From Acutalibacteraceae bacterium (GTDB taxonomy: Bacteria > Bacillota > Clostridia > Oscillospirales > Acutalibacteraceae), in NCBI GenBank assembly GCA_045604385.1, contig JAZUNX010000051.1:1501-65500 (forward strand): 64,000 bases of DNA, in the 5' to 3' direction. Positions within the stretch are counted from its first letter, which is position 1. Each line of letters opens with the position of its first letter. The notes under the pieces are model-generated. The model was not told the DNA's origin, did not search any database, and saw only the letters and a list, made by a program, of their open reading frames with translations. The translations under genes were made by a program, and so were the position numbers. This document shows, piece by piece, positions 1 through 64,000 of this stretch.

Positions 1-27
1 CTCATTTCTTACGGTTTTGCAGTTCAT
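1..27 (-). CDS. 5' end (9 codons, MNCKTVRNE...) of a gene continuing off the window. Possibly the partner M16-family peptidase.
   Basis: The ATG overlaps the upstream stop as TAATG. AAGGAGG lies about 7 nt upstream. M16 genes commonly occur in pairs. Too short to identify the product. Confidence 0.35.
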
Positions 28-1301
28 TACTCTTCCTCCTTTTCACTTTCTAAAATAAAGACGGTATCCTCCGTGACCATTGAGGCGGCTAAAATGATTT
101 CCTCACGGCTGACAGCGTTTATCTCTTCGATGAAGCTTTCAGGTGTTCTGAAAAGACCGTTTGTACTCTGTGAGGTCATCCAGTTGTCTGAACTTATAAT
201 GCTGTCTTCCACGGAAGAGAGGGTGTCGGTGATGCTCTTTTTCGCATTTTCTATTACTTCGTTGGTGAAGTTGCCCTTTCTTACCTCGTCAAGCTCGTTC
301 CTTATGGCATCAAGAGCTTTGAGGGCGTTTTCCGTTTCCACGCCGCTTTCGATGATGATGAGACCCTTATGGTTAATCAGTCTCGCACTGCAGTAGTAGC
401 AAAGGCTCATTTTTTCTCTTACGTTCATAAAGAGCTTTGAGAAGGTACCGCTGCCGAAAATGGCACACATAACCTTAATGGCGGCATAGTTGTCATAATC
501 ATAGGTCATACCTGCCCTCATACCGATAACGAGCTTACCTTGCTTTACCTTTTGCTTTTCGGTGACAGTTCTGCTTTCGTAAGCCTCGGTTAAAAATTCC
601 GTATGAAGCTCGGTTATTGCTTTTTTATCTCGGGCAAGAGAATCAAAAAGGGAGGTAAAGATCTTTTCCGTTCTTTTTTCATCGATGTTACCCGTAACGT
701 TAATCTGAACAGGGCAGGAGAAAAGAAGCTTCTTCCAGCAGTCCATAAGCTCTTTGCCTGTTATTTTCTCAATATCTTCGACTTTACCGTATTGACTTAT
801 TCCGTACATTTCGTCACGGCACATTTCCTCGGTCATTCTGTCGAGGGCATAGAGGCGTTTTTCGTCCTTTCTGCTTTCGATTTTTTCGATAAGAAGTCTC
901 TTTTCTCTTGCGATATTTTCTTCCTTGAAGCCTTCGGGGGTTATATCTGGCTTGAAAAGGCAGGTACAAAGAAGCTTCACTCCTTCTTCCCACACCTTGT
1001 CTTCGCCTAACGCAAACCTGTCATCAAGACACAGGAGAGACAAAGATAAGACCTGAACCTCGCCGATTTTGCTGACGGCAGGGGAGATGATTGCACCGTA
1101 AAGAGAGGCAAGACGGCGGTTCATACTCATAATGGTATCGTAGCTTTTATTTGTTCTTGCTAAAAGATTCACTAAAAGGGCATATTTTGCTGCATCCTCA
1201 CCAAGGGGAGTGAGAAGATTTAAGGTAACGACTGAATTTTTGAATTTGGCGGTTTTGTGGGTGCAAAGTCTCACACCGCCGCTTATTTCTTTTATGTTCA
1301 T
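27..1301 (-). CDS. M16 (insulinase/pitrilysin) family protein, probably the non-catalytic subunit
   Basis: 424 aa. Overall resemblance to YmxG/YfmF-like M16 proteins. I found no HxxEH zinc motif in the N-terminal region. Confidence 0.65.
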   Translation of the reverse strand: MNIKEISGGVRLCTHKTAKFKNSVVTLNLLTPLGEDAAKYALLVNLLARTNKSYDTIMSMNRRLASLYGAIISPAVSKIGEVQVLSLSLLCLDDRFALGEDKVWEEGVKLLCTCLFKPDITPEGFKEENIAREKRLLIEKIESRKDEKRLYALDRMTEEMCRDEMYGISQYGKVEDIEKITGKELMDCWKKLLFSCPVQINVTGNIDEKRTEKIFTSLFDSLARDKKAITELHTEFLTEAYESRTVTEKQKVKQGKLVIGMRAGMTYDYDNYAAIKVMCAIFGSGTFSKLFMNVREKMSLCYYCSARLINHKGLIIIESGVETENALKALDAIRNELDEVRKGNFTNEVIENAKKSITDTLSSVEDSIISSDNWMTSQSTNGLFRTPESFIEEINAVSREEIILAASMVTEDTVFILESEKEEE

Positions 1302-1743
1302 TTTCTGTCCTCCTGAAACACTGAAATAAATTATACTCTATTATTGTATCATAAAAGTATGCCTGTATGCAAATGTTACGGGGAAATATTTTTTCTTCTC
1401 AATGAAAAATTAAAAGCACTTGAATTGTATAATAAGTGACAGGGAAAGGAGGAAATGTTTAAATTGATTTAAAGGTATATTAAAGTTTTACCGATATACT
1501 TACTGTATGTTTTTATACGGGAAAGGACAGGATATTTCTTCGTCAAAATTACCATTATATTTTCTCAAAGCGCTTTAAACCGATGAAATAAAAAAGGCTT
1601 AATTGTATTTATGGTGATTTTCAACAATGTCTAATTTTACAAAAAAGCACTGTAAATAATCAAAAATAATGCCGAAAATGTCAAATTTACCCCCTATATT
1701 TTTTAATAAATAAAAAATTATCTAAAAAAATTGCGGTTTTATA

Positions 1744-1772
1744 TTGCAAAATGCCGATAAATTGTGTAAAAT
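1744..1772 (+). promoter_or_regulatory. sigma-A type promoter for the PucR-like gene
   Basis: TTGCAA, 17 nt spacer, TAAAAT, with TGt (extended -10) immediately upstream. About 65 nt before the ATG at 1837. Confidence 0.45.
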
Positions 1773-1836
1773 GGTTAAAGTGACAATAGTCAAAATATCC
1801 AATTAACACAATTTTTAAGTTGGGGGGACATTAAAA

Positions 1837-2922
1837 ATGTCTAACAGATTATTCCAGGGTATTATTCATCAAATGAAGGATGCTATCGATCGCACCATCG
1901 GTGTTATTGATAACAGCGGTACGGTTGTATGCTGCAGCGATCTCGGTCGTATAGGTGAAACAGGCTTTGTAGATGCAAAGGAGGTTTTCTCTTCCACAGA
2001 CATCAAGGTTATCGGCGGGAAGACATTCCTCGTTATCTCTTCTCAAACTCATCCCGACAGCGCCATTTTCGTTGACGGTAATGACGAGGCTGCCGCAAAC
2101 TATGTAAAGCTTATCGCTATTTCTCTTGGCGGTATCAAGCAGTATTACGATGTAAAATTCGACCGCAGTAACTTCATCAAAAACGTTATTCTTGACAATA
2201 TCCTTCAGGGTGATATTTATCTTAAAACCCGTGAACTCGGCTTCAACAACGAGGTTTCCCGCTGTGTCCTTCTTATAAGAACAGCCGAAAGAACCGACGT
2301 TTCCGTAAGCGAGTCCATCCAGAATCTTTTCCCCGATAAAAATAAAGACTTCGTTATCAATATCAACGAAACCGACATCGCTCTTGTTAAAGAGGTGCGT
2401 GCAGGCAACGAAATCAAAGATCTTGAGAAGCTTGCCAGAAGCATCGTCGACTCCTTACATACCGAATATTACATCAATGCCATCATCGGTATCGGTACCA
2501 TAGTAACAGGTATCAAAGAGCTTCCCCGCTCCTTCAAGGAGTCACAGATTGCTCTTGAGGTAGGCAAAGTATTTGATACGGAAAAAACTATCGTCACTTA
2601 TGAAAATCTCGGTATAGCAAGACTTATTTATCAGCTTCCCACCACTCTCTGCGAAATGTTCCTTAAGGAAATTTTCAAAAAGGGCTCCATTGTGGGACTT
2701 GACCACGAAACTCTTTTCACTATTCAGAAGTTCTTCGAAAACAACCTCAACGTTTCCGAGACCTCAAGAAAGCTTTTCGTGCACAGAAATACCCTTGTTT
2801 ACCGACTTGAAAAGATTAAAAAGCTCACAGGTCTCGACCTGAGAGAGTTTGACGATGCAATCGTATTCAAAGTTGCACTCATGGTTAAAAAATATCTTGA
2901 TGCCAAACCCATCAAGTATTAA
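1837..2922 (+). CDS. PucR/CdaR-family transcriptional regulator
   Basis: 361 aa. C-terminal HTH segment LNVSETSRKLFVHRNTLVYRLEKIKKLTGLD is typical of PucR C-terminal domains. GGGGG RBS before the ATG. Confidence 0.7.
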   Translation: MSNRLFQGIIHQMKDAIDRTIGVIDNSGTVVCCSDLGRIGETGFVDAKEVFSSTDIKVIGGKTFLVISSQTHPDSAIFVDGNDEAAANYVKLIAISLGGIKQYYDVKFDRSNFIKNVILDNILQGDIYLKTRELGFNNEVSRCVLLIRTAERTDVSVSESIQNLFPDKNKDFVININETDIALVKEVRAGNEIKDLEKLARSIVDSLHTEYYINAIIGIGTIVTGIKELPRSFKESQIALEVGKVFDTEKTIVTYENLGIARLIYQLPTTLCEMFLKEIFKKGSIVGLDHETLFTIQKFFENNLNVSETSRKLFVHRNTLVYRLEKIKKLTGLDLREFDDAIVFKVALMVKKYLDAKPIKY

Positions 2923-3089
2923 TAAAAAGTTGCCTTTCAAGTGTTTCTGAAACACAGTGAAGCGCAGTATCTGTAAGTAAGAAGCCGTCATTATTTTGAA
3001 AATACTGACGGCTATATATTAGATTTATGATTTGATGAAAATACAGCGTTCTGTATTCAAATCTGTTCAGATGAAGAAAGAGACGGAAT

Positions 3090-3869
3090 ATGATAGAATT
3101 TAAAAATGTTTCAATGAAATACAAAACCAACGGCGCCGTTGCCCTTGACAATGTCAGCGTTAAAATTGATGACGGCGAATTTGTTTTCATCGTTGGTGCT
3201 TCAGGTGCAGGTAAAAGCTCCTTCCTTAATGTTATTATGGGACAGGAAAAGGTTGACTCGGGTATCGTAAGAGTCGGCCCCTATAACCTTGCCTCTATAA
3301 GAAGAAGAGCTCTTCCTTATTTAAGACGTATGCTCGGTATCGTTTTCCAGGATTTCAGACTTATCCCGAAAATGACCGTTTATGATAATGTTGCCTTTGC
3401 CCTTCGTGTTATCGGTATGGGTGACAAAAAGATTACAAAGAGAGTACGCTACGTACTTAAGCTTGTTGATCTTTCGGACAAGGCTAACAATTTCCCTCAT
3501 CAGCTTTCACAGGGTGAGCGTCAGCGTGTGGCAATTGCCAGAGCTTTAGTTAATAATCCCGCCGTTATCATCGCTGACGAGCCTACGGGTAATCTTGACC
3601 CCATTCTCTCAAACGATATTATGAGCCTTTTTGATAAAATTAACGCCCTTGGTGCGACTGTTGTGGTTGTTACTCACGACCTTGAGCTTGTTCATCAGTT
3701 TGACCACCGCATCGTTACCATCGAAAACGGCAGAGTAGTGTCCGATATTCCCTCCAAATATAAGCAGTCAGAGGATATATCCTTGAGATTTACGGCTGAA
3801 AAAACCGATGAAGAGCCGGCTGAAAGCTCCGATGAATCCGAAGAAATGGAGGAACAGGAAAATGGCTAA
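3090..3869 (+). CDS. ftsE: Cell-division ABC ATPase FtsE
   Basis: Walker A GASGAGKSS, signature LSQGERQRVAIARAL, Walker B IIADEPTGNLD. Immediately followed by ftsX. Confidence 0.9.
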   Translation: MIEFKNVSMKYKTNGAVALDNVSVKIDDGEFVFIVGASGAGKSSFLNVIMGQEKVDSGIVRVGPYNLASIRRRALPYLRRMLGIVFQDFRLIPKMTVYDNVAFALRVIGMGDKKITKRVRYVLKLVDLSDKANNFPHQLSQGERQRVAIARALVNNPAVIIADEPTGNLDPILSNDIMSLFDKINALGATVVVVTHDLELVHQFDHRIVTIENGRVVSDIPSKYKQSEDISLRFTAEKTDEEPAESSDESEEMEEQENG

Positions 3870-4803
3870 AAAAAGAAAGCACCGTTCAGGCGGTCTCAAT
3901 ACCAATTATCTTACCAAAATGGGTGCCCATAACATTATTGCAAACCGCAGCATGTCCTTTTCATCCATAAGCGTTCTTACGGCTTGCCTTCTTCTTATCG
4001 GCGTTTCCGTTATGATTCTTGTCAATATTCAGAATCTTGTCAAGGACGTTGAAAATCAGAATGTTGTTGTTGCCTTCGTAAAAGAGGGCATAAGTGACGA
4101 AGAGGTCGCCAAGGTAGGTGCAGACCTTTCTGCAATTCCCGATGTAACTGCCGTTGAGTTTGTTTCAAAGGAAGCAGGTTACGAGGAACAGCTTCGTGAA
4201 TTCGGTGTGGACGAAAACCTTTTTGACGATGTAATCGAAAATCCTCTTCCTCATTCCTACCGTGTATCCGTAAGTAACCTTGAACAGTTTCAGGTAACTC
4301 TGAACAGTATAAAATCCGTTGCAAATGTTGATGCGGTAAGAGAAAGTCAGGAGCTTGTAAGTCAGATTTCCACTCTGCAGAATTCCATTACGGCGATTTG
4401 CATAATCATTGTTGCTGTTCTTGCCGTGGTTTCCATGTTTATCATTTCCAACACCATCCGTATCACAATGGTATCAAGAAAGATTGATATTCAGGTTATG
4501 AAATCCGTTGGTGCCACCAATACCTTTATATGCTGGCCCTTTATGATTGAGGGTGTTATTATCGGTGTTATTTCCGGTATCCTTGCGGTAATTCTCACTT
4601 TCCTTGTTGAAAAGATTGAAGGCGGCGCTATGCAGTCTCTTCTTGAAATGTTCGGCAGTGAATCTATCTCTCTTACGAGTTATCTGCCTCTTCTTATCCT
4701 TTGCTACCTTTTCTCCGGTGTATTTATCGGTGCTTTCGGCAGTATTGTCTCCATCAGTAAATACCTTAAAAAGGAAGGCAGCGAAGCAAACGAAATGCTT
4801 TAA
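3862..4803 (+). CDS. ftsX: Cell-division permease-like protein FtsX
   Basis: The ATG at 3862 (MAKKRKHRSGG...) overlaps the ftsE stop by 8 nt. Four predicted TM segments with a large extracellular loop. The ORF-track start at 3808 lies inside ftsE and is less likely. Confidence 0.85.
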   Translation: MAKKRKHRSGGLNTNYLTKMGAHNIIANRSMSFSSISVLTACLLLIGVSVMILVNIQNLVKDVENQNVVVAFVKEGISDEEVAKVGADLSAIPDVTAVEFVSKEAGYEEQLREFGVDENLFDDVIENPLPHSYRVSVSNLEQFQVTLNSIKSVANVDAVRESQELVSQISTLQNSITAICIIIVAVLAVVSMFIISNTIRITMVSRKIDIQVMKSVGATNTFICWPFMIEGVIIGVISGILAVILTFLVEKIEGGAMQSLLEMFGSESISLTSYLPLLILCYLFSGVFIGAFGSIVSISKYLKKEGSEANEML

Positions 4804-4811
4804 ATTTTTCC

Positions 4812-4844
4812 GAATAAACCGAAAGATTATCTCTCGGTTTATTC
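4812..4844 (+). terminator. Hairpin after ftsX (weak or partial terminator)
   Basis: GAATAAACCGA ... TCGGTTTATTC, an 11-bp stem followed by TGTTT. The U-tract is poor. Confidence 0.35.
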
Positions 4845-4849
4845 TGTTT

Positions 4850-5126
4850 AAGGTGACAGTAATCGAAGCAAAAAAGGTTTAACGGGGCATATTTTCATAT
4901 TGACTGCGTTAAAAATCCTTGAAAGGCGCCAGCCTTCCTGCGATTTTTGCATTGCCAAAATAAAAATCTTCTCCCATTAAACTTCGAAGAATCTTAAAAG
5001 CCCGAGTTATAGTGTATTTGAGGATTTCTTCGACGAAACAATACTCGCGTCTTGCGAGGAGAAAAATCATCAGAGGTGCTGTAAATCGGACATTTAAGGC
5101 TTATTTGATTCGGTTACTGTCACCTT
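4850..5126 (+). repeat. Copy 1 of the ~270-nt structured intergenic repeat (between ftsX and the first M23 gene)
   Basis: Alignable by eye over its whole length with 28253-28520 and with the reverse complement of 14404-14680. Terminal inverted arms AAGGTGACAGTAATCGAA... / ...TTCGGTTACTGTCACCTT. Confidence 0.8.
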
Positions 5127-5140
5127 GTAGGAGTATAACT

Positions 5141-6484
5141 ATGAGCAAAAAACTTATATCCTCAATATGCCTGTTGCTTGTTTTTGTCTTTGTCTTTACT
5201 CTTAACACATCGGCGGCTACCCAGGCCGAGCTTGAGGCGCAGATTGCCCAGAATAATGCCCAGATTCAGGCTAATCAGGAAAAGCTTGATGAACTCAAAG
5301 AGCAAAAGGCAAATCAACAGCAGTATCTTGAGGCTCTTGAAGAGCAGATTAAGGCAGTTGAAGGCAAAGCCACAAATCTGCAAACCCAGGTTGAATCCAT
5401 CGACACACAGCTTGATAAGCTTGACGGTGAACTCACACAGCTCGGTAACGAGACAAAGGCCATCAACGCAGATATAAAGAAGACAGAAAAAAACATAAAA
5501 GAAACCCAGACAAATATAACACAGAAAAGCGACACTCTTTCTGCCAAGCTCCGTTCAGTTTATATGAACGGAAATCAGTCAGCTTTAAAAATCCTCATGG
5601 GTTCGAAGAGCCTTGCGTCCTTCCTTACCCGTCTTGAAATGATGAAGCGCACATCAGAACAGGATAAAAAGGTTATTCTCGACTTCAAGGAGCAGGTAAC
5701 GGAGCTAAAAAAAGACAAAAAGAAGCTCGAAAAGGATCGTGCAGACCTTGCTGAAAAAGAGGCTGAAATCAGCGTAAAAAAAGACGAGCAGGAAGAAAAG
5801 AAGGCCAGTCTTGTCGAAAAGCAGAAAGAATATGACAGCACCATGTCCAGCCTTGAAAGTCAGTACGGTGAGGTAGAAAAGGTTATGGCAGGTATTGACA
5901 AGTCAAGCTCGGATTATAAAAATTATATCAATAAGCTTGAAGCGGAAAATGCTGCTGCCGATGCTGAAATTGACCGTATTTTAAAGGAATATTACGCCAC
6001 GCAGAATCAGCAGAGTACCACCAGACTTCCCGCCTCAAATGCCGCTCCCGGTGAATCTTATCAGGGCTCGGGAAGCTGGTATTGGCCCATCGGTAACACC
6101 TGGTGCTATATTAGCAGCGGATTCGGTTACCGTGATGCTAGCATATCAGGCTGGGGATTTCACGGAGGTATAGACCTTGCAGGCGGTAACGGTAAGCTTC
6201 ACGGCGCACCTGTCTATGCCACAAGAGCAGGCTCCGTCATTGCAGCCGTCACAAGTAATTCAGGCTACGGAATTTATGTGCTTATCGACCACGGTGACGG
6301 TTATTCAAGCCTTTATGCCCATATGTCTGCAAGATATGTAAACGTAGGTGACTATGTAACACAGGGGCAGATGATAGGCAGAGTAGGTAATACGGGCAAC
6401 TCAAGAGGCGCCCATCTTCATTTTGAAATCCGCTACTACGGCGAAAAGAAAAATCCTCTCAATTACGTTAAAAACCCCAACTGA
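5141..6484 (+). CDS. Secreted coiled-coil M23 (LytM-type) peptidoglycan endopeptidase, FtsEX-associated type
   Basis: ATG at 5141 with GTAGGAG RBS. Signal peptide MSKKLISSICLLLVFVFVFTLNTSAA. Long heptad-rich region. Intact FHGGIDLAG (HxxxD) and HLHFEI (HxH) motifs. The ORF-track start at 5012 reads through the repeat element. Confidence 0.85.
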   Translation: MSKKLISSICLLLVFVFVFTLNTSAATQAELEAQIAQNNAQIQANQEKLDELKEQKANQQQYLEALEEQIKAVEGKATNLQTQVESIDTQLDKLDGELTQLGNETKAINADIKKTEKNIKETQTNITQKSDTLSAKLRSVYMNGNQSALKILMGSKSLASFLTRLEMMKRTSEQDKKVILDFKEQVTELKKDKKKLEKDRADLAEKEAEISVKKDEQEEKKASLVEKQKEYDSTMSSLESQYGEVEKVMAGIDKSSSDYKNYINKLEAENAAADAEIDRILKEYYATQNQQSTTRLPASNAAPGESYQGSGSWYWPIGNTWCYISSGFGYRDASISGWGFHGGIDLAGGNGKLHGAPVYATRAGSVIAAVTSNSGYGIYVLIDHGDGYSSLYAHMSARYVNVGDYVTQGQMIGRVGNTGNSRGAHLHFEIRYYGEKKNPLNYVKNPN

Positions 6485-6518
6485 TAAACCTGTTTAAAAT
6501 CATAGGAGTGAATAAGCT

Positions 6519-7895
6519 TTGAATAAAAAGTTTTTATGTATTGTTCTCGCTCTTTTTCTGGCGGTAACTCCGCTGATGTTCTTCGATGCTTCTGCTCTCC
6601 CGCAGGAAAAGGAAGAGCTCGAAAACAGAATTGACGAAATCGATGCGCAGATTGCCGCAAACAAGCAAAAGCTTGAATCCCTTAAGGATAAAAAAGATAA
6701 GCAGATGGAATATCTGGATACTCTCGAAAATCAGATTGAAACCGTGGAAAGCAAGGTTTCAAATCTTCAGACACAGATTGAATCCATCGACAGTCAGGTA
6801 AAAAAGCTCAATACAGAGCTTAAACAGCTTGATAATGAAATTACCGAAATTAACGGTAATATCACAAAGGCTGAAAAGGATATTGTTACCATGCAGAACA
6901 ATATCACTTCCACAAGCGACCAGCTCGCGGCAAAGCTCCGTTCCTCCTATATGAACGGTAATGAGTCAGCACTCAAAATTCTTATGGGCTCTGATAGTCT
7001 TGCCTCCTTCCTTACCCGTCTTGAGATGATGAAAAGAAGCTCGGAAAAGGATAAGGCGCTTATTTTAGGCTTCCGCGATAAGGTAACAAAGCTTAATAAA
7101 ACCAAAGAAAAGCTTGAAAAAGATAAGGTAGACGTAAGCGCAAAAATTACCGAAGCCAACGAAAAGAAGGCTCTTTCTCTCGAAAAGAAAGCGGAGCTTG
7201 AAAAAAAGCAGAAGGCACACGATGCCACCATGTCCGACCTTGAAAGCAAATATTCGGAAGTGGAAACCATCATATCGGGTCTTGATAAATCAAGTGCCGA
7301 ATATAAAAAGTACAATAGTCAGCTTCAGCTTGAAAAGGCAGAGGCAGATGCTGAAATTGACCGTATTTTAAGTGAATACTATGCGACCCAGACCACTTTG
7401 CCCGTGAATAATAATGAGCCTACATCTTCTTCACAGTCAAGCGGCAGTAATACCACCACAAAGCCGGCAGGCCCTTCCTACACTGCAAAGGGTGACTGGA
7501 TATGGCCTTTGGGTAATGCTTCCTGTTATATAAGCAGTCCCTTTGGTTACAGAAGTGCCTCAATCAGCGGCAATTCCTTCCACGGCGGTACGGATATTGC
7601 CGGCGGAGGAATCAGCGGTAAGCCTGTTTACGCTTCAAGGGCAGGTAAGGTAATCACAGCCGTGACCAGTAACCGTGGCTACGGTATCTATGTTCTTGTT
7701 GACCACGGAGACGGCTATTCCACTCTTTATGCCCATATGTCGGCACGTTATGTTTCCACAGGTGACAATGTTTCAAAGGGTCAGATGATAGGCAGAGTTG
7801 GAAGCACCGGTAACTCCACGGGTCCCCATCTTCACTTTGAGGTAAGATATTACGGGGAAAAGAAAAACCCGATGAACTTCGTTAAAAAACCGTAA
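6519..7895 (+). CDS. Second coiled-coil M23 peptidase (tandem paralog)
   Basis: TTG start, AGGAG 10 nt upstream. Signal peptide, coiled coil, FHGGTDIAG and HLHFEV motifs. Collinear similarity to 5141-6484. Confidence 0.85.
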   Translation: MNKKFLCIVLALFLAVTPLMFFDASALPQEKEELENRIDEIDAQIAANKQKLESLKDKKDKQMEYLDTLENQIETVESKVSNLQTQIESIDSQVKKLNTELKQLDNEITEINGNITKAEKDIVTMQNNITSTSDQLAAKLRSSYMNGNESALKILMGSDSLASFLTRLEMMKRSSEKDKALILGFRDKVTKLNKTKEKLEKDKVDVSAKITEANEKKALSLEKKAELEKKQKAHDATMSDLESKYSEVETIISGLDKSSAEYKKYNSQLQLEKAEADAEIDRILSEYYATQTTLPVNNNEPTSSSQSSGSNTTTKPAGPSYTAKGDWIWPLGNASCYISSPFGYRSASISGNSFHGGTDIAGGGISGKPVYASRAGKVITAVTSNRGYGIYVLVDHGDGYSTLYAHMSARYVSTGDNVSKGQMIGRVGSTGNSTGPHLHFEVRYYGEKKNPMNFVKKP

Positions 7896-7968
7896 GAATG
7901 ACTAAAATACGAGGGATAGTTTTCTATCCCTCTGCTTGTGTTTTATATAGTATTAAAGGAGAGAGTTT

Positions 7969-9156
7969 ATGAACAAAAAAATATCTTTAGGAGCCGCAGT
8001 TTCTCTTTTTATTCTTGTTGCCGCACTCGCCTCGGCAATTACTTTAGGTGTGGTAGGGAATGAATATAATTCCATTCTCAAAGGTCTTCCGGAAAAGATA
8101 GAGAGATATGAGGTTCTCGACGAGCTTGATGATGTCATCAATAATAACTATTACGGTAAAAGCGAAGGCGCTGACCTTGAGCAGGCTATTGCACAGGGCT
8201 ATGTTGAGGGCTTGGGTGACAAAAACTCTCTTTACATGACCGCTGACAGATATAAGGAATATCTGTCAGAGGTCAACGGAGATATGTTCGGCATCGGTGC
8301 CGAATATACAAAAACAAAAAACGGATATATTGAAATCACGAAGGTTTATGATGGCTCACCTGCCGAAAACAGCGGACTTAAATCAGGTGATATTATTGTT
8401 GCCTTTGACGGAATAAGAATAGATGTAAATAACTACGATGAAATGGAGGCAAAGCTTGAAGGTGACAAGCTTACAAGTGTTAATATAATTTATAACCGTG
8501 ACGGAACCGAAACTAACGTAACGGTGGTTAAAGGCTATGAGGCACAGTCTGTTTTCACGGGTGCTTACGATAATGTAGGTTATATTGAAATTACTGATTT
8601 TTATCCCTCAACTGCCGAACAGACACAGCAGGCAATTGATAGATTCCTTTCATCGGAAATTTCCGCTGTAGTAGTTGATTTGAGAAAAAATACCAGCGGT
8701 AACTATGAGCAGGCTATGAAGACTCTTGATGTTTTCGTTCCCATGACCGATTCCGAAAGAGCAGCCGCCACAGTTTTAGACGAAAACGGCAGTATCGTAA
8801 AAACCTTTTCCACCACATCGGGTGAGGTAAGCCTTCCTGTGGCAGTTCTTGTAAGCGGTGAAACACAGAAGGCGGCAGAGCTTTTTGCCTGCAATATAAG
8901 AGACTTCAATAAGGGTATGATTTTCGGTACGGGCAACACAAAAGGTTCAGCCATGATGCAGGAGATTTTTGAGCTTTCAAAGGGTAGTGCCGTTCTTCTT
9001 ACCACAGGTATTATAACACCTTATAAGAGTGAAAACTTCAACGGTACAGGTCTTACTCCCGATTATGTAACAGAGGATTCATCACGCAGTGATGTGATTG
9101 AAGAGGACGCACAGTTCCTTTATGCCGTTTCCGTTCTTAAGGGTGAACAGGCATAG
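7969..9156 (+). CDS. S41 family C-terminal processing peptidase homolog with PDZ domain (active site apparently non-canonical)
   Basis: N-terminal TM anchor. PDZ segment GSPAENSGLKSGDIIVAFDG. S41 core alignable, but VLVSGETQKAAELF replaces the usual ..GSASASE.. motif. Confidence 0.75.
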   Translation: MNKKISLGAAVSLFILVAALASAITLGVVGNEYNSILKGLPEKIERYEVLDELDDVINNNYYGKSEGADLEQAIAQGYVEGLGDKNSLYMTADRYKEYLSEVNGDMFGIGAEYTKTKNGYIEITKVYDGSPAENSGLKSGDIIVAFDGIRIDVNNYDEMEAKLEGDKLTSVNIIYNRDGTETNVTVVKGYEAQSVFTGAYDNVGYIEITDFYPSTAEQTQQAIDRFLSSEISAVVVDLRKNTSGNYEQAMKTLDVFVPMTDSERAAATVLDENGSIVKTFSTTSGEVSLPVAVLVSGETQKAAELFACNIRDFNKGMIFGTGNTKGSAMMQEIFELSKGSAVLLTTGIITPYKSENFNGTGLTPDYVTEDSSRSDVIEEDAQFLYAVSVLKGEQA

Positions 9157-9194
9157 TTTTATCATAACAAAATCAGTGAAAGGAAGGGTTAGCC

Positions 9195-12035
9195 TTGAGT
9201 ATAAAAATCAGCGTAATCGTGGCTGTTCACAGTGGTGGCGAAAAGATTAAAAAATCCCTCGACTGCCTTAAAAATCAAAGCCTTAAGGATATAGAGATTA
9301 TAATGGTTGATGCCTTGTCTACTGACGGCACGGCACAGATAATGAAATCCTATACTCAGGACAGCCGTTTTCTTTTTTATTCCTTTGAAGGTGAGAGTAT
9401 TTCCGAAAGCAGAAACTTTGCTCTTTCGAAGGCAAAGGGTAAATATGTTGCCTTTTGCGACAGTAGTGTTATCTTTACAAGAAATCTTCTCAAGGAAATG
9501 TACGAAACTGCCCGTGAAAAGAATGCGGACTTATGTGTATCGCCTATGGCGAGCAGTGATATTTACGGCAAACACGAATTTTCCTCTGCAAACACTCTTT
9601 CAAAGGAAAAGGTTACCGACAAGTTTGACACAAACCTTATCTGGAATCCTGCCGTAACCAATAAAATTTTCAAAAGAGAAAAAATAGAGACAACCTCTGC
9701 CAAGTTCTGTCCTTACGGTAAGGCAAGAGAGGCGGCTTTTTCCATTCCCTTTGCCTTTAACAGTAATATCATCGTTTCATGTTCAAGAAACTCTGTTGTT
9801 TATATTAACCCCGTGGTTGATGTGGGCGTTTCTGCATTTCCTATTGAGCAGTATCTTGACGCTTATGAGTATATAATCGAACAGGCTGAAATTGCTTTCG
9901 ATAAGGATATAGAAAATGCAAAGACAGACTTTGACAAAAAGGAACTGAAAAAGCAGAAAATCTGCTATATAGATCAGATTTATCACAAGGAAATAACTGT
10001 CCTGCTTTACAGCTATTACCGTCATTTCTGGACAGTTGACGATGAAAGTATAAAAAAATATGCAGAGATAATAATGTCTCTTTATCATAAGCTTTCAAAG
10101 TCGGGTAAAAGTCAGCTTCGCAAAAAAAATAAAGATATTTTTTACGGTGAAAGTCTTATTACCTCTAAAAAAGAAATGGCAGAAAAGCCGAAGGTAACTC
10201 TGTGTATTTTGCCTTTTACAGGGGGCAGGGGGTATACTGAAGAAGGTTTGGCGGTCCTTGTCGAGTCTGTATACAATCAGACTATGCCCACTTTTGAACT
10301 TTATGCTGATGAAAGTCTTTACGGAATTTTCCCCGAAAAGTATAAAAAAGCTGAAAATCTCACCTTCATAAAAAGCGAATCGGCAGCCGAATTTAAGGAT
10401 TTGTGCCTTGATATGTGTCATACGGACTATATTATGTTTCAGGAGTGCGGCGTAAGGCTCAATCCGAAAATTCTTATGCGCCATTACTCCGTTCTTGAGG
10501 GCAGAGATAAGTACGGATTTTCTACTTCTCCCATAACTCTTTTTGACGGAGTGAATACAGAAAAATATGTCTTTTCCGACCTGTTTTTCAAATCACAGAC
10601 AGACAAGAGCCGTGTTCAGCCACAGGATAAAACATTCCTTCTTGACCTGTTTTTCTGTAATAAGCTTTTTAGCACGGCGCATCTTAAGGGTATTCATTTC
10701 TCATTTTCCGATAACCCTGCCTATGATATGTATAAACTTTACAAGCACTCCCGTTTCAAAAAGCTTTTTCACAGAGGAGCGTATCTTAATGTAAAGGAAG
10801 AGGAGGCAGTTGCTTACCTTCGAAAGGAAGAGAGACTTCTTGATGAAACAAAGAGGAAGATATATAAAACCTATAAATTTAATTATCTGACAGGTGTAAA
10901 GCTTAAAAATATAAAAGAAAAAATCAGGAATAAACTTTCTTTGACGGTAAAATATATTTACACATTTGTTGATTTTATTTTTGCCTTCATTTTTTCTTCC
11001 ATGAAAATTCAGAACAGAGTTTTCTTTTATACAGGCAGAACCACAGGTGAGCCTGATGAAAATCTGTCCCAACTTTACAGAAGCTGCAGTGAAAAAAAGG
11101 CGCTCTTTGCCAAAGAAAAACCACACGGCTTCAAAGACCTTGTCAGAAAAAGATATTACCTTTTTACAAGCAAGGTAATTGTTACCGATGACTACATTTA
11201 TCATCTTCGCAAGCATAAACTCAAGGATGAGCAGAAGCTTATACAGATATGGTACACAGGCGGTGCCTTCAAAAAAATGGGCATTGACGGACCTTCCATA
11301 CTTTCGGATTTCGATGAATACAAAACTCACTCGCAGTACAGCGATTTCTGCGTTTCCTCGGAATATGTCCGTCAGTATTACTGCCACGCCTTCGGTCTTG
11401 ACGAGGATGTGGTTAAGGCAGTCGGCACACCAAGATCTGACCTTGTTGTAAACAAAGACAACATAGCCTCCAATAAAGAAGAAATATGCTCAAAGCATCC
11501 TCTTCTCAAAAATAAAAAGGTATATCTTTACTGTCCTACTGTAAGAATAAAGGAAGATGTGATTATTCCTTTTGATCCCAAAATTGATTGGGCAGAGCTT
11601 AATGACGAGCTTGAGGATGATGAAGTATTTGTTATCAGCCGTCATCCGTCAATGAAAGAGGAATATATCAAAGGCAGATTTTATTCAAGAGTGAAGGACT
11701 ACTCCTTTGAAAGCACGAGTGAGCTTTTAGCCGTTGCCGATGTTATAATCACCGACTATTCCTCCATAGTTTTTGATGCCTCGCTTATGGATAAACCGAC
11801 AGTATTTTACTGCCCCGATTTTGAAGAGCATAAGGACGATACTTATCTTGACTATGATAAAGATCTCCCCGGTGAAAAAATAATAAAGGCCGAAGATATT
11901 CTTCCTGCCGCAAGACGGGCAAAGGAGGTTTCTTCAGCCGAGGTAAGAGCCATTTTTAATGAAAAGCAAATGGGTGCCTGTGACGGAAAAAGCACCGAAA
12001 GAATCCTCACTATAATTAAAAATTATATGAAATAA
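9195..12035 (+). CDS. Multidomain teichoic-acid/cell-wall glycopolymer enzyme: GT2 glycosyltransferase domain(s) plus a C-terminal CDP-glycerol glycerophosphotransferase (TagF/TagB-like) domain
   Basis: TTG start. N-terminus ISVIVAVHSGGEKIKKSLDCLKNQSLKDIEIIMVDALSTDGT (GT2). Second GT2-like segment around KVTLCILPF...VYNQT. C-terminus KKVYLYCPTVR, HPSMKE, ADVIITDYSSIVFDASLMDKPTVFYCPD (Glyphos_transf-like). Confidence 0.75.
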   Translation: MSIKISVIVAVHSGGEKIKKSLDCLKNQSLKDIEIIMVDALSTDGTAQIMKSYTQDSRFLFYSFEGESISESRNFALSKAKGKYVAFCDSSVIFTRNLLKEMYETAREKNADLCVSPMASSDIYGKHEFSSANTLSKEKVTDKFDTNLIWNPAVTNKIFKREKIETTSAKFCPYGKAREAAFSIPFAFNSNIIVSCSRNSVVYINPVVDVGVSAFPIEQYLDAYEYIIEQAEIAFDKDIENAKTDFDKKELKKQKICYIDQIYHKEITVLLYSYYRHFWTVDDESIKKYAEIIMSLYHKLSKSGKSQLRKKNKDIFYGESLITSKKEMAEKPKVTLCILPFTGGRGYTEEGLAVLVESVYNQTMPTFELYADESLYGIFPEKYKKAENLTFIKSESAAEFKDLCLDMCHTDYIMFQECGVRLNPKILMRHYSVLEGRDKYGFSTSPITLFDGVNTEKYVFSDLFFKSQTDKSRVQPQDKTFLLDLFFCNKLFSTAHLKGIHFSFSDNPAYDMYKLYKHSRFKKLFHRGAYLNVKEEEAVAYLRKEERLLDETKRKIYKTYKFNYLTGVKLKNIKEKIRNKLSLTVKYIYTFVDFIFAFIFSSMKIQNRVFFYTGRTTGEPDENLSQLYRSCSEKKALFAKEKPHGFKDLVRKRYYLFTSKVIVTDDYIYHLRKHKLKDEQKLIQIWYTGGAFKKMGIDGPSILSDFDEYKTHSQYSDFCVSSEYVRQYYCHAFGLDEDVVKAVGTPRSDLVVNKDNIASNKEEICSKHPLLKNKKVYLYCPTVRIKEDVIIPFDPKIDWAELNDELEDDEVFVISRHPSMKEEYIKGRFYSRVKDYSFESTSELLAVADVIITDYSSIVFDASLMDKPTVFYCPDFEEHKDDTYLDYDKDLPGEKIIKAEDILPAARRAKEVSSAEVRAIFNEKQMGACDGKSTERILTIIKNYMK

Positions 12036-12040
12036 ATGAC

Positions 12041-12081
12041 AAAACTCCCGAGTTCTTGAACTTTCGGGAGTTTTGTTTTTT
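12041..12081 (+). terminator. Rho-independent terminator
   Basis: AAAACTCCCGA / TCGGGAGTTTT stem followed by GTTTTTT. Confidence 0.8.
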
Positions 12082-12167
12082 GAGTGATTTTTTACCTGTT
12101 ATAATTTTTTGCCTTGAACACAAATTATATTTGCGGCTGAAAAAAACAGCGTGTTCGGAGGTGAAAA

Positions 12168-13391
12168 ATGGTAAAGAGTATCAAAGCTATAAGAACAATT
12201 CTTATGAGCGTTACTTTTGTAGTTCTGTGTCTTTTGGTTTACGGTTTTTATGCAGTACCTGATGAGTTGTACTGTGTAGCCGATAAACGAGAAAGTGTAA
12301 GTGAAATCTATACAATAACCTACGGTAAAAAAATCAGCGGTAACGTAGGACGGAATATAGGTCAGAGTGAAAAGTACGAAGCTGAGGTAAGTCTTCTTAA
12401 TGTAATTCCCGTCAAAAGCTCTTCCGTTACGGTCAAAAGCAGAGATTATGTTGAAGTTTCGGGTGAACTTTTCGGGCTCAGACTTTTTACCGAAGGTGTA
12501 ATGATTGTAGCCATTGATGAAGTCGATACGGAAATGGGTTATGTTTCCCCGGCGAAGAGTGCGGGACTTCAGAAAGGCGATGTAATTTACTCGATAAACG
12601 GAACAAAAGTAAAAACAAGCCAGCAGGTTTCAGATGTTTTTCTGAAAGCGGGCGGCAACAGTATGGAATTTGAATATATCCGCGGTGACAGGCATCACAA
12701 AGTACAGTTTTCGCTTGCGTACAGTGTTTCTGAAAGTAAGTATAAAGCAGGTCTGTGGATAAGGGACAGCGCGGCAGGTATAGGTACAATGACCTTTTAC
12801 GATGTTGCATCAGGTATGTTCGCATCTTTGGGACACGGAGTCTGCGATGTTGACACAGGTGAAATATTACCTCTTTCAAACGGAGATATAGTATCTGCCT
12901 ATGTAAGCGGTTGCTATAAGGGCAAAAGCGGTAAAGCAGGTGAACTTTGCGGTGTTTTTAATCCTGAAATAAAGGGAGAGCTTATGTGTAACTGTGAAAC
13001 GGGTGTTTACGGTAAAGCGCAGAAAATAAGTGCTAAAGCTCTTATGCCCGTGGCGACAAAAGGTGAGGTAAAAACAGGTAAGGCTTATATAATTTCCACA
13101 GTAGATAAAGACGGCCCTGAATATTATGAGATAGAAATAATGAAGGTAACGGATAGTTCGTCGCAGAATAAGAATATGGTAATAAAAGTAACAGACAGTA
13201 AACTGATAGAAAAAACAGGCGGTATAGTTCAGGGAATGAGCGGCTCACCTATCATACAGAATAATATGCTTGTCGGTGCCGTAACGCACGTATTTGTAAG
13301 CGACCCCACACAGGGTTATGCCATTTTCGCCGAAACGATGCTTGAAAAAGCAAGAAGCGTATCACAGGAAGAATTATCAGTCGCGTCTTAA
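12168..13391 (+). CDS. spoIVB: Stage IV sporulation protein B (S55 signalling serine peptidase)
   Basis: TM anchor, PDZ segment, GIGTMTFYD...SLGHGV and GMSGSPIIQNNMLVGAVTHV motifs characteristic of SpoIVB. Confidence 0.85.
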   Translation: MVKSIKAIRTILMSVTFVVLCLLVYGFYAVPDELYCVADKRESVSEIYTITYGKKISGNVGRNIGQSEKYEAEVSLLNVIPVKSSSVTVKSRDYVEVSGELFGLRLFTEGVMIVAIDEVDTEMGYVSPAKSAGLQKGDVIYSINGTKVKTSQQVSDVFLKAGGNSMEFEYIRGDRHHKVQFSLAYSVSESKYKAGLWIRDSAAGIGTMTFYDVASGMFASLGHGVCDVDTGEILPLSNGDIVSAYVSGCYKGKSGKAGELCGVFNPEIKGELMCNCETGVYGKAQKISAKALMPVATKGEVKTGKAYIISTVDKDGPEYYEIEIMKVTDSSSQNKNMVIKVTDSKLIEKTGGIVQGMSGSPIIQNNMLVGAVTHVFVSDPTQGYAIFAETMLEKARSVSQEELSVAS

Positions 13392-13410
13392 AAGCCTGAA
13401 AGGGCAATAA

Positions 13411-13457
13411 AAAACAGAAATCTCTCTGACAGCTATGTCTCGGAAATTTCTGTTTTT
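13411..13457. terminator. Bidirectional-looking terminator hairpin after spoIVB
   Basis: AAAACAGAAAT ... ATTTCTGTTTT(T). A-run on the left, T-run on the right. Confidence 0.6.
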
Positions 13458-13561
13458 GCTTATTCTATGCTACAACAAGGTTCTCGAACGCAAAGCGTGA
13501 TAGGTTCTTATTGTATGTTACAACAAGGTTCTCGAACGCAAAGCGTGAGAGGTTCTTATTT
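13457..13561. repeat. About 2.2 tandem copies of a 48-bp unit, with heptamer AGGTTCT phased every 24 bp
   Basis: Units start at 13466 and 13514 and are nearly identical. AGGTTCT occurs at 13478, 13502, 13526 and 13550. Each unit contains an ACGC-AAA-GCGT hairpin. Confidence 0.8.
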
Positions 13562-14392
13562 TTTGTCAAGATACCTTTCTACTGCATCTTCCCAATGGGG
13601 GAGAAGAGAAAAACCTGCATCTGTGAGAGATTTTTTGTTCATTCTGGAATTTTTCGGCCTTTTTGCGGGGGTGATATATTCCTCGCTTGTTACGGGGTTA
13701 ACCTTCATCGGAATGTTTTTATATTCGAAAACTTTTTTTGCAAGGTCAAACCAGGAGCAAAAGCCTTCGTTAGTGGCGTGATAAACTCCGTATTTTTCCG
13801 TCTGCGCCATTTCCGTAAGAAGAAGGGCAAGGTCATTTGAATAGGTGGGAGAGCCGACCTGATCACAGACCACATTAACTTCGTCTCTTGTTTCAGAAAG
13901 GCGGAGCATGGTGGCGATAAAGTTTCTGTCCTCTTCACCGAAAACCCATGAGGTGCGGACGATGAAATATTTATCGCAAAGGCTTATAACTGTCTTTTCA
14001 CCCTCGTATTTACTCTTGCCGTAAACGGAAAGAGGAGATTTTTCGTCACTTACATCAAAAGGTTTTTCAACTTCGCCCGAAAAAACATAGTCTGTACTGA
14101 TGTAGATAATTGCGGCATTTTTATCTTTGCACACTTTGGCAAGATTTTCTGTTCCCTTTGCGTTGATGCTGAAGCAGAGATCTCTTTCTTCCTCGGCTTT
14201 ATCCACGGCAGTATAGGCAGCACAGTGAATGAGAACATCAAAGTCTGTCTTATCAAAAAACAATTCAACCTCTTTCTTTGAGGTAATATCGACATCATCT
14301 TTATCGATGCCCTTGTGGGGTATATTTTTTTCTTTTAAAATGCGGCATACATCACCGCCGAGTTGCCCTGCGGCACCTGTTACAATAATCAT
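13556..14392 (-). CDS. rfbD: dTDP-4-dehydrorhamnose reductase
   Basis: 278 aa. N-terminal MIIVTGAAGQLG Rossmann motif. Length and overall similarity to RmlD. Follows rfbC. Confidence 0.85.
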   Translation of the reverse strand: MIIVTGAAGQLGGDVCRILKEKNIPHKGIDKDDVDITSKKEVELFFDKTDFDVLIHCAAYTAVDKAEEERDLCFSINAKGTENLAKVCKDKNAAIIYISTDYVFSGEVEKPFDVSDEKSPLSVYGKSKYEGEKTVISLCDKYFIVRTSWVFGEEDRNFIATMLRLSETRDEVNVVCDQVGSPTYSNDLALLLTEMAQTEKYGVYHATNEGFCSWFDLAKKVFEYKNIPMKVNPVTSEEYITPAKRPKNSRMNKKSLTDAGFSLLPHWEDAVERYLDKK

Positions 14393-14403
14393 CTTATCAC
14401 CTC

Positions 14404-14680
14404 AGGGTGGCGACAATCGAACCGAATAAGCCTTAAAAGTCCGATTTTCGGCACCTTTTAAATTTTTTCTCCTCGTAATACGAGAGTATTACTTCGTCGA
14501 AGAAAACCCAAATGCACCAAAACTCGGGCATTTTAGGTTTTCAAAGTTTAACACAAGAAGATTTTTGTCAGCCTCAAGGCAAAAGGTGAAGGCAATACTT
14601 GCGTATTGGCAAGCCTTTTAATGCAGAGATGGCGGAAATATACCGTGTTAAACCTTATTGGGTTCGACTGTCGTTACCCT
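14404..14680 (-). repeat. Copy 3 of the ~270-nt structured repeat (between rfbC and rfbD, minus orientation)
   Basis: Its reverse complement aligns along its length with 28253-28520. The rfbC stop codon (14674-14676) lies inside the 5' arm, and the element ends 1 nt before the rfbD SD (GAGGTGA). Confidence 0.8.
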
Positions 14681-15225
14681 ATAAAATCTACATCGCTGTC
14701 ACAAAGGTAGGGTGCATTTTTGTCCTTGTCCGAAAGCACGGGAGAAGTAACACCCCAATCGACACCGATTTCTTTATCGTCAAAGCGGATGCTTCTGTCA
14801 TTTTCTTTGTTATAATAGCCGTCAACCTTGTATAAAACCTCCACATTGTCAGTAAGGGTGACAAAGCCGTGACCGAAGCCCTTGGGAATGTAGAGCATAT
14901 TTTTGTTTTCCTCTGAAAGGACAGCGCTTACCCATTTAAGATAGGTAGGGGAGCCTTTCCTTAAATCCACGGCAACGTCGAGAATTTTTCCCTTTGTACA
15001 GCAGATAAGCTTTGTCTGTGCATAGGGTGTTTTCTGGAAGTGGATACCTCTTAAGGTGCCTTTCTCTGCGGAAAATGAACGGTTATCCTGAACGAAAACC
15101 GTGTCTATACCGAGTTCTTTTAATTTTTCATAGTTATATGATTCGTAAAACCAGCCTCTGTTATCGCCAAAAACCTGTGGTTCAATAAGCTTTACTTCTG
15201 GTAAATCCGTATTTATAATCTTCAT
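14674..15225 (-). CDS. rfbC: dTDP-4-dehydrorhamnose 3,5-epimerase
   Basis: MKIINTDLPEVKLIEPQVFGDNRGWFYESYN is typical of RmlC. ATG at 15225 with AAGGTGA 5 nt upstream. The track's GTG at 15234 is less likely. Confidence 0.85.
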   Translation of the reverse strand: MKIINTDLPEVKLIEPQVFGDNRGWFYESYNYEKLKELGIDTVFVQDNRSFSAEKGTLRGIHFQKTPYAQTKLICCTKGKILDVAVDLRKGSPTYLKWVSAVLSEENKNMLYIPKGFGHGFVTLTDNVEVLYKVDGYYNKENDRSIRFDDKEIGVDWGVTSPVLSDKDKNAPYLCDSDVDFIG

Positions 15226-15254
15226 AAATATCACCTTTTGTTTTTATTGATTAG

Positions 15255-15283
15255 ATTATACTATTTGTTAAAATAATAGTCAA
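15255..15283 (-). promoter_or_regulatory. sigma-A promoter for rfbC
   Basis: Minus strand reads TTGACT, 17 nt spacer, TATAAT. Confidence 0.55.
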
Positions 15284-15294
15284 TAACATTTTTC

Positions 15295-15323
15295 TTGACA
15301 AGAGAACTGAAAATACTTAAAAT
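15295..15323 (+). promoter_or_regulatory. sigma-A promoter for tmcAL
   Basis: TTGACA, 17 nt spacer, TAAAAT, about 20 nt before the GGGGGTGG RBS. Confidence 0.55.
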
Positions 15324-15344
15324 ATTAGAAAAGGGGGTGGAAGT

Positions 15345-16541
15345 ATGATTGCCGGAATAGTATGTGAATATAATCCCTTCCATAAGGGACATCTTTATCA
15401 CATAAGAAAAACCAAAGAAGCCGGCGCAGACTTCATCGTCTGTGTTATGAGCGGAAATTTTGTCCAAAGGGGCGAATGTGCTTATGCAGATAAATGGAGC
15501 CGTGCCAAAGCCGCCATAACCTGCGGTGCCGATGTGGTTATCGACCTGCCAGTGCCATGGGCGTGTGCCTCAGCTGAAAACTTTGCAAAAGGCAGTGTAG
15601 GGCTTCTCTGTGATTTCGGTATAGATATGCTTTCCTTCGGCAGTGAATGGGAGGATGCTAGGCTTCTTGAAAGATGTGCCTGCGCCCTTGATGATAAAAA
15701 TGTAGCCCTTCTCCTTAAAGAAAAAATGTCCTCGGGACTGTCTTACCCGGCGGCTCTTTGCGAGGCTGTGGGTGAGCTTTACGGCGGAAAAGAGAGTGAT
15801 GTTTTATCTTCTCCCAACAGCACCCTTGCCGTGGAATACATCCGTGCTTTAAGGCAATATTCCGTTGATGTCAAACTTTTACCTGTAAAAAGAATGGGTA
15901 GCGGACACGACAGCGAGGAAATAACCGACGGCACGGCAAGTGCGAGTAAAATCAGAGCCTTCGAAAGCTTTTCCGACAGCAGAGAATATATCCCCGAAAA
16001 AGCATACAGTCTTTTTGAAAAATCTTTCATTGAGGGTAACGGTCCTTATGCTATGAAAAACGGCGAAAGAGCAATTCTTTCTGCCCTTCGTGAAATAAAA
16101 AAGGAAGATTTCTCCCTTTATGTGACCGATTCTTCGGGTCTTTCAAACCGCATTTATGAGGCAGTACAGACCGCCTCATCTCTTGACTTTCTTTACGAAA
16201 AAGCTAAAAGTAAAAATTACACTCATTCGAGAGTGCGCCGTGAGGTTATGAATCTTTTTCTTAAAATCCCGAAGGATACGTCCAAGGAAAAAGTACCCTA
16301 TATGCGTATTCTTGCTGTAGGCGAAAGAGGAATTTCACTTCTTGCCCGTGCAAAGGAAATTTCCTCCGTACCACTTGTTACCCGCCACGGTGAAATGCTT
16401 TCTCTTTCCGAAAAGGCAAAAGAGGTTTACTCTATTCAATGTTCGAGTACGGATAAGTTTGCTCTTTTCAGTGAAAGCATAAGGGAATGCTCTCTGGAAC
16501 AGAAAAACTCAATGATAAAAGTTAACGCTGACAGTTTATAA
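15345..16541 (+). CDS. tmcAL: tRNA(Met) cytidine acetate ligase (UPF0348/YlbM nucleotidyltransferase family)
   Basis: N-terminus MIAGIVCEYNPFHKGHLYHI...VMSGNFVQRGE is characteristic of this family. Confidence 0.7.
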   Translation: MIAGIVCEYNPFHKGHLYHIRKTKEAGADFIVCVMSGNFVQRGECAYADKWSRAKAAITCGADVVIDLPVPWACASAENFAKGSVGLLCDFGIDMLSFGSEWEDARLLERCACALDDKNVALLLKEKMSSGLSYPAALCEAVGELYGGKESDVLSSPNSTLAVEYIRALRQYSVDVKLLPVKRMGSGHDSEEITDGTASASKIRAFESFSDSREYIPEKAYSLFEKSFIEGNGPYAMKNGERAILSALREIKKEDFSLYVTDSSGLSNRIYEAVQTASSLDFLYEKAKSKNYTHSRVRREVMNLFLKIPKDTSKEKVPYMRILAVGERGISLLARAKEISSVPLVTRHGEMLSLSEKAKEVYSIQCSSTDKFALFSESIRECSLEQKNSMIKVNADSL

Positions 16542-16560
16542 TCTGCCAGCGTTTTGCTTT

Positions 16561-17850
16561 TTATGCTTTTTCACCTATACAGTAATCATCCGTTGAAACC
16601 TCTTTAATAACCACATCAGCAGTCTTATGGCACATTTCCTCGGAAAACTTCGCCTTAACAGGGATATAGTTTGCCGTGTGTCCGCAGTAATAGCCCTCGC
16701 CGTCCTTCGTTTCAAAAAGAACGGAGTGTTTTTTGCCGATTTGCTTTCTGAAAAAGTCGAGCCTTATTTCTTCTGCCGTCTGTGTCATTATACGGCTTCT
16801 TTCTTCTTTGATTTTTTTATCGATGTGACCGCCCATTTTTTCAGCCTTGGTGCCTTTTCTTACGGAATAGGGGAAAACGTGTACCTTTTCAAAGGCAATC
16901 TCCCTCACAAAATCAAGACTTTCCTTAAAGTCCTCTTCACTTTCGCCTGCGAAGCCTACCATAACATCGGTGGTAAGAGTGCAGTCCTCAAAGCTTTCAC
17001 GGAGCTTGCGGCAGATTTGCCTGTACTCGTCGGCAGTATAGTGACGGTTCATGCTTTTAAGAGTATTGTCACAGCCACTCTGTAAAGAGATGTGGAACTG
17101 CGGGCAAAGCTTTTCGCATTCCGCAAGCTTTTCTATAACCTCGTCTGTCAGATGGTCGGGCTCAAGAGAGCCTAAACGTACACGCTCAATACCTTCTGTG
17201 TCATTTGCAACCTTGACCGCATCGGGGAAGGTAAGACCTATATCCGAGCCGTAGGAGGAAAGATTGATGCCCACGAGAACTACTTCTTTATATCCGTTTG
17301 CCGCAAGATTTTTAAGCTCACCTTTCAGTTCATCCAAAGGCTTTGAACGTACTCTGCCTCTTGAATAGGGGATAATGCAGTAGGAACAGAAACGGTTACA
17401 GCCGTCCTGGATTTTGATGTAAGCTCTTGTTCTTTCTTCAAATCGGCTTATGGTTGTACCTGAAAAGCTGTCGCCTTTTTTATGTTCTTTGATCTCGAAA
17501 ACCCTTGAGCCGAATTTGAGAAACTGCTCTATTGCATCGGCAATTTCCTCATTGTTTCTGTTACCAAGAACAATATCTGCCTCAACGAGTTCTTTTGACT
17601 TTTCGGGATAAGCCTGGGGCATACAGCCTGTGAGAACTACAATAGAATTGGGGTTATTTCTTTTAAAACGGCGTACAGCCTGTCTTGTTTTTTGGTCCGC
17701 GGCGGCCGTAACGGTGCAGGAATTGACAATAAAAATATCCGCGTTTCCGTCGGTTACCGTTTCATAGCCTCTTTTGCCGAGAGCCTCGCTTATTGCCTGA
17801 CTTTCATATTGATTGACCTTACAGCCTAAAGTGTAAAATTTAACTTTCAT
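16561..17850 (-). CDS. mtaB: Radical-SAM methylthiotransferase, MtaB-like (ms2t6A tRNA modification)
   Basis: MKVKFYTLGCKVNQYESQAI N-terminal UPF0004 domain. CNRFCSYC radical-SAM motif. 429 aa. Confidence 0.75.
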   Translation of the reverse strand: MKVKFYTLGCKVNQYESQAISEALGKRGYETVTDGNADIFIVNSCTVTAAADQKTRQAVRRFKRNNPNSIVVLTGCMPQAYPEKSKELVEADIVLGNRNNEEIADAIEQFLKFGSRVFEIKEHKKGDSFSGTTISRFEERTRAYIKIQDGCNRFCSYCIIPYSRGRVRSKPLDELKGELKNLAANGYKEVVLVGINLSSYGSDIGLTFPDAVKVANDTEGIERVRLGSLEPDHLTDEVIEKLAECEKLCPQFHISLQSGCDNTLKSMNRHYTADEYRQICRKLRESFEDCTLTTDVMVGFAGESEEDFKESLDFVREIAFEKVHVFPYSVRKGTKAEKMGGHIDKKIKEERSRIMTQTAEEIRLDFFRKQIGKKHSVLFETKDGEGYYCGHTANYIPVKAKFSEEMCHKTADVVIKEVSTDDYCIGEKA

Positions 17851-17977
17851 TGTTAACCAGCCTTGTTATTAATATCCTTTTAATTATAAAGCAATATTAA
17901 ATAATATTCAAGGGGTTGTTTTATTTTACCTTTTTCTTTCATATTTATTACCGAAAACTTTTTTGAGGTGATAAAAT

Positions 17978-19135
17978 ATGAAAAGGTCAATAGCCTTAAT
18001 AACATCAATAATACTTTCTTTAACTTTTTTCACTTTTTCCGTCTCTGCGGAGAATGAAAGTGAAATTACGGTCAATGCTGAAAGTGGGGTGCTTATGGAT
18101 GTGCAGACGGGCAAGGTGCTTTATTCTTTCAATGAAGACAAACAGCTATACCCTGCCTCTGTTACCAAGATAATGCCTATGCTTTTGTTTATGGAAGCTA
18201 TCGACAGCGGAAGGATTTCTCTTGAGGATATGGTTACGGCGAGCCCAGATGCTGCTTCCAAGGGCGGAAGTCAGATATGGCTCAAGGAAGGGGAACAGAT
18301 GACTGTTGACGAGCTTTTACGTGCCACGGCTATAGCAAGTGCCAACGATGCCTGTACGGCTCTGGGTGAGCATATAGCAGGCAGTGAAGATGCCTTTGTC
18401 AAAATGATGAACGACAGAGCGAAAGAGCTTGGTATGAAAAACACGAATTTTGTCAACTGCTCGGGTCTTGATGACGATACCACGGAGCATCTTACCACAG
18501 CCTACGATATTGCCCTTATGTCGAGTGCGCTTTTAAAGCACGAAAAAATCAAAGATTATACAACTGTATGGATGGACAGCCTGCGTGGCGGAGAGACACA
18601 GCTTGTGAACACCAATCGTCTTGTTCGGTTTTACAAAGGAACAACAGGTCTTAAAACGGGAACTACGTCAAAGGCGGGACACTGTCTTTCCGCTTCTGCC
18701 GAAAGGGATAACCTTCATTTAGTTGCCGTGGTAATGGGCGCGAAAAACAGTACCGACCGTTTTGAGGGCGCCAAGGCTATGCTTAACTGGGGCTTTGCGA
18801 ACTACGAAAATATCACACCGCAGATAGATTTGTCCGCCCTTGAAAATGTAAGGGTGCTGAAGGGTGTTGATTCCTTTGTTGAACCGCAGATTTCCGAAGT
18901 TAAAAGTCTTACTCTAAAAACAGGAGAAAAGCAGTCCCTTGAAACAAAAATTACCCTCTGCGAAGATGTTGAAGCACCCGTAGAAGAAAACCAGGTGCTG
19001 GGCAAGGCAGAAATAAAACTTGGTGATGAAACCGTTGCAGAGTATAATCTGACGGCCAAAAATGCCGTGGGAAGGATAAATATTTTCCTTATGGGAAAAA
19101 GAATTATAAAAAGTCTTGCAAAAGGTTGCGATTAA
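17978..19135 (+). CDS. D-alanyl-D-alanine carboxypeptidase (S11, PBP5/DacB/DacF type)
   Basis: Signal peptide. SVTK (SxxK), SAN (SxN) and KTGTT (KTG) motifs. Confidence 0.8.
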   Translation: MKRSIALITSIILSLTFFTFSVSAENESEITVNAESGVLMDVQTGKVLYSFNEDKQLYPASVTKIMPMLLFMEAIDSGRISLEDMVTASPDAASKGGSQIWLKEGEQMTVDELLRATAIASANDACTALGEHIAGSEDAFVKMMNDRAKELGMKNTNFVNCSGLDDDTTEHLTTAYDIALMSSALLKHEKIKDYTTVWMDSLRGGETQLVNTNRLVRFYKGTTGLKTGTTSKAGHCLSASAERDNLHLVAVVMGAKNSTDRFEGAKAMLNWGFANYENITPQIDLSALENVRVLKGVDSFVEPQISEVKSLTLKTGEKQSLETKITLCEDVEAPVEENQVLGKAEIKLGDETVAEYNLTAKNAVGRINIFLMGKRIIKSLAKGCD

Positions 19136-19149
19136 TATCAATATTAAGG

Positions 19150-19178
19150 TTGACAAATCCTGATATTTGTATTAAAAT
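19150..19178 (+). promoter_or_regulatory. sigma-A promoter for pgi
   Basis: TTGACA, 17 nt spacer, TAAAAT. Confidence 0.55.
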
Positions 19179-19217
19179 ACAGAAAATACCACAAATATAT
19201 ATTTAGGAGCATAACGT

Positions 19218-20558
19218 ATGTCAGCAAAATTAACAAAAAAATACGTTTCTTCTTTTATAACAGATGAAGAAATAGCCTCTTATCAGTCAAAAATCACAGA
19301 AGCACATAATGCCTTACACGGCAAAACAGGTGCAGGCAGTGACTTCACAGGTTGGGTTGACCTTCCCGTTGATTATGACAAAGAAGAATTTGCCCGCATC
19401 AAGGTTGCGGCAGAAAAGATTAAAAACAACAGCGATGTTCTTATCGTAATCGGTATCGGCGGCTCCTATCTCGGAGCAAGAGCGGCTATCGAATTTGTTA
19501 AAGGACAGAATTACAATGACACCCGCAAGGGCACACCTGCCATCTATTATGCAGGTAACAGCATTTCATCCTCATATCTTGATGAAATCATTTCAATCTG
19601 TGACGGTAAGGATTTTTCCGTTAACGTAATTTCAAAGTCAGGCACCACCACAGAGCCTGCTATCGCCTTCAGAATTTTCCGTGAAATGCTTATTGAAAAA
19701 TACGGCAAGGAAAAGGCAGCTGAAAGAATTTTCGTTACCACAGATAAAGAAAAAGGTACCCTTAAAAACTTTGCGGACAAAGAAGGCTACGAAACCTTTG
19801 TCGTTCCCGATGATGTAGGCGGAAGATATTCCGTTCTCACTGCCGTAGGTCTTCTTCCCATCGCCGCCGCAGGTATCGATATTGATGCTCTTATGTCAGG
19901 TGCCGCCAAAGCACGCGACGACCTTATGAGTACATCAATCGAAGAAAACGACTGCTATAAATATGTTGCTGTTCGTAATGCTCTTTACAATAAAGGCAAA
20001 AAGACGGAAATGTTTATATCCTACGAACCCTGCTTCACAATGATGAACGAATGGCTCAAACAGCTTTTCGGTGAAAGTGAAGGTAAGGAAAACAAAGGTC
20101 TTTTCCCCACATCAGCCATTTTCTCAACTGACCTTCATTCTCTCGGTCAGTACATTCAGGAAGGCGAAAGAATAATGTTTGAAACCGTTATTCATTTCGA
20201 AAAGCCGAAGGCTGAAATTACAATTAAAGAGGATGCAGAAAATGTTGACGGTCTTAACTTCCTTGCTGGAAAGACTATGGACTTTGTTAATAAACAGGCA
20301 TACAGAGGCACTGTCCTTGCTCATAATGACGGTCTTGTACCCAACATCATCATCAAAAATGAGGATATGAGCGAAAATTCATTAGGTTATCTCATTTACT
20401 TTTTCGAAAAAGCCTGTGCAATATCGGGCTACGTTCTGGGCATCAATCCCTTTGACCAACCGGGCGTTGAAAGCTACAAAAAGAATATGTTTGCACTTTT
20501 AGGCAAACCCGGTTACGAAAAAGAGAAAGAAGTACTTGAAGAAAGATTAAGTAAGTGA
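19218..20558 (+). CDS. pgi: Glucose-6-phosphate isomerase
   Basis: 446 aa. Gram-positive-type PGI N-terminus and SIS-domain motifs ([11 protein letters not shown]). Confidence 0.9.
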
Positions 20559-20633
20559 TATAATATACTTGTAATTGAACCGGAAGAGTTAAAAACTTAT
20601 TTCGGAACAACAAATAAAAGGAGGAAATATAAA

Positions 20634-21050
20634 ATGATTTCTATTATTTTAGGTCACAAAGGTTCAGGAAAAACAAAGCATTTGATTTCTTGTGTAAACG
20701 AGGCAGTTGAAAACTCAAAGGGTAATGTTGTCTGCGTTGAAAAGGAAACCAAATTAACATATGATGTTAACTACCGTGCAAGACTTATTGCAACTGATGA
20801 TTACGAGGTAAAGGGTTATGCAGCATTCTACGGCTTCCTTGCAGGCGTATGCGCAGGTAACCACGACATCACAGATGTTCTTGTTGACGCTACTCTTCGT
20901 ATCGGTGGCAGAGACTACAACGAACTTGCATCTTTCCTTGAAAAGATTTACGAGCTTTCTTCTGTTAATGAAAAGGATTTCGTTTTCACTATCTCTGCTG
21001 ATAAAGAAGAACTTCCCGAATCAATTTTCAATTTCTGCAAGGTTATCTGA
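20634..21050 (+). CDS. Small (138 aa) P-loop protein of unknown function
   Basis: Walker A GHKGSGKT at residues 7-14. Strong AAGGAGG RBS and its own terminator. No family recognised. Confidence 0.5.
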   Translation: MISIILGHKGSGKTKHLISCVNEAVENSKGNVVCVEKETKLTYDVNYRARLIATDDYEVKGYAAFYGFLAGVCAGNHDITDVLVDATLRIGGRDYNELASFLEKIYELSSVNEKDFVFTISADKEELPESIFNFCKVI

Positions 21051-21070
21051 TTATTTTATCAAACAATACA

Positions 21071-21102
21071 GGGCTGTTTCATTTTGGGACAGTCCTTTTT
21101 GT
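21071..21102 (+). terminator. Rho-independent terminator
   Basis: GGGCTGT ... ACAGTCC followed by TTTTTG. Confidence 0.55.
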
Positions 21103-21125
21103 GATTATTAAGGAAGTGAAGCATA

Positions 21126-21722
21126 ATGAATTTTGACTTTGAAAAACAGGCGATAAGTGAAGGCTATAACATAATCTGCGGTGTTGACGAGGCAGGCAGA
21201 GGTCCTCTTTGCGGACCTGTATGTGCGGCGGCAGTAATTCTTCCCGTTGACTGCGAAATTGAAGGAATCAACGATTCAAAAAAACTCAGCGAAAAAAAGC
21301 GTGAACAGCTTTTTGACATAATAACCGAAAAGGCACTTGCCTACAGCATAGAAATGGTTGATGCGGCTACGATTGACGAAATCAATATTTTACAGGCGAC
21401 CTTTCTCGCTATGCGCACAGCCGTGGAAAATCTTTCGATAAAGCCTGATATGGCTCTCATCGACGGCAATGGTAAGCCCGGTCTTTCAATAGCGGAAAGA
21501 ACGGTTGTAAAGGGTGATGCAAAATCCGTTTCCATAGCGGCGGCATCTATTCTTGCTAAGGTAACAAGAGACAGATATATGCTTGAGGCAGATAAAAAAT
21601 ATCCCGAATATTTTTTTGCAAAGCATAAAGGCTACGGCACCAAGCTTCACTATGAGGCAATAGCCGAACACGGAATATGCCCCGAGCACAGAACAACCTT
21701 TCTTAAAAAGATTTTAGGGTGA
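21126..21722 (+). CDS. rnhB: Ribonuclease HII
   Basis: GVDEAGRGPLCGPV motif and DSKKL. 198 aa. Confidence 0.9.
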   Translation: MNFDFEKQAISEGYNIICGVDEAGRGPLCGPVCAAAVILPVDCEIEGINDSKKLSEKKREQLFDIITEKALAYSIEMVDAATIDEINILQATFLAMRTAVENLSIKPDMALIDGNGKPGLSIAERTVVKGDAKSVSIAAASILAKVTRDRYMLEADKKYPEYFFAKHKGYGTKLHYEAIAEHGICPEHRTTFLKKILG

Positions 21723-21728
21723 CAGTAG

Positions 21729-22115
21729 ATGGAAAAGGGGACAACAGGCAAAAAAGGCGAAGACTTTGCCGCGGAATATTACCGAAAACTGGGCTACAGG
21801 GTAACAGAGATGAACTATCATTCACGTTACGGTGAAATTGATGTTATAGCAGAAAATGATTTTGAAATAGTTTTCTGTGAAGTCAAAACACGAAGCAGTA
21901 ATACGCGGGTAAATCCCCGTGAGGCTGTGGATATGAAAAAACAGCAAAAGCTGACTCTTACCGCCTTTAAATATCTTGAAAGGATAAGGTGTGAAAAACC
22001 GTTCCGTTTTGATGTTTTTGAGGTGTGGGTAAACGAGGGCAGGATATATAAATTCAATAATATTGAAAATGCCTTTGAACCTGCCGATTTTTCGGGAAGA
22101 TATGATGTGTTTTGA
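21729..22115 (+). CDS. yraN: YraN family (UPF0102) endonuclease-like protein
   Basis: GEIDVIAENDFEIVFCEVKTR motif. Conserved rnhB-yraN adjacency. Confidence 0.8.
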   Translation: MEKGTTGKKGEDFAAEYYRKLGYRVTEMNYHSRYGEIDVIAENDFEIVFCEVKTRSSNTRVNPREAVDMKKQQKLTLTAFKYLERIRCEKPFRFDVFEVWVNEGRIYKFNNIENAFEPADFSGRYDVF

Positions 22116-22205
22116 TGTTAACATAATATTAACAAAGTGTAATATTAATAGCCATATTGTTGCATTAAAATTAATACCGATTAAAAATATTCAGGAGGAT
22201 TTACA

Positions 22206-23765
22206 ATGAAAAAAGTAATCAGTTTAGTTCTTGTATTTGTTATGGTATTTTCCGTTTCTGTGACTGCTTTTGTTGCAAATGCCGAAAATGAAGAATACCC
22301 TACAATTTATGTGACGGGTGCACAGACAAATAATCTTTACAGTGCCGACGGTGAAAAAATTTATCCGCTTTCAGCGAATATTATTGAAACCTTACTTCCC
22401 ACAGTTGTTCCTGCTCTGGAAGAACTTGCATTGGGTATGGCAACACAGGATTACAAAGCCTATTCCGAAATGGTTTGCGGATATGTAACACCATTATTTG
22501 AGGATGTTATGCTTGATAAAAACGGCGAAGCAAGTGACGGAAGCCATCCCGAATATCATTCTTCAACGGTTCCCGTTTCAGATAAGCAGTCCGATTACGA
22601 TATGTGGGATTACCGCTTCTGGTATGACTGGAGACTTTCACCCCTTACTACGGCAGAGGAACTCAAAGATTATATTGACAGAGTTATTGATGCAACAGGC
22701 AAGGATAAAGTACAGCTTGTCGGACGCTGCTACGGTGCTAACGTAATTCAGACTTACATCACTCTTTACAAGGAACATGCAATTGCAAATGTAAGTGATG
22801 TTGCTTATTATGCTTCCTCAATTGAAGGTATTGATTTTATGAGTGCCTTTTTCTCCGGTGAACTTGTTCTTGAAGAACAGGCAGTGGTGAACTTTGTTGA
22901 TTATTATCTGGAGTATGAAAAAATCATTGAAGACGATGCCCTTTCAGCTTTTGTTTATTCTTTGGTTGAAATTTTAAATCATGCAGAGGTTTTAGGTCTT
23001 GGAACAGATGCTGTCATCGGACTGGTTGATGCCCTTAAAGGTGACCTTATTCCAATGCTGTTACCTGTAGTTGTCGGTTCATGGCCTTCATACTGGACAA
23101 TGGTAACTCCCGAACTTTACGAAAAGTCAATTGAATTTATTTTCGGTGATAAGAGGGAAGAATATAAAAACTTTATAGAAAAAACTGATTATTACCATTA
23201 CAATGTTCAGCTTAAATCCGAAGAAACAATTCTTGAAATGCAGGAAAAAGGCATTAACTTCTATATCTTCACAAAATACGGTTTTGCCGATATGCCTTTA
23301 TACGAAGGCGCAACCATTGAAGGTGATTCTTATACATCGGTACCCAGACAGTCTTTCGGCGCGGAATGCTCCGACCATGGTGAAGTTTTCAACGAAAAGT
23401 ATATTAATTCTCTTGACGATAAAACATATCTTTCTCCCGATTATAAAATTAATGCCGCAACCTGTCTTATTCCGGAAAGAAGCTGGTTTATCAAAAATCT
23501 TCATCACAATGAATTTGCCGTTCTTCACGATATGACTCTTGAAATTATGCGCTATGATTTAACGGTTGAAAGTGAAACTTATCCTCAGTATTTTTATCAT
23601 GAAAATGCTGTTCTTACACCCGTTACAGGCACTGATGAAGATTACGGTAAAAACCCGTCGGATATTATAGGTGCCGCCATGCGTCTGCTTACGGCGTTTA
23701 TACGTTTGATTTCAAAACTCATAAGCGGAGAGCTTTCCCTTGACCTTAGCGGTATTTTAGGTTGA
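22206..23765 (+). CDS. Secreted alpha/beta-hydrolase-fold (lipase-like) protein with a GxCxG elbow
   Basis: Signal peptide MKKVISLVLVFVMVFSVSVTAFVANA. VQLVGRCYGANV resembles a nucleophile elbow with Cys in place of Ser. Family assignment is tentative. Confidence 0.4.
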   Translation: MKKVISLVLVFVMVFSVSVTAFVANAENEEYPTIYVTGAQTNNLYSADGEKIYPLSANIIETLLPTVVPALEELALGMATQDYKAYSEMVCGYVTPLFEDVMLDKNGEASDGSHPEYHSSTVPVSDKQSDYDMWDYRFWYDWRLSPLTTAEELKDYIDRVIDATGKDKVQLVGRCYGANVIQTYITLYKEHAIANVSDVAYYASSIEGIDFMSAFFSGELVLEEQAVVNFVDYYLEYEKIIEDDALSAFVYSLVEILNHAEVLGLGTDAVIGLVDALKGDLIPMLLPVVVGSWPSYWTMVTPELYEKSIEFIFGDKREEYKNFIEKTDYYHYNVQLKSEETILEMQEKGINFYIFTKYGFADMPLYEGATIEGDSYTSVPRQSFGAECSDHGEVFNEKYINSLDDKTYLSPDYKINAATCLIPERSWFIKNLHHNEFAVLHDMTLEIMRYDLTVESETYPQYFYHENAVLTPVTGTDEDYGKNPSDIIGAAMRLLTAFIRLISKLISGELSLDLSGILG

Positions 23766-23782
23766 TTAGCTATAATTCAGAT

Positions 23783-23814
23783 ACAGACTCGCTTTTTCTG
23801 CGGGTCTGTTTTTG
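23783..23814 (+). terminator. Rho-independent terminator
   Basis: ACAGACTCGC ... GCGGGTCTGT followed by TTTTTG. Confidence 0.6.
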
Positions 23815-23896
23815 TGTCAAAATAAATCTTTACTTTTTACAATTAATATGTTAAAATAAAACAATTAAATCTCTTTATGTTTTCGGAGGTAGTATT

Positions 23897-25390
23897 ATGC
23901 TTTATACAAGTACAAGAGATAAAAATGTAAAAGTAACATCCGCACAGGCAATCGCACAGGGTATTTCAGCTGACGGCGGACTTTTCGTTCCCGAATCAAT
24001 TCCTCAGATTGACTCTGCTTTTATCGATTCACTTGTTGGTCTTGATTATATTTCAAGAGCAAAGAAGGTTCTTTCTCTTTATCTTACGGACTATACCGAG
24101 GAAGAAATCGACTACTGTGTAAGCGGTGCCTATGCAAAGGGTAAATTCTCAAGTGATAAGGTTTCTCCTATCAATACAATCGCAAAGGATGAAAACATTC
24201 TCGAACTGTGGAGAGGTCCCACCTGTGCCTTTAAAGATATGGCACTTCAGCTTCTTCCTTATCTTCTTACAACAGCCGTAAAAAAAATAAAGCTCGACAA
24301 AACCGTTGTAATTCTCGTGGCTACCTCGGGTGACACGGGCAAGGCGGCTCTTGAAGGCTTTAAGGATGTTGAAGGCACAAAGATAATGGTCTTTTATCCT
24401 GATGACGGCGTAAGCCCCATGCAAAAGCTTCAGATGACAACACAGGCAGGTGAAAATGTTGCTGTATGTGCTATCAACGGTAACTTCGACGATGCACAGA
24501 GCGGTGTTAAGAAAATCTTTACCGACAAGGCTGTTGCTGAAAAGCTCGCCGAAAAGGGTATGATGTTCTCCTCTGCCAACTCCATTAACTGGGGCAGACT
24601 TGTTCCGCAGATTGTTTATTACATATCCGCCTACTGTGATCTTATTGAAAAGGGTACAATCAATAACGGCGACGAAATCAATGTTGTTGTTCCCACGGGT
24701 AATTTCGGTAATATCCTTGCCGCTTACTATGCCAAGAAAATGGGCATACCTGTTAAAAAGCTTATCTGCGCTTCAAATGCTAACAATGTTCTCACCGACT
24801 TCCTTAAAACAGGTGTTTACGACAAGAACAGAAAGTTCTTCACCACAACCTCACCTTCAATGGATATTCTCATTTCTTCTAACCTTGAGAGACTTCTTTT
24901 CCACCTTTGCGGTGAAGACGATGTAACCGTTAAGGGCTGGATGGAGGCTCTTGCCGCCGAGGGTAAATATGAGGTTAACGAAGAGGTCAAAAGCCTTGTT
25001 CTTTCTCTCTTTGATGCAGGCTGCTGTGATGATGAAATCACTGCCGCAACAATCAGCGAAACCTATAAAAACGGCTATCTCTGTGACACTCATACAGCCG
25101 TAGCCGTAAATGTTTACCGCGAATATGTGAAGGCTACAGGTGACAAGACAGAGGCTGTTATCGCCTCCACCGCTAACCCCTATAAATTCTCTGCCGCAGT
25201 TCTTAAGGCTGTCAAGGGAGAAATTCCTGCAGATGCAGATGAATTTGAGCAGGTTGACCTTCTTATCGCAGAAACGGGCGCAGAATGTCCCTCACAGCTT
25301 GCCACACTTAAAGGTAAAGCTCCGAGATTTACCGATTGCTGTGAAAAAGAAGATATGATTGAAATGGTATATAAAATGCTCGGTGTATAA
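23897..25390 (+). CDS. thrC: Threonine synthase (long form)
   Basis: MLYTSTRDK... N-terminus. PLP-lysine context CAFKDMALQ. 497 aa. Confidence 0.9.
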   Translation: MLYTSTRDKNVKVTSAQAIAQGISADGGLFVPESIPQIDSAFIDSLVGLDYISRAKKVLSLYLTDYTEEEIDYCVSGAYAKGKFSSDKVSPINTIAKDENILELWRGPTCAFKDMALQLLPYLLTTAVKKIKLDKTVVILVATSGDTGKAALEGFKDVEGTKIMVFYPDDGVSPMQKLQMTTQAGENVAVCAINGNFDDAQSGVKKIFTDKAVAEKLAEKGMMFSSANSINWGRLVPQIVYYISAYCDLIEKGTINNGDEINVVVPTGNFGNILAAYYAKKMGIPVKKLICASNANNVLTDFLKTGVYDKNRKFFTTTSPSMDILISSNLERLLFHLCGEDDVTVKGWMEALAAEGKYEVNEEVKSLVLSLFDAGCCDDEITAATISETYKNGYLCDTHTAVAVNVYREYVKATGDKTEAVIASTANPYKFSAAVLKAVKGEIPADADEFEQVDLLIAETGAECPSQLATLKGKAPRFTDCCEKEDMIEMVYKMLGV

Positions 25391-25414
25391 AATTTTTTCA
25401 CGGGAGGTGTCAGC

Positions 25415-26104
25415 TTGTCAATATTTGCAATAGGGGACACGCATCTTACTTTCAGCACCGATAAGCCTATGGATATTTTTCGTGGGTGGACGGATTATGT
25501 TGCAAGACTTGAAAAAAACTGGCGTGCCGTTGTCAGTGACGGTGACACCGTAGTAATTCCCGGTGATATTTCCTGGGCGATGACTTTGGAACAGGCAAAG
25601 AACGATTTTGCCTTTCTTGACAGTCTGCCGGGGAAAAAACTAATAATGAAGGGTAACCATGATTATTGGTGGACCACCAAAAGAAAAATGGATACCTTTA
25701 TTGCCGAAAACGGCTTTGACTCTCTTTCAATTCTCCACAATAACGCTTTCCGGGTGGGTGATTTTACCCTTTGCGGAAGCAGAGGCTGGTTTTTTGATGC
25801 GGAAAATTCCGACAGCAAGGTGCTTTTAAGAGAAGCAGGCAGACTTGATATGTCTATAGAAGAGGGGAAAAAGCTTGGGGGAGAGTTGATAGTGTTCCTG
25901 CATTATCCGCCTGTTATGACCAATATGAGGTGTAACGAAATGATGGCTGTGCTGAAAAAACACGGCATTGAAAGGTGCTATTACGGCCATCTTCACGGCG
26001 AATCAACCTTAAGAGCGGTGCGCGAAACCGTTGATGGAATTAAATTTTCTCTGGTTTCCGCTGATTTTCTTGAGTTTTGCCCCAAAATAATAGAAAAATT
26101 TTGA
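25415..26104 (+). CDS. Metallophosphoesterase family protein
   Basis: TTG start with GGGAGGTG RBS. GDTH, GDISW, GNHDYWW and HYPP motifs. Confidence 0.7.
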   Translation: MSIFAIGDTHLTFSTDKPMDIFRGWTDYVARLEKNWRAVVSDGDTVVIPGDISWAMTLEQAKNDFAFLDSLPGKKLIMKGNHDYWWTTKRKMDTFIAENGFDSLSILHNNAFRVGDFTLCGSRGWFFDAENSDSKVLLREAGRLDMSIEEGKKLGGELIVFLHYPPVMTNMRCNEMMAVLKKHGIERCYYGHLHGESTLRAVRETVDGIKFSLVSADFLEFCPKIIEKF

Positions 26105-26215
26105 AAAAACTATGGAAATATTTTTCAAATGCTGATATAATACTATAGTTAAAAATGTAAAATGGGTAACCTTGTGTAAGTTATTTTTTTAAGGTACCCG
26201 GATAGGAGTTTTAAA

Positions 26216-27544
26216 ATGAGCTTAAAATCATCAAAAAACGTTGAAACAAATGTTTACGCACTCGAAATTTCCATCGATGCAGCTACCTTCGAGGCAGCAC
26301 AGAACAAAGCCTTCGCAAAGCAGAAGAACAAAATTTCTCTTCCCGGCTTCCGTAAGGGTAAGGTAACACGCAAAATGGCTGAAAACTTTTACGGTAAAGG
26401 CTTCCTTTACGAGGATGCTCTTGACTACTGCTACGGCGATGCTGTTGAAGGCGCTATCAAAGAAGCAGGTCTTGATATGGTTGGCACAAAGAGCGCTGAC
26501 ATCAAGGAAATCGGCGAAAACGGCGTAGAAATGGTTGTTGAAATTTTCGTTAAGCCCGAAGTAGAAGTAACCGAATACAAGGAACTCAAGGCTACAAAGA
26601 AAAAGGTTGAAGCAACCGAAGAAGAAATCCAGGCAAAGATTGACGAACTCGTTGAAAGAAACGCACGTCTTGTTGCAGTAGAAGACAGAGCAGTAGAAAA
26701 CGGTGACATCACAGTTATCGACTTCGAAGGCTTTGTTGACGGTGTTGCATTTGACGGCGGTAAGGGTGAAAACTATGAGCTTACCATCGGTTCAGGTCAG
26801 TTCATCCCCGGCTTCGAAGAGCAGATTATCGGTCACAGCATCGGCGAAGAATTCGATGTAAATGTTAAGTTCCCCACCGAATATACTCCCGAGCTTGCAG
26901 ATAAGGATGCAGTTTTCAAAATCAAGCTTCACGAAATCAAGGTTAAAGAGCTTCCTGAGGTTGACGACGAATTTGCACAGGATGCAGCAGACTGCGATAC
27001 AGTAGCCGCTCTTAAGAAGAACATCGAAAAGGAAATCAAGGAGCAGAAGGAAGAAGCAAACAACAGAGAAATCGAATCACAGCTTCTTGAAAAGCTCAGC
27101 GAAAATGTTGTAGGTGAAATTCCCGAATGTATGTTTGAAAGCGAAATCGACAATCAGGTAAGAAACCTTGACTACAGACTTTCAATGCAGGGCATGAGCC
27201 TTGAGCTTTACCTTCAGTACACAGGTATGACTATGGATGCATACAGAGAAACTCTTAAGGAAGCAGCTGAAAAGCAGGTTAAAATCCGCCTCGCTCTTGA
27301 AGCAATCGCAAAGAAAGAAAATCTCGAAGTTTCCGACGAAGACCTTGAAGCTGAATTTGCAAAGTTTGCAGAGCAGTACGGCATGGAAGTTGAAAAGATC
27401 AAGGAAGTTGTTCCCGCTGAAGGCCTTCGCGGCGATCTTCTCAATGAAAAAGCACTTGCATTCGTTAAGGACAATGCAAAGGTAACCACAGCAAGAAAGC
27501 CCAGAGCAAAGAAAGACGAGGCAAAGGCAGACGACGCTGAATAA
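26216..27544 (+). CDS. tig: Trigger factor
   Basis: LPGFRKGKV ribosome-binding motif, FKBP-type PPIase core, acidic C-terminus. Precedes clpP-clpX. Confidence 0.9.
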   Translation: MSLKSSKNVETNVYALEISIDAATFEAAQNKAFAKQKNKISLPGFRKGKVTRKMAENFYGKGFLYEDALDYCYGDAVEGAIKEAGLDMVGTKSADIKEIGENGVEMVVEIFVKPEVEVTEYKELKATKKKVEATEEEIQAKIDELVERNARLVAVEDRAVENGDITVIDFEGFVDGVAFDGGKGENYELTIGSGQFIPGFEEQIIGHSIGEEFDVNVKFPTEYTPELADKDAVFKIKLHEIKVKELPEVDDEFAQDAADCDTVAALKKNIEKEIKEQKEEANNREIESQLLEKLSENVVGEIPECMFESEIDNQVRNLDYRLSMQGMSLELYLQYTGMTMDAYRETLKEAAEKQVKIRLALEAIAKKENLEVSDEDLEAEFAKFAEQYGMEVEKIKEVVPAEGLRGDLLNEKALAFVKDNAKVTTARKPRAKKDEAKADDAE

Positions 27545-27602
27545 TTACTGTTTATAAAGGTTAATTTTAACCAAGAATGTTATAAGAGTATTACAAAGAA
27601 AT

Positions 27603-27626
27603 CGGGGCCGTACGGGTACGGCTCCG
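27603..27626 (+). terminator. GC-rich hairpin after tig (attenuator or partial terminator)
   Basis: CGGGGCCGTA-CGGG-TACGGCTCCG, followed by AATTTGAATATTT (weak U tract). Confidence 0.4.
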
Positions 27627-27669
27627 AATTTGAATATTTATTAATTGCTATCTTAAGGAGGAAATTATT

Positions 27670-28254
27670 ATGCCTTTAGTACCTTATGTAGTAGAGCAGA
27701 CAAGCAGAGGAGAAAGAAGCTACGACATTTATTCGAGACTTCTCAATGACCGTATCATCGTTCTTTCCGACGAAGTAAATGACGCCACAGCTTCTCTTGT
27801 CGTAGCCCAGCTTTTATTCCTTGAAAGTCAGGATTCCGAAAAGGACATCAGTTTTTATATCAACAGCCCCGGTGGCTCCGTGACTGCAGGTATGGCGATT
27901 TATGATACTATGCAGTACATCAAATGTGATGTTTCAACCATCTGTATGGGTCTTGCCGCAAGTATGGGTGCATTCCTTCTTTCTTCCGGCACAAAGGGAA
28001 AAAGATACTGCCTTCCCAACAGTGAGGTTATGATTCATCAGCCTTCAGGCGGTGCAAAGGGTCAGGCTACAGATATCAAAATAGTAGCAGACCACATCTT
28101 AAGAACAAAAGAAAAGCTCAACAGGATTTTAGCCGAAAACACAGGCAAGGATATTTCAGTTATTGCTGAAGATACAGAAAGAGATAACTTTATGACAGCC
28201 GAAGAGGCACTCGAATACGGTCTTGTTGACAAGATTTTATATAAGAGAGATTAA
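27670..28254 (+). CDS. clpP: ATP-dependent Clp protease proteolytic subunit
   Basis: [11 protein letters not shown] (Ser), MIHQPSGG (His) and ERD (Asp) triad contexts. 194 aa. Confidence 0.95.
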
Positions 28255-28520
28255 GGTTACGGTAACCGAAACCGATAAGGTTTAACAGGGAATGTTTCCG
28301 CCCTATCTGCGTTAAAAGGCTTGACAATACGCAAGTATTGCCTTGTGAGGATGGCAAAAATCTTCTCGTGTTAAACTTTGAAGAAGCTAAAATGCCCGAG
28401 TTATAGTGCATTTTAGGATTTCTTCGACGAAACAATACTCGCGTATTGCGAGGAGAAAAATTATTAAAGGTGCTGTAAATCGGACGTTTAAGGCTTATTG
28501 GGTTCGATTGCCGTCACCTT
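28253..28520 (+). repeat. Copy 2 of the ~270-nt structured repeat (between clpP and clpX)
   Basis: Starts within the clpP TAA and ends 17 nt before the clpX ATG (SD AAGGGG directly after it). Terminal arms AAGGTTACGGTAACCGAA... / ...TTCGATTGCCGTCACCTT. Confidence 0.8.
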
Positions 28521-28537
28521 AAAAGGGGTAGTTATTT

Positions 28538-29833
28538 ATGGCAAGAGACGGTGACATCAAAGAAAAAAATGTAAGATGTTCCTTTTGCAACAAATCCCAG
28601 AGTGATGTTAAAACATTGATTGCAGGTCCCGGTGTATACATCTGTAACGAATGTGTGGCGCTTTGCAGTGAAATCGTTGAAGAGGAAACGGACAAAACAG
28701 CAGGTAAAAGCGAAAATGATTTTGCATCACTGAAAAAGCCGAGTGAAATAAAAGCTCTTCTTGACGAATATGTTATCGGACAGGATGAGGCGAAAAAAGC
28801 GCTCAGCGTTGCGGTTTACAATCATTACAAAAGAATATATTCGGGTAAAGACAGTCCCGTAGAGGTAGGTAAGAGTAATATTCTTATGCTCGGCCCCACA
28901 GGTGTAGGTAAGACAATGCTTGCTCAGACTCTTGCAAGGATACTTGACGTACCTTTCGCGATAGCCGATGCTACCACTCTCACAGAGGCAGGTTATGTTG
29001 GTGAAGACGTTGAAAATATTCTTTTAAGGCTCATTCAGGCGGCAGATTTTGACGTGGAAAGAGCGGAAAAGGGTATTATCTATGTTGACGAAATTGACAA
29101 AATCGGCAGAAAGAGCGAAAGCACATCCATAACAAGAGATGTAAGCGGTGAAGGCGTTCAGCAGGCACTTCTGAAAATATTGGAAGGTACTGTTTCCAAT
29201 GTACCTCCCCAGGGTGGCAGAAAGCATCCTCAACAGGAATTCATTCAGATTGACACTACAAACATCCTCTTTATCTGCGCAGGTTCCTTTGAAGGAATTG
29301 AAAAGATAGTTGAAAAGAGAATGGGTAATTCAGGTCTCGGCTTCGGTGCATCCATAAAAACAAAGAGTGATTTCGAAAGCAGCAAGATAATGCATAAGGT
29401 TGTCCATCACGATCTCGTAAAGTTCGGACTTATTCCCGAGCTGGTTGGACGACTTCCTGTCATAACCGCTCTCGATAATCTTGACGAAGCGGCGCTTGTA
29501 AGAATTATGACGGAACCTAAAAATGCACTCGTCAAGCAGTATCAGTACCTTTTCGGCATTGATGATATTGAGCTTGAGTTTGACTTTGATGCCCTTAAGG
29601 CTATTGCTGAAAAGACACTTGAAGCCAAAACAGGCGCCAGAGGTCTGCGTTCAATAATGGAAAAATTGCTTCTTGATTATATGTATGAGGTTCCTTCCGA
29701 GGGCACCTTCGGTAAGCTTCTTATTACAAAAGAAGCCGTTGAGGGCACGGAAAAGGCGATGATTGACACTTTTGAAGGCTCGGAAGGTAAACATTTCCGT
29801 CTTCCTCAGTCCAAACGTAAAAAATCTGAATAA
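28538..29833 (+). CDS. clpX: ATP-dependent Clp protease ATP-binding subunit ClpX
   Basis: Zinc-finger CSFCNK...CNEC. Walker A GPTGVGKT. Walker [10 protein letters not shown]. Confidence 0.95.
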
Positions 29834-29837
29834 TCTA

Positions 29838-29867
29838 TTGACTTTTTGTTCAGTGTTGTGATAAAAT
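29838..29867 (+). promoter_or_regulatory. Candidate sigma-A promoter for secG
   Basis: TTGACT, 18 nt spacer, TAAAAT with TGa upstream. Confidence 0.4.
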
Positions 29868-29898
29868 ACCATAGTATAAAAATTTGGAGGTCGAACAA

Positions 29899-30150
29899 AT
29901 GACAGCGCTTCAGTATGTATTATCAATTGTAATTATAATTGTTTCCGTTATCATCGTTGCTCTTGTTATGTTACAGGAAAGCAAGCAGAGAGGTCTTTCC
30001 GGCACTATTTCAGGTGCAGGTGATACCTTCTTCGGTAAGAATAAGGGCAGAACAATGGAAGCAAAACTTGCAAAGTTTACAAAGATTGCAGGCACAGTTT
30101 TCTTCATCCTTTCACTTGTGTCTTCATTACTTGTTCTTTTCGGTGTTTAA
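29899..30150 (+). CDS. secG: Preprotein translocase subunit SecG
   Basis: ATG at 29899 with GGAGG RBS. Two TM helices flanking a QESKQRGLSGTISGAG loop. Confidence 0.8.
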   Translation: MTALQYVLSIVIIIVSVIIVALVMLQESKQRGLSGTISGAGDTFFGKNKGRTMEAKLAKFTKIAGTVFFILSLVSSLLVLFGV

Positions 30151-30187
30151 TAATTGCACTTAAAGAGAAAACTAAAAAATCAAAAGT

Positions 30188-30220
30188 ACGGGTTTCTGAA
30201 TAAGATTCCCGTGTTTTTTT
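30188..30220 (+). terminator. Rho-independent terminator
   Basis: ACGGG ... CCCGT followed by GTTTTTTT. Confidence 0.55.
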
Positions 30221-30310
30221 ATTTTTTTAGTAAAGAAATTCAATATATAATTTACAATTTTAAAACAATGTGGTATAATCTACCTAACATTTAAGAAAGA
30301 AGGAAAAAAT

Positions 30311-31219
30311 ATGGAAATTTCTACAGTGATTATTTTCATCAAACAGGTAATCTCAACCCTTTTGACACTTCTTATGATGATGTCACCTGCCTTTGGGGGT
30401 AACGGGGCCGCTTATACGGCAGAAAAACCCGAAGAGCTTATAATGAGCTTTTCAGCAGTGTCCGATACTCATGTGGAAACAAACAACCCTGAAGCTTATA
30501 AGGCCTTCTATGATTTGCTTGAAGGTGTAAAGGCAGGAGAAAATCACGATGCCGTTGTTTACCTTGGCGATAATGTTATGAACGGTCAGATTGTCGAAAA
30601 CATCTTTTTCTATGCCGGTGTCAGAGCTGTATTACCGTCAGAAAACAATTTTGTTGCTGTGGGTAATCACGATTTGGGTAACGGCGAGGGCGACTATGAA
30701 AAATTCCGCAATAATTACCTTTTCAACAACGCATTCTTTTTAGGCAACAGATTGGAAAAAACTTATTATTATAAAGTTGTCAACGGTTGCTATATGATTT
30801 TTCTCGCCTCTGAAGCACTTTCGGTCAATGAGTGTGTAATGAGTGAAGAACAAATTTCTTGGCTTGAGGGCGTTCTTGATGAGGCGGCAGAGGCTGATGC
30901 TCCCACTTTTGTATTCAACCATCATCCCATTTATCAGCTTAAGGGTGTTGAATACGATTCACTGGCGAAACTTCTCAGCGGTTATGATAATCTTTTATAT
31001 ATTCACGGTCATATTCACGATGAACTCGGTGCCGACAATTTCAAAAATCAGGGTGGAGTTGATACCATTAATCTTCCACGTTCAACTGAAGTCGTTGACT
31101 ACGAGCCCGGTGACGGCATCGTTGTTGAAGTTTACGAAGACGAAATCCTTGTTCGCGGAAGAGATTTCATCAAGGGCGAATGGATTGACGGTCTTGAATA
31201 CAGATATGCTGTCGGCTGA
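30311..31219 (+). CDS. Membrane-anchored or secreted calcineurin-like metallophosphoesterase
   Basis: N-terminal hydrophobic segment. SDTHVE, GDNVMNG, GNHD, NHHP and GHIHD motifs. Confidence 0.65.
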   Translation: MEISTVIIFIKQVISTLLTLLMMMSPAFGGNGAAYTAEKPEELIMSFSAVSDTHVETNNPEAYKAFYDLLEGVKAGENHDAVVYLGDNVMNGQIVENIFFYAGVRAVLPSENNFVAVGNHDLGNGEGDYEKFRNNYLFNNAFFLGNRLEKTYYYKVVNGCYMIFLASEALSVNECVMSEEQISWLEGVLDEAAEADAPTFVFNHHPIYQLKGVEYDSLAKLLSGYDNLLYIHGHIHDELGADNFKNQGGVDTINLPRSTEVVDYEPGDGIVVEVYEDEILVRGRDFIKGEWIDGLEYRYAVG

Positions 31220-31236
31220 TGTTTATATTGCATTTT

Positions 31237-31269
31237 ACAGCACTCCTTTCGGAGTGCTGTTTGCTTTTT
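31237..31269 (+). terminator. Rho-independent terminator
   Basis: ACAGCACTCC-TTTC-GGAGTGCTGT followed by TTGCTTTTT. Confidence 0.7.
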
Positions 31270-31334
31270 CTTTACCTTTACAAAGCAATAAATTATACAT
31301 TTTTGCATAATATGTTTCAAAACAGAATAATAGA

Positions 31335-31363
31335 TTGACAAAGATATTCTTTCGTGTTAAACT
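31335..31363 (+). promoter_or_regulatory. sigma-A promoter for the E2-like gene
   Basis: TTGACA, 17 nt spacer, TAAACT with TGt extended -10. Confidence 0.5.
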
Positions 31364-31414
31364 GTGAAAAATGGTTTTTTCAAAAAAATACTAAGGAGCG
31401 GACGGTAAAAATTA

Positions 31415-32356
31415 ATGAATAAATTTAAAAAATTCGTAAGTGAAGTTACCCACGGCCCCGTTGAAGGGGATAAAATAGAATATTTTAACCTTAAAGCAAA
31501 GATTTCGGGTAATGTCCTTACTAATGCCCAGGATATGCCTACTCCCGGCTATACCTATGATGCTGATGTTACGAAATTCTGGGAAGAGTTCCGTAAATTT
31601 AAATCAGAATGTGATTATAATCTTACCTTCAATGATCTCATGATGCGTGCTATGGTTGAAGGACTGAAGGTTGCTCCCAGACTTAATTCTTACATAGAAT
31701 ATAACCGCCTTTGCACCACAGGTAAGCTCGTTGTCAAAAAGCACGTTGATATTGCAGTTCCCATTCTTCTTGAAACAGGTGAAACCTTCCCTGTCAAAGT
31801 GCGTGCCTGCGAAGAAAAGAGCCTTAAGGAAATTTCACTTCGCACCGCTGAACTTGCAGAACTTGTAAAAACAAGTGATGTTGACCGTGTTCTTTTTGAT
31901 ATGATTATGAAAAGAACTGTCGGTTTCATTATCAAAGGAAAACTGCTTTCCACCGTTGCACAGACCGTAGCGGGCTATGTCGGTAAGGGCAAAGTTGCCA
32001 CAGTTAAGGGCATTTTCGAGCATGCGCCCCGCGGAGAAGGGTGTCTTTCACCCGATGACCTTGACGAAGGTACCGTATGTCTTACAAATTTAGGTGCGGT
32101 AAATAAGTCTCTTAACGGCAGAGTGACCAATGCTCCTCTTCTCTTTCCACAGGTATTTCTTATGGCTGTAGGCGTGGCAAGAGATGAAAACTATGTTTAC
32201 AAAAACGAAAAAGGTGAAATCGAAATGGGTACAAAGAAAGTTCTTCCCATTACTATCACCTTTGTCCACAGAGTAGGCGGTTTCGGCGATATTCTTCCTT
32301 ACATCAAAAAGCTTGATGAAATTTTTGATAATCCCGAAGTTATCAGAGAATGGTAA
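31415..32356 (+). CDS. Stand-alone 2-oxoacid dehydrogenase acyltransferase (E2) catalytic-domain-like protein
   Basis: 313 aa. C-terminal ITFVHRVGGFGD aligns with the E2/CAT DHRxxDG region (His kept, Asp replaced by Val). No lipoyl or E1/E3-binding domain. Monocistronic, with its own promoter and terminator. Confidence 0.55.
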   Translation: MNKFKKFVSEVTHGPVEGDKIEYFNLKAKISGNVLTNAQDMPTPGYTYDADVTKFWEEFRKFKSECDYNLTFNDLMMRAMVEGLKVAPRLNSYIEYNRLCTTGKLVVKKHVDIAVPILLETGETFPVKVRACEEKSLKEISLRTAELAELVKTSDVDRVLFDMIMKRTVGFIIKGKLLSTVAQTVAGYVGKGKVATVKGIFEHAPRGEGCLSPDDLDEGTVCLTNLGAVNKSLNGRVTNAPLLFPQVFLMAVGVARDENYVYKNEKGEIEMGTKKVLPITITFVHRVGGFGDILPYIKKLDEIFDNPEVIREW

Positions 32357-32370
32357 AAGTTAACAGCTAT

Positions 32371-32401
32371 GACTGTCGCTTGATAGCGACAGTCTTTTTT
32401 C
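32371..32401 (+). terminator. Rho-independent terminator
   Basis: GACTGTCGC-TTGATA-GCGACAGTC followed by TTTTTTT. Confidence 0.75.
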
Positions 32402-32486
32402 TTAAATAAATTATCGTAATTATATTGAATTTAAAGAGTGTTTTTGATATACTTAAAAAGGAATTTTATAACAAAGGAGACATAAT

Positions 32487-33197
32487 ATGGATACTTTACA
32501 GCAAATCAAAGAACAGATATGTGATGTCTGTCATAAAATGTGGCAGCTCGGCTGGGTTGCGGCAAATGACGGTAATGTCAGCGCAAAGCTTCCTGACGGC
32601 AGAATTGTTGCCACACCTACAGGAATCAGCAAGTCTTTTATAACTCCCGATAAGCTTGTTATTCTTGACAAAGAAGGCAATATTCTTGAAGCCGAAGAAG
32701 GCTACCGTCCCTCAAGTGAAATCAAAATGCACCTTCGTTGCTACGATAAAAGAGAGGACGTTTTCAGCGTGATTCACGCCCATCCTCCCGGTGCTACAGG
32801 TTTTGCTGTAGCTCATAAGGCGATGGATATGTACAATATGATTGAAGACGTTGCCGTAATCGGTTCCGTGCCTCTCACTCCCTACGGCACACCCTCCACC
32901 TCGGAGGTTCCCGATTCCATCGAGCCTTACCTTGAAGAACATGATGTAATGCTTCTTGAAAATCACGGTGCACTTGCTGTGGGCAGTGATGTTATTACTG
33001 CTTTTTACAGAATGGAAAGTCTTGAACTCTGGGCAAAGATTACAATCAATGCAGTTATTTTGGGCGGAAGCCACGATATAAGCAGAGAAAATATCCAGAA
33101 GCTTATTGACCTTCGCGGCTATTACAGAGTTACGGGCAGACATCCCGGTTATAAGCTTTTCAACGGCGATGACGAAATGCTTCACAAGAAAGATTAA
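32487..33197 (+). CDS. fucA: Class II aldolase, L-fuculose-phosphate aldolase-like
   Basis: Class II aldolase/adducin motifs (HAHPPGATGFA, ENHGALAVG). First gene of the fucU-fucK-fucI cluster. Confidence 0.7.
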   Translation: MDTLQQIKEQICDVCHKMWQLGWVAANDGNVSAKLPDGRIVATPTGISKSFITPDKLVILDKEGNILEAEEGYRPSSEIKMHLRCYDKREDVFSVIHAHPPGATGFAVAHKAMDMYNMIEDVAVIGSVPLTPYGTPSTSEVPDSIEPYLEEHDVMLLENHGALAVGSDVITAFYRMESLELWAKITINAVILGGSHDISRENIQKLIDLRGYYRVTGRHPGYKLFNGDDEMLHKKD

Positions 33198-33208
33198 GAG
33201 GTGAAACT

Positions 33209-33646
33209 ATGCTTAAAGGAATATCACCCCTTATTTCTCCCGAACTTCTTAAGGCTCTTGCCGAAATGGGACACGGAGATGAGCTTGTAATCGCTGACGG
33301 TAATTTCCCTTGCCACAGTGTTGGTAAAAATTCAATCGTTATCCGTGCTGACGGACACGGTGTACCCGAAATTCTTGATGCGGTGCTTAAGCTTATTCCT
33401 CTTGATACATACACGCAAAAGCCCGTTGCTCTTATGGAGGTTGTGAAAGGGGATACCTGCGGTACTCCCGAAATTTGGGGTACCTATGAAGAGATACTTT
33501 CAAAGCACGAGCCCGACCATCACGATATTGATTATACGGAGCGCTTTGCTTTTTACGAAAGAGCGAAGGGAGCTTATCTTATCATCGCCACAGGCGAAAA
33601 GGCTATTTATGCCAACATTCTTCTCAAAAAGGGTGTGGTAAAATGA
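33209..33646 (+). CDS. fucU: L-fucose mutarotase (RbsD/FucU family)
   Basis: MLKGISPLISPELLKALAEMGHGDELVIADGNFP is typical of FucU. Confidence 0.8.
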   Translation: MLKGISPLISPELLKALAEMGHGDELVIADGNFPCHSVGKNSIVIRADGHGVPEILDAVLKLIPLDTYTQKPVALMEVVKGDTCGTPEIWGTYEEILSKHEPDHHDIDYTERFAFYERAKGAYLIIATGEKAIYANILLKKGVVK

Positions 33647-35055
33647 AAACAGTTTTAGCCTTTGACTTCGGTGCATCCACAGGTAGAGCCATAAAGGCTG
33701 TTTTTGACGGAAAAGAGATAAAATACGAGGAAATTCACCGCTTTGAAAATATTCCCAAAACCGTTAACGGACACGTCTGTCACGATGTTGATATGATAAT
33801 CGGCGAGGTAAAATCCGCCATTGAAAAAGCAGGTGAAGTTGACTCTTTAGCCTTTGACACCTGGGGTGTTGACTACTCTCTTTTAGATAAAGAGGGAAAA
33901 ATTATCCACGAGCCTTACCATTACCGTGATGGGAGAACAAAGGACGCTCTCGAAATGGCTTTCTCCAAAATGAGCGCAGAAGAGATTTATGCCGAAACAG
34001 GCAATCAGATAATGAACATCAATACTCTCTTCCAGCTTATCTGCGATGAAAATAAGGACAAGGCAGACAAAATTTTATTTATGCCCGACCTGTTCTCTTA
34101 TCTGCTCACAGGTAAAAAGGTTTGTGAAACCACCATCGCTTCCACCTCACAGATGCTCAATCCCTTAAGTAAAAAGTGGAGCGACAAGGTGACGGAGTGC
34201 TTCGGTATCAGTAAAGACCTCTTTCCCGAAATATGCCCGAGTGCTACCGTTAACGGAGATTACAAGGGTATACCCGTTGTAAGTGTGGCGGGTCACGATA
34301 CCCAGTGTGCCGTGGCGGCTATGCCCACAAAGAGTGAAAATGCCGCCTTTCTTTCCTGCGGTACCTGGTCACTTATCGGCTGTGAGCTTGACGAACCCGT
34401 TATGACAAAGCAGAGTAATGCTCTTGAGCTTTCCAATGAAGTGGGAGCCAACGGAAAAATCAATTTCCTTAAAAATATCAGCGGTCTGTGGCTTATTCAG
34501 GAAACAAGACGCGACCTTGCAAAGACTGACCGCAAATATTCCTATAACGAGCTTGAAATGATGGCACGTGACAGCGAAAATTTCAGAAGCTTCATCGATC
34601 CCGATGCTCCCGAGCTTTCTGCTCACGGAAATTTACCGGATAAAATAAGAACTTATTGCAAAAACACGAATCAGCCTGTTCCCGACACTATCGGTCAGGT
34701 TGTAAGATGTATTTATGAAAGTCTTGCTCTCAAGTACAGACTTGCTCTTGAGCAGATTACCGAATGTACAGGCAAAAATTTTGATGTGCTTCACCTTATG
34801 GGCGGCGGAACAAAGGACGGTTTTTTGTGTGAGCTTGCCGCACAGAGCCTCGGTATACCTGTCATAGCAGGACCCATTGAGGCAACCGCTTTGGGCAATA
34901 TTGTTCTTCAGCTTATAGCACTCGGTGAAATTGAAAGCATCGAAAAGGGCAGAGAGATTATTGCTGAAACGGAAAAGGTTAAAAGATACGAAGAAAAGCA
35001 TACGTCCGATTGGGATGAGGCTTTCGAAAGATTTTGTAATATAATTAATAAATAA
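33643..35055 (+). CDS. fucK: FGGY-family sugar kinase, L-fuculokinase/rhamnulokinase type
   Basis: LAFDFGASTGRAI N-terminus. 470 aa. ATGA overlap with fucU. Context between fucU and fucI. Confidence 0.7.
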   Translation: MKTVLAFDFGASTGRAIKAVFDGKEIKYEEIHRFENIPKTVNGHVCHDVDMIIGEVKSAIEKAGEVDSLAFDTWGVDYSLLDKEGKIIHEPYHYRDGRTKDALEMAFSKMSAEEIYAETGNQIMNINTLFQLICDENKDKADKILFMPDLFSYLLTGKKVCETTIASTSQMLNPLSKKWSDKVTECFGISKDLFPEICPSATVNGDYKGIPVVSVAGHDTQCAVAAMPTKSENAAFLSCGTWSLIGCELDEPVMTKQSNALELSNEVGANGKINFLKNISGLWLIQETRRDLAKTDRKYSYNELEMMARDSENFRSFIDPDAPELSAHGNLPDKIRTYCKNTNQPVPDTIGQVVRCIYESLALKYRLALEQITECTGKNFDVLHLMGGGTKDGFLCELAAQSLGIPVIAGPIEATALGNIVLQLIALGEIESIEKGREIIAETEKVKRYEEKHTSDWDEAFERFCNIINK

Positions 35056-35075
35056 ACATAAAGGAGAAAATTATT

Positions 35076-36860
35076 ATGTTATATCCTAAAATTGGCATAA
35101 GACCTACTATTGACGGACGCTGGGGCGGTGTAAGAGAAAGCCTTGAAGCACAGACTATGGGTATGGCTGAAGCCGCCGCAAAGCTTATCAGTGAAACTCT
35201 TAAGTATCCCGACGGCACTCCCGTTCAGTGTGTAATTTCCGATACTACAATCGGTGGCGGTGCAGAAGCCGCAAAATGCGAAGAGCAGTTTTCCAAGGAA
35301 AATGTAGTAGCTACCCTGACCGTAACTCCCTGCTGGTGCTACGGCTCCGAAACCTTCGATATGAACCCGAGCACAATCAAGGCTGTATGGGGCTTCAACG
35401 GCACAGAAAGACCCGGCGCGGTTTATCTTGCCGCTGTTATGGCTGCTTATGCACAGAAGGGACTTCCTGCATTCTCAATCTACGGCAAAAACGTTCAGGA
35501 TATGGACGACAAGACCATTCCCGAGGATGTAGCAAAGAAAATCCTTTCCTTTGCAAGAGGTGCTGTGGCAGTAGGCTGGATGAAAAATAAGGCTTATGTT
35601 AACCTCGGCGGTATTTCAATGGGTATTGCAGGCAGCTACTGTGACGCTTCTATGTTCCAGAAATACTTCGGCATCCGTGCTGAATGGGTTGATATGAGTG
35701 ATATTATAAGAAGAATTACTCTTGAAATCTATGATAAGGACGAATATGAAAAGGCACTGGCATGGATCAAGGCTAACTGCAAGGAAGGCTTTGACGTAAA
35801 TGCAGGTAAAAACCTTCCTGAAATCATCAGAAAATCAAAGGTAGTTCCCGCTGATAAGGACTGGGAATTCATAGCCAAATTCTCCATCATCGTAAGAGAT
35901 ATTCTCTACGGTAACAAAAAGCTTGACGAGCTTGGCTGGCACGAAGAAGCACTCGGTAAAAATGCCGTTGCAGGTGGCTTCCAGGGACAGAGAAACTGGA
36001 CAGACTGGCTTCCCAACGCTGACTTCACCGAAGCTATTATGGCTTCCACCTTCGACTGGAACGGCCCCAAGGCTCCCACACCCTTTGCCACAGAGAACGA
36101 CACTCTTAACGGCGTGGCTATGATGCTCGGTACTCTCGTTTCAGGCAGTGCTCCCTGCTTCCACGACGTTCGTACATACTGGTCTCCCGAAGCCTGTGAA
36201 AGAGTTACAGGCTACAAGCCCGAAGGCAAGGCAAAGGACGGCTTTATACATCTTATCAATTCAGGTGCTACTGCTCTTGACGGCAGCGGTGCGGCAAAGA
36301 ATGATAAGGGTGAAGGCTGTATGAAGCCTTTCTGGGAAATGACAGACGAGGACATCAAGGCTTGTCTTGAAGCCACAGACTGGTGCAGAGCAAACTATGA
36401 ATACTTCAGAGGCGGCGGATTCTCAAGCCACTTCCGTTGCAGAGCAGAAATGCCAGTTACAATGCTCCGCGTTAATATTATTGAAGGCATCGGCCCTGTT
36501 ATGCAGATTGCAGAAGGCTACACAGCAGACCTTCCCGATAATGCACATACAACAATCGACGTAAGAACAGACCGCACCTGGCCCACAACCTGGTTCGCTC
36601 CTATTCTTACAGGCAAGGGTGCATTCAAGGATGTTTACTCCGTAATGGCTAACTGGGGTGCAAACCACGGCGTAACCGTTTACGGTCACGTGGGTGATGA
36701 CCTTATTACACTCGCTTCAATGCTCCGTATTCCCGTAAATATGCACAATGTTCCTGAAGACAGAATCTTCCGTCCTCACTCCTGGGCAGCCTTCGGCACA
36801 GAAGACAGCCAGAGTGCAGACTATAAGGCATGTGAAAAATACGGACCTATCTACGGCTAA
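35076..36860 (+). CDS. fucI: L-fucose isomerase
   Basis: 594 aa. N-terminus MLYPKIGIRPTIDGRWGGVRESLE is typical of FucI. Confidence 0.9.
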   Translation: MLYPKIGIRPTIDGRWGGVRESLEAQTMGMAEAAAKLISETLKYPDGTPVQCVISDTTIGGGAEAAKCEEQFSKENVVATLTVTPCWCYGSETFDMNPSTIKAVWGFNGTERPGAVYLAAVMAAYAQKGLPAFSIYGKNVQDMDDKTIPEDVAKKILSFARGAVAVGWMKNKAYVNLGGISMGIAGSYCDASMFQKYFGIRAEWVDMSDIIRRITLEIYDKDEYEKALAWIKANCKEGFDVNAGKNLPEIIRKSKVVPADKDWEFIAKFSIIVRDILYGNKKLDELGWHEEALGKNAVAGGFQGQRNWTDWLPNADFTEAIMASTFDWNGPKAPTPFATENDTLNGVAMMLGTLVSGSAPCFHDVRTYWSPEACERVTGYKPEGKAKDGFIHLINSGATALDGSGAAKNDKGEGCMKPFWEMTDEDIKACLEATDWCRANYEYFRGGGFSSHFRCRAEMPVTMLRVNIIEGIGPVMQIAEGYTADLPDNAHTTIDVRTDRTWPTTWFAPILTGKGAFKDVYSVMANWGANHGVTVYGHVGDDLITLASMLRIPVNMHNVPEDRIFRPHSWAAFGTEDSQSADYKACEKYGPIYG

Positions 36861-36867
36861 AATTAGT

Positions 36868-36900
36868 TCTCCTATACTCTCTTTGTGAGGGTATAGGAGA
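36868..36900 (+). terminator. 10-bp hairpin after fucI (terminator or processing site, no clean U tract)
   Basis: TCTCCTATAC ... GTATAGGAGA. Confidence 0.35.
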
Positions 36901-36925
36901 CTGTGTTATTAAAAGGAGTAAGAAA

Positions 36926-38692
36926 ATGGCAAAAACTTTCGAAGTAAAGGGTGACCGCTTTTATCTTGACGGTGAGCCCTTCAATATATATTCGGGTGCT
37001 ATGCACTACTTCCGTACTCTTCCCGAATATTGGGAGGACAGACTTCTTAAACTTAAAACAGCAGGCTTCAATACTGTTGAAACCTATGTGTGCTGGAATC
37101 TCCACGAGCCGAAAAAAGGGGAGTTTGATTTCAGCGGTATGCTCGACATAGTGAAGTTCCTTAAAACAGCACAGAAATTGGGATTATACGCCATTGTAAG
37201 ACCCGGCCCCTACATCTGTGCAGAATGGGAATTCGGCGGTTTTCCCGCCTGGCTTTTGGCTGATAAAAACATTGAGCTTCGCTGTAACAGTGAGACATAT
37301 CTCGGACACGTAAGAGACTATTTTGAAAAGCTTTTTTCACTTCTCATTCCTCAGCTTATCACAAATGGCGGTAACATTATCGCTATGCAGATTGAAAATG
37401 AGTACGGAAGCTACGGAAACGATAAAAAGTATCTCAAATCCCTCGAAAAGATGTACGATGAACTCGGAATTGATGTGCTGAAATTCACCTCTGACGGTAC
37501 CTGGTGCAATATGCTTTCAGGCGGTACGATTGAAGGTGTTCTTCCCACTCTTAATTTCGGCTCCCGTACAGCTACGGCATTCAATGCTCTTGAGCCCTTC
37601 GGTAAGGTGCCGAAAATGTGTATGGAGTTTTGGTGCGGTTGGTTTGACCATTGGGGCGAAAAGCATCATACAAGAGGGGCAGACAGTACCCTCAAGGAAA
37701 TTGAGGAATTCTTAAAGCAGGATGCCTCTTTCAATATGTATATGTTTCACGGCGGCACTAACTTCGGCTTTAATGCAGGTGCTAATCACCGCGGCAAATA
37801 TCAGCCTACTGTTACAAGCTACGATTACTGCGCACCTCTTACAGAGTGGGGCGATTATACGGAAACTTATCATAAGATAAGAAAGCTCCTTTGCGAAAAG
37901 CAGGGTATTCCCATGGATGAGCTTCCTCCTTCACCGACTATGCAGAATATCGGTCAGGTAAAGCTTACTGAAAAGGCAGATCTTTTTGAAAATCTTGACC
38001 GCATTTCCGTAAAACACGAATCGGCACTTCCGAAAAATATGGAAGCTTACGGACAGAATTACGGACTTATTTACTATCACACAAAAATCAAAGGTAAATA
38101 TGATGCGGGCTTCCTCGGCATAGAAAATGTTCACGATTATGCCCACGTTTATTTCGACAAAAAGAAAATTGCCACCATTGACCGAATGAAGGAAGGCTCT
38201 TTCTTTAACAAGCTTAAACTGAAAAAACAGCTCTTTATCAAGGGCGTTTCAGAGGAAAGTGAGCTTGGTATTCTTGTCGATACAATGGGCAGAGTTAACT
38301 ACGGCTTTGACCTTTATGACCGCAAGGGTATATCAAAGGTAACTCTTGCAAACCAGGTTATAATGGACTATGACGTTTACAGCATCCCCCTTGATAATCT
38401 CTCAAATCTTGAATTTACCGCCAATGAGGGCAAGACAGCCACAGGCCCCGTCTTCCTTAAGGGTAGCTTCAAGGCGGGAAAAGGGGACTGCTTTGTCAAT
38501 ATGAACGGTTTTACAAAGGGATATGTTTTTGTGAACGGCTTTAATCTCGGCAGATATTGGTCAATCGGCCCCCAAAAAGCCTTATATTTACCCGGCTCTC
38601 TTCTTAAAGAAGATAACGAAATAATCGTCTTCGAAACAGAAAACTGCAAAACCGACAGTATAACAATTCAGTCGGAGCCTATGCTTGGTTAA
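36926..38692 (+). CDS. GH35 beta-galactosidase
   Basis: FYLDGEPFNIYSGAMHYFR and MQIENEYGSYG (acid/base NEY) motifs. 588 aa. No signal peptide. Confidence 0.85.
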   Translation: MAKTFEVKGDRFYLDGEPFNIYSGAMHYFRTLPEYWEDRLLKLKTAGFNTVETYVCWNLHEPKKGEFDFSGMLDIVKFLKTAQKLGLYAIVRPGPYICAEWEFGGFPAWLLADKNIELRCNSETYLGHVRDYFEKLFSLLIPQLITNGGNIIAMQIENEYGSYGNDKKYLKSLEKMYDELGIDVLKFTSDGTWCNMLSGGTIEGVLPTLNFGSRTATAFNALEPFGKVPKMCMEFWCGWFDHWGEKHHTRGADSTLKEIEEFLKQDASFNMYMFHGGTNFGFNAGANHRGKYQPTVTSYDYCAPLTEWGDYTETYHKIRKLLCEKQGIPMDELPPSPTMQNIGQVKLTEKADLFENLDRISVKHESALPKNMEAYGQNYGLIYYHTKIKGKYDAGFLGIENVHDYAHVYFDKKKIATIDRMKEGSFFNKLKLKKQLFIKGVSEESELGILVDTMGRVNYGFDLYDRKGISKVTLANQVIMDYDVYSIPLDNLSNLEFTANEGKTATGPVFLKGSFKAGKGDCFVNMNGFTKGYVFVNGFNLGRYWSIGPQKALYLPGSLLKEDNEIIVFETENCKTDSITIQSEPMLG

Positions 38693-38700
38693 TAAAGAAG

Positions 38701-38728
38701 AAAACAGCTTCAAACGAGGCTGTTTTTT
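38701..38728 (+). terminator. Rho-independent terminator
   Basis: AACAGCTTC-AAAC-GAGGCTGTT followed by TTTTT. Confidence 0.6.
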
Positions 38729-38797
38729 TGCTTTTCTGTTGAACTTTTAACTCTTATGTGAGATAATAAAAACACAATATTCGGAAGGATCGATTTT

Positions 38798-39775
38798 ATG
38801 GATAAATTCAGATGGTGTTTTATCGGTACGGGAGGCCTTGCCTGCCAGGTTGCCTCGCAGCTTAACAAAAGCGGCAGACATGAAATAGTTTCCTGCTATA
38901 CAAGGAGCTTTGAAAAAGGTCTCGCCTTCGCTGAAAAGTACGGCGGAAAAGCCTATGACACACCTGAAAAGGCAATTAGTGCCGAAGGAGTGGAGGGCGT
39001 TTATATAGTCACACCTCATAATGCCCATTACCGATATGCAAAGCTTTCTCTCGAGCTCGGCAAGCCTGTTTTCTGCGAAAAAGCCTTCACCGTTACCGCG
39101 AAGGAAACGGAAGCGCTTATAAGCCTTGCCCGTGAAAAGAACCTCTATCTGTGTGAGGCCATGTGGACATGGTTTTCGCCCTCGGCAAATATGACAAAGA
39201 AATGGATTGACGAAGGAAAAATCGGTAAAATCAGGTGTGCTTCCTTCAGCTATCATATAAGAACTGTCGGCTATAAAGGCAGACACACCGATCCGAAAAG
39301 GGCAGGCGGCGCTCTTTTGGATATAACTATTTATCCCATAACCTATGCCTACCGTCTTTGGGGTAAGCCTGAAAAGATTGAAAGTAAGGCAAAGCTGAAA
39401 GATGGAATTGACCTTGGTGAAGACATTGTTTTTACATACCCCGACGGATTGAAAGTAAACATCACCGCTTCCATCAATGATTACAGAGGTCTCGAAAAAA
39501 TGTCAATCAAGGGCGACAAGGGAGAAATTAAAGCACCCTTCTACCACGCTATGAACGGAGTTACCTGTAAAACAGGGCTGTTCCGTAAGGATGCCTTCAA
39601 GGGTGACGGACCGAAAATCAATTCCTATCTTGATGAATTTGATGCTGTGGCTGAAGACATCCGTTCAGGCAAAACGGAAAGCAAAATGGTGCCGCTGAAA
39701 GCCACGAAGGATGTTATGGAAATTCTTGACGCAGTCAGAGAACAAATAGGCTTGACATACAATGAGTTAGAATAG
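38798..39775 (+). CDS. Gfo/Idh/MocA family NAD(P)-dependent oxidoreductase
   Basis: N-terminal Rossmann FIGTGGLA and an EKAF consensus segment. 325 aa. Confidence 0.75.
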   Translation: MDKFRWCFIGTGGLACQVASQLNKSGRHEIVSCYTRSFEKGLAFAEKYGGKAYDTPEKAISAEGVEGVYIVTPHNAHYRYAKLSLELGKPVFCEKAFTVTAKETEALISLAREKNLYLCEAMWTWFSPSANMTKKWIDEGKIGKIRCASFSYHIRTVGYKGRHTDPKRAGGALLDITIYPITYAYRLWGKPEKIESKAKLKDGIDLGEDIVFTYPDGLKVNITASINDYRGLEKMSIKGDKGEIKAPFYHAMNGVTCKTGLFRKDAFKGDGPKINSYLDEFDAVAEDIRSGKTESKMVPLKATKDVMEILDAVREQIGLTYNELE

Positions 39776-39860
39776 TTTAACTCACTTATAAAAACATATT
39801 GAAAAGAAAATCATTTCTGCTATAATTAAAGAAAAGATGCTTTGAAAGGAAGAAAACATT

Positions 39861-41180
39861 ATGAAAATTACATTTATGGGCGCAGGCAGTACGGTTTTTG
39901 CCAGAAACGTTATCGGTGACTGTATGTGCAGTGAAGCACTCCGCGACAGTATTTTTGCACTTTATGATATTGACGGTGAGCGTCTCGAAGAAAGCCGTGT
40001 AATTTTGGAGGCTATGAGAAAAGCCAAGGGCGGCTACGGTAAAATTGAATGTTATGTGGGCGTAGAAAACAGAAAGGATGCTTTGCGCGGTGCAAATTTC
40101 GTGGTAAATGCCATACAGGTAGGTCTTTACGACCCCTGCACTATTATCGATTTTGAAATCCCCAAAAAGTACGGCTTAAGACAGACTATCGGTGATACTC
40201 TCGGTATCGGCGGTATTATGCGTACTCTTCGCACTATTCCCGTAATGAAGGATTTTGCCGACGATATGGCAGAGGTATGCCCCGATGCACTTTTTCTCAA
40301 CTACGTAAACCCCATGGCTATGCTCACAGGCTATATGCTCCGCTATACTCCCATCAAAACCGTCGGTCTTTGTCACAGCGTTCAGTGCTGTTCCGATGGA
40401 CTTCTGAAGAAGCTCGGTATGGAGGACAAGCTTGAGGGAAGGAAAGAGCTTATCGCAGGTATCAATCATATGGGCTGGCTTCTTGAAATCAAGGATAAAA
40501 ACGGTGTAGATCTTTATCCGGAAATTAAATCTAAAGTAGACGCTTATATGGCTAAAGCTGATGCAGACGATAAGGTAAGAATGGACTATATCAAAAACTT
40601 CGGCTATTACTGCACCGAATCAAGTGAGCATAACGCCGAATATAATATGTTCTACATAAAATCAAAATATCCCGAGCTTATCGAAAGATACAACATTCCT
40701 TTGGACGAATATCCCCGCCGCTGTGTAAATCAGATTGAAAAGTGGAAGAAGGACTATGCGGAAATGCTTGAAAAGGGTGTCAAGGAACACGAGCGTTCAA
40801 ACGAATACGCTTCCAGAATTATGGAGGCTATAGTAACAGGCGTACCCTATGAAATCGGTGGTAACGTACTTAATACGGGTCATCTTATTACTAATCTTCC
40901 CGAAAATGCCTGTGTTGAAGTACCTTGTCTCGTTAACGGCTACGGTGTTCATCCCTGTCACGTAGGTGATCTTCCCGTTCAGTGTGCCGCCATGAATATG
41001 ACTAACATCAATGTTCAGCTTCTCACCATCGAAGCGGCTGTAACGGGCAAAAAGGAGCATATTTATCAGGCTGCTATGCTTGACCCACACACAGGTAGTG
41101 AGCTTGATGTTGATACAATCAAGAAAATGGTTGATGACCTTCTTGAAGCACATAAAGGCTGGGTACCCGAATTTAAATAA
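39861..41180 (+). CDS. GH4 NAD+/Mn2+-dependent glycosidase (alpha-galactosidase/alpha-glucosidase type)
   Basis: MKITFMGAGSTVFARN Rossmann start. VGLCHSVQ catalytic Cys-His context. 439 aa. Confidence 0.8.
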   Translation: MKITFMGAGSTVFARNVIGDCMCSEALRDSIFALYDIDGERLEESRVILEAMRKAKGGYGKIECYVGVENRKDALRGANFVVNAIQVGLYDPCTIIDFEIPKKYGLRQTIGDTLGIGGIMRTLRTIPVMKDFADDMAEVCPDALFLNYVNPMAMLTGYMLRYTPIKTVGLCHSVQCCSDGLLKKLGMEDKLEGRKELIAGINHMGWLLEIKDKNGVDLYPEIKSKVDAYMAKADADDKVRMDYIKNFGYYCTESSEHNAEYNMFYIKSKYPELIERYNIPLDEYPRRCVNQIEKWKKDYAEMLEKGVKEHERSNEYASRIMEAIVTGVPYEIGGNVLNTGHLITNLPENACVEVPCLVNGYGVHPCHVGDLPVQCAAMNMTNINVQLLTIEAAVTGKKEHIYQAAMLDPHTGSELDVDTIKKMVDDLLEAHKGWVPEFK

Positions 41181-41206
41181 AAACATTCTTTGAAAGGATG
41201 ATAAAA

Positions 41207-42469
41207 ATGAAGACTATATCTGTTATAGGTCTCGGTAACCGCGGTACGGAGTATATGGGATTTATCAAGGGCTTTCATTCAAAAAAAGCGCGCATAGTCG
41301 CTTTATGCGATATAAGACAGCAGGCTCTTGACGATATTTCACCTTTATTTGATATTCCCAAAGAAAAGCAGTTTCTTTCTACTGATGATTTCTTTTCAAA
41401 GGGTGTAATTTCCGATGCACTTATAATCACAACTCAGGATGCAAGTCATTTTGAAATAACCAAAGCCGCCATTGAGACAGGTTACAAATATATCCTTTTG
41501 GAAAAGCCTGTAAGCGGTGTAAAGGATGAATACAGACTTCTCCGTGATATGGCGGAGGCAAACGGCGTAATCCTCATTATCTGTCACGTACTCCGTTATT
41601 CTAACTATTACAGCAAAATTAAAGAGATTATCGAAAGCGGTAAGATAGGTGACATTGTCTCAATTAATCATACGGAAAATGTCGGCTATTTCCATTTTGC
41701 CCATAGCTTTGTAAGAGGTAACTGGAGAGACGAATTTACTTCCACACCCTCCATCCTTGCCAAATGCTGTCACGATATTGACCTTATTGCCTGGTTTGTT
41801 GATTCTCCCTGTGTTTCTGTAAGCTCTGTGGGTGATGTTAAGTATTTCCGCAAGGAAAACGCACCCGAGGGTGCCGCAGAAAGATGTCTTGGAGGATGTA
41901 AGGCAAAGAAAAACTGTCCCTATGATGCAGAGGCATTCTATATAACAGACCCCTTTTATAAGGCAAAATTCATCAAGCGTATGAAGCGTACCCTTACGGG
42001 AAAAACGAAAAACAGCAAACAGGATATTGTAGATGCACTGAAATACGGCGACTACGGAAAATGTGTTTTTCTTAACGACAATAACGTCTGCGACCATCAG
42101 CTTGTTACGATGAAGTTTGAAAACGGAGCAGTTGCTGTCCTTAATCTTAACGGCCTTTCACAGAAAATGTTCCGTGAATGTCATATCGTCGGAACAAAGG
42201 GCGAGCTTATCGGTTACGGCACAAAGCTTAAAATGAACATCTTCGGCGGAAAATCTTCCACAGTATGGACAGGCAGTCCCGCCATAAGCGGTCACGTTGA
42301 GGGTGATATAAGGCTTATTTCGGGCTTTATAAAAATCCTTTGCGGTGAAAGAAAAGACCTGAAGAATGTCACCACCATTGATGCCACGGTAATCAGTCAC
42401 GATATTGCCGTAGCGGCAGAAAATTCCCGCAAAAAGGGTGGAGAAAAAGTCTTTGTTGACTCTATATAA
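41207..42469 (+). CDS. Gfo/Idh/MocA family oxidoreductase (long form with a Cys-rich insert)
   Basis: MKTISVIGLGNRG Rossmann motif. EKP motif (LLEKPVSG). The ATG at 41207 has better RBS spacing than 41198. Confidence 0.7.
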   Translation: MKTISVIGLGNRGTEYMGFIKGFHSKKARIVALCDIRQQALDDISPLFDIPKEKQFLSTDDFFSKGVISDALIITTQDASHFEITKAAIETGYKYILLEKPVSGVKDEYRLLRDMAEANGVILIICHVLRYSNYYSKIKEIIESGKIGDIVSINHTENVGYFHFAHSFVRGNWRDEFTSTPSILAKCCHDIDLIAWFVDSPCVSVSSVGDVKYFRKENAPEGAAERCLGGCKAKKNCPYDAEAFYITDPFYKAKFIKRMKRTLTGKTKNSKQDIVDALKYGDYGKCVFLNDNNVCDHQLVTMKFENGAVAVLNLNGLSQKMFRECHIVGTKGELIGYGTKLKMNIFGGKSSTVWTGSPAISGHVEGDIRLISGFIKILCGERKDLKNVTTIDATVISHDIAVAAENSRKKGGEKVFVDSI

Positions 42470-42472
42470 ACT

Positions 42473-42512
42473 AAAACTCCCTTCAGCATCAAAACTGAAG
42501 GGAGTAATTTTA
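42473..42512. terminator. Bidirectional terminator between convergent operons
   Basis: AAAACTCCCTTCAG ... CTGAAGGGAGT flanked by A and T runs. Confidence 0.7.
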
Positions 42513-42842
42513 TTATCCGCCTGCGGCAGGTGAGAGGAGCCATACCTCGTCACCCTCGGAGAGCTTCTTTCCTTTTCTCATACAGCGCTCACCGTTGACA
42601 TAAACCACAGCATCCTTGAATTCGAGTTTTTCGTGATATTCGAGGGCGGGGTTTTTCGGCTTGATATATTTGACATTAGGATCGTTTTTCATACGCTCAA
42701 GCTCTTCCTTGTCTTCCTTGTACCCCTGAGCCATTCTCCATGAAATAGCTTCAAAAATGTCGTTTACTGTTTTTGCTTCGGTTTCAAGATAGCTGAAGCC
42801 TGTCGTTGTACGGATAACACCGAAAATTTTAACCTTTACCAT
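42513..42842 (-). CDS. MoaD/ThiS-family ubiquitin-like protein ending in Gly-Gly, with a large internal insertion
   Basis: MVKVKIFGV...EGDEVWLLSPAAGG*. Start at 42842 with AGGAGG 9 nt upstream, overlapping the AOR 3' end by 14 nt. About 109 aa, versus about 80 for typical MoaD. Confidence 0.7.
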   Translation of the reverse strand: MVKVKIFGVIRTTTGFSYLETEAKTVNDIFEAISWRMAQGYKEDKEELERMKNDPNVKYIKPKNPALEYHEKLEFKDAVVYVNGERCMRKGKKLSEGDEVWLLSPAAGG

Positions 42843-44763
42843 AAGGATATACCTCCTTTGCACATTCGGGAAGCTTAATGCCTAATCTTTTAATCATTCG
42901 CATAGTAGGCGCACCGTTTTTCCAGCCGCGGATTATGTAATAGCTCTTTTTCATTTTATCGAGAGGCACCTTTGTCTTTTTGTTACCGGGTACCTGTTCT
43001 TCATCTGTGAGACGCTTGGGCAGAGTATCTGTATCCTTACCTACAGGAAGACCTAAAATAATGTTGCACACTCTTTCTACATTGTATCCGTAAGAGCCTG
43101 TCTTGATGAAGGTACCCATGGTGTACTTCGAGCCTGTAGCCGCATTAAGCGCTCTCGGATACTGAATAAGAGGAGCATTGAAGGCAAGAATATCGGGATA
43201 CTGCATACCTATGTAAAGAATGGGAGTTATGAATTTGAAAACCTGCTGTACTGCTCTGGTGAGCAAGCTTGTTGGCTTTGCAACAATAAACCAGGGGAGA
43301 ATCGCATAAGAGGTGAACACACAGCAGCCTGCCGCAGAAGCAGCCTCCATGGTGTTCTGGAACATAATTGAAAGGCTTGCCTTTCCCTTGGCGGTGTAGG
43401 AGTTCATATTGAGGCCGAGACCTTCCAAAACGACCATATAGCCTGCATTGAGATGGCAACCGCCGCGGTTTGAGGTAGCGTAACCGAGTCCCTGACCTAC
43501 GGCTCCTCTCGGTTCGTAAGCGGCAAGCTCCATACCCTTTGCGTGAATGGCAAATTCCTTTCCTCCGAATTTTTCACTCATACGCTTGGTGCCGTCTGCG
43601 AGAATGTCACCGATGCCCTCTCTGTGGGCGATAAGCCTGAATACCTCGCTTATGTTATCAGTCTTGCCGAATTCGAGACCGCTGTCCCACATTCCTTTTT
43701 CATTCAGCTCCATCGCAAAAGCAATCGAGCCTGCACAGGAAATGGTGTCCATACCAAGCTCGTCAAGCTCATAGTTCCAACGGAGAATTTTTTCTATATC
43801 GTCGTTGAGAATGTTGGGGCCAAAAAGACCGAGTGTTTCGAGTTCGGGACCCTTAACATTTTTTCCGTCGATCTTTACACGCCTTTCACAGCGCATAGGG
43901 CAAGAGTAACAGTTGCCGTTACCTACAAGATGCTTCTCAGCGAGTTCTTCTCCCGATACCTTTTCGAAGGCATCATATCTGCCGTCGCTGAAGTTCTTTG
44001 TAGCGAGAATTCTGTGGGCCTGCATGGGAGCAACGAGGCCTGCTGTACCGAGCTTTGAAAGCTGTGCACCTGTAATAGGATGGCGCAAAAGCTGCATTTT
44101 CCACTGCTCGCTGATTTCGTCGAGCTTTTCTTTGTCGTATATTTCAGGATCATTGGTACCTTTTGCGGTAATAATCTTCAGGTTCTTGTCACCGAAAACG
44201 GCACCAACACCGCCTCTGCCGGCAGTTCTTTCTCCGCTGAAAACGCCTGCATAAAGAACCTTATTTTCACCTGCAGGACCAATTACGAGGGGACTAGCAC
44301 CGCCTTTGAATTGCTTCTGTACTTCACCTGTAAGCATACCCTTCATTTCAGGTACATCGTGGAAGGTGACCTCACTGTCTACGATTTCAATCCAGGTAAG
44401 CTCACTTGCTTTGCCCGTAATAACCATTGCATCCCAACCGGCTTTTTTCAGTCGTCTGCCGAAAGGGCCGCCGCAGTTCGAGGAGGTAAGAATACCCGTA
44501 AGGGGAGAAACCGTGGAAATGTTGAAACGGGTTGACGAGGGAGTTTTGCAGCGGGTAAGAGGTCCGGTAGTGATAACGAGCCAGTTATCCTCGTCGAAGG
44601 CCTTCATACCCGGCCTGATGTGTTGCAGGAGAATGTCTGCTGCCATAATTTTTCCGCCGATTGTCCTTTTTCTGTCCTCGTCTGACCAGGGAAATTTGCT
44701 GTAAGTTTTCTTGGTAAGGTCAATAAAAAGAACCTTTCCCATATAGCCTTTTAAGTTTGTCAT
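42829..44763 (-). CDS. aor: Aldehyde:ferredoxin oxidoreductase (tungstopterin AOR family)
   Basis: 644 aa. N-terminus GKVLFIDLTKKT. [4Fe-4S] motif CYSCPMRC (CxxCxxxC). Overall AOR-family similarity. Confidence 0.9.
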   Translation of the reverse strand: MTNLKGYMGKVLFIDLTKKTYSKFPWSDEDRKRTIGGKIMAADILLQHIRPGMKAFDEDNWLVITTGPLTRCKTPSSTRFNISTVSPLTGILTSSNCGGPFGRRLKKAGWDAMVITGKASELTWIEIVDSEVTFHDVPEMKGMLTGEVQKQFKGGASPLVIGPAGENKVLYAGVFSGERTAGRGGVGAVFGDKNLKIITAKGTNDPEIYDKEKLDEISEQWKMQLLRHPITGAQLSKLGTAGLVAPMQAHRILATKNFSDGRYDAFEKVSGEELAEKHLVGNGNCYSCPMRCERRVKIDGKNVKGPELETLGLFGPNILNDDIEKILRWNYELDELGMDTISCAGSIAFAMELNEKGMWDSGLEFGKTDNISEVFRLIAHREGIGDILADGTKRMSEKFGGKEFAIHAKGMELAAYEPRGAVGQGLGYATSNRGGCHLNAGYMVVLEGLGLNMNSYTAKGKASLSIMFQNTMEAASAAGCCVFTSYAILPWFIVAKPTSLLTRAVQQVFKFITPILYIGMQYPDILAFNAPLIQYPRALNAATGSKYTMGTFIKTGSYGYNVERVCNIILGLPVGKDTDTLPKRLTDEEQVPGNKKTKVPLDKMKKSYYIIRGWKNGAPTMRMIKRLGIKLPECAKEVYPYGKG

Positions 44764-45449
44764 ATTTTCACCTCGGGTGTATTACATATTTTGCATTCAG
44801 AATTAGGTCTTATTTTAAGGGTATCCCATATATTACCGTCGAAAAGAAAAATTTTTCCTGCAGAGCCTTCATCGTTTGAAAGGAGGTATCTTAAGGCGAG
44901 ATTGACCTGCATTGAGCCTATAATTCCTGCAGAGGAGGAAACGGAGCTTCTGACGGAAATGTCGTTTATTATTCCTGCGCAGTCAGGGCAGGGGGATCTG
45001 TCCGGAAGATAGAGGTATGCCGTTCCGTAAAATCCGTCAACACCGCCGAAAACAGAAGGTATTTTTTCTTTGACAGAAAATTCTGCTACGGCTCTTCTGC
45101 CTACAGCATTATCGACACAGCAGAGAATGATGTCGCATTCTTTGGCGAAAGAAAGGTCATCTGCAGACATGATTTTTTTTACTGTGGGAATATATTCGGT
45201 ATCCACTGAATAGTATGACAACCTTTCTTTGAGAATATTGCATTTGAAAAAGCCGCCGTCAATTTTTGTGAAGAGAAACTGACGGTTCAGATTGGAAAGG
45301 CTTACGGTGTCGAAATCGCAGAGATAAAGCTTTTTTACTCCCGCACCCGCCAGATGCACCGCCGCATTTGTGCCGAGTGCACCGCAGCCTACGATACAAA
45401 CGGTTTTATCGTCTATGCAGAAAAGCTGAGTTACATTTTTCAGACTCAA
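44760..45449 (-). CDS. ThiF/MoeB/HesA-family E1-like adenylyltransferase (no rhodanese domain)
   Basis: IVGCGALGTNAAVHLAGAG Rossmann motif, NLNRQFLF, CPDC and CKIC zinc cysteines. 4-nt overlap with aor. Confidence 0.8.
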   Translation of the reverse strand: MSLKNVTQLFCIDDKTVCIVGCGALGTNAAVHLAGAGVKKLYLCDFDTVSLSNLNRQFLFTKIDGGFFKCNILKERLSYYSVDTEYIPTVKKIMSADDLSFAKECDIILCCVDNAVGRRAVAEFSVKEKIPSVFGGVDGFYGTAYLYLPDRSPCPDCAGIINDISVRSSVSSSAGIIGSMQVNLALRYLLSNDEGSAGKIFLFDGNIWDTLKIRPNSECKICNTPEVKI

Positions 45450-45953
45450 TCAATCACCGCCTTTTCCGTAATTCCCGCCGCAGTTAAGAGTGTTACCGCT
45501 TAAAACCTCCACAGCGTGGGAGAGCACGGGAATGACAAATTCCAAAGATTCCCTGACAGCTTTCGGACTTCCGGGAAGATTAATGATAAGTGTGCTTTTC
45601 CTTATGCCGGATACAGCTCTCGAAAGCATAGCCTTGGGAGTTATTTCCATACTCTTCTGTCTTATTCCTTCGGCAATTCCGGGAGCCTCTCTTTCGATTA
45701 CGGCTTTTGTGGCTTCGGGAGTAATATCTCTCGGCGCAAAGCCGGTGCCGCCTGTCGTGAATACCACGTCGGCACCTACATCATCGCAAAGATAAATAAG
45801 AGCCTTTTCTATTTCAGCCTTTTCATCGGGAACGATTATATATTCTTTTGTTTTTCCCGTTGGAGTAAGAAGCTCTTTTATCAGCGGTCCGCTTTTATCT
45901 TCGCAAAGACCCTTTGAACATCTGTCACTGACACATAAAATTGCAAAATTCAA
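45450..45953 (-). CDS. MogA/MoaB-family molybdopterin adenylyltransferase-like protein
   Basis: TTGGTGFAPRDITPEA motif. 167 aa. Confidence 0.8.
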   Translation of the reverse strand: MNFAILCVSDRCSKGLCEDKSGPLIKELLTPTGKTKEYIIVPDEKAEIEKALIYLCDDVGADVVFTTGGTGFAPRDITPEATKAVIEREAPGIAEGIRQKSMEITPKAMLSRAVSGIRKSTLIINLPGSPKAVRESLEFVIPVLSHAVEVLSGNTLNCGGNYGKGGD

Positions 45954-45995
45954 AATTTTATCACTTCCTACTTGAAATATTTTTCTTACTGGTAT

Positions 45996-46024
45996 ATAAT
46001 AGCATAAAGATACAAAATTTACAA
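45996..46024 (-). promoter_or_regulatory. sigma-A promoter of the mog-thiF-aor-moaD operon
   Basis: Minus strand reads TTGTAA, 17 nt spacer, TATTAT, about 40 nt before the ATG at 45953. Confidence 0.5.
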
Positions 46025-46139
46025 CAATTTTTAATAATTTTTATTAATATTTATCAAAATAAATATCTGATTCGGAAGTTAGCGACCAAGTCGCATTAAT
46101 TCATATTCCGACGCGGCGATTTCTAAACATATAAGCATA

Positions 46140-46256
46140 AATGTATGAAAAGCCGTGCGTGACCGAAAAAACACTGCCTGTAGGGAGAAAAAATACAGGT
46201 ACCGGTCAAAGGGTAGAGAGGGAAACGTTTCTACCTTCCGTGATTGAAAAGGAGAA
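46140..46256 (+). promoter_or_regulatory. Candidate Moco/Tuco (moaA-motif) riboswitch leader of tupA
   Basis: Helices TGACCG/CGGTCA, CCTGTA/TACAGG and GGTAGA/TCTACC, then CCTTCCG...GAAAAGGAG overlapping the SD. From memory this resembles the E. coli moaA leader (GCACCUGGG..CCAGGG..CGCCUCCCG..GGAAAGG). The gene context fits. Confidence 0.55.
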
Positions 46257-46262
46257 TGAATT

Positions 46263-47126
46263 ATGAAAAAACTTCTTGCAGTATTATTCACAGCATTGAT
46301 GCTCTTCTCACTAGCTGCCTGTGGCGGCGGTGGCGGAGAGGAAACCACAGCACCCGACACTACGGTACAGGCACCTGCTAATCCCATCATCCGTATGTCA
46401 ACCACCACATCCGTAAACGATTCAGGTCTTCTTCCTTATCTTCTTCCTGTTTTTGAAAAGGCGACAGGCTACACTGTTGAAGTTCAGTCAGCAGGTACAG
46501 GTGCCGCTATCCAAAAGGCAAAGGACGGAAACGCTGACCTTATCCTCGTTCACGCAAAGGCATCAGAAGAAGAATTTATCTCTGAAGGCTACGGTGTGGA
46601 AAGAATCCCCTTTATGTATAACTACTTTGTAGTTGTAGGTCCCGAAGCAGATCCTGCCGCTATCAAAGACAGCGAAAGTGCTGCAGTGGCATTCGGCAAA
46701 ATTGCCGACACAAAGTCAACCTTCATTTCCCGCGGTGATGAAAGCGGTACACATAAGGCAGAGCTTAAAATCTGGGGCGAAAATGTTCCCGATGCAGAAA
46801 AAGATGCCTGGTATGTAAGTGCAGGTCAGGGCATGGGCGCATGTCTTACAATGGCAAGTGAAAAAGGAGCATACTGTCTTACAGATAAGGCAACCTTCCT
46901 TTCAAATAAAGACTCTCTCAATCTTGAAATCGTCCTTTCCGAGGGTGAAGATATGAAGAATACATATTCTCTTATCGAATGTAACCCCGAAAAGCTCGAC
47001 GGTGTAAACACCGAAGGCGCAAAGGCTCTTATCGAATGGATGACAGGTGACGAGGCTTCTGCTCTTATCGCTGAATACGGCAAAGAGCAGTACGGTTCAG
47101 CTCTTTTCTGTCTTATCGAAGAATAA
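46263..47126 (+). CDS. tupA: Tungstate (TupA-like) ABC transporter substrate-binding lipoprotein
   Basis: Lipobox LAAC. STTTSVNDSGLL anion-binding-type motif. Adjacent permease and ATPase. Confidence 0.7.
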   Translation: MKKLLAVLFTALMLFSLAACGGGGGEETTAPDTTVQAPANPIIRMSTTTSVNDSGLLPYLLPVFEKATGYTVEVQSAGTGAAIQKAKDGNADLILVHAKASEEEFISEGYGVERIPFMYNYFVVVGPEADPAAIKDSESAAVAFGKIADTKSTFISRGDESGTHKAELKIWGENVPDAEKDAWYVSAGQGMGACLTMASEKGAYCLTDKATFLSNKDSLNLEIVLSEGEDMKNTYSLIECNPEKLDGVNTEGAKALIEWMTGDEASALIAEYGKEQYGSALFCLIEE

Positions 47127-47129
47127 GCC

Positions 47130-47810
47130 TTGGAAAAAATAGTTGAAGCCTTTGAAATGCTTTTGAATATGGACAGGGAGCTGTTACAGATTATCGGTGT
47201 AACGCTCCGTATGTCCTTTTTCAGCACATGGATTTCCTGTCTTGTGGGTATGCCTCTTGGCGTGATTATTGCAAAAGGCAATTTTAAAGGCAAAAGGACA
47301 GTCAGAAAAATAACCGGTACTTTTATGGGCTTGCCTCCTGTGGTGGCAGGCCTGATTGTCTATCTTCTTTTCACCAAATACGGCATATTCGGCTCTTTGG
47401 GTTTACTGTTTACTGTGGAGGTTATGGTAATTGCCCAATGTATGCTTATAATTCCCGTTGTGATAAATCTTACCGAATCCATTATATCTGTTAATGTGAA
47501 ATCTCTTACGGAAACGGCAAAGGGACTGAATTTTTCCAAAAGAAAAACTTCTCTTCTTCTTCTTACGGAAAACAGGTTTTCTCTCATTTCCGTTTTGCTT
47601 ACCGCCTTTGGCAGATCTATTGCCGAGGTGGGAGCCGTTAGTCTTGTGGGCGGTAACATTCAGTGGAAAACAAGAGTTATGACAACGGCAATTATGCTCG
47701 AAACAAATAAGGGTAATTTTACCTTTGCTCTTGCATTGGGTATTGTACTTCTTTTTATTTCACTTGCTGTCAATATCCTCGCATCGCTTCTTATAAGGGA
47801 GGATAAATGA
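47130..47810 (+). CDS. tupB: Tungstate ABC transporter permease
   Basis: 226 aa, about 5 TM segments. Between tupA and tupC. Confidence 0.7.
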   Translation: MEKIVEAFEMLLNMDRELLQIIGVTLRMSFFSTWISCLVGMPLGVIIAKGNFKGKRTVRKITGTFMGLPPVVAGLIVYLLFTKYGIFGSLGLLFTVEVMVIAQCMLIIPVVINLTESIISVNVKSLTETAKGLNFSKRKTSLLLLTENRFSLISVLLTAFGRSIAEVGAVSLVGGNIQWKTRVMTTAIMLETNKGNFTFALALGIVLLFISLAVNILASLLIREDK

Positions 47811-48478
47811 TGATTGAAATTAAAAATCTTACCAAAAAATACGGTGACAGAACTGTTCTCCAAATTAATTTTCTCGAAGTAAAAAAGGGTGAAACCATTG
47901 TAGTTGTCGGACCCAACGGAAGCGGTAAAAGCACCCTTCTTAAAATCATTTCGGGAATTTTACCGAAAAGCTCAGGTGAATTTTCTGCAGACGGTGATAT
48001 ATATTATCTGCCTCAACAAAGTATACCCTTCAGAAGAACCGTGAGAAAAAATCTGATGTTTTCTGTAAAGGGTGACAGTGAAAAGGAAAACACTGTGGAA
48101 GAGATAATTTCTCTGCTCTCTCTGTCTGATTTGGCTGATAAAAATGCCGCAGGTCTTTCGGGCGGTGAGTGTCAGAGACTTGCTTTGGGAAGGGTGTTCG
48201 TTAACGAAGGCGACTTTCTTCTTTTAGACGAACCGTCGAGTGCCGCCGATATAGAAGGAACGGAAATTATAGAAAATGCAATAAATGAGTACAAGAAGAA
48301 AACGGGTTGCGGCATTCTTATGACCACCCATTCACCGTCGCAAGCAAGAAGACTTGCCGACAGAATAATTATTCTTCATAAAGGGGAAATAGCCGAGCAA
48401 GGCTCACCCGACGAGCTTTTAGTCTCACCGAAAAGTCTTTGGGGTAAAAAGTTCATTGATTCCTGGAAATTTGATTAA
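47807..48478 (+). CDS. tupC: Tungstate ABC transporter ATP-binding protein
   Basis: Walker A GPNGSGKST, signature LSGGECQRL, Walker B LLLDEP. ATGA overlap with tupB. Confidence 0.75.
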   Translation: MMIEIKNLTKKYGDRTVLQINFLEVKKGETIVVVGPNGSGKSTLLKIISGILPKSSGEFSADGDIYYLPQQSIPFRRTVRKNLMFSVKGDSEKENTVEEIISLLSLSDLADKNAAGLSGGECQRLALGRVFVNEGDFLLLDEPSSAADIEGTEIIENAINEYKKKTGCGILMTTHSPSQARRLADRIIILHKGEIAEQGSPDELLVSPKSLWGKKFIDSWKFD

Positions 48479-48493
48479 TAAGAAGGTGGAAAA

Positions 48494-49696
48494 GTGCTTA
48501 AGGTAGTTTCGAGCGGCGAAGCTCTTGAAATTATAAATGAAAAATTTGCTTCTGCAGAGTGTGAGACTGAAATTGTCGGTCTTTATGCTTCCTTGGGCAG
48601 AGTTCTTGCAGAGGACATCATTTCCCGGGAAAACATTCCTGCCTTTAACCGCTCTACCGTTGACGGCTATGCGGTAAAAGCCTCGGACACATACGGTTGC
48701 GGGGAAAGTATACCTGCACAGCTTGATATTATCGGTGAAATTCTTATGGGTGAAAGTGCAACTGTGCCCATAAAAGACGGTCAGTGCATAAAGATTTCCA
48801 CGGGCGGTATGCTCTCCGAAGGTGCGGATAGCGTGGTAATGGTGGAGCATACTGATAACAGCTTTGATTCTCTGTGTCTTATTTATAAAACAGTAAGTCC
48901 CTTTGAAAACGTTACGAGAAAGGGCGACGATATAAAAGAGGGTGAAACCGTACTTAAAAAGGGTACCGTAATTACCTCCCGTGAGACAGGTGTTCTTGCC
49001 TCACTCGGTATAAAAGAAGTATCTGTCATCCGAAAACCTCGTGTGGGGATTATATCCACAGGCGACGAAATAGTGCCTATAGAAAGTGAAATAACCCTCG
49101 GTAAAATCAGAGACGTAAACAGTCACATACTCTCTGCACTTATGAGGGAAAAGGGCTGTGAATGTAAAGAATACGGCATTATAAAGGACAGCCGTGAAGA
49201 TATATATAATACTGTAGTTGAAGCTGTAAAGGAAAATGATATTATTCTTATTTCGGGTGGCTCCTCTGCAGGGACAAGAGATATGACAGCGGATATTATA
49301 TCTTCCCTCGGTGAGGTCTATGTTCACGGAATAGCCGTAAAACCGGGCAAGCCTACCATCATTGGCAAAATTGACGGCAAGGCTGTTTTCGGTCTGCCGG
49401 GACATCCTGCGGCAAGCTATTTTGTCTGTCTTCGGTTTATCATTCCTCTTGTTGACAGCCTTCTTTGCCGAAAGACAAAGGAAAGAAAGGTCAAGGCAAG
49501 GCTTTTACAGAATATATCCTCAAATCACGGCAGAGAAGAAATTGTCTGTGTTAGGCTTACCGATGAGGGCGCAAAGCCTGTTTTCGGAAAAAGCGGTGTA
49601 ATATCTCTCCTTTCGGATAGTGACGGATATATCATTATTGACCGCAACCGTGAAGGGGTAAAATACGGAGAAACAGTAGAAATACATTTGTTTTAA
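48494..49696 (+). CDS. moeA: Molybdopterin molybdenum/tungsten-transferase MoeA
   Basis: GTG start with GAAGGTGGA RBS. MoeA motifs (STGGMLSEGAD, ISGGSSAGTRD, GLPGHP). Confidence 0.85.
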   Translation: MLKVVSSGEALEIINEKFASAECETEIVGLYASLGRVLAEDIISRENIPAFNRSTVDGYAVKASDTYGCGESIPAQLDIIGEILMGESATVPIKDGQCIKISTGGMLSEGADSVVMVEHTDNSFDSLCLIYKTVSPFENVTRKGDDIKEGETVLKKGTVITSRETGVLASLGIKEVSVIRKPRVGIISTGDEIVPIESEITLGKIRDVNSHILSALMREKGCECKEYGIIKDSREDIYNTVVEAVKENDIILISGGSSAGTRDMTADIISSLGEVYVHGIAVKPGKPTIIGKIDGKAVFGLPGHPAASYFVCLRFIIPLVDSLLCRKTKERKVKARLLQNISSNHGREEIVCVRLTDEGAKPVFGKSGVISLLSDSDGYIIIDRNREGVKYGETVEIHLF

Positions 49697-49706
49697 GAGG
49701 TAGAAA

Positions 49707-51584
49707 ATGCGACATAATTATCTTGACAATACGCCATTGGAAAAGGCAAAGGAAGAATATCTTCTTTATCTTGACAAGGCTTCCTTTAAGCATATTACAG
49801 AAAAAATACCTTCCTGTGAAAGTGCGGGAAGAATACTTACGAAGGCTGTTTATGCGGCTATTTGCTCACCTCACTATAATGCGAGCGCTATGGACGGTAT
49901 CGCCGTAAGGGCAAAGGACACCTACGGAGCGAGTGAAAACTGTCCCGTTATCCTTTCTGCAGAGCAGTACACCGTTGTAGATACAGGCGACCCGATACCC
50001 GACGAATTTGATTCAGTCATAATGGTTGAAGATGTAACAGAGTTTGAAGACGGTAAGGTAAGCATCCTTTCTGCTCATCACCCTTGGCAGAATATCCGTC
50101 AGGTGGGTGAGGATATATGTATGGGGGATATGATTGCCCCTTCATACACAAAGATAACCCCTTCCCTTTGCGGTGCATTTTTAGCAGGCGGAGTTCTTGA
50201 AGTCGATGTAATAAAAAAGCCTGTCGTGGGCATTATTCCCACAGGTGACGAAATAGTATCACCTAAAGCTAACCCTGAAAAGGGCGAAATAATTGAGTTT
50301 AACTCTGCAATTTTCTCCTCAATGCTTCATCAGTGGGGTGCAGAGACGAAGATATATGACATAGTAAAGGATAAAAAAGAACTCCTTAAAAGTGCTGTGG
50401 AAAAGGGCGTAAAGGAGTGTGACATTGTTCTCGTACTTGCAGGCTCCTCTGCAGGCAGAGACGATTACACGAGTACAATTATATCTTCCCTCGGTCAGGT
50501 CATTTTCCACGGAATAGCTGTAAAACCCGGTAAGCCTGCAGTTTTAGGCTGTGTGGGTAATGTTCCTCTGGTGGGACTTCCCGGTTATCCAGTTTCAGCC
50601 ATAGTCATAATGGATGAGATTGTTAAAGAGCTTGTCAGTATGTGGTATAAGAAAAATGATGAAAACCACGCCACCATAAAAGCCGTTCTCGGTAAAAGAG
50701 TGGTTTCTTCTCTCAAATATCAGGAGTATGTCCGTGTTACTCTCGGTAAGGTCGGTGATACTCTTGCGGCGGTGCCACTCGGCAGAGGTGCAGGCGTAAT
50801 TACAAGCTTTACAAAGGCTGACGGCATACTCGTTGTTCCCCAAAACAGCGAAGGCTTTGAGATAGGTGATGAGGTTGAAATAAGACTTCTCAAGGATTTG
50901 TCACAGATTAACTCTTCTCTTATTATAACGGGAAGTCACGATCCGCTTATCGACGAGCTTTGCGATATGATTAAAAAGCAGGATCCGTCATTCTCCGTCA
51001 CTTCAAGTCATGTAGGCAGTATGGGTGCAATAACCGCCATTAAAAACGGTCAGGCACATTTAGGCTGTATACATCTGCTTGACACGGAAACAGGAGAATA
51101 CAACGAAAGCTATGTAAACAAATACTTCCCCGACGGCGGAGTGAAGCTCGTTAAGGGTGTGGGCAGAGTTCAGGGTCTTATGGTGAAAAAGGGTAATCCT
51201 TTAAGCATAAAAACCTTTGCCGATATAGTAAAGGGCAGATATGTCAACCGACAGGCAGGCTCGGGGACGAGAATTCTTTGCGACTATCTTATTAATAAAA
51301 ACGGAATGGCTAAAACTGCCATTGACGGCTATCGCAACGAAGAGTTTACCCATACAGCCGTAGCGGCACTTATTTCTGCAGGAAATGCAGATTGCGGTCT
51401 CGGTATTTATTCGGCGGCGAAAATGTATGGCCTTGACTTCATAGAGATTTGTATTGAAGAGTATGACATTCTCATTGACGAAAAGGCTTATGAAACACCG
51501 CAGGTACAAAAATTCCTTGAAGTGCTTAAAAGTGAAGAATTCAAAGAAAGACTTATACAGCTGGGAGGTTATACAGTTGGCTGA
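49707..51584 (+). CDS. MoeA fused to a C-terminal periplasmic-binding-protein-like (molybdate/tungstate-binding type) domain
   Basis: N-terminal 400 aa collinear with MoeA (LAGSSAGRDD, GLPGYP). About 220 additional aa with a PBP-like pattern (GSHD...GSMG...RQAGSGTR). Confidence 0.8.
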   Translation: MRHNYLDNTPLEKAKEEYLLYLDKASFKHITEKIPSCESAGRILTKAVYAAICSPHYNASAMDGIAVRAKDTYGASENCPVILSAEQYTVVDTGDPIPDEFDSVIMVEDVTEFEDGKVSILSAHHPWQNIRQVGEDICMGDMIAPSYTKITPSLCGAFLAGGVLEVDVIKKPVVGIIPTGDEIVSPKANPEKGEIIEFNSAIFSSMLHQWGAETKIYDIVKDKKELLKSAVEKGVKECDIVLVLAGSSAGRDDYTSTIISSLGQVIFHGIAVKPGKPAVLGCVGNVPLVGLPGYPVSAIVIMDEIVKELVSMWYKKNDENHATIKAVLGKRVVSSLKYQEYVRVTLGKVGDTLAAVPLGRGAGVITSFTKADGILVVPQNSEGFEIGDEVEIRLLKDLSQINSSLIITGSHDPLIDELCDMIKKQDPSFSVTSSHVGSMGAITAIKNGQAHLGCIHLLDTETGEYNESYVNKYFPDGGVKLVKGVGRVQGLMVKKGNPLSIKTFADIVKGRYVNRQAGSGTRILCDYLINKNGMAKTAIDGYRNEEFTHTAVAALISAGNADCGLGIYSAAKMYGLDFIEICIEEYDILIDEKAYETPQVQKFLEVLKSEEFKERLIQLGGYTVG

Positions 51585-52047
51585 TTTAACTCATCTCAAT
51601 AAAAACGGTGAGGCGATAATGGTTGACGTGGGTGAGAAAAGCATCACACAGAGAAAAGCCAAAGCCTTCGCAAAAGTAAAAATGGAAAAAGAAACTCTTC
51701 AAAGTCTTCTTGCATCTGACCTAAAAAAGGGTGATGGTCTTGCAACGGCAAGAATAGCGGGTATTATGGCGGCAAAACGCACCTGGGAGCTTATTCCGCT
51801 TTGCCATAACATTCCCATTGAGGGTGTGGAGATAACCTTTGATAATAACGGTGAAGACGAATTATATATTTATTCTGTTGCGAAATGCTCCTATAAGACG
51901 GGCATTGAGATGGAGGCACTTACTGCTGTTTCCGTTGCGGCGCTTACGGTCTATGATATGTGCAAAGCAATAGACAGAAAAATGGAAATAAGGGAAGTAA
52001 AGCTAATGGCAAAAACAGGCGGAAAGAGCGATTTTAAAAATGATTGA
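51577..52047 (+). CDS. moaC: Cyclic pyranopterin monophosphate synthase MoaC
   Basis: TTG start after GGGAGG, overlapping the moeA stop. LTHLNKNGEAIMVDVGEK... and IPLCHNIP motifs. Confidence 0.85.
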   Translation: MADLTHLNKNGEAIMVDVGEKSITQRKAKAFAKVKMEKETLQSLLASDLKKGDGLATARIAGIMAAKRTWELIPLCHNIPIEGVEITFDNNGEDELYIYSVAKCSYKTGIEMEALTAVSVAALTVYDMCKAIDRKMEIREVKLMAKTGGKSDFKND

Positions 52048-52990
52048 TAACTATGGCAGAGAGATTAATTATCTGCGTGTTTCCGTGACGAAAAGGTGCA
52101 ATCTTAACTGTACCTATTGTGGAGCGCAGAACGAAAAAGAGAATAATGAACTCACCCCCGACGAAATCGAAAAAATCGTAAAAGCCTTTGCTTTGTGCGG
52201 CATAAATAAGGTGCGACTTACGGGCGGAGAGCCTTTGGTGAGAAAGGATATATGCCACATAGCCGAAAGGATAAGCCGTATCGAGGGCATAAAAAAATTA
52301 GCCCTTACCACCAACGGCATAAGGCTTAAGGAATGTGCCGAAGACCTGAAAAAGGCAGGCGTAACGGCGGTGAATATCAGCCTTGACACTACGGACAAAG
52401 ACCGTTTCAAAGCCATAACAGGCTACGATGGACTCACTAAAGTTTTTGAGGGCATTGACGAGTGCGAGAGGGTAGGTCTGTCTCCCCTGAGGATTAACGC
52501 AGTTCTTATAAGAGGGCAGAATGACGGTGACGCAGAAAGTCTTATAAAAATCGCAAAAGACAGAAAAATTGATGTACGCTTCATCGAGCTTATGCCTTTT
52601 TCCGATGAGGGCGACAATGAAAATCTTGTTATAAAGAGTGATGAAATTTTAAAAAAATTTCCCTTCCTTAAACCTGTCACATCAAAAGGCACTGCCTTTG
52701 AAAAAAGTGTGGCTAGATATTACGAAAGCGAAGGCTTTAAGGGCAGGATAGGCTTCATAACCCCCATTAGCGACAAATTCTGCAGTGAGTGTAACCGCAT
52801 AAGACTTCTTTCCGACGGTAATGTCAAGGTCTGTCTCGGTTCTGATGAGGTTATTGACCTGAAGCCTTATCTTGCCGATGAAAAACTACTGGAAGAAACT
52901 GTTAGAAAAGCCATTCTCTCAAAGCCTATGGAGCATAAATTTTCCTGTGGCTACGGTGCATCTCACGGACTTAATAAAATAGGAGGATGA
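52040..52990 (+). CDS. moaA: GTP 3',8-cyclase MoaA (radical SAM)
   Basis: YLRVSVTKRCNLNCTYC (CxxxCxxC). C-terminal CxxC..C cluster (CSECNRIR). 316 aa. Confidence 0.9.
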   Translation: MIDNYGREINYLRVSVTKRCNLNCTYCGAQNEKENNELTPDEIEKIVKAFALCGINKVRLTGGEPLVRKDICHIAERISRIEGIKKLALTTNGIRLKECAEDLKKAGVTAVNISLDTTDKDRFKAITGYDGLTKVFEGIDECERVGLSPLRINAVLIRGQNDGDAESLIKIAKDRKIDVRFIELMPFSDEGDNENLVIKSDEILKKFPFLKPVTSKGTAFEKSVARYYESEGFKGRIGFITPISDKFCSECNRIRLLSDGNVKVCLGSDEVIDLKPYLADEKLLEETVRKAILSKPMEHKFSCGYGASHGLNKIGG

Positions 52991-52993
52991 AAT

Positions 52994-53431
52994 ATGAAAG
53001 GTAAAGTTTTATCAATTAACATAAGCGAAAAGAAAGGCACACCCAAAACGAAAATCAATCCAGGTGTGCTAATAGAAGATTTCGGCTTTGAGGGTGACGC
53101 CCATGCAGGCAAATGGCACAGGCAGGTAAGCCTTCTTGCCAAAGAGAGCATTGAAAAATCAAAAGGTCTTCCCACCGACGGACTTTGTCACGGTGTTTTC
53201 GCTGAAAACATCACCACCGAGGGCATTGAGCTTTTCACAATCCCTGTAGGTACGCTTCTTCAGGTAGGGGAGTGTGTTATCGAAATTTCACAGATAGGAA
53301 AAGAGTGTCATGATGGCTGTGCCATAAAGAAGCTGGTCGGTCAGTGCGTTATGCCGAGAGAAGGAATTTTCGCCAAGGTAATAAAAGGCGGCAAGGTTTA
53401 TGACGGTGACGAGATAAGTGTGATTGAATAA
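52994..53431 (+). CDS. MOSC domain protein
   Basis: 145 aa. GFEGDAHAGKWHRQVSLL pattern typical of MOSC/YiiM-like proteins. Last gene of the operon. Confidence 0.7.
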   Translation: MKGKVLSINISEKKGTPKTKINPGVLIEDFGFEGDAHAGKWHRQVSLLAKESIEKSKGLPTDGLCHGVFAENITTEGIELFTIPVGTLLQVGECVIEISQIGKECHDGCAIKKLVGQCVMPREGIFAKVIKGGKVYDGDEISVIE

Positions 53432-53471
53432 AATGAGAGACGGACGCCGTGAGGTGTCCGTCTTGGTGATA

Positions 53472-53514
53472 TAAAAAACAAAGAAAGCAAAAACCGTTAA
53501 GTAGATGCTTTCTT
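53472..53514 (-). terminator. Rho-independent terminator of tRNA-Leu
   Basis: Minus strand reads AAGAAAGC ... GCTTTCTT followed by TGTTTTTT. Confidence 0.6.
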
Positions 53515-53516
53515 CT

Positions 53517-53603
53517 TGGTGCAGACGATGGGACTTGAACCCACATGAAATTGCTTTCACTAGTACCTGAAACTAGCGCGTCTGCCAATTCCGCCACATC
53601 TGC
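53517..53603 (-). tRNA. tRNA-Leu (anticodon CAG), CCA encoded
   Basis: Hand-folded cloverleaf. Acceptor GCAGATG/CGTCTGC. Anticodon stem CTAGT/ACTAG with loop TTCAGGT. Long variable arm. T arm GTGGG-TTCAAGT-CCCAT. 3' ACCA. Confidence 0.9.
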
Positions 53604-53866
53604 ATTTAATGAATTTGTACTATTTAGTCAGAGAGTGCGGGACACTTGCGGTGACCAAAATCGCTTTTCGGCTTGGAGCGCCGAGCGATTTTGACCGCTG
53701 CGCCATTTCACACTCCCTTTACCGTCCACAGGACGCGGTCGTGTTCAATGCTGCCAATTCCGCCACATCTGCAAAAAAGTATGCTCTTAATTTTTATACG
53801 GCAAGAGCGAGCCGAAACGGAGCATTTCGCTTAACCCGTGATGTCGGTTGCAGCACCAACAGGCAA
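53604..53866 (-). ncRNA. Candidate structured leader/ncRNA transcribed ahead of tRNA-Leu, containing a 23-nt copy of the tRNA 5' end
   Basis: Lies between a strong promoter (53868-53896) and the tRNA. GC-rich compared with other intergenic DNA. Nested helices are listed in the findings. Two G.U pairs exist only on the minus strand. Confidence 0.35.
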
Positions 53867-53867
53867 T

Positions 53868-53896
53868 ATTTTAGCACACAACTGTTTTTAAGTCAA
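53868..53896 (-). promoter_or_regulatory. Strong sigma-A promoter (extended -10) upstream of the leader and tRNA-Leu
   Basis: Minus strand reads TTGACT, 17 nt spacer, TAAAAT, with TGc immediately upstream of the -10. Confidence 0.55.
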
Positions 53897-53906
53897 GTCT
53901 TTTCCG

Positions 53907-54974
53907 TCACTTATTCCCGTTAATAACCGCGTAAAAATTACTCTCCCAGGCAGGGATATAAGGGTGATGTCTGAAATATACACTATATCTGCTGTCAATT
54001 TCCTTGATTTTCAGCGGCAGGACATACATATCCTCGTTGCGGTGGTATGCACAGACATAAAGCTTCGGCAGATATTTTTTAATTGTCTGTCTTGCCCCGT
54101 CTAAAGCCTTCGCCTCGGCACCCTCGATATCCATTTTAAGGAACGTTACCTTGTCTTTTACTATATTATCCACGCTGTCAAAATTTACAGGTATGCCGCT
54201 TTCGTCTTTTCTTGAATTCCTTCCGCCTTTTTTTGCAAAGAAAAGAGTTTCTTTTTTGTCCCACGCGCCAAGATTGTATCTTTCGATTTTGTCAAGACCT
54301 TCTGTTTTTCTTGTTAGCTTTCTGAAGTTCTTTTCGTCAGGCTCAAAGGCGATAATCTTTTTATATTTTCCGTATGTAACCGAAAGAAACTCTCGTATAG
54401 TGTCTCCGTCATAAGCACCGAGGTCAACTATAACCTCGTCATCAGTCAGGTGCAGAATATCTTCATAAAGCCTCTCTTTTTCATACATGGACGAAAAAAG
54501 ATATTCGGTTTTACCCGATATTTTGAAATTTATAACGTCAATAAAGTCACTTTTGCTTTTTTCGTCGCATAAAATATTATATGCCTTGTCAAAGTCATCG
54601 TTATGCTCTTTAAGATAATTAAAGGTAAAAAGCCCTTTCCCTGCGATAGGTACAGTGGGGGAGTAGAACTCACATTCCTTTGACATTTCACGGACTTTAT
54701 TGAGAGTAGCCTCATCATGAACCGCAAAGGTCATAAGGACTATGAAATCGTTGTACTTTTCCTTGATTTCAGAATAGGTGAGAACTTTTTTGCCGTGAAA
54801 GGAGTGGCCTCTTACAAAGCCGTCACTTGCGAAAACATCTTTATACTCAACTCCGAGAGAGTCAAGAACTTCGATTATCATATCCGCACCGTTGCCCATA
54901 CCGTATAAAACTATAGGCTTGTCGGTGTTTTTCAGTCTTTCCCACAGGGAAATATCCTTGATATATTCAGTCAT
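53907..54974 (-). CDS. FkbM-family SAM-dependent methyltransferase with an N-terminal Rossmann-like extension
   Basis: VIVDLGAYDGDT...IIAFEPDEKNFRKL and MDIEGAE motifs are typical of the FkbM family. Confidence 0.7.
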   Translation of the reverse strand: MTEYIKDISLWERLKNTDKPIVLYGMGNGADMIIEVLDSLGVEYKDVFASDGFVRGHSFHGKKVLTYSEIKEKYNDFIVLMTFAVHDEATLNKVREMSKECEFYSPTVPIAGKGLFTFNYLKEHNDDFDKAYNILCDEKSKSDFIDVINFKISGKTEYLFSSMYEKERLYEDILHLTDDEVIVDLGAYDGDTIREFLSVTYGKYKKIIAFEPDEKNFRKLTRKTEGLDKIERYNLGAWDKKETLFFAKKGGRNSRKDESGIPVNFDSVDNIVKDKVTFLKMDIEGAEAKALDGARQTIKKYLPKLYVCAYHRNEDMYVLPLKIKEIDSRYSVYFRHHPYIPAWESNFYAVINGNK

Positions 54975-55138
54975 TTCATCACTTCTTTTTTTGTGCTTTT
55001 TACCGATTTTAACATAAGATGGTCATAAAAGCAATACGACGTTATTTTTGCTGAAAAAATATTTTTTTACAATCTTTTTTATTTTTTGCTGTACAAATAT
55101 AAAAAAGTGTGTTATAATTAACCAACCTAAAGGAGGTT

Positions 55139-55585
55139 ATGGATATGAAACACGTAAAAAAAATCCTTGTAATTGCACTTGCTACACTTATGGTGCTCAC
55201 AGTTTTCACTGCCTGCAGTGCATCACCTGAAAAGAAGCTTATCGGCTCATGGAGAGATTCCACAGGTATGACAGGCTATGAATTCAAAGAAGAAGGCAAA
55301 TGTGTTGTTACCTTTGCCGATGTAAAGGTACCCATTCTCAATGTAAACTTTAACGGTGCTGTTGACGGCGTTTATTCCGTTGAAAAAAGAGATGACGGCA
55401 ATTACTATGTAACAGTTACATACACTATTTACGCAAAGAGTGTTACCAAGGATTATATGTTCACTGTCGATGAAAGCGCACTTACCCTTCAGGATACTAC
55501 TGATAACTCTGTAACTGTGCTTATGGCTTATGAAGCTCCTGCAGATTCCACAGTTGCACCGACAGCTGAAGCCACAGTTGCTTAA
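55139..55585 (+). CDS. Lipoprotein with one copy of a ~90-aa (G-x-W ... NGxxxGxY) repeat module, DUF5640-like
   Basis: Lipobox VFTAC. The module is similar to the three modules in the next gene. Confidence 0.55.
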   Translation: MDMKHVKKILVIALATLMVLTVFTACSASPEKKLIGSWRDSTGMTGYEFKEEGKCVVTFADVKVPILNVNFNGAVDGVYSVEKRDDGNYYVTVTYTIYAKSVTKDYMFTVDESALTLQDTTDNSVTVLMAYEAPADSTVAPTAEATVA

Positions 55586-55595
55586 AAGCAAAAGA

Positions 55596-55627
55596 GGGGT
55601 ATCCTGACGGATACCCTTATTATTTTA
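55596..55627 (+). terminator. Rho-independent terminator
   Basis: GGGTATCC-TGAC-GGATACCC followed by TTATTATTTT. Confidence 0.6.
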
Positions 55628-55642
55628 AAGAGGTAAATATTT

Positions 55643-56782
55643 ATGGATAAAAGCACAAAAATTATAGCAGGTCTTCTCGCAGCAATAGTGGCTGTTTTTG
55701 TTGTAGTGGTAGCTATTACCACCACAGCTATGAAAAAGGATGACGAGCCTACTGTTACAGCTATAGATGCCCCCACGGTTACCGTCGCATCCGATGTCAC
55801 AACTACCCCGACCACTACCGAAACCACAGTTCCGCCCACACCCTTGAGCGAGCTTATTTTAGGTCAGTGGACAGACAGTGCAAATATGAGCGGTTATGCT
55901 TTTTATGCTGACGGCACCGTTGAAATGACTTATGTTAATCTTGTCGTTCCCATAATCAATATTCCTATTAACGGCACTTCGACGGGTACTTATACCCTTG
56001 ACGGAGACAAGCTTACTACCAAATTTTCCATCTATTCTGCTACCATTGAAAATAAGTACACCGTAAGTGTGGTAAACAATTCTCTTTCAATGAAGGATCA
56101 CGAAGACGGCGAAACAGCTACTTATCAGAGAGCCTCTGCCACCGCAACAACTGTGGCAGGCACTACCAAGGAAGCTGCCGATGTTGACGAGATTGTTGGC
56201 TCTTGGATAAACGATAATTCTACAGTCAGGTATGCCTTTAATGACGACGGAACTCTTAAGGTGACTTTCTCGAATGCGAAGGTTGCTTCAATCAGCACAT
56301 CAGTTCTTAACGGAGAGTATACGGGTGTTTATCTTACTGACGGCACTTCGATTATAATTCAGTTCACTGTTGACGGACAGAAGGTAACAAAGAAATGTGA
56401 TTTTTCCGTTTCAAAGAATACTCTTTCACTTACTGATGAAACAGGCAATACTGACCTTTATGTCCGTGAAGGCACTGCAATCGTAACTCCCGGCTCGGGC
56501 GACCTTATAGGTAAATGGAGTGACAGCACAGGTATGAGCGGCTACGAGTTCAAAGAGGGTGGAGTGGTAGTGATTACTTATGTCAACTTCACCGTACCCG
56601 TGGTGAATATTCCGATTAACGGCAGCTTTACAGGCTCCTATTCCATAAACGGAAACAAGATTACAATCAGCTATTCCATTTACGGAAACAGTATAGTTGA
56701 CACTTTTGATTACACAGTAAACGGAAACAGCCTTTCACTTAAGGCGGATGACGGAAATGTTTCCACCTACATTAAAAAGTGA
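55643..56782 (+). CDS. Membrane-anchored protein with a Thr/Pro-rich linker and three tandem copies of the same ~90-aa module
   Basis: TM IIAGLLAAIVAVFVVVVAI. Repeats begin at GQWTDSANMSGY, GSWINDNSTVRY and GKWSDSTGMSGY. Confidence 0.55.
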   Translation: MDKSTKIIAGLLAAIVAVFVVVVAITTTAMKKDDEPTVTAIDAPTVTVASDVTTTPTTTETTVPPTPLSELILGQWTDSANMSGYAFYADGTVEMTYVNLVVPIINIPINGTSTGTYTLDGDKLTTKFSIYSATIENKYTVSVVNNSLSMKDHEDGETATYQRASATATTVAGTTKEAADVDEIVGSWINDNSTVRYAFNDDGTLKVTFSNAKVASISTSVLNGEYTGVYLTDGTSIIIQFTVDGQKVTKKCDFSVSKNTLSLTDETGNTDLYVREGTAIVTPGSGDLIGKWSDSTGMSGYEFKEGGVVVITYVNFTVPVVNIPINGSFTGSYSINGNKITISYSIYGNSIVDTFDYTVNGNSLSLKADDGNVSTYIKK

Positions 56783-56791
56783 GGGTAATAT

Positions 56792-57286
56792 ATGACACAG
56801 CAGGAAAAAGTCTATAAAACCCTTGATGACCTTGGTATAGAGTACAAGGTTATTCACCACGAGGCAGTATGCACCATAGAAGATATGGATGCTATGGGGA
56901 TTTTTACTGACGGAGAGGTCTGCAAAAACCTCTTTCTCCGTAACGCCAACGGCAAGACACACTATGTGGTTTCAATGCTCAAGGACAAGCATCCCGATAT
57001 ACAAAAGGATATAAGAAGTCAGCTCGGCTGTTCAAGACTCAGCTTCGGCTCCGATGAAAGACTTATGAAGCATCTCGGTCTGGAGCCGGGAGCCGTTTCG
57101 CCCTTCGGTATTATCAATGATGAGGATGCAGATGTCAATGTAGTTTTAGACAGCGACCTTAAAAGTATCGACGGCTACATCGGCTTTCATCCTAATGATA
57201 ACACAGCATTTTTATGGCTGAAATTCAGCGACCTTATTAAGTTCATCAAATCGAAAGGCAACGATATTTATTATATCAACGTATAA
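56792..57286 (+). CDS. YbaK/ProX-type aminoacyl-tRNA editing (prolyl-tRNA synthetase-associated) domain protein
   Basis: 164 aa. N-terminus KVYKTLDDLGIEYKVIHHEAV and GAVSPFG motif. Confidence 0.7.
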   Translation: MTQQEKVYKTLDDLGIEYKVIHHEAVCTIEDMDAMGIFTDGEVCKNLFLRNANGKTHYVVSMLKDKHPDIQKDIRSQLGCSRLSFGSDERLMKHLGLEPGAVSPFGIINDEDADVNVVLDSDLKSIDGYIGFHPNDNTAFLWLKFSDLIKFIKSKGNDIYYINV

Positions 57287-57292
57287 AAAAAT

Positions 57293-57330
57293 AAGAGTAA
57301 CAACCATTCCGGCTGTTACTCTTTAATTTT
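57293..57330. terminator. Bidirectional terminator
   Basis: AAGAGTAACA ... TGTTACTCTT flanked by A and T runs. Sits between convergent genes. Confidence 0.65.
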
Positions 57331-57331
57331 A

Positions 57332-58093
57332 TCAGTCTTTATATCTTTCCTTCATGCCGCCTACTACATCGGGAAGGTCAGTGATAATGCCGTCAACCTC
57401 TGCCTGAAGCATCTTATCGATGAAAACGGGGTCGTCAACAGTCCAGGGGTTAACCATAATACCTGCGTCGTGAGCCTTCTTCACGTAATTTTTATCCACG
57501 AAAAGGAATTGCGGATGTAATGCATCAGCTTTGATAGATTTTGCAAACTCAACGGGACGCCAGAACATTGTAAGGGTAATAAGATGATTTGGCGCATAAA
57601 GGAAACCTGTTTTGCATTTGGGGTCAATCTCTTTTGCTTCAACCAAAAGCTTTGGATCAAAGGATGAAATTAAAAGGCGGTCGAAAAGTCCGTGTTCCTT
57701 TACTGCCTCAATTGTTTTTCTTACAATTGCTGTTTCGTTTTCTTTCGGTGATTTGATTTCGATATTGAGTACACTTATATCCGTTGCTTCGACAAAGGAT
57801 AAAAACTCGTCAAGAGTAGGTATCTCTGTTCCCTGGTATTTTTTGCTGAAATAAGAGCCGAAGTCATAGCTTTTAAGCTCGGCAAGAATTTTATCCGCAA
57901 CATTTCCTTTGCCTGTTGATGTTTCGTCGATGGTGTAGTTGTGACAAAGAACAATTTCTCCGTCTTTTGTGATGTGTACATCGGTTTCAAAACCGTCAGT
58001 TCCTATTTCCACGGCTCTTTTAAAAGCAGGAAGAGTGTTTTGAGGTGCATATTTATTAGCTCCTCTGTGAGTAATAATTTTGCAATCTGACAT
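57332..58093 (-). CDS. Glycerophosphodiester phosphodiesterase
   Basis: ITHRGANKYAPQNTLPAF and GFETDVHITKDG motifs. 253 aa. Confidence 0.85.
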   Translation of the reverse strand: MSDCKIITHRGANKYAPQNTLPAFKRAVEIGTDGFETDVHITKDGEIVLCHNYTIDETSTGKGNVADKILAELKSYDFGSYFSKKYQGTEIPTLDEFLSFVEATDISVLNIEIKSPKENETAIVRKTIEAVKEHGLFDRLLISSFDPKLLVEAKEIDPKCKTGFLYAPNHLITLTMFWRPVEFAKSIKADALHPQFLFVDKNYVKKAHDAGIMVNPWTVDDPVFIDKMLQAEVDGIITDLPDVVGGMKERYKD

Positions 58094-58296
58094 TTTATCA
58101 CCTTATTTTCATATTTTCCGTATGTATTATAGCACCCATTATTTGAAAAATCAATCACTATTGATACAGATATTAATTATATCGAAAATTTAATATTTTA
58201 TTCAAATTGCTCCGAATTTATTTAAAACAGTTGACCTTTCATAAAATATTTGTTATTATTTTAAAAAATAATATTAACTGAAGGGGAGTTTTTGGA

Positions 58297-59853
58297 ATGA
58301 TAAAAAACAGAACTGTCTTTATTCAGAAAACCATTTACTATGTTTTGCTTTTCCTGTTTGTTCTCAGCACAGTTGCAGGTTGGTTCGGTATCGATGCATC
58401 CACAGTGAATGTGCGTATGAAGGAATATAAGCCTGAGCAGGAAATCACAGGCTGGGGTACCTCTGCGTGCTGGTGGGCACAGGTCGCAGGTGATAACGAA
58501 AATGCCGACGAATATGCGAAGCTTCTTTATTCAAAGGAAGGGCTCGGTCTTAATGTTTACCGCTACAATGTAGGTGGCGGCGAAAAAGATAATCCCGACT
58601 TCAGAATCAGCGTTCACGATCCTTATCACCTTAATTGGAGATTAACTGAAAGTTTCCTTGTTTATAACGAAGAAACAGGTGAATATGAGTATGACTGGAC
58701 CAAGGATGCGGCTGCACAGAATATGCTTGATATTTCTCTTGATTACGGTTGCATTGATACAGTTGTTCTATTTGCAAACTCACCTCATTATTCAATGACG
58801 GTTTCAGGTCATGCAACCGGCGGTTTTGAACCTGCTGTCAGCAATCTCAAAAAAGAATGCTATGACGATTACGTAAACTATTTCCTTGATATTACCGAAT
58901 ATTTCATCGATAAAGGTGTTCCCGTAAAATACATCAGCCCTATCAATGAGCCTCAATGGAATTGGGGCGGTGATTGGGTAAATCAGGAAGGCTGTCATTA
59001 CGAAATTGACGAGGTTATCGAACTTGCAAAATTGTTCGCTCTTGAAATCAAAGAAAGAGGTCTTGACGTAAAGCTTTCTATGGCCGAAAGCGGTCAGGTA
59101 GGCGACCATGCTATGGACTGTATGGAGCGTCTTTATGCCGATGAAGATATTGCCGACGTTATGGGTACCTATGCATATCACAGCTACTGGACAGATGATA
59201 ATTTCGCTCTCAAATATGCTTTCGGTAATTACCTTAAGAAACAGTACCCCGCTGTTGAGGTTGAAATGAGCGAGTGGTGTGAACTTCCCTGTGAGCACAC
59301 AATCGATGATATTGAAGGCGCACTTATTATGGCAAGAACAATGTGTGAGGATATATCTCTTACCGGTGCAAATTCTTGGACATCCTGGGTAGGTGTTAAC
59401 GGAGGTCTTCTGAATGCGGACTCTATGATCGGTGCCGACGATGAATGTGAAGAATATATCGTAGGCAAAAAATACTACGCTATGGCTCATTATTCCAAAT
59501 TTATTCCCGTTGGTTCCCGTAGAATTGATGCAAGCATCAGCGTTGCAGATATTGAAATGGAAAAAGCATGGTGGACACAGCAGATTGACGATAAAGAATA
59601 TCCCGTATATCTTGTCAATAAAAATGATTTCTATATTTCTACTTATGTCACACCTGACGGTGATTATGTTGCCGTTATTGTCAATGAAGCTGACGAAGGC
59701 AGAAAGGTCAGATTTGACAAAGTATGGAAGAACATGGATGTATATACTACCGATGCTGAAAGAAACCTTGAGCTTACAAGTGAAAAGGGTATAGGACTCA
59801 AGAGTGTCGAAATCGGACCCAAGAGCATTACAACTGTTGTTTTCAGCCGATAA
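58297..59853 (+). CDS. GH30-family glycoside hydrolase, membrane-anchored or secreted
   Basis: N-terminal TM. SPINEPQW (acid/base) and MSEWCE (nucleophile) contexts. Confidence 0.7.
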   Translation: MIKNRTVFIQKTIYYVLLFLFVLSTVAGWFGIDASTVNVRMKEYKPEQEITGWGTSACWWAQVAGDNENADEYAKLLYSKEGLGLNVYRYNVGGGEKDNPDFRISVHDPYHLNWRLTESFLVYNEETGEYEYDWTKDAAAQNMLDISLDYGCIDTVVLFANSPHYSMTVSGHATGGFEPAVSNLKKECYDDYVNYFLDITEYFIDKGVPVKYISPINEPQWNWGGDWVNQEGCHYEIDEVIELAKLFALEIKERGLDVKLSMAESGQVGDHAMDCMERLYADEDIADVMGTYAYHSYWTDDNFALKYAFGNYLKKQYPAVEVEMSEWCELPCEHTIDDIEGALIMARTMCEDISLTGANSWTSWVGVNGGLLNADSMIGADDECEEYIVGKKYYAMAHYSKFIPVGSRRIDASISVADIEMEKAWWTQQIDDKEYPVYLVNKNDFYISTYVTPDGDYVAVIVNEADEGRKVRFDKVWKNMDVYTTDAERNLELTSEKGIGLKSVEIGPKSITTVVFSR

Positions 59854-59866
59854 AGTAAATACTTTT

Positions 59867-59902
59867 CCTCAGGTTGCTTTTTGTGACCTGAGGATTTTAT
59901 TT
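59867..59902 (+). terminator. Rho-independent terminator
   Basis: CCTCAGGT ... ACCTGAGG followed by ATTTTATTT. Confidence 0.6.
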
Positions 59903-59955
59903 ACATTTGACTTTATCGGTAATATTATATATAATGTCCTTATCAATTTGTTCAG

Positions 59956-61134
59956 GTGATATATTTGAAAAAACTGAAAATGCTTTGTGCCTTTCTTTCT
60001 GTTTTGCTTGTGATTCTTGTCGGAATACTCGTTTTTCTTGTTGTGAACAGTGACGGGGACAATGTGGATATTTTTAAATATTACGAAAAAAGCTCTTATA
60101 AAGAGTATACCTTAAATGAAAACTATCTTAAATTTATAGGCAGAAGTGCTGTCATTGATGATGGAATTATTCTTTCTGCTTCCGGAAGCGGTATAGAGTT
60201 TATCTGCAAGGGCGACTATGCTGAAATAACCCTTGAGCCTGAAAGCCTCTATGTTTCTTCATCTCACAGCCCACGAATAGCCGTTTATTGCGACGGAAAT
60301 CTTGTGGCTATGGAGTGTGTTACCGAAGAAAAGACCTACCGCATAAATTCAAAATACAGCGGGTCAAAGATAACACTTGTAAAGCTTTCCGAACCTATGC
60401 ATTCTTCTGTGAAGGTCGGCAAAGTTGCTTCCTACGGAATTAAGGATATTGAGCCTACAGAGGAAAAGGATCTTAAAATCGAATTTATTGGTGATTCCAT
60501 TACCTGTGGTTACGGAATTGACGGCAGTGCTTACGGTGGCTTTTCCACCTCTACGGAAAACTTTATGAAAAGCTATGCTTACCTTACCGCCGAAAATCTC
60601 AATGCGGATTACAGTGCTGTATGCTATTCGGGTTACGGAGTGCTTACAGGTTACACGGAAAACGGCATAATTAACGATAAAATAGTAATGAATGAATATG
60701 ATAAAGCTTGTCACCTTACGGGGCAGGAGGATCCGCTCTGGGATTTTTCGAGGGTGAAAAATGATCTTGTTGTTATTAATCTCGGCACAAACGATGCTTC
60801 TTACTGCGGGAGCAGCTCTTACGGAAGACAAAGGTTTGTTGAGGCGTATGTGAATATGCTTATGACTGTAAGAGAGAAAAATCCCGATGCATATATACTT
60901 TGTATCCTCGGTGATATGAATAATTCTCTTTATCCGTCTATCGAAACTGCCGTATCCCGCTATTCGGAAGCATCTTTCGACAGTCGTGTTGAGGCTTTTT
61001 CCGTGGATTTTAAAATGGGAGAAAATGATATTGTAGTTGATGGACATCCGGGTGCTTTGTCTAATCTTTGCGCAAGCGAAGTCCTTACGGAAAAAATTAA
61101 AACCCTTATAAATTATGGCTTGATAGAAAGGTAG
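59956..61134 (+). CDS. SGNH/GDSL hydrolase, CE2-like acetyl esterase with an N-terminal beta-sandwich
   Basis: FIGDSITCGYG (block I), GTNDAS (block III), DGHPG (block V). TM anchor. The start (GTG at 59956 or a downstream ATG) is uncertain. Confidence 0.7.
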   Translation: MIYLKKLKMLCAFLSVLLVILVGILVFLVVNSDGDNVDIFKYYEKSSYKEYTLNENYLKFIGRSAVIDDGIILSASGSGIEFICKGDYAEITLEPESLYVSSSHSPRIAVYCDGNLVAMECVTEEKTYRINSKYSGSKITLVKLSEPMHSSVKVGKVASYGIKDIEPTEEKDLKIEFIGDSITCGYGIDGSAYGGFSTSTENFMKSYAYLTAENLNADYSAVCYSGYGVLTGYTENGIINDKIVMNEYDKACHLTGQEDPLWDFSRVKNDLVVINLGTNDASYCGSSSYGRQRFVEAYVNMLMTVREKNPDAYILCILGDMNNSLYPSIETAVSRYSEASFDSRVEAFSVDFKMGENDIVVDGHPGALSNLCASEVLTEKIKTLINYGLIER

Positions 61135-61143
61135 TGCTGACAG

Positions 61144-62139
61144 TTGAAAGAAATATTTTTCTTTTCCTTTAATGCGGTAATGCCTATTCTCATACTCATT
61201 CTTGTAGGTTACTTTTTAAGAGAGATACATTTTGCCGATGATACTTTCTTCAAAAAAGCTAACACGATGGTTTTCAAGGTGTTTTTACCTGTTCTGCTTT
61301 TCAATAATGTTTATGCTATAGAAAGTCTGTCCTATATCAAATGGGATGCTCTTTTGTTTTGTGTTATTGCCGTTCTTATAATCTGCCTTGTTGCATATCT
61401 CACTTCGGGATTTTTTTCCCGTAACAGAAAGCAGAAGGGTGTTCTTACCCAATGTGCCTTCCGTTCAAATTATGCTATTATCGGCATACCTCTTGCGGAA
61501 AGTTTGGGCGGAGCCGAGGCAGTGGCTTTTGCATCTGTCCTTTCAGCTGTGGCTATCCCTCTTTTCAATGTTCTTGCTGTTATAATCCTTTCCCATTATG
61601 CCGATGACGAAAAAGAAGCTTCTGTTAAAAAGACACTTATTAAAACAGCAAAAAATCCGCTGATTTTGGGTGTTTTAAGCGGTGTTCTTGTTGTAATTTT
61701 AAGGAATATTTTACCTTTTGATTTTACAATTAAAGAAAATCTTCCCTTTCTTTACACGGCAATCAATAATATTAGTAAAGTCGCATCTCCTCTGGCACTT
61801 ATTGTTTTAGGTGCAAGATTTGACTTTTCAAAAGTGTCCTTCCTGTTTAAGCAGATTATATGGGGAACTCTTTTTAAGACGGTTATAACTCCTGTTTTAG
61901 TTTTGTCCGCTGCGGTGCTTCTTTCCGAATATACAGGAATAATTAATCTTACTGCTGTGGAATATCCTGCATTTATCTCGCTTTTTGCATCGCCTGTTGC
62001 TGTTTCAAGTGCCGTAATGGTCGGTGAAATCGGTGGTGATGAACAGCTTGCGGGTCAGCTTGTGGTGTGGACAAGTATACTTTCGATGGTAACAATGTTT
62101 CTTATAATTTTTGCAATGAAAGCACTAATGCTTATATGA
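61144..62139 (+). CDS. AEC (auxin efflux carrier) family transporter
   Basis: TTG start. About 10 TM segments. N-terminus FNAVMPILILILVGYFLR is typical of the family. Confidence 0.75.
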   Translation: MKEIFFFSFNAVMPILILILVGYFLREIHFADDTFFKKANTMVFKVFLPVLLFNNVYAIESLSYIKWDALLFCVIAVLIICLVAYLTSGFFSRNRKQKGVLTQCAFRSNYAIIGIPLAESLGGAEAVAFASVLSAVAIPLFNVLAVIILSHYADDEKEASVKKTLIKTAKNPLILGVLSGVLVVILRNILPFDFTIKENLPFLYTAINNISKVASPLALIVLGARFDFSKVSFLFKQIIWGTLFKTVITPVLVLSAAVLLSEYTGIINLTAVEYPAFISLFASPVAVSSAVMVGEIGGDEQLAGQLVVWTSILSMVTMFLIIFAMKALMLI

Positions 62140-62163
62140 TAAATTCAGTAAAGGAGAATCAAT

Positions 62164-63885
62164 ATGGATATTAAAAAAACAGTTATCGGTGCTTCTGCCG
62201 CCGTTACGGGTGCCGCTGCAGGTATAGCGGCTAAAAAAGTTGCAGACAAGACCTTCTGTCCCATCTGCAGTGCAAAAAAACTTATAAACAATTTCCGACT
62301 TACCCAATCTGCCGATAATAACTATAACAACGGTGTAGCACTTACTCCGCCTATGGGTTGGTCGAGCTGGAACCTTTTCAGACACAAGATAAGCGAAAAG
62401 CTTATAAAAGAAATTGCCGATGCCATGAAGGACAGCGGACTTGTTGATGCAGGCTACTGCTATGTTAATATTGATGACTGCTGGCAGGCCTCCGAGCGTG
62501 ACAGTGACGGTAAACTTCAGTGTGACAAGCTTACTTTCCCGAGCGGAATAAAGGCTCTTTCGCAATATGTCAACGAAAGAGGCGTAAAGCTCGGCATTTA
62601 TTCTTCGAACGGCACTTATACCTGTGAGGATTATCCCGCATCCTTAAGAAATGAAAGAATTGATGCAGAAACCTTTGCAGAGTGGGGAATAGAATATTTC
62701 AAATACGATTTCTGTCATAACGTTCCCATTCCTTCTCTTGCCCCCCGCATTATCGCTGTTTCCTTTGCAAAAGAGGGAGCAGGTGAACCCTTTGCTTATT
62801 TCACGTCTGCTGAAATGAAGCTTAAAGGTCTTGCCCGTATAGTGCCCGATGAAACCATCGACACAAAAAATTATATTGACGGCCTTGATGCGAAAAACGG
62901 CAGTTTCACTGTTGAGGTTGAAACAGAAAAAGCAGGGGAGTACATCCTTAATATTGACGTCAGAAAGGATGCAAGAAAAGAAAAATTCATTATGGCTGTA
63001 GTAAACGGCAAAGAAGAATATCATCTTTACTGTGTCAGCCGTAAAAATTGGACGCCGGAAGGCAAAATGCAAACGACGGTTTATCTTGATGAAGGTGTCA
63101 ATACAGTCGAATTTATAAATCCCGTAGCTTCAAGAATGGATAGTGCCGCTATTCAGTATAAGCTTATGGGTCGTGAACTAAAACGAGCCACGAAGCTTTA
63201 TGCCGAGAAAACAGGCACAGAAGAAAAGCCTATTGTATACTCCATTTGTGAATGGGGCTTCAACAAGCCATGGAAATGGGGCGCGGAAGCAGGTAATCTT
63301 TGGAGAACAACTCCCGACATCAAGGCAACCTGGCTTTCTGTTTTGGCTCTTTATGAACATACTGTCCGTCTTTATAAATATTCCGCACCGGGTGCATGGA
63401 ATGACCCGGATATGCTCGAGGTGGGCAACGGCAATCTTACCTACGAAGAAAACAAGGCACATTTCAGCCTCTGGTGTATGATGAATGCTCCACTTATTTT
63501 GGGTAACGATGTCCGCAAGTTCATCGTTGACGGCAAAATTGATACGGAAAGCAAGGTTTATCAGATTCTTACCAATAAAACTATGATTTCCATCAATCAG
63601 GATCCTCTCGGCGTTCAGTGTCAGCGAATCAAAGTAGGTGTTACGGATATTCTTGTTAAGCCTCTCAAGGATTCAAAGGCGGCAGTTTGTGTTCTTAACA
63701 AAGGCTCTAACTCCTCCTGTACAAGAATTGACCTTAAAAAGATTGCAAATCTCGGCTTCCTCAATCTTCCCAAAAAGGACGGCTACAAGGTTACGGATGT
63801 TTGGGATGAAAAATTTACCGAGGATACCCGTATTATCAATACCGTCACCGAAGGTCACGGCGTCAAGGTATTCATTATTGAATAA
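62164..63885 (+). CDS. GH27 alpha-galactosidase with a domain nested inside the catalytic barrel
   Basis: LTPPMGWSSWN, YVNIDDCW, FKYDFC (nucleophile), ICEWG and WNDPDMLEVGN motifs. About 165 aa lie between YDFC and CEWG, where about 30 is usual. Confidence 0.8.
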   Translation: MDIKKTVIGASAAVTGAAAGIAAKKVADKTFCPICSAKKLINNFRLTQSADNNYNNGVALTPPMGWSSWNLFRHKISEKLIKEIADAMKDSGLVDAGYCYVNIDDCWQASERDSDGKLQCDKLTFPSGIKALSQYVNERGVKLGIYSSNGTYTCEDYPASLRNERIDAETFAEWGIEYFKYDFCHNVPIPSLAPRIIAVSFAKEGAGEPFAYFTSAEMKLKGLARIVPDETIDTKNYIDGLDAKNGSFTVEVETEKAGEYILNIDVRKDARKEKFIMAVVNGKEEYHLYCVSRKNWTPEGKMQTTVYLDEGVNTVEFINPVASRMDSAAIQYKLMGRELKRATKLYAEKTGTEEKPIVYSICEWGFNKPWKWGAEAGNLWRTTPDIKATWLSVLALYEHTVRLYKYSAPGAWNDPDMLEVGNGNLTYEENKAHFSLWCMMNAPLILGNDVRKFIVDGKIDTESKVYQILTNKTMISINQDPLGVQCQRIKVGVTDILVKPLKDSKAAVCVLNKGSNSSCTRIDLKKIANLGFLNLPKKDGYKVTDVWDEKFTEDTRIINTVTEGHGVKVFIIE

Positions 63886-63891
63886 AATTTT

Positions 63892-63930
63892 TCAGCAGTA
63901 CTGTTTTCGGTACTGCTGATTTTATCTTTT
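63892..63930. terminator. Terminator hairpin (probably bidirectional)
   Basis: TCAGCAGTAC ... GTACTGCTGA followed by TTTTATCTTTT. A-rich on the other side. Confidence 0.6.
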
Positions 63931-64000
63931 CAGTTATTTGTTTTTCAGAGAAAATGCTATAAGCTTATCTTTTTCATTTTCCACCTTTCCGTCGATTACT

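Follow-up and report, generated by a model that had tools for sequence, protein, structure and literature searches.

A probable TA-flanked MITE of about 270-280 bp with a three-part fold between co-directional genes of gut Oscillospirales

Structured, co-transcribed MITEs have precedents in several bacteria (PMC2229807, PMC3184786, PMC3049150). The Correia or NEMIS repeats of Neisseria are non-coding MITEs with inverted repeats of about 26 bp and TA ends, which are found in intergenic regions and within operons and are co-transcribed with their neighbours; their repeat hairpin is a target of RNase III and alters mRNA fate (PMC2229807). ERIC or IRU elements of Enterobacteria and Yersinia are imperfect palindromes transcribed within operons, and their effect on the neighbouring mRNA depends on their orientation (PMC2229807; PMC3049150). 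In the Bacillus cereus group, bcr1 is a transcribed Firmicutes mobile repeat with two independent stem-loops ("cruciform-like"), whose fold is maintained by compensatory base changes (PMC3184786). RUP of Streptococcus pneumoniae, also a Firmicutes MITE, inserts at TA, with a tendency to do so in or beside other mobile elements, and its predicted RNA is tightly folded. S. pneumoniae also possesses BOX and SPRITE, small interspersed repeats with extensive predicted RNA structure that are co-transcribed and can affect neighbouring genes in an orientation-dependent way.

The element described here is closest in kind to these families, as the sequence-only reading of the locus had proposed for ERIC/IRU, Correia and BOX-type elements. 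It resembles Correia in its repeats, ends and intra-operon position, ERIC in its imperfect palindrome, RUP in its TA sites and tight predicted fold, bcr1 in its two stem-loops, and BOX and SPRITE in its extensive predicted structure. Nonetheless, it shares no sequence with Correia, ERIC, RUP or bcr1, and it is larger and has a three-part fold. Correia elements, from another phylum and without sequence similarity, are simple hairpins of 100-155 bp with an IHF site and promoter elements, whereas the present element is a three-way fold of ~277 bp. ERIC (about 127 bp) is unrelated in sequence, and its orientation-dependent RNase E effect has been measured, while here only an orientation bias is at hand. 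RUP is 107 bp long, has repeats matching a known IS630 member and is mobilised by IS630-Spn1, whereas the present family has no known partner. The bcr1 element is about 155 bp long and has 5-bp direct repeats, in contrast to a TA-flanked element of ~277 bp with an extra 20-bp closing helix. Membership of the bcr1 family was rejected, as size, flanks and host differ, and bcr1 was kept as an analogue only. BOX is modular (boxA/B/C) and SPRITE is terminator-like, and neither matches the element in sequence or architecture. The family looks undescribed; bacterial MITEs such as Correia, ERIC, RUP and bcr1 are already known, and it does not look like a new kind of regulator.

Three copies of the element, alignable end to end, are present in the window, that is, in the whole stretch of 64,000 nucleotides analysed. 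Copy w2 (28253..28520, + strand) begins inside the clpP stop codon (TAA, 28252-28254) and ends shortly before the clpX SD (AAGGGG, 28523-28528; ATG at 28538), with TA on both flanks, at 28252-28253 and at 28520-28521. Copy w1 (4850..5126, + strand) is located between ftsX and the M23 peptidase gene (SD AGGAG, ATG at 5141) and begins 46 nt past the ftsX stop; of the window copies, it is the type closest to copies in other MAGs. Copy w3 (14404..14680, - strand) is located between rfbC and rfbD. The rfbC gene now terminates at an element-supplied TAA (14676-14674), 5-7 nt inside w3, and the rfbD SD, GAGGTG, directly follows the right end. In all three copies the SD of the next gene begins 0-3 nt beyond the right end. 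Pfam identified the flanking genes as FtsX then M23 peptidase, ClpP then ClpX, and RfbC then RfbD. These gene pairs, the full-length alignment and the position of the copies relative to stop codons and SDs had all been described from sequence, and each description held.

Pairwise blastn identity was 78.1% over 278 nt for w1 and w2, 83.3% over 263 nt for w2 and w3, and 73.3% over 255 nt for w1 and w3, a range of 73-83%. The blocks common to the three copies were searched in the 64,000-nt window with three patterns and up to 2-3 mismatches, and were found at these three places only. The 23- and 27-nt blocks gave 0 matches in the 100 shuffles used as their control, and the 13-mer gave 3 exact matches, all at the three copies. 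With a size of 268-278 bp and internal ORFs of 4-7 codons only, the element is small, non-coding and multi-copy. No conserved ORF was found in it, and stop codons occur in all three frames within the first 33 nt of its left end.

Relatives of the window lack the element at the same sites. The window has a clpP-clpX spacer of 283 nt. In congeneric genomes, 34 contigs have one of 12-19 nt, with ClpP 91-99% and DNA 85-90% identical. The rfbC-rfbD spacer measures 281 nt versus 17 nt in six contigs (L058-L063), and the ftsX-M23 spacer 337 nt versus 71 nt in two contigs (L058 and L059). One relative, represented by a single contig (L038 and L058), is without the element at all three sites, and no copy was found in ~220 kb of the relatives' orthologous regions. 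Similarly, the L012 site is empty in L013, where the orthologue of the gene downstream of the L012 copy has no element upstream. Insertion polymorphism was thereby seen at all three window sites and at the L012 site, with empty alleles that belong to other species (85-90% DNA identity) rather than to strains of the same species, so that the exact ancestral sites are not reconstructable from them. As the same sites are empty in relatives, the comparison indicates that the element is mobile and that the window copies are recent insertions. Insertion at a TA of a 12-19-nt spacer would also account for a copy that starts in a stop codon and ends at an SD.

Outside the window, a 22-base block of the element located 14 loci in 10 Oscillospirales MAGs (Acutalibacteraceae, Oscillospiraceae, "Clostridia" and one Faecalibacterium) from human, goat and sheep gut. 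A second, independent block gave four true copies in metagenome contigs and four chance matches. Altogether, more than 17 further copies with differing neighbours were present in the 10 MAGs and in metagenomes; the family circulates among gut Oscillospirales. Column by column, thirteen full copies have 90% identity, although their neighbours differ. A covariance model built from these thirteen copies was used to find further subfamilies. Subfamily 2 (L015, L018 and L021) is 62% identical and has different termini (TAGGCAAAAGGGAGTCGAAC). A third type was found at 543-816 of L011, and its right end at 1-150 of L012. The model also found degenerate fragments of the element, and L004 carries a 52-nt internally deleted remnant in which the left terminus is joined to an internal AAGGTG. 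Human-faecal phage contigs possess a 171-nt relative that consists of domain A only, yet has other terminal repeats; the element itself was found neither in plasmids nor in IMG/VR viral contigs. In the orthologous pair L005/L006, only ~1.1 kb around the element is common to both MAGs, and the flanks are unusable as a neutral reference.

Terminal inverted repeats of ~28 nt are present in all full copies of the three subfamilies, and pairing of the ends gives a helix of 20 bp that contains one mismatch. In w2 the arms of this closing helix, P1, correspond to the left (28253..28272, 5' arm) and right (28501..28520, 3' arm) terminal inverted repeats. Ends that close the element into one helix had been recognised in the sequence-only reading, with a repeat length of ~34 nt that is here revised to ~28 nt. 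The resemblance of the arms to SD and anti-SD sequences, also pointed out there, did not extend to the whole family: it is specific to one subfamily, and the termini of the others are TAGGCAAAAGGG and TAAGTTGGCGAG.

In the main subfamily, T is found on the left flank in 12 of 15 cases and A on the right flank in 10 of 14, and subfamily 2 has T|A flanks in 3 of 3 cases on both sides. TA is palindromic, and a 2-bp duplication at such flanks is therefore indistinguishable from an extension of the inverted repeat. Columns 2 and 279 covary as an inverted pair (A..T to G..C), and must consequently be part of the repeat rather than of a duplication. At three of the thirteen main-subfamily sites (in L011, L012 and L014), the terminus of another element adjoins across the TA, giving IR-TA-IR junctions with the sequences ...CACCT-TA-AGTTGG..., ...CACCC-TA-AGGTGAC... 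and ...CACCT-TA-GGGTGACG... AGG or GGG follows 0-3 nt past the right end in 7 of 13 sites, and none of the left ends has a mirror image of it. In L058, the unoccupied spacer between rfbC and rfbD is TAAGGTGACG, which is the rfbD SD and is identical to the terminus of the element. These sequences suggest that the preferred target may be TA with a motif after it that is like the terminus, and hence like an SD (AGG or GGG). With such a preference, insertion between a stop codon and the following SD, and beside other copies, would be expected.

The fold predicted by RNAalifold consists of a closing helix of 20 bp and two domains, A and B, of about 110 and about 108 nt. In w2, domain A (28278..28378) is a long hairpin with a variable apex, which in this copy is CAATAC-GCAA-GTATTG, and domain B (28386..28493) is a long imperfect hairpin with the apex CTCGC-GTATT-GCGAG. 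Among the 13 near-identical copies, RNAalifold found compensation at 22 of the 92 pairs. In an alignment of 20 sense copies including subfamily 2, which was fitted to the covariance model, 96% of the cells pair and 38 of the 92 pairs have changed on both sides; partners slid by 1-3 columns gave 5-16, and 0 of 500 shuffles reached the observed values. In the closing helix, both partners have changed in 10 of 19 pairs, although the bases are ~250 nt apart. The three-part architecture is kept between subfamilies that are only 62% identical, and on these structure models the fold is real and conserved across subfamilies. Most of what had been read from the three window copies was confirmed here: a structured, multi-copy element with compensatory changes, internal hairpins present as described, and four arm positions that change together, which correspond to columns 2/279, 9/272, 10/271 and 11/270.

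Folding energies against shuffles gave z-scores of -5.3 for w2 and -5.2 for w1, and subfamily 2 reached an MFE of about -120 to -130 kcal/mol with z = -12. Sense and antisense MFEs in the main subfamily are a few kcal/mol apart in either direction. Copies w1 and w3 fold better in antisense, and only w2 and subfamily 2 clearly favour sense, subfamily 2 by ~20 kcal/mol. The excess of G.U pairs in sense (7 versus 3) that had been counted in the window copies is weak evidence for strand preference in view of these energies. The compensatory changes are Watson-Crick and blind to strand, and so they favour neither strand. An apparent strand asymmetry of G.U versus A.C cells (151 to 22) was likewise discarded, because it was the sense strand that served to derive the structure, and the main subfamily has symmetric folding energies. 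The window copies break 4-8 of the 92 consensus pairs, versus 1-3 in most copies elsewhere, and also fold more weakly. Conservation between subfamilies is 63% in unpaired versus 62% in paired columns. A conserved functional core, TTTCTTCGACGAA..ATACTC, was considered and rejected, as it is a product of the scan pattern itself and unpaired columns are no better conserved. With its natural flanks, the element is predicted to fold as a closed unit that leaves the downstream SD mostly unpaired.

All eleven main-subfamily sites with a visible downstream ORF have the element co-oriented with it (p about 0.0005 if random), and in 8 of these 11 sites the right end is 11-39 nt before the start codon. 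The earlier description of copies inside transcription units in sense orientation was thus borne out. GC skew is positive over the whole window, which places w3 on the lagging strand, yet w3 follows the direction of its genes; this single case argues against a replication-linked orientation. L011b, which belongs to the third type, runs antisense to a gene whose end is at the element's terminus. An antisense terminator was considered as the cause of the sense bias, but weak terminator-like hairpins occur on both strands. An internal promoter (TTGAAG-18-TATAGT in w2) was rejected as a constraint, as its -10 is lost in 4 of 13 copies, and no conserved promoter was detected in the element copies.

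Searches of Rfam 15 with three copies, at gathering thresholds and at permissive E-values, gave noise only: the best hits scored 16-20 bits, where the thresholds are 55-100, and had E-values of at least 0.3, in agreement with the initial view that the element is no named RNA family. A tRNA, tmRNA or T-arm origin was suggested by a T-loop-like segment near the 3' end (GGTTCGAAT / GGTTCGA(A/T)T), but ARAGORN was negative at every copy, and this segment pairs with the left arm. The integron attC consensus RYYYAAC/GTTRRRY fits GTTTAAC...GTTAAAC at the base of domain A, but this motif is missing in subfamily 2 and in the phage type, and the attC reading was therefore abandoned. Derivation from an IS200/IS605 palindrome-associated element was rejected, as the inverted repeats are flush and the left flanks have no common 4-5-mer. 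No transposase partner with matching repeats could be detected in the window, in 22 related loci, or in plasmids, phages and viral contigs. A search for paired termini at a distance of 1-2 kb from each other gave nothing, no ORF was recurrent among the loci, and no HUH or recombinase gene was recurrent near the copies. The TA flanks are compatible with an IS630/Tc1-mariner-derived, RUP-like MITE, and the termini may resemble mariner repeats. In the literature searched, no paper contained the sequences of the element and none linked MITEs to Oscillospiraceae; a broader search was uninformative.

In the most probable reading, the element of gut Oscillospirales is a MITE, a DNA transposon that is non-autonomous and has a length of about 270-280 bp. 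This reading is favoured because the element is small and non-coding, has inverted repeats and TA flanks, is polymorphic, adjoins its own kind and decays by internal deletion. A transposase supplied in trans would bind the inverted repeats and insert the element at TA. This target suggests an IS630/Tc1-mariner-like enzyme, and the alternative would be an IS30-like enzyme targeting inverted repeats. The preferred target would be TA followed by AGG or GGG, which is like the element's own terminus (TA-AGGTGAC) and like an SD. Once inserted, the self-contained fold would pair the 5' and 3' ends of the element and so bring the upstream stop and the downstream SD to a helix width apart, and with the SD mostly left free the insertion would be tolerated. 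Insertions in the opposite orientation, or unstructured variants, would be removed by selection, leaving the sense bias and the conserved fold. In this way the element would be tolerated between cistrons as an RNA module, and may be put to use as one. A regulatory effect is possible by analogy with Correia, for example through RNase III cleavage of the 20-bp closing helix. A plain MITE had been named at the outset as the reading that would replace that of an RNA module. Recent insertion, repeats of ~28 bp, T|A flanks, copies joined across a shared TA and deletion remnants largely bear it out, whereas the orientation is not random and no transposase-encoding parent was found.

A rather unlikely alternative is that the element arrived by transposition and its operon copies now act as a processing site, stabiliser or insulator, which would uncouple or tune the downstream cistron (e.g. 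the ClpP:ClpX ratio) and in doing so maintain fold and orientation. The eleven sense copies with right ends mostly 11-39 nt before start codons, the 38 pairs changed on both sides, a closing helix long enough for RNase III, the ~20 kcal/mol by which subfamily 2 folds better in sense and the precedents of ERIC and Correia are all in line with such a role. However, every relative examined manages without the element in these three operons, and the neighbouring genes have unrelated functions. In the main subfamily the two strands fold equally well, loops are no better conserved than stems, and the SD and anti-SD look of the arms is missing from the other subfamilies. The greater number of broken pairs and the weaker folding of the window copies suggest drift rather than maintenance. 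The case for selection at the RNA level rests mainly on the orientation bias. The view of a transcribed RNA-level module inside operons, put forward in the sequence-only reading, stands only as regards the sense bias and the conserved fold, and the compensation is strand-neutral and the operons exist without the element.

Three features are not predicted by a plain cut-and-paste MITE, namely the paired changes in the internal hairpins, the homologous domain A that phage contigs combine with very different terminal repeats, and the sense orientation of 11 out of 11 copies, which does not follow from the MITE model itself. They would be explained by a mobile RNA module of intercistronic spacers that uses its SD-mimic terminus (TA-AGGTGAC) to home to ribosome-binding sites and is thereby placed exactly between a stop codon and the following SD. 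It would be functional in the sense strand alone and have its Y-shaped fold selected, e.g. for processing or insulation that uncouples cistrons. The covariation of internal stems, the uniform sense direction and the occurrence of domain A with unrelated terminal repeats, also on phage genomes, would then have one cause, and still we regard this account as unlikely.

Mobility as single-stranded DNA, in which an HUH transposase or an Xer- or integrase-like recombinase recognises a folded strand and the hairpins are its substrate, is very unlikely. The attC sites and IS200/IS605 ends have a conserved fold and free sequence, and here too the internal stems covary, the terminal sequences vary between the subfamilies and the phage-borne relative, and the orientation is non-random. 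On the other hand, the element has true inverted repeats flush with its termini and flanked by TA, whereas IS200/IS605 types lack them and target the 3' side of a fixed tetra- or pentanucleotide, none of which is shared by the left flanks. In w3, the only informative case, the orientation of the element goes with the gene rather than with the strand of replication, and the search for a recurrent HUH or recombinase gene near the copies was negative. It is highly improbable that structure is under no selection, with template switching in quasi-palindromes copying one arm onto the other and the orientation being a sampling effect of 11 sites in genomes whose genes are strongly biased to one strand. 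Mutation by quasi-palindrome correction is well established, every compensation is Watson-Crick and neutral as to strand, and 11 out of 11 has p about 0.09 if orientation is replication-driven and ~80% of genes are on the leading strand, but the closing helix is changed on both sides in over half of its distant pairs, the diverged subfamilies keep the same architecture, and w3 contradicts a replication-driven orientation.

A repeat of ~277 bp breaks assemblies and stretches intercistronic spacers from about 15 to about 280 nt, and the element also changes the C-termini of upstream proteins. Uncultured Oscillospirales of the gut have poor annotation, and the element can be mistaken for a riboswitch or a small RNA. 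If the orientation bias reflects RNA-level selection or SD-mimic targeting, the family would hold a general lesson on how mobile DNA is tolerated in compact operons. The clpP-clpX, rfbC-rfbD and ftsX-M23 pairs, with and without the insert in sister species, constitute a natural experiment. At the last of these pairs, a conserved hairpin follows the ftsX stop (4803), upstream of w1.

In the left end of the element, each of the three reading frames meets a stop codon within 33 nt. The upstream ORF terminates within the element in three copies, over positions 3257-3289 of L002 and 7339-7371 of L013, both loci from MAGs, and over positions 14674-14680 of the window; these insertions have therefore replaced the native C-terminus. 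The C-terminus of RfbC reads ...DFIG in the window, versus ...DFVY in the relatives.

The empty rfbC-rfbD spacer of L058, a contig of a congeneric relative, reads TAAGGTGACGTGATAAG (10553-10569). Its initial 10 nt are identical to the element terminus, and TGATAAG is present as a duplicate. This spacer could represent a Shine-Dalgarno sequence that attracts the element, or it could be a footprint. The clpP-clpX spacer has a length of 12-19 nt in all relatives other than L037, a contig of one relative, where about 60 nt of different and unrelated sequence were found (2086-2148), including the hairpin GACATC...GATGTC. At the third junction, a hairpin (AAACCGA...TCGGTTT) is located immediately 3' of the ftsX stop codon, at positions 4815-4846 of the window. 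Because this hairpin is conserved in the matching stretch of L058, an attenuator or terminator may be present at the ftsX-to-M23 junction, upstream of copy 1.

Minimal relatives of the element were found in two human-faecal phage contigs, MT835604 (L064, 2945-3115), with a length of 171 nt, and MT835719 (L065, 2944-3080), where the copy is truncated. The terminal repeats of this relative, T[T/A]AGAACCYGTCTTCACA, are unlike those of the element. Its domain A is homologous to that of the element, and domain B is absent; the L064 copy is immediately followed by a terminator. The 171-nt relative suggests that the element family is modular. A third element type, with the termini TAAGTTGGCGAGTGCAATCCGAAAC, matches the main element in size and architecture but differs in sequence. 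It was detected on the plus strand of L011 (543-816) and L012 (1-150), and at both loci it abuts a main-subfamily copy flush, with the TA common to both. The Faecalibacterium MAG (L004) harbours an internally deleted remnant of 52 nt (4083-4134), flanked by two co-directional genes, in which an internal AAGGTG is fused to the left terminus by microhomology.

Two MAGs have only about 1.1 kb in common around an orthologous copy (L005, 6470-7600; L006, 770-1870). In the common segment, the element lies between a gene of the XRE-type HTH class and the first part of a gene for 141 aa, and the DNA beyond this segment is unrelated between both MAGs. The element is here carried within a larger exchanged segment.

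The window also possesses an aptamer of the Moco/tungsten riboswitch family RF01055 (61 bits) at positions 46094-46270 of the plus strand, directly upstream of ORFs that look like a transporter operon (46263-48478). The sole tRNA in the window is a tRNA-Leu (CAG), encoded on the minus strand (53517-53603).
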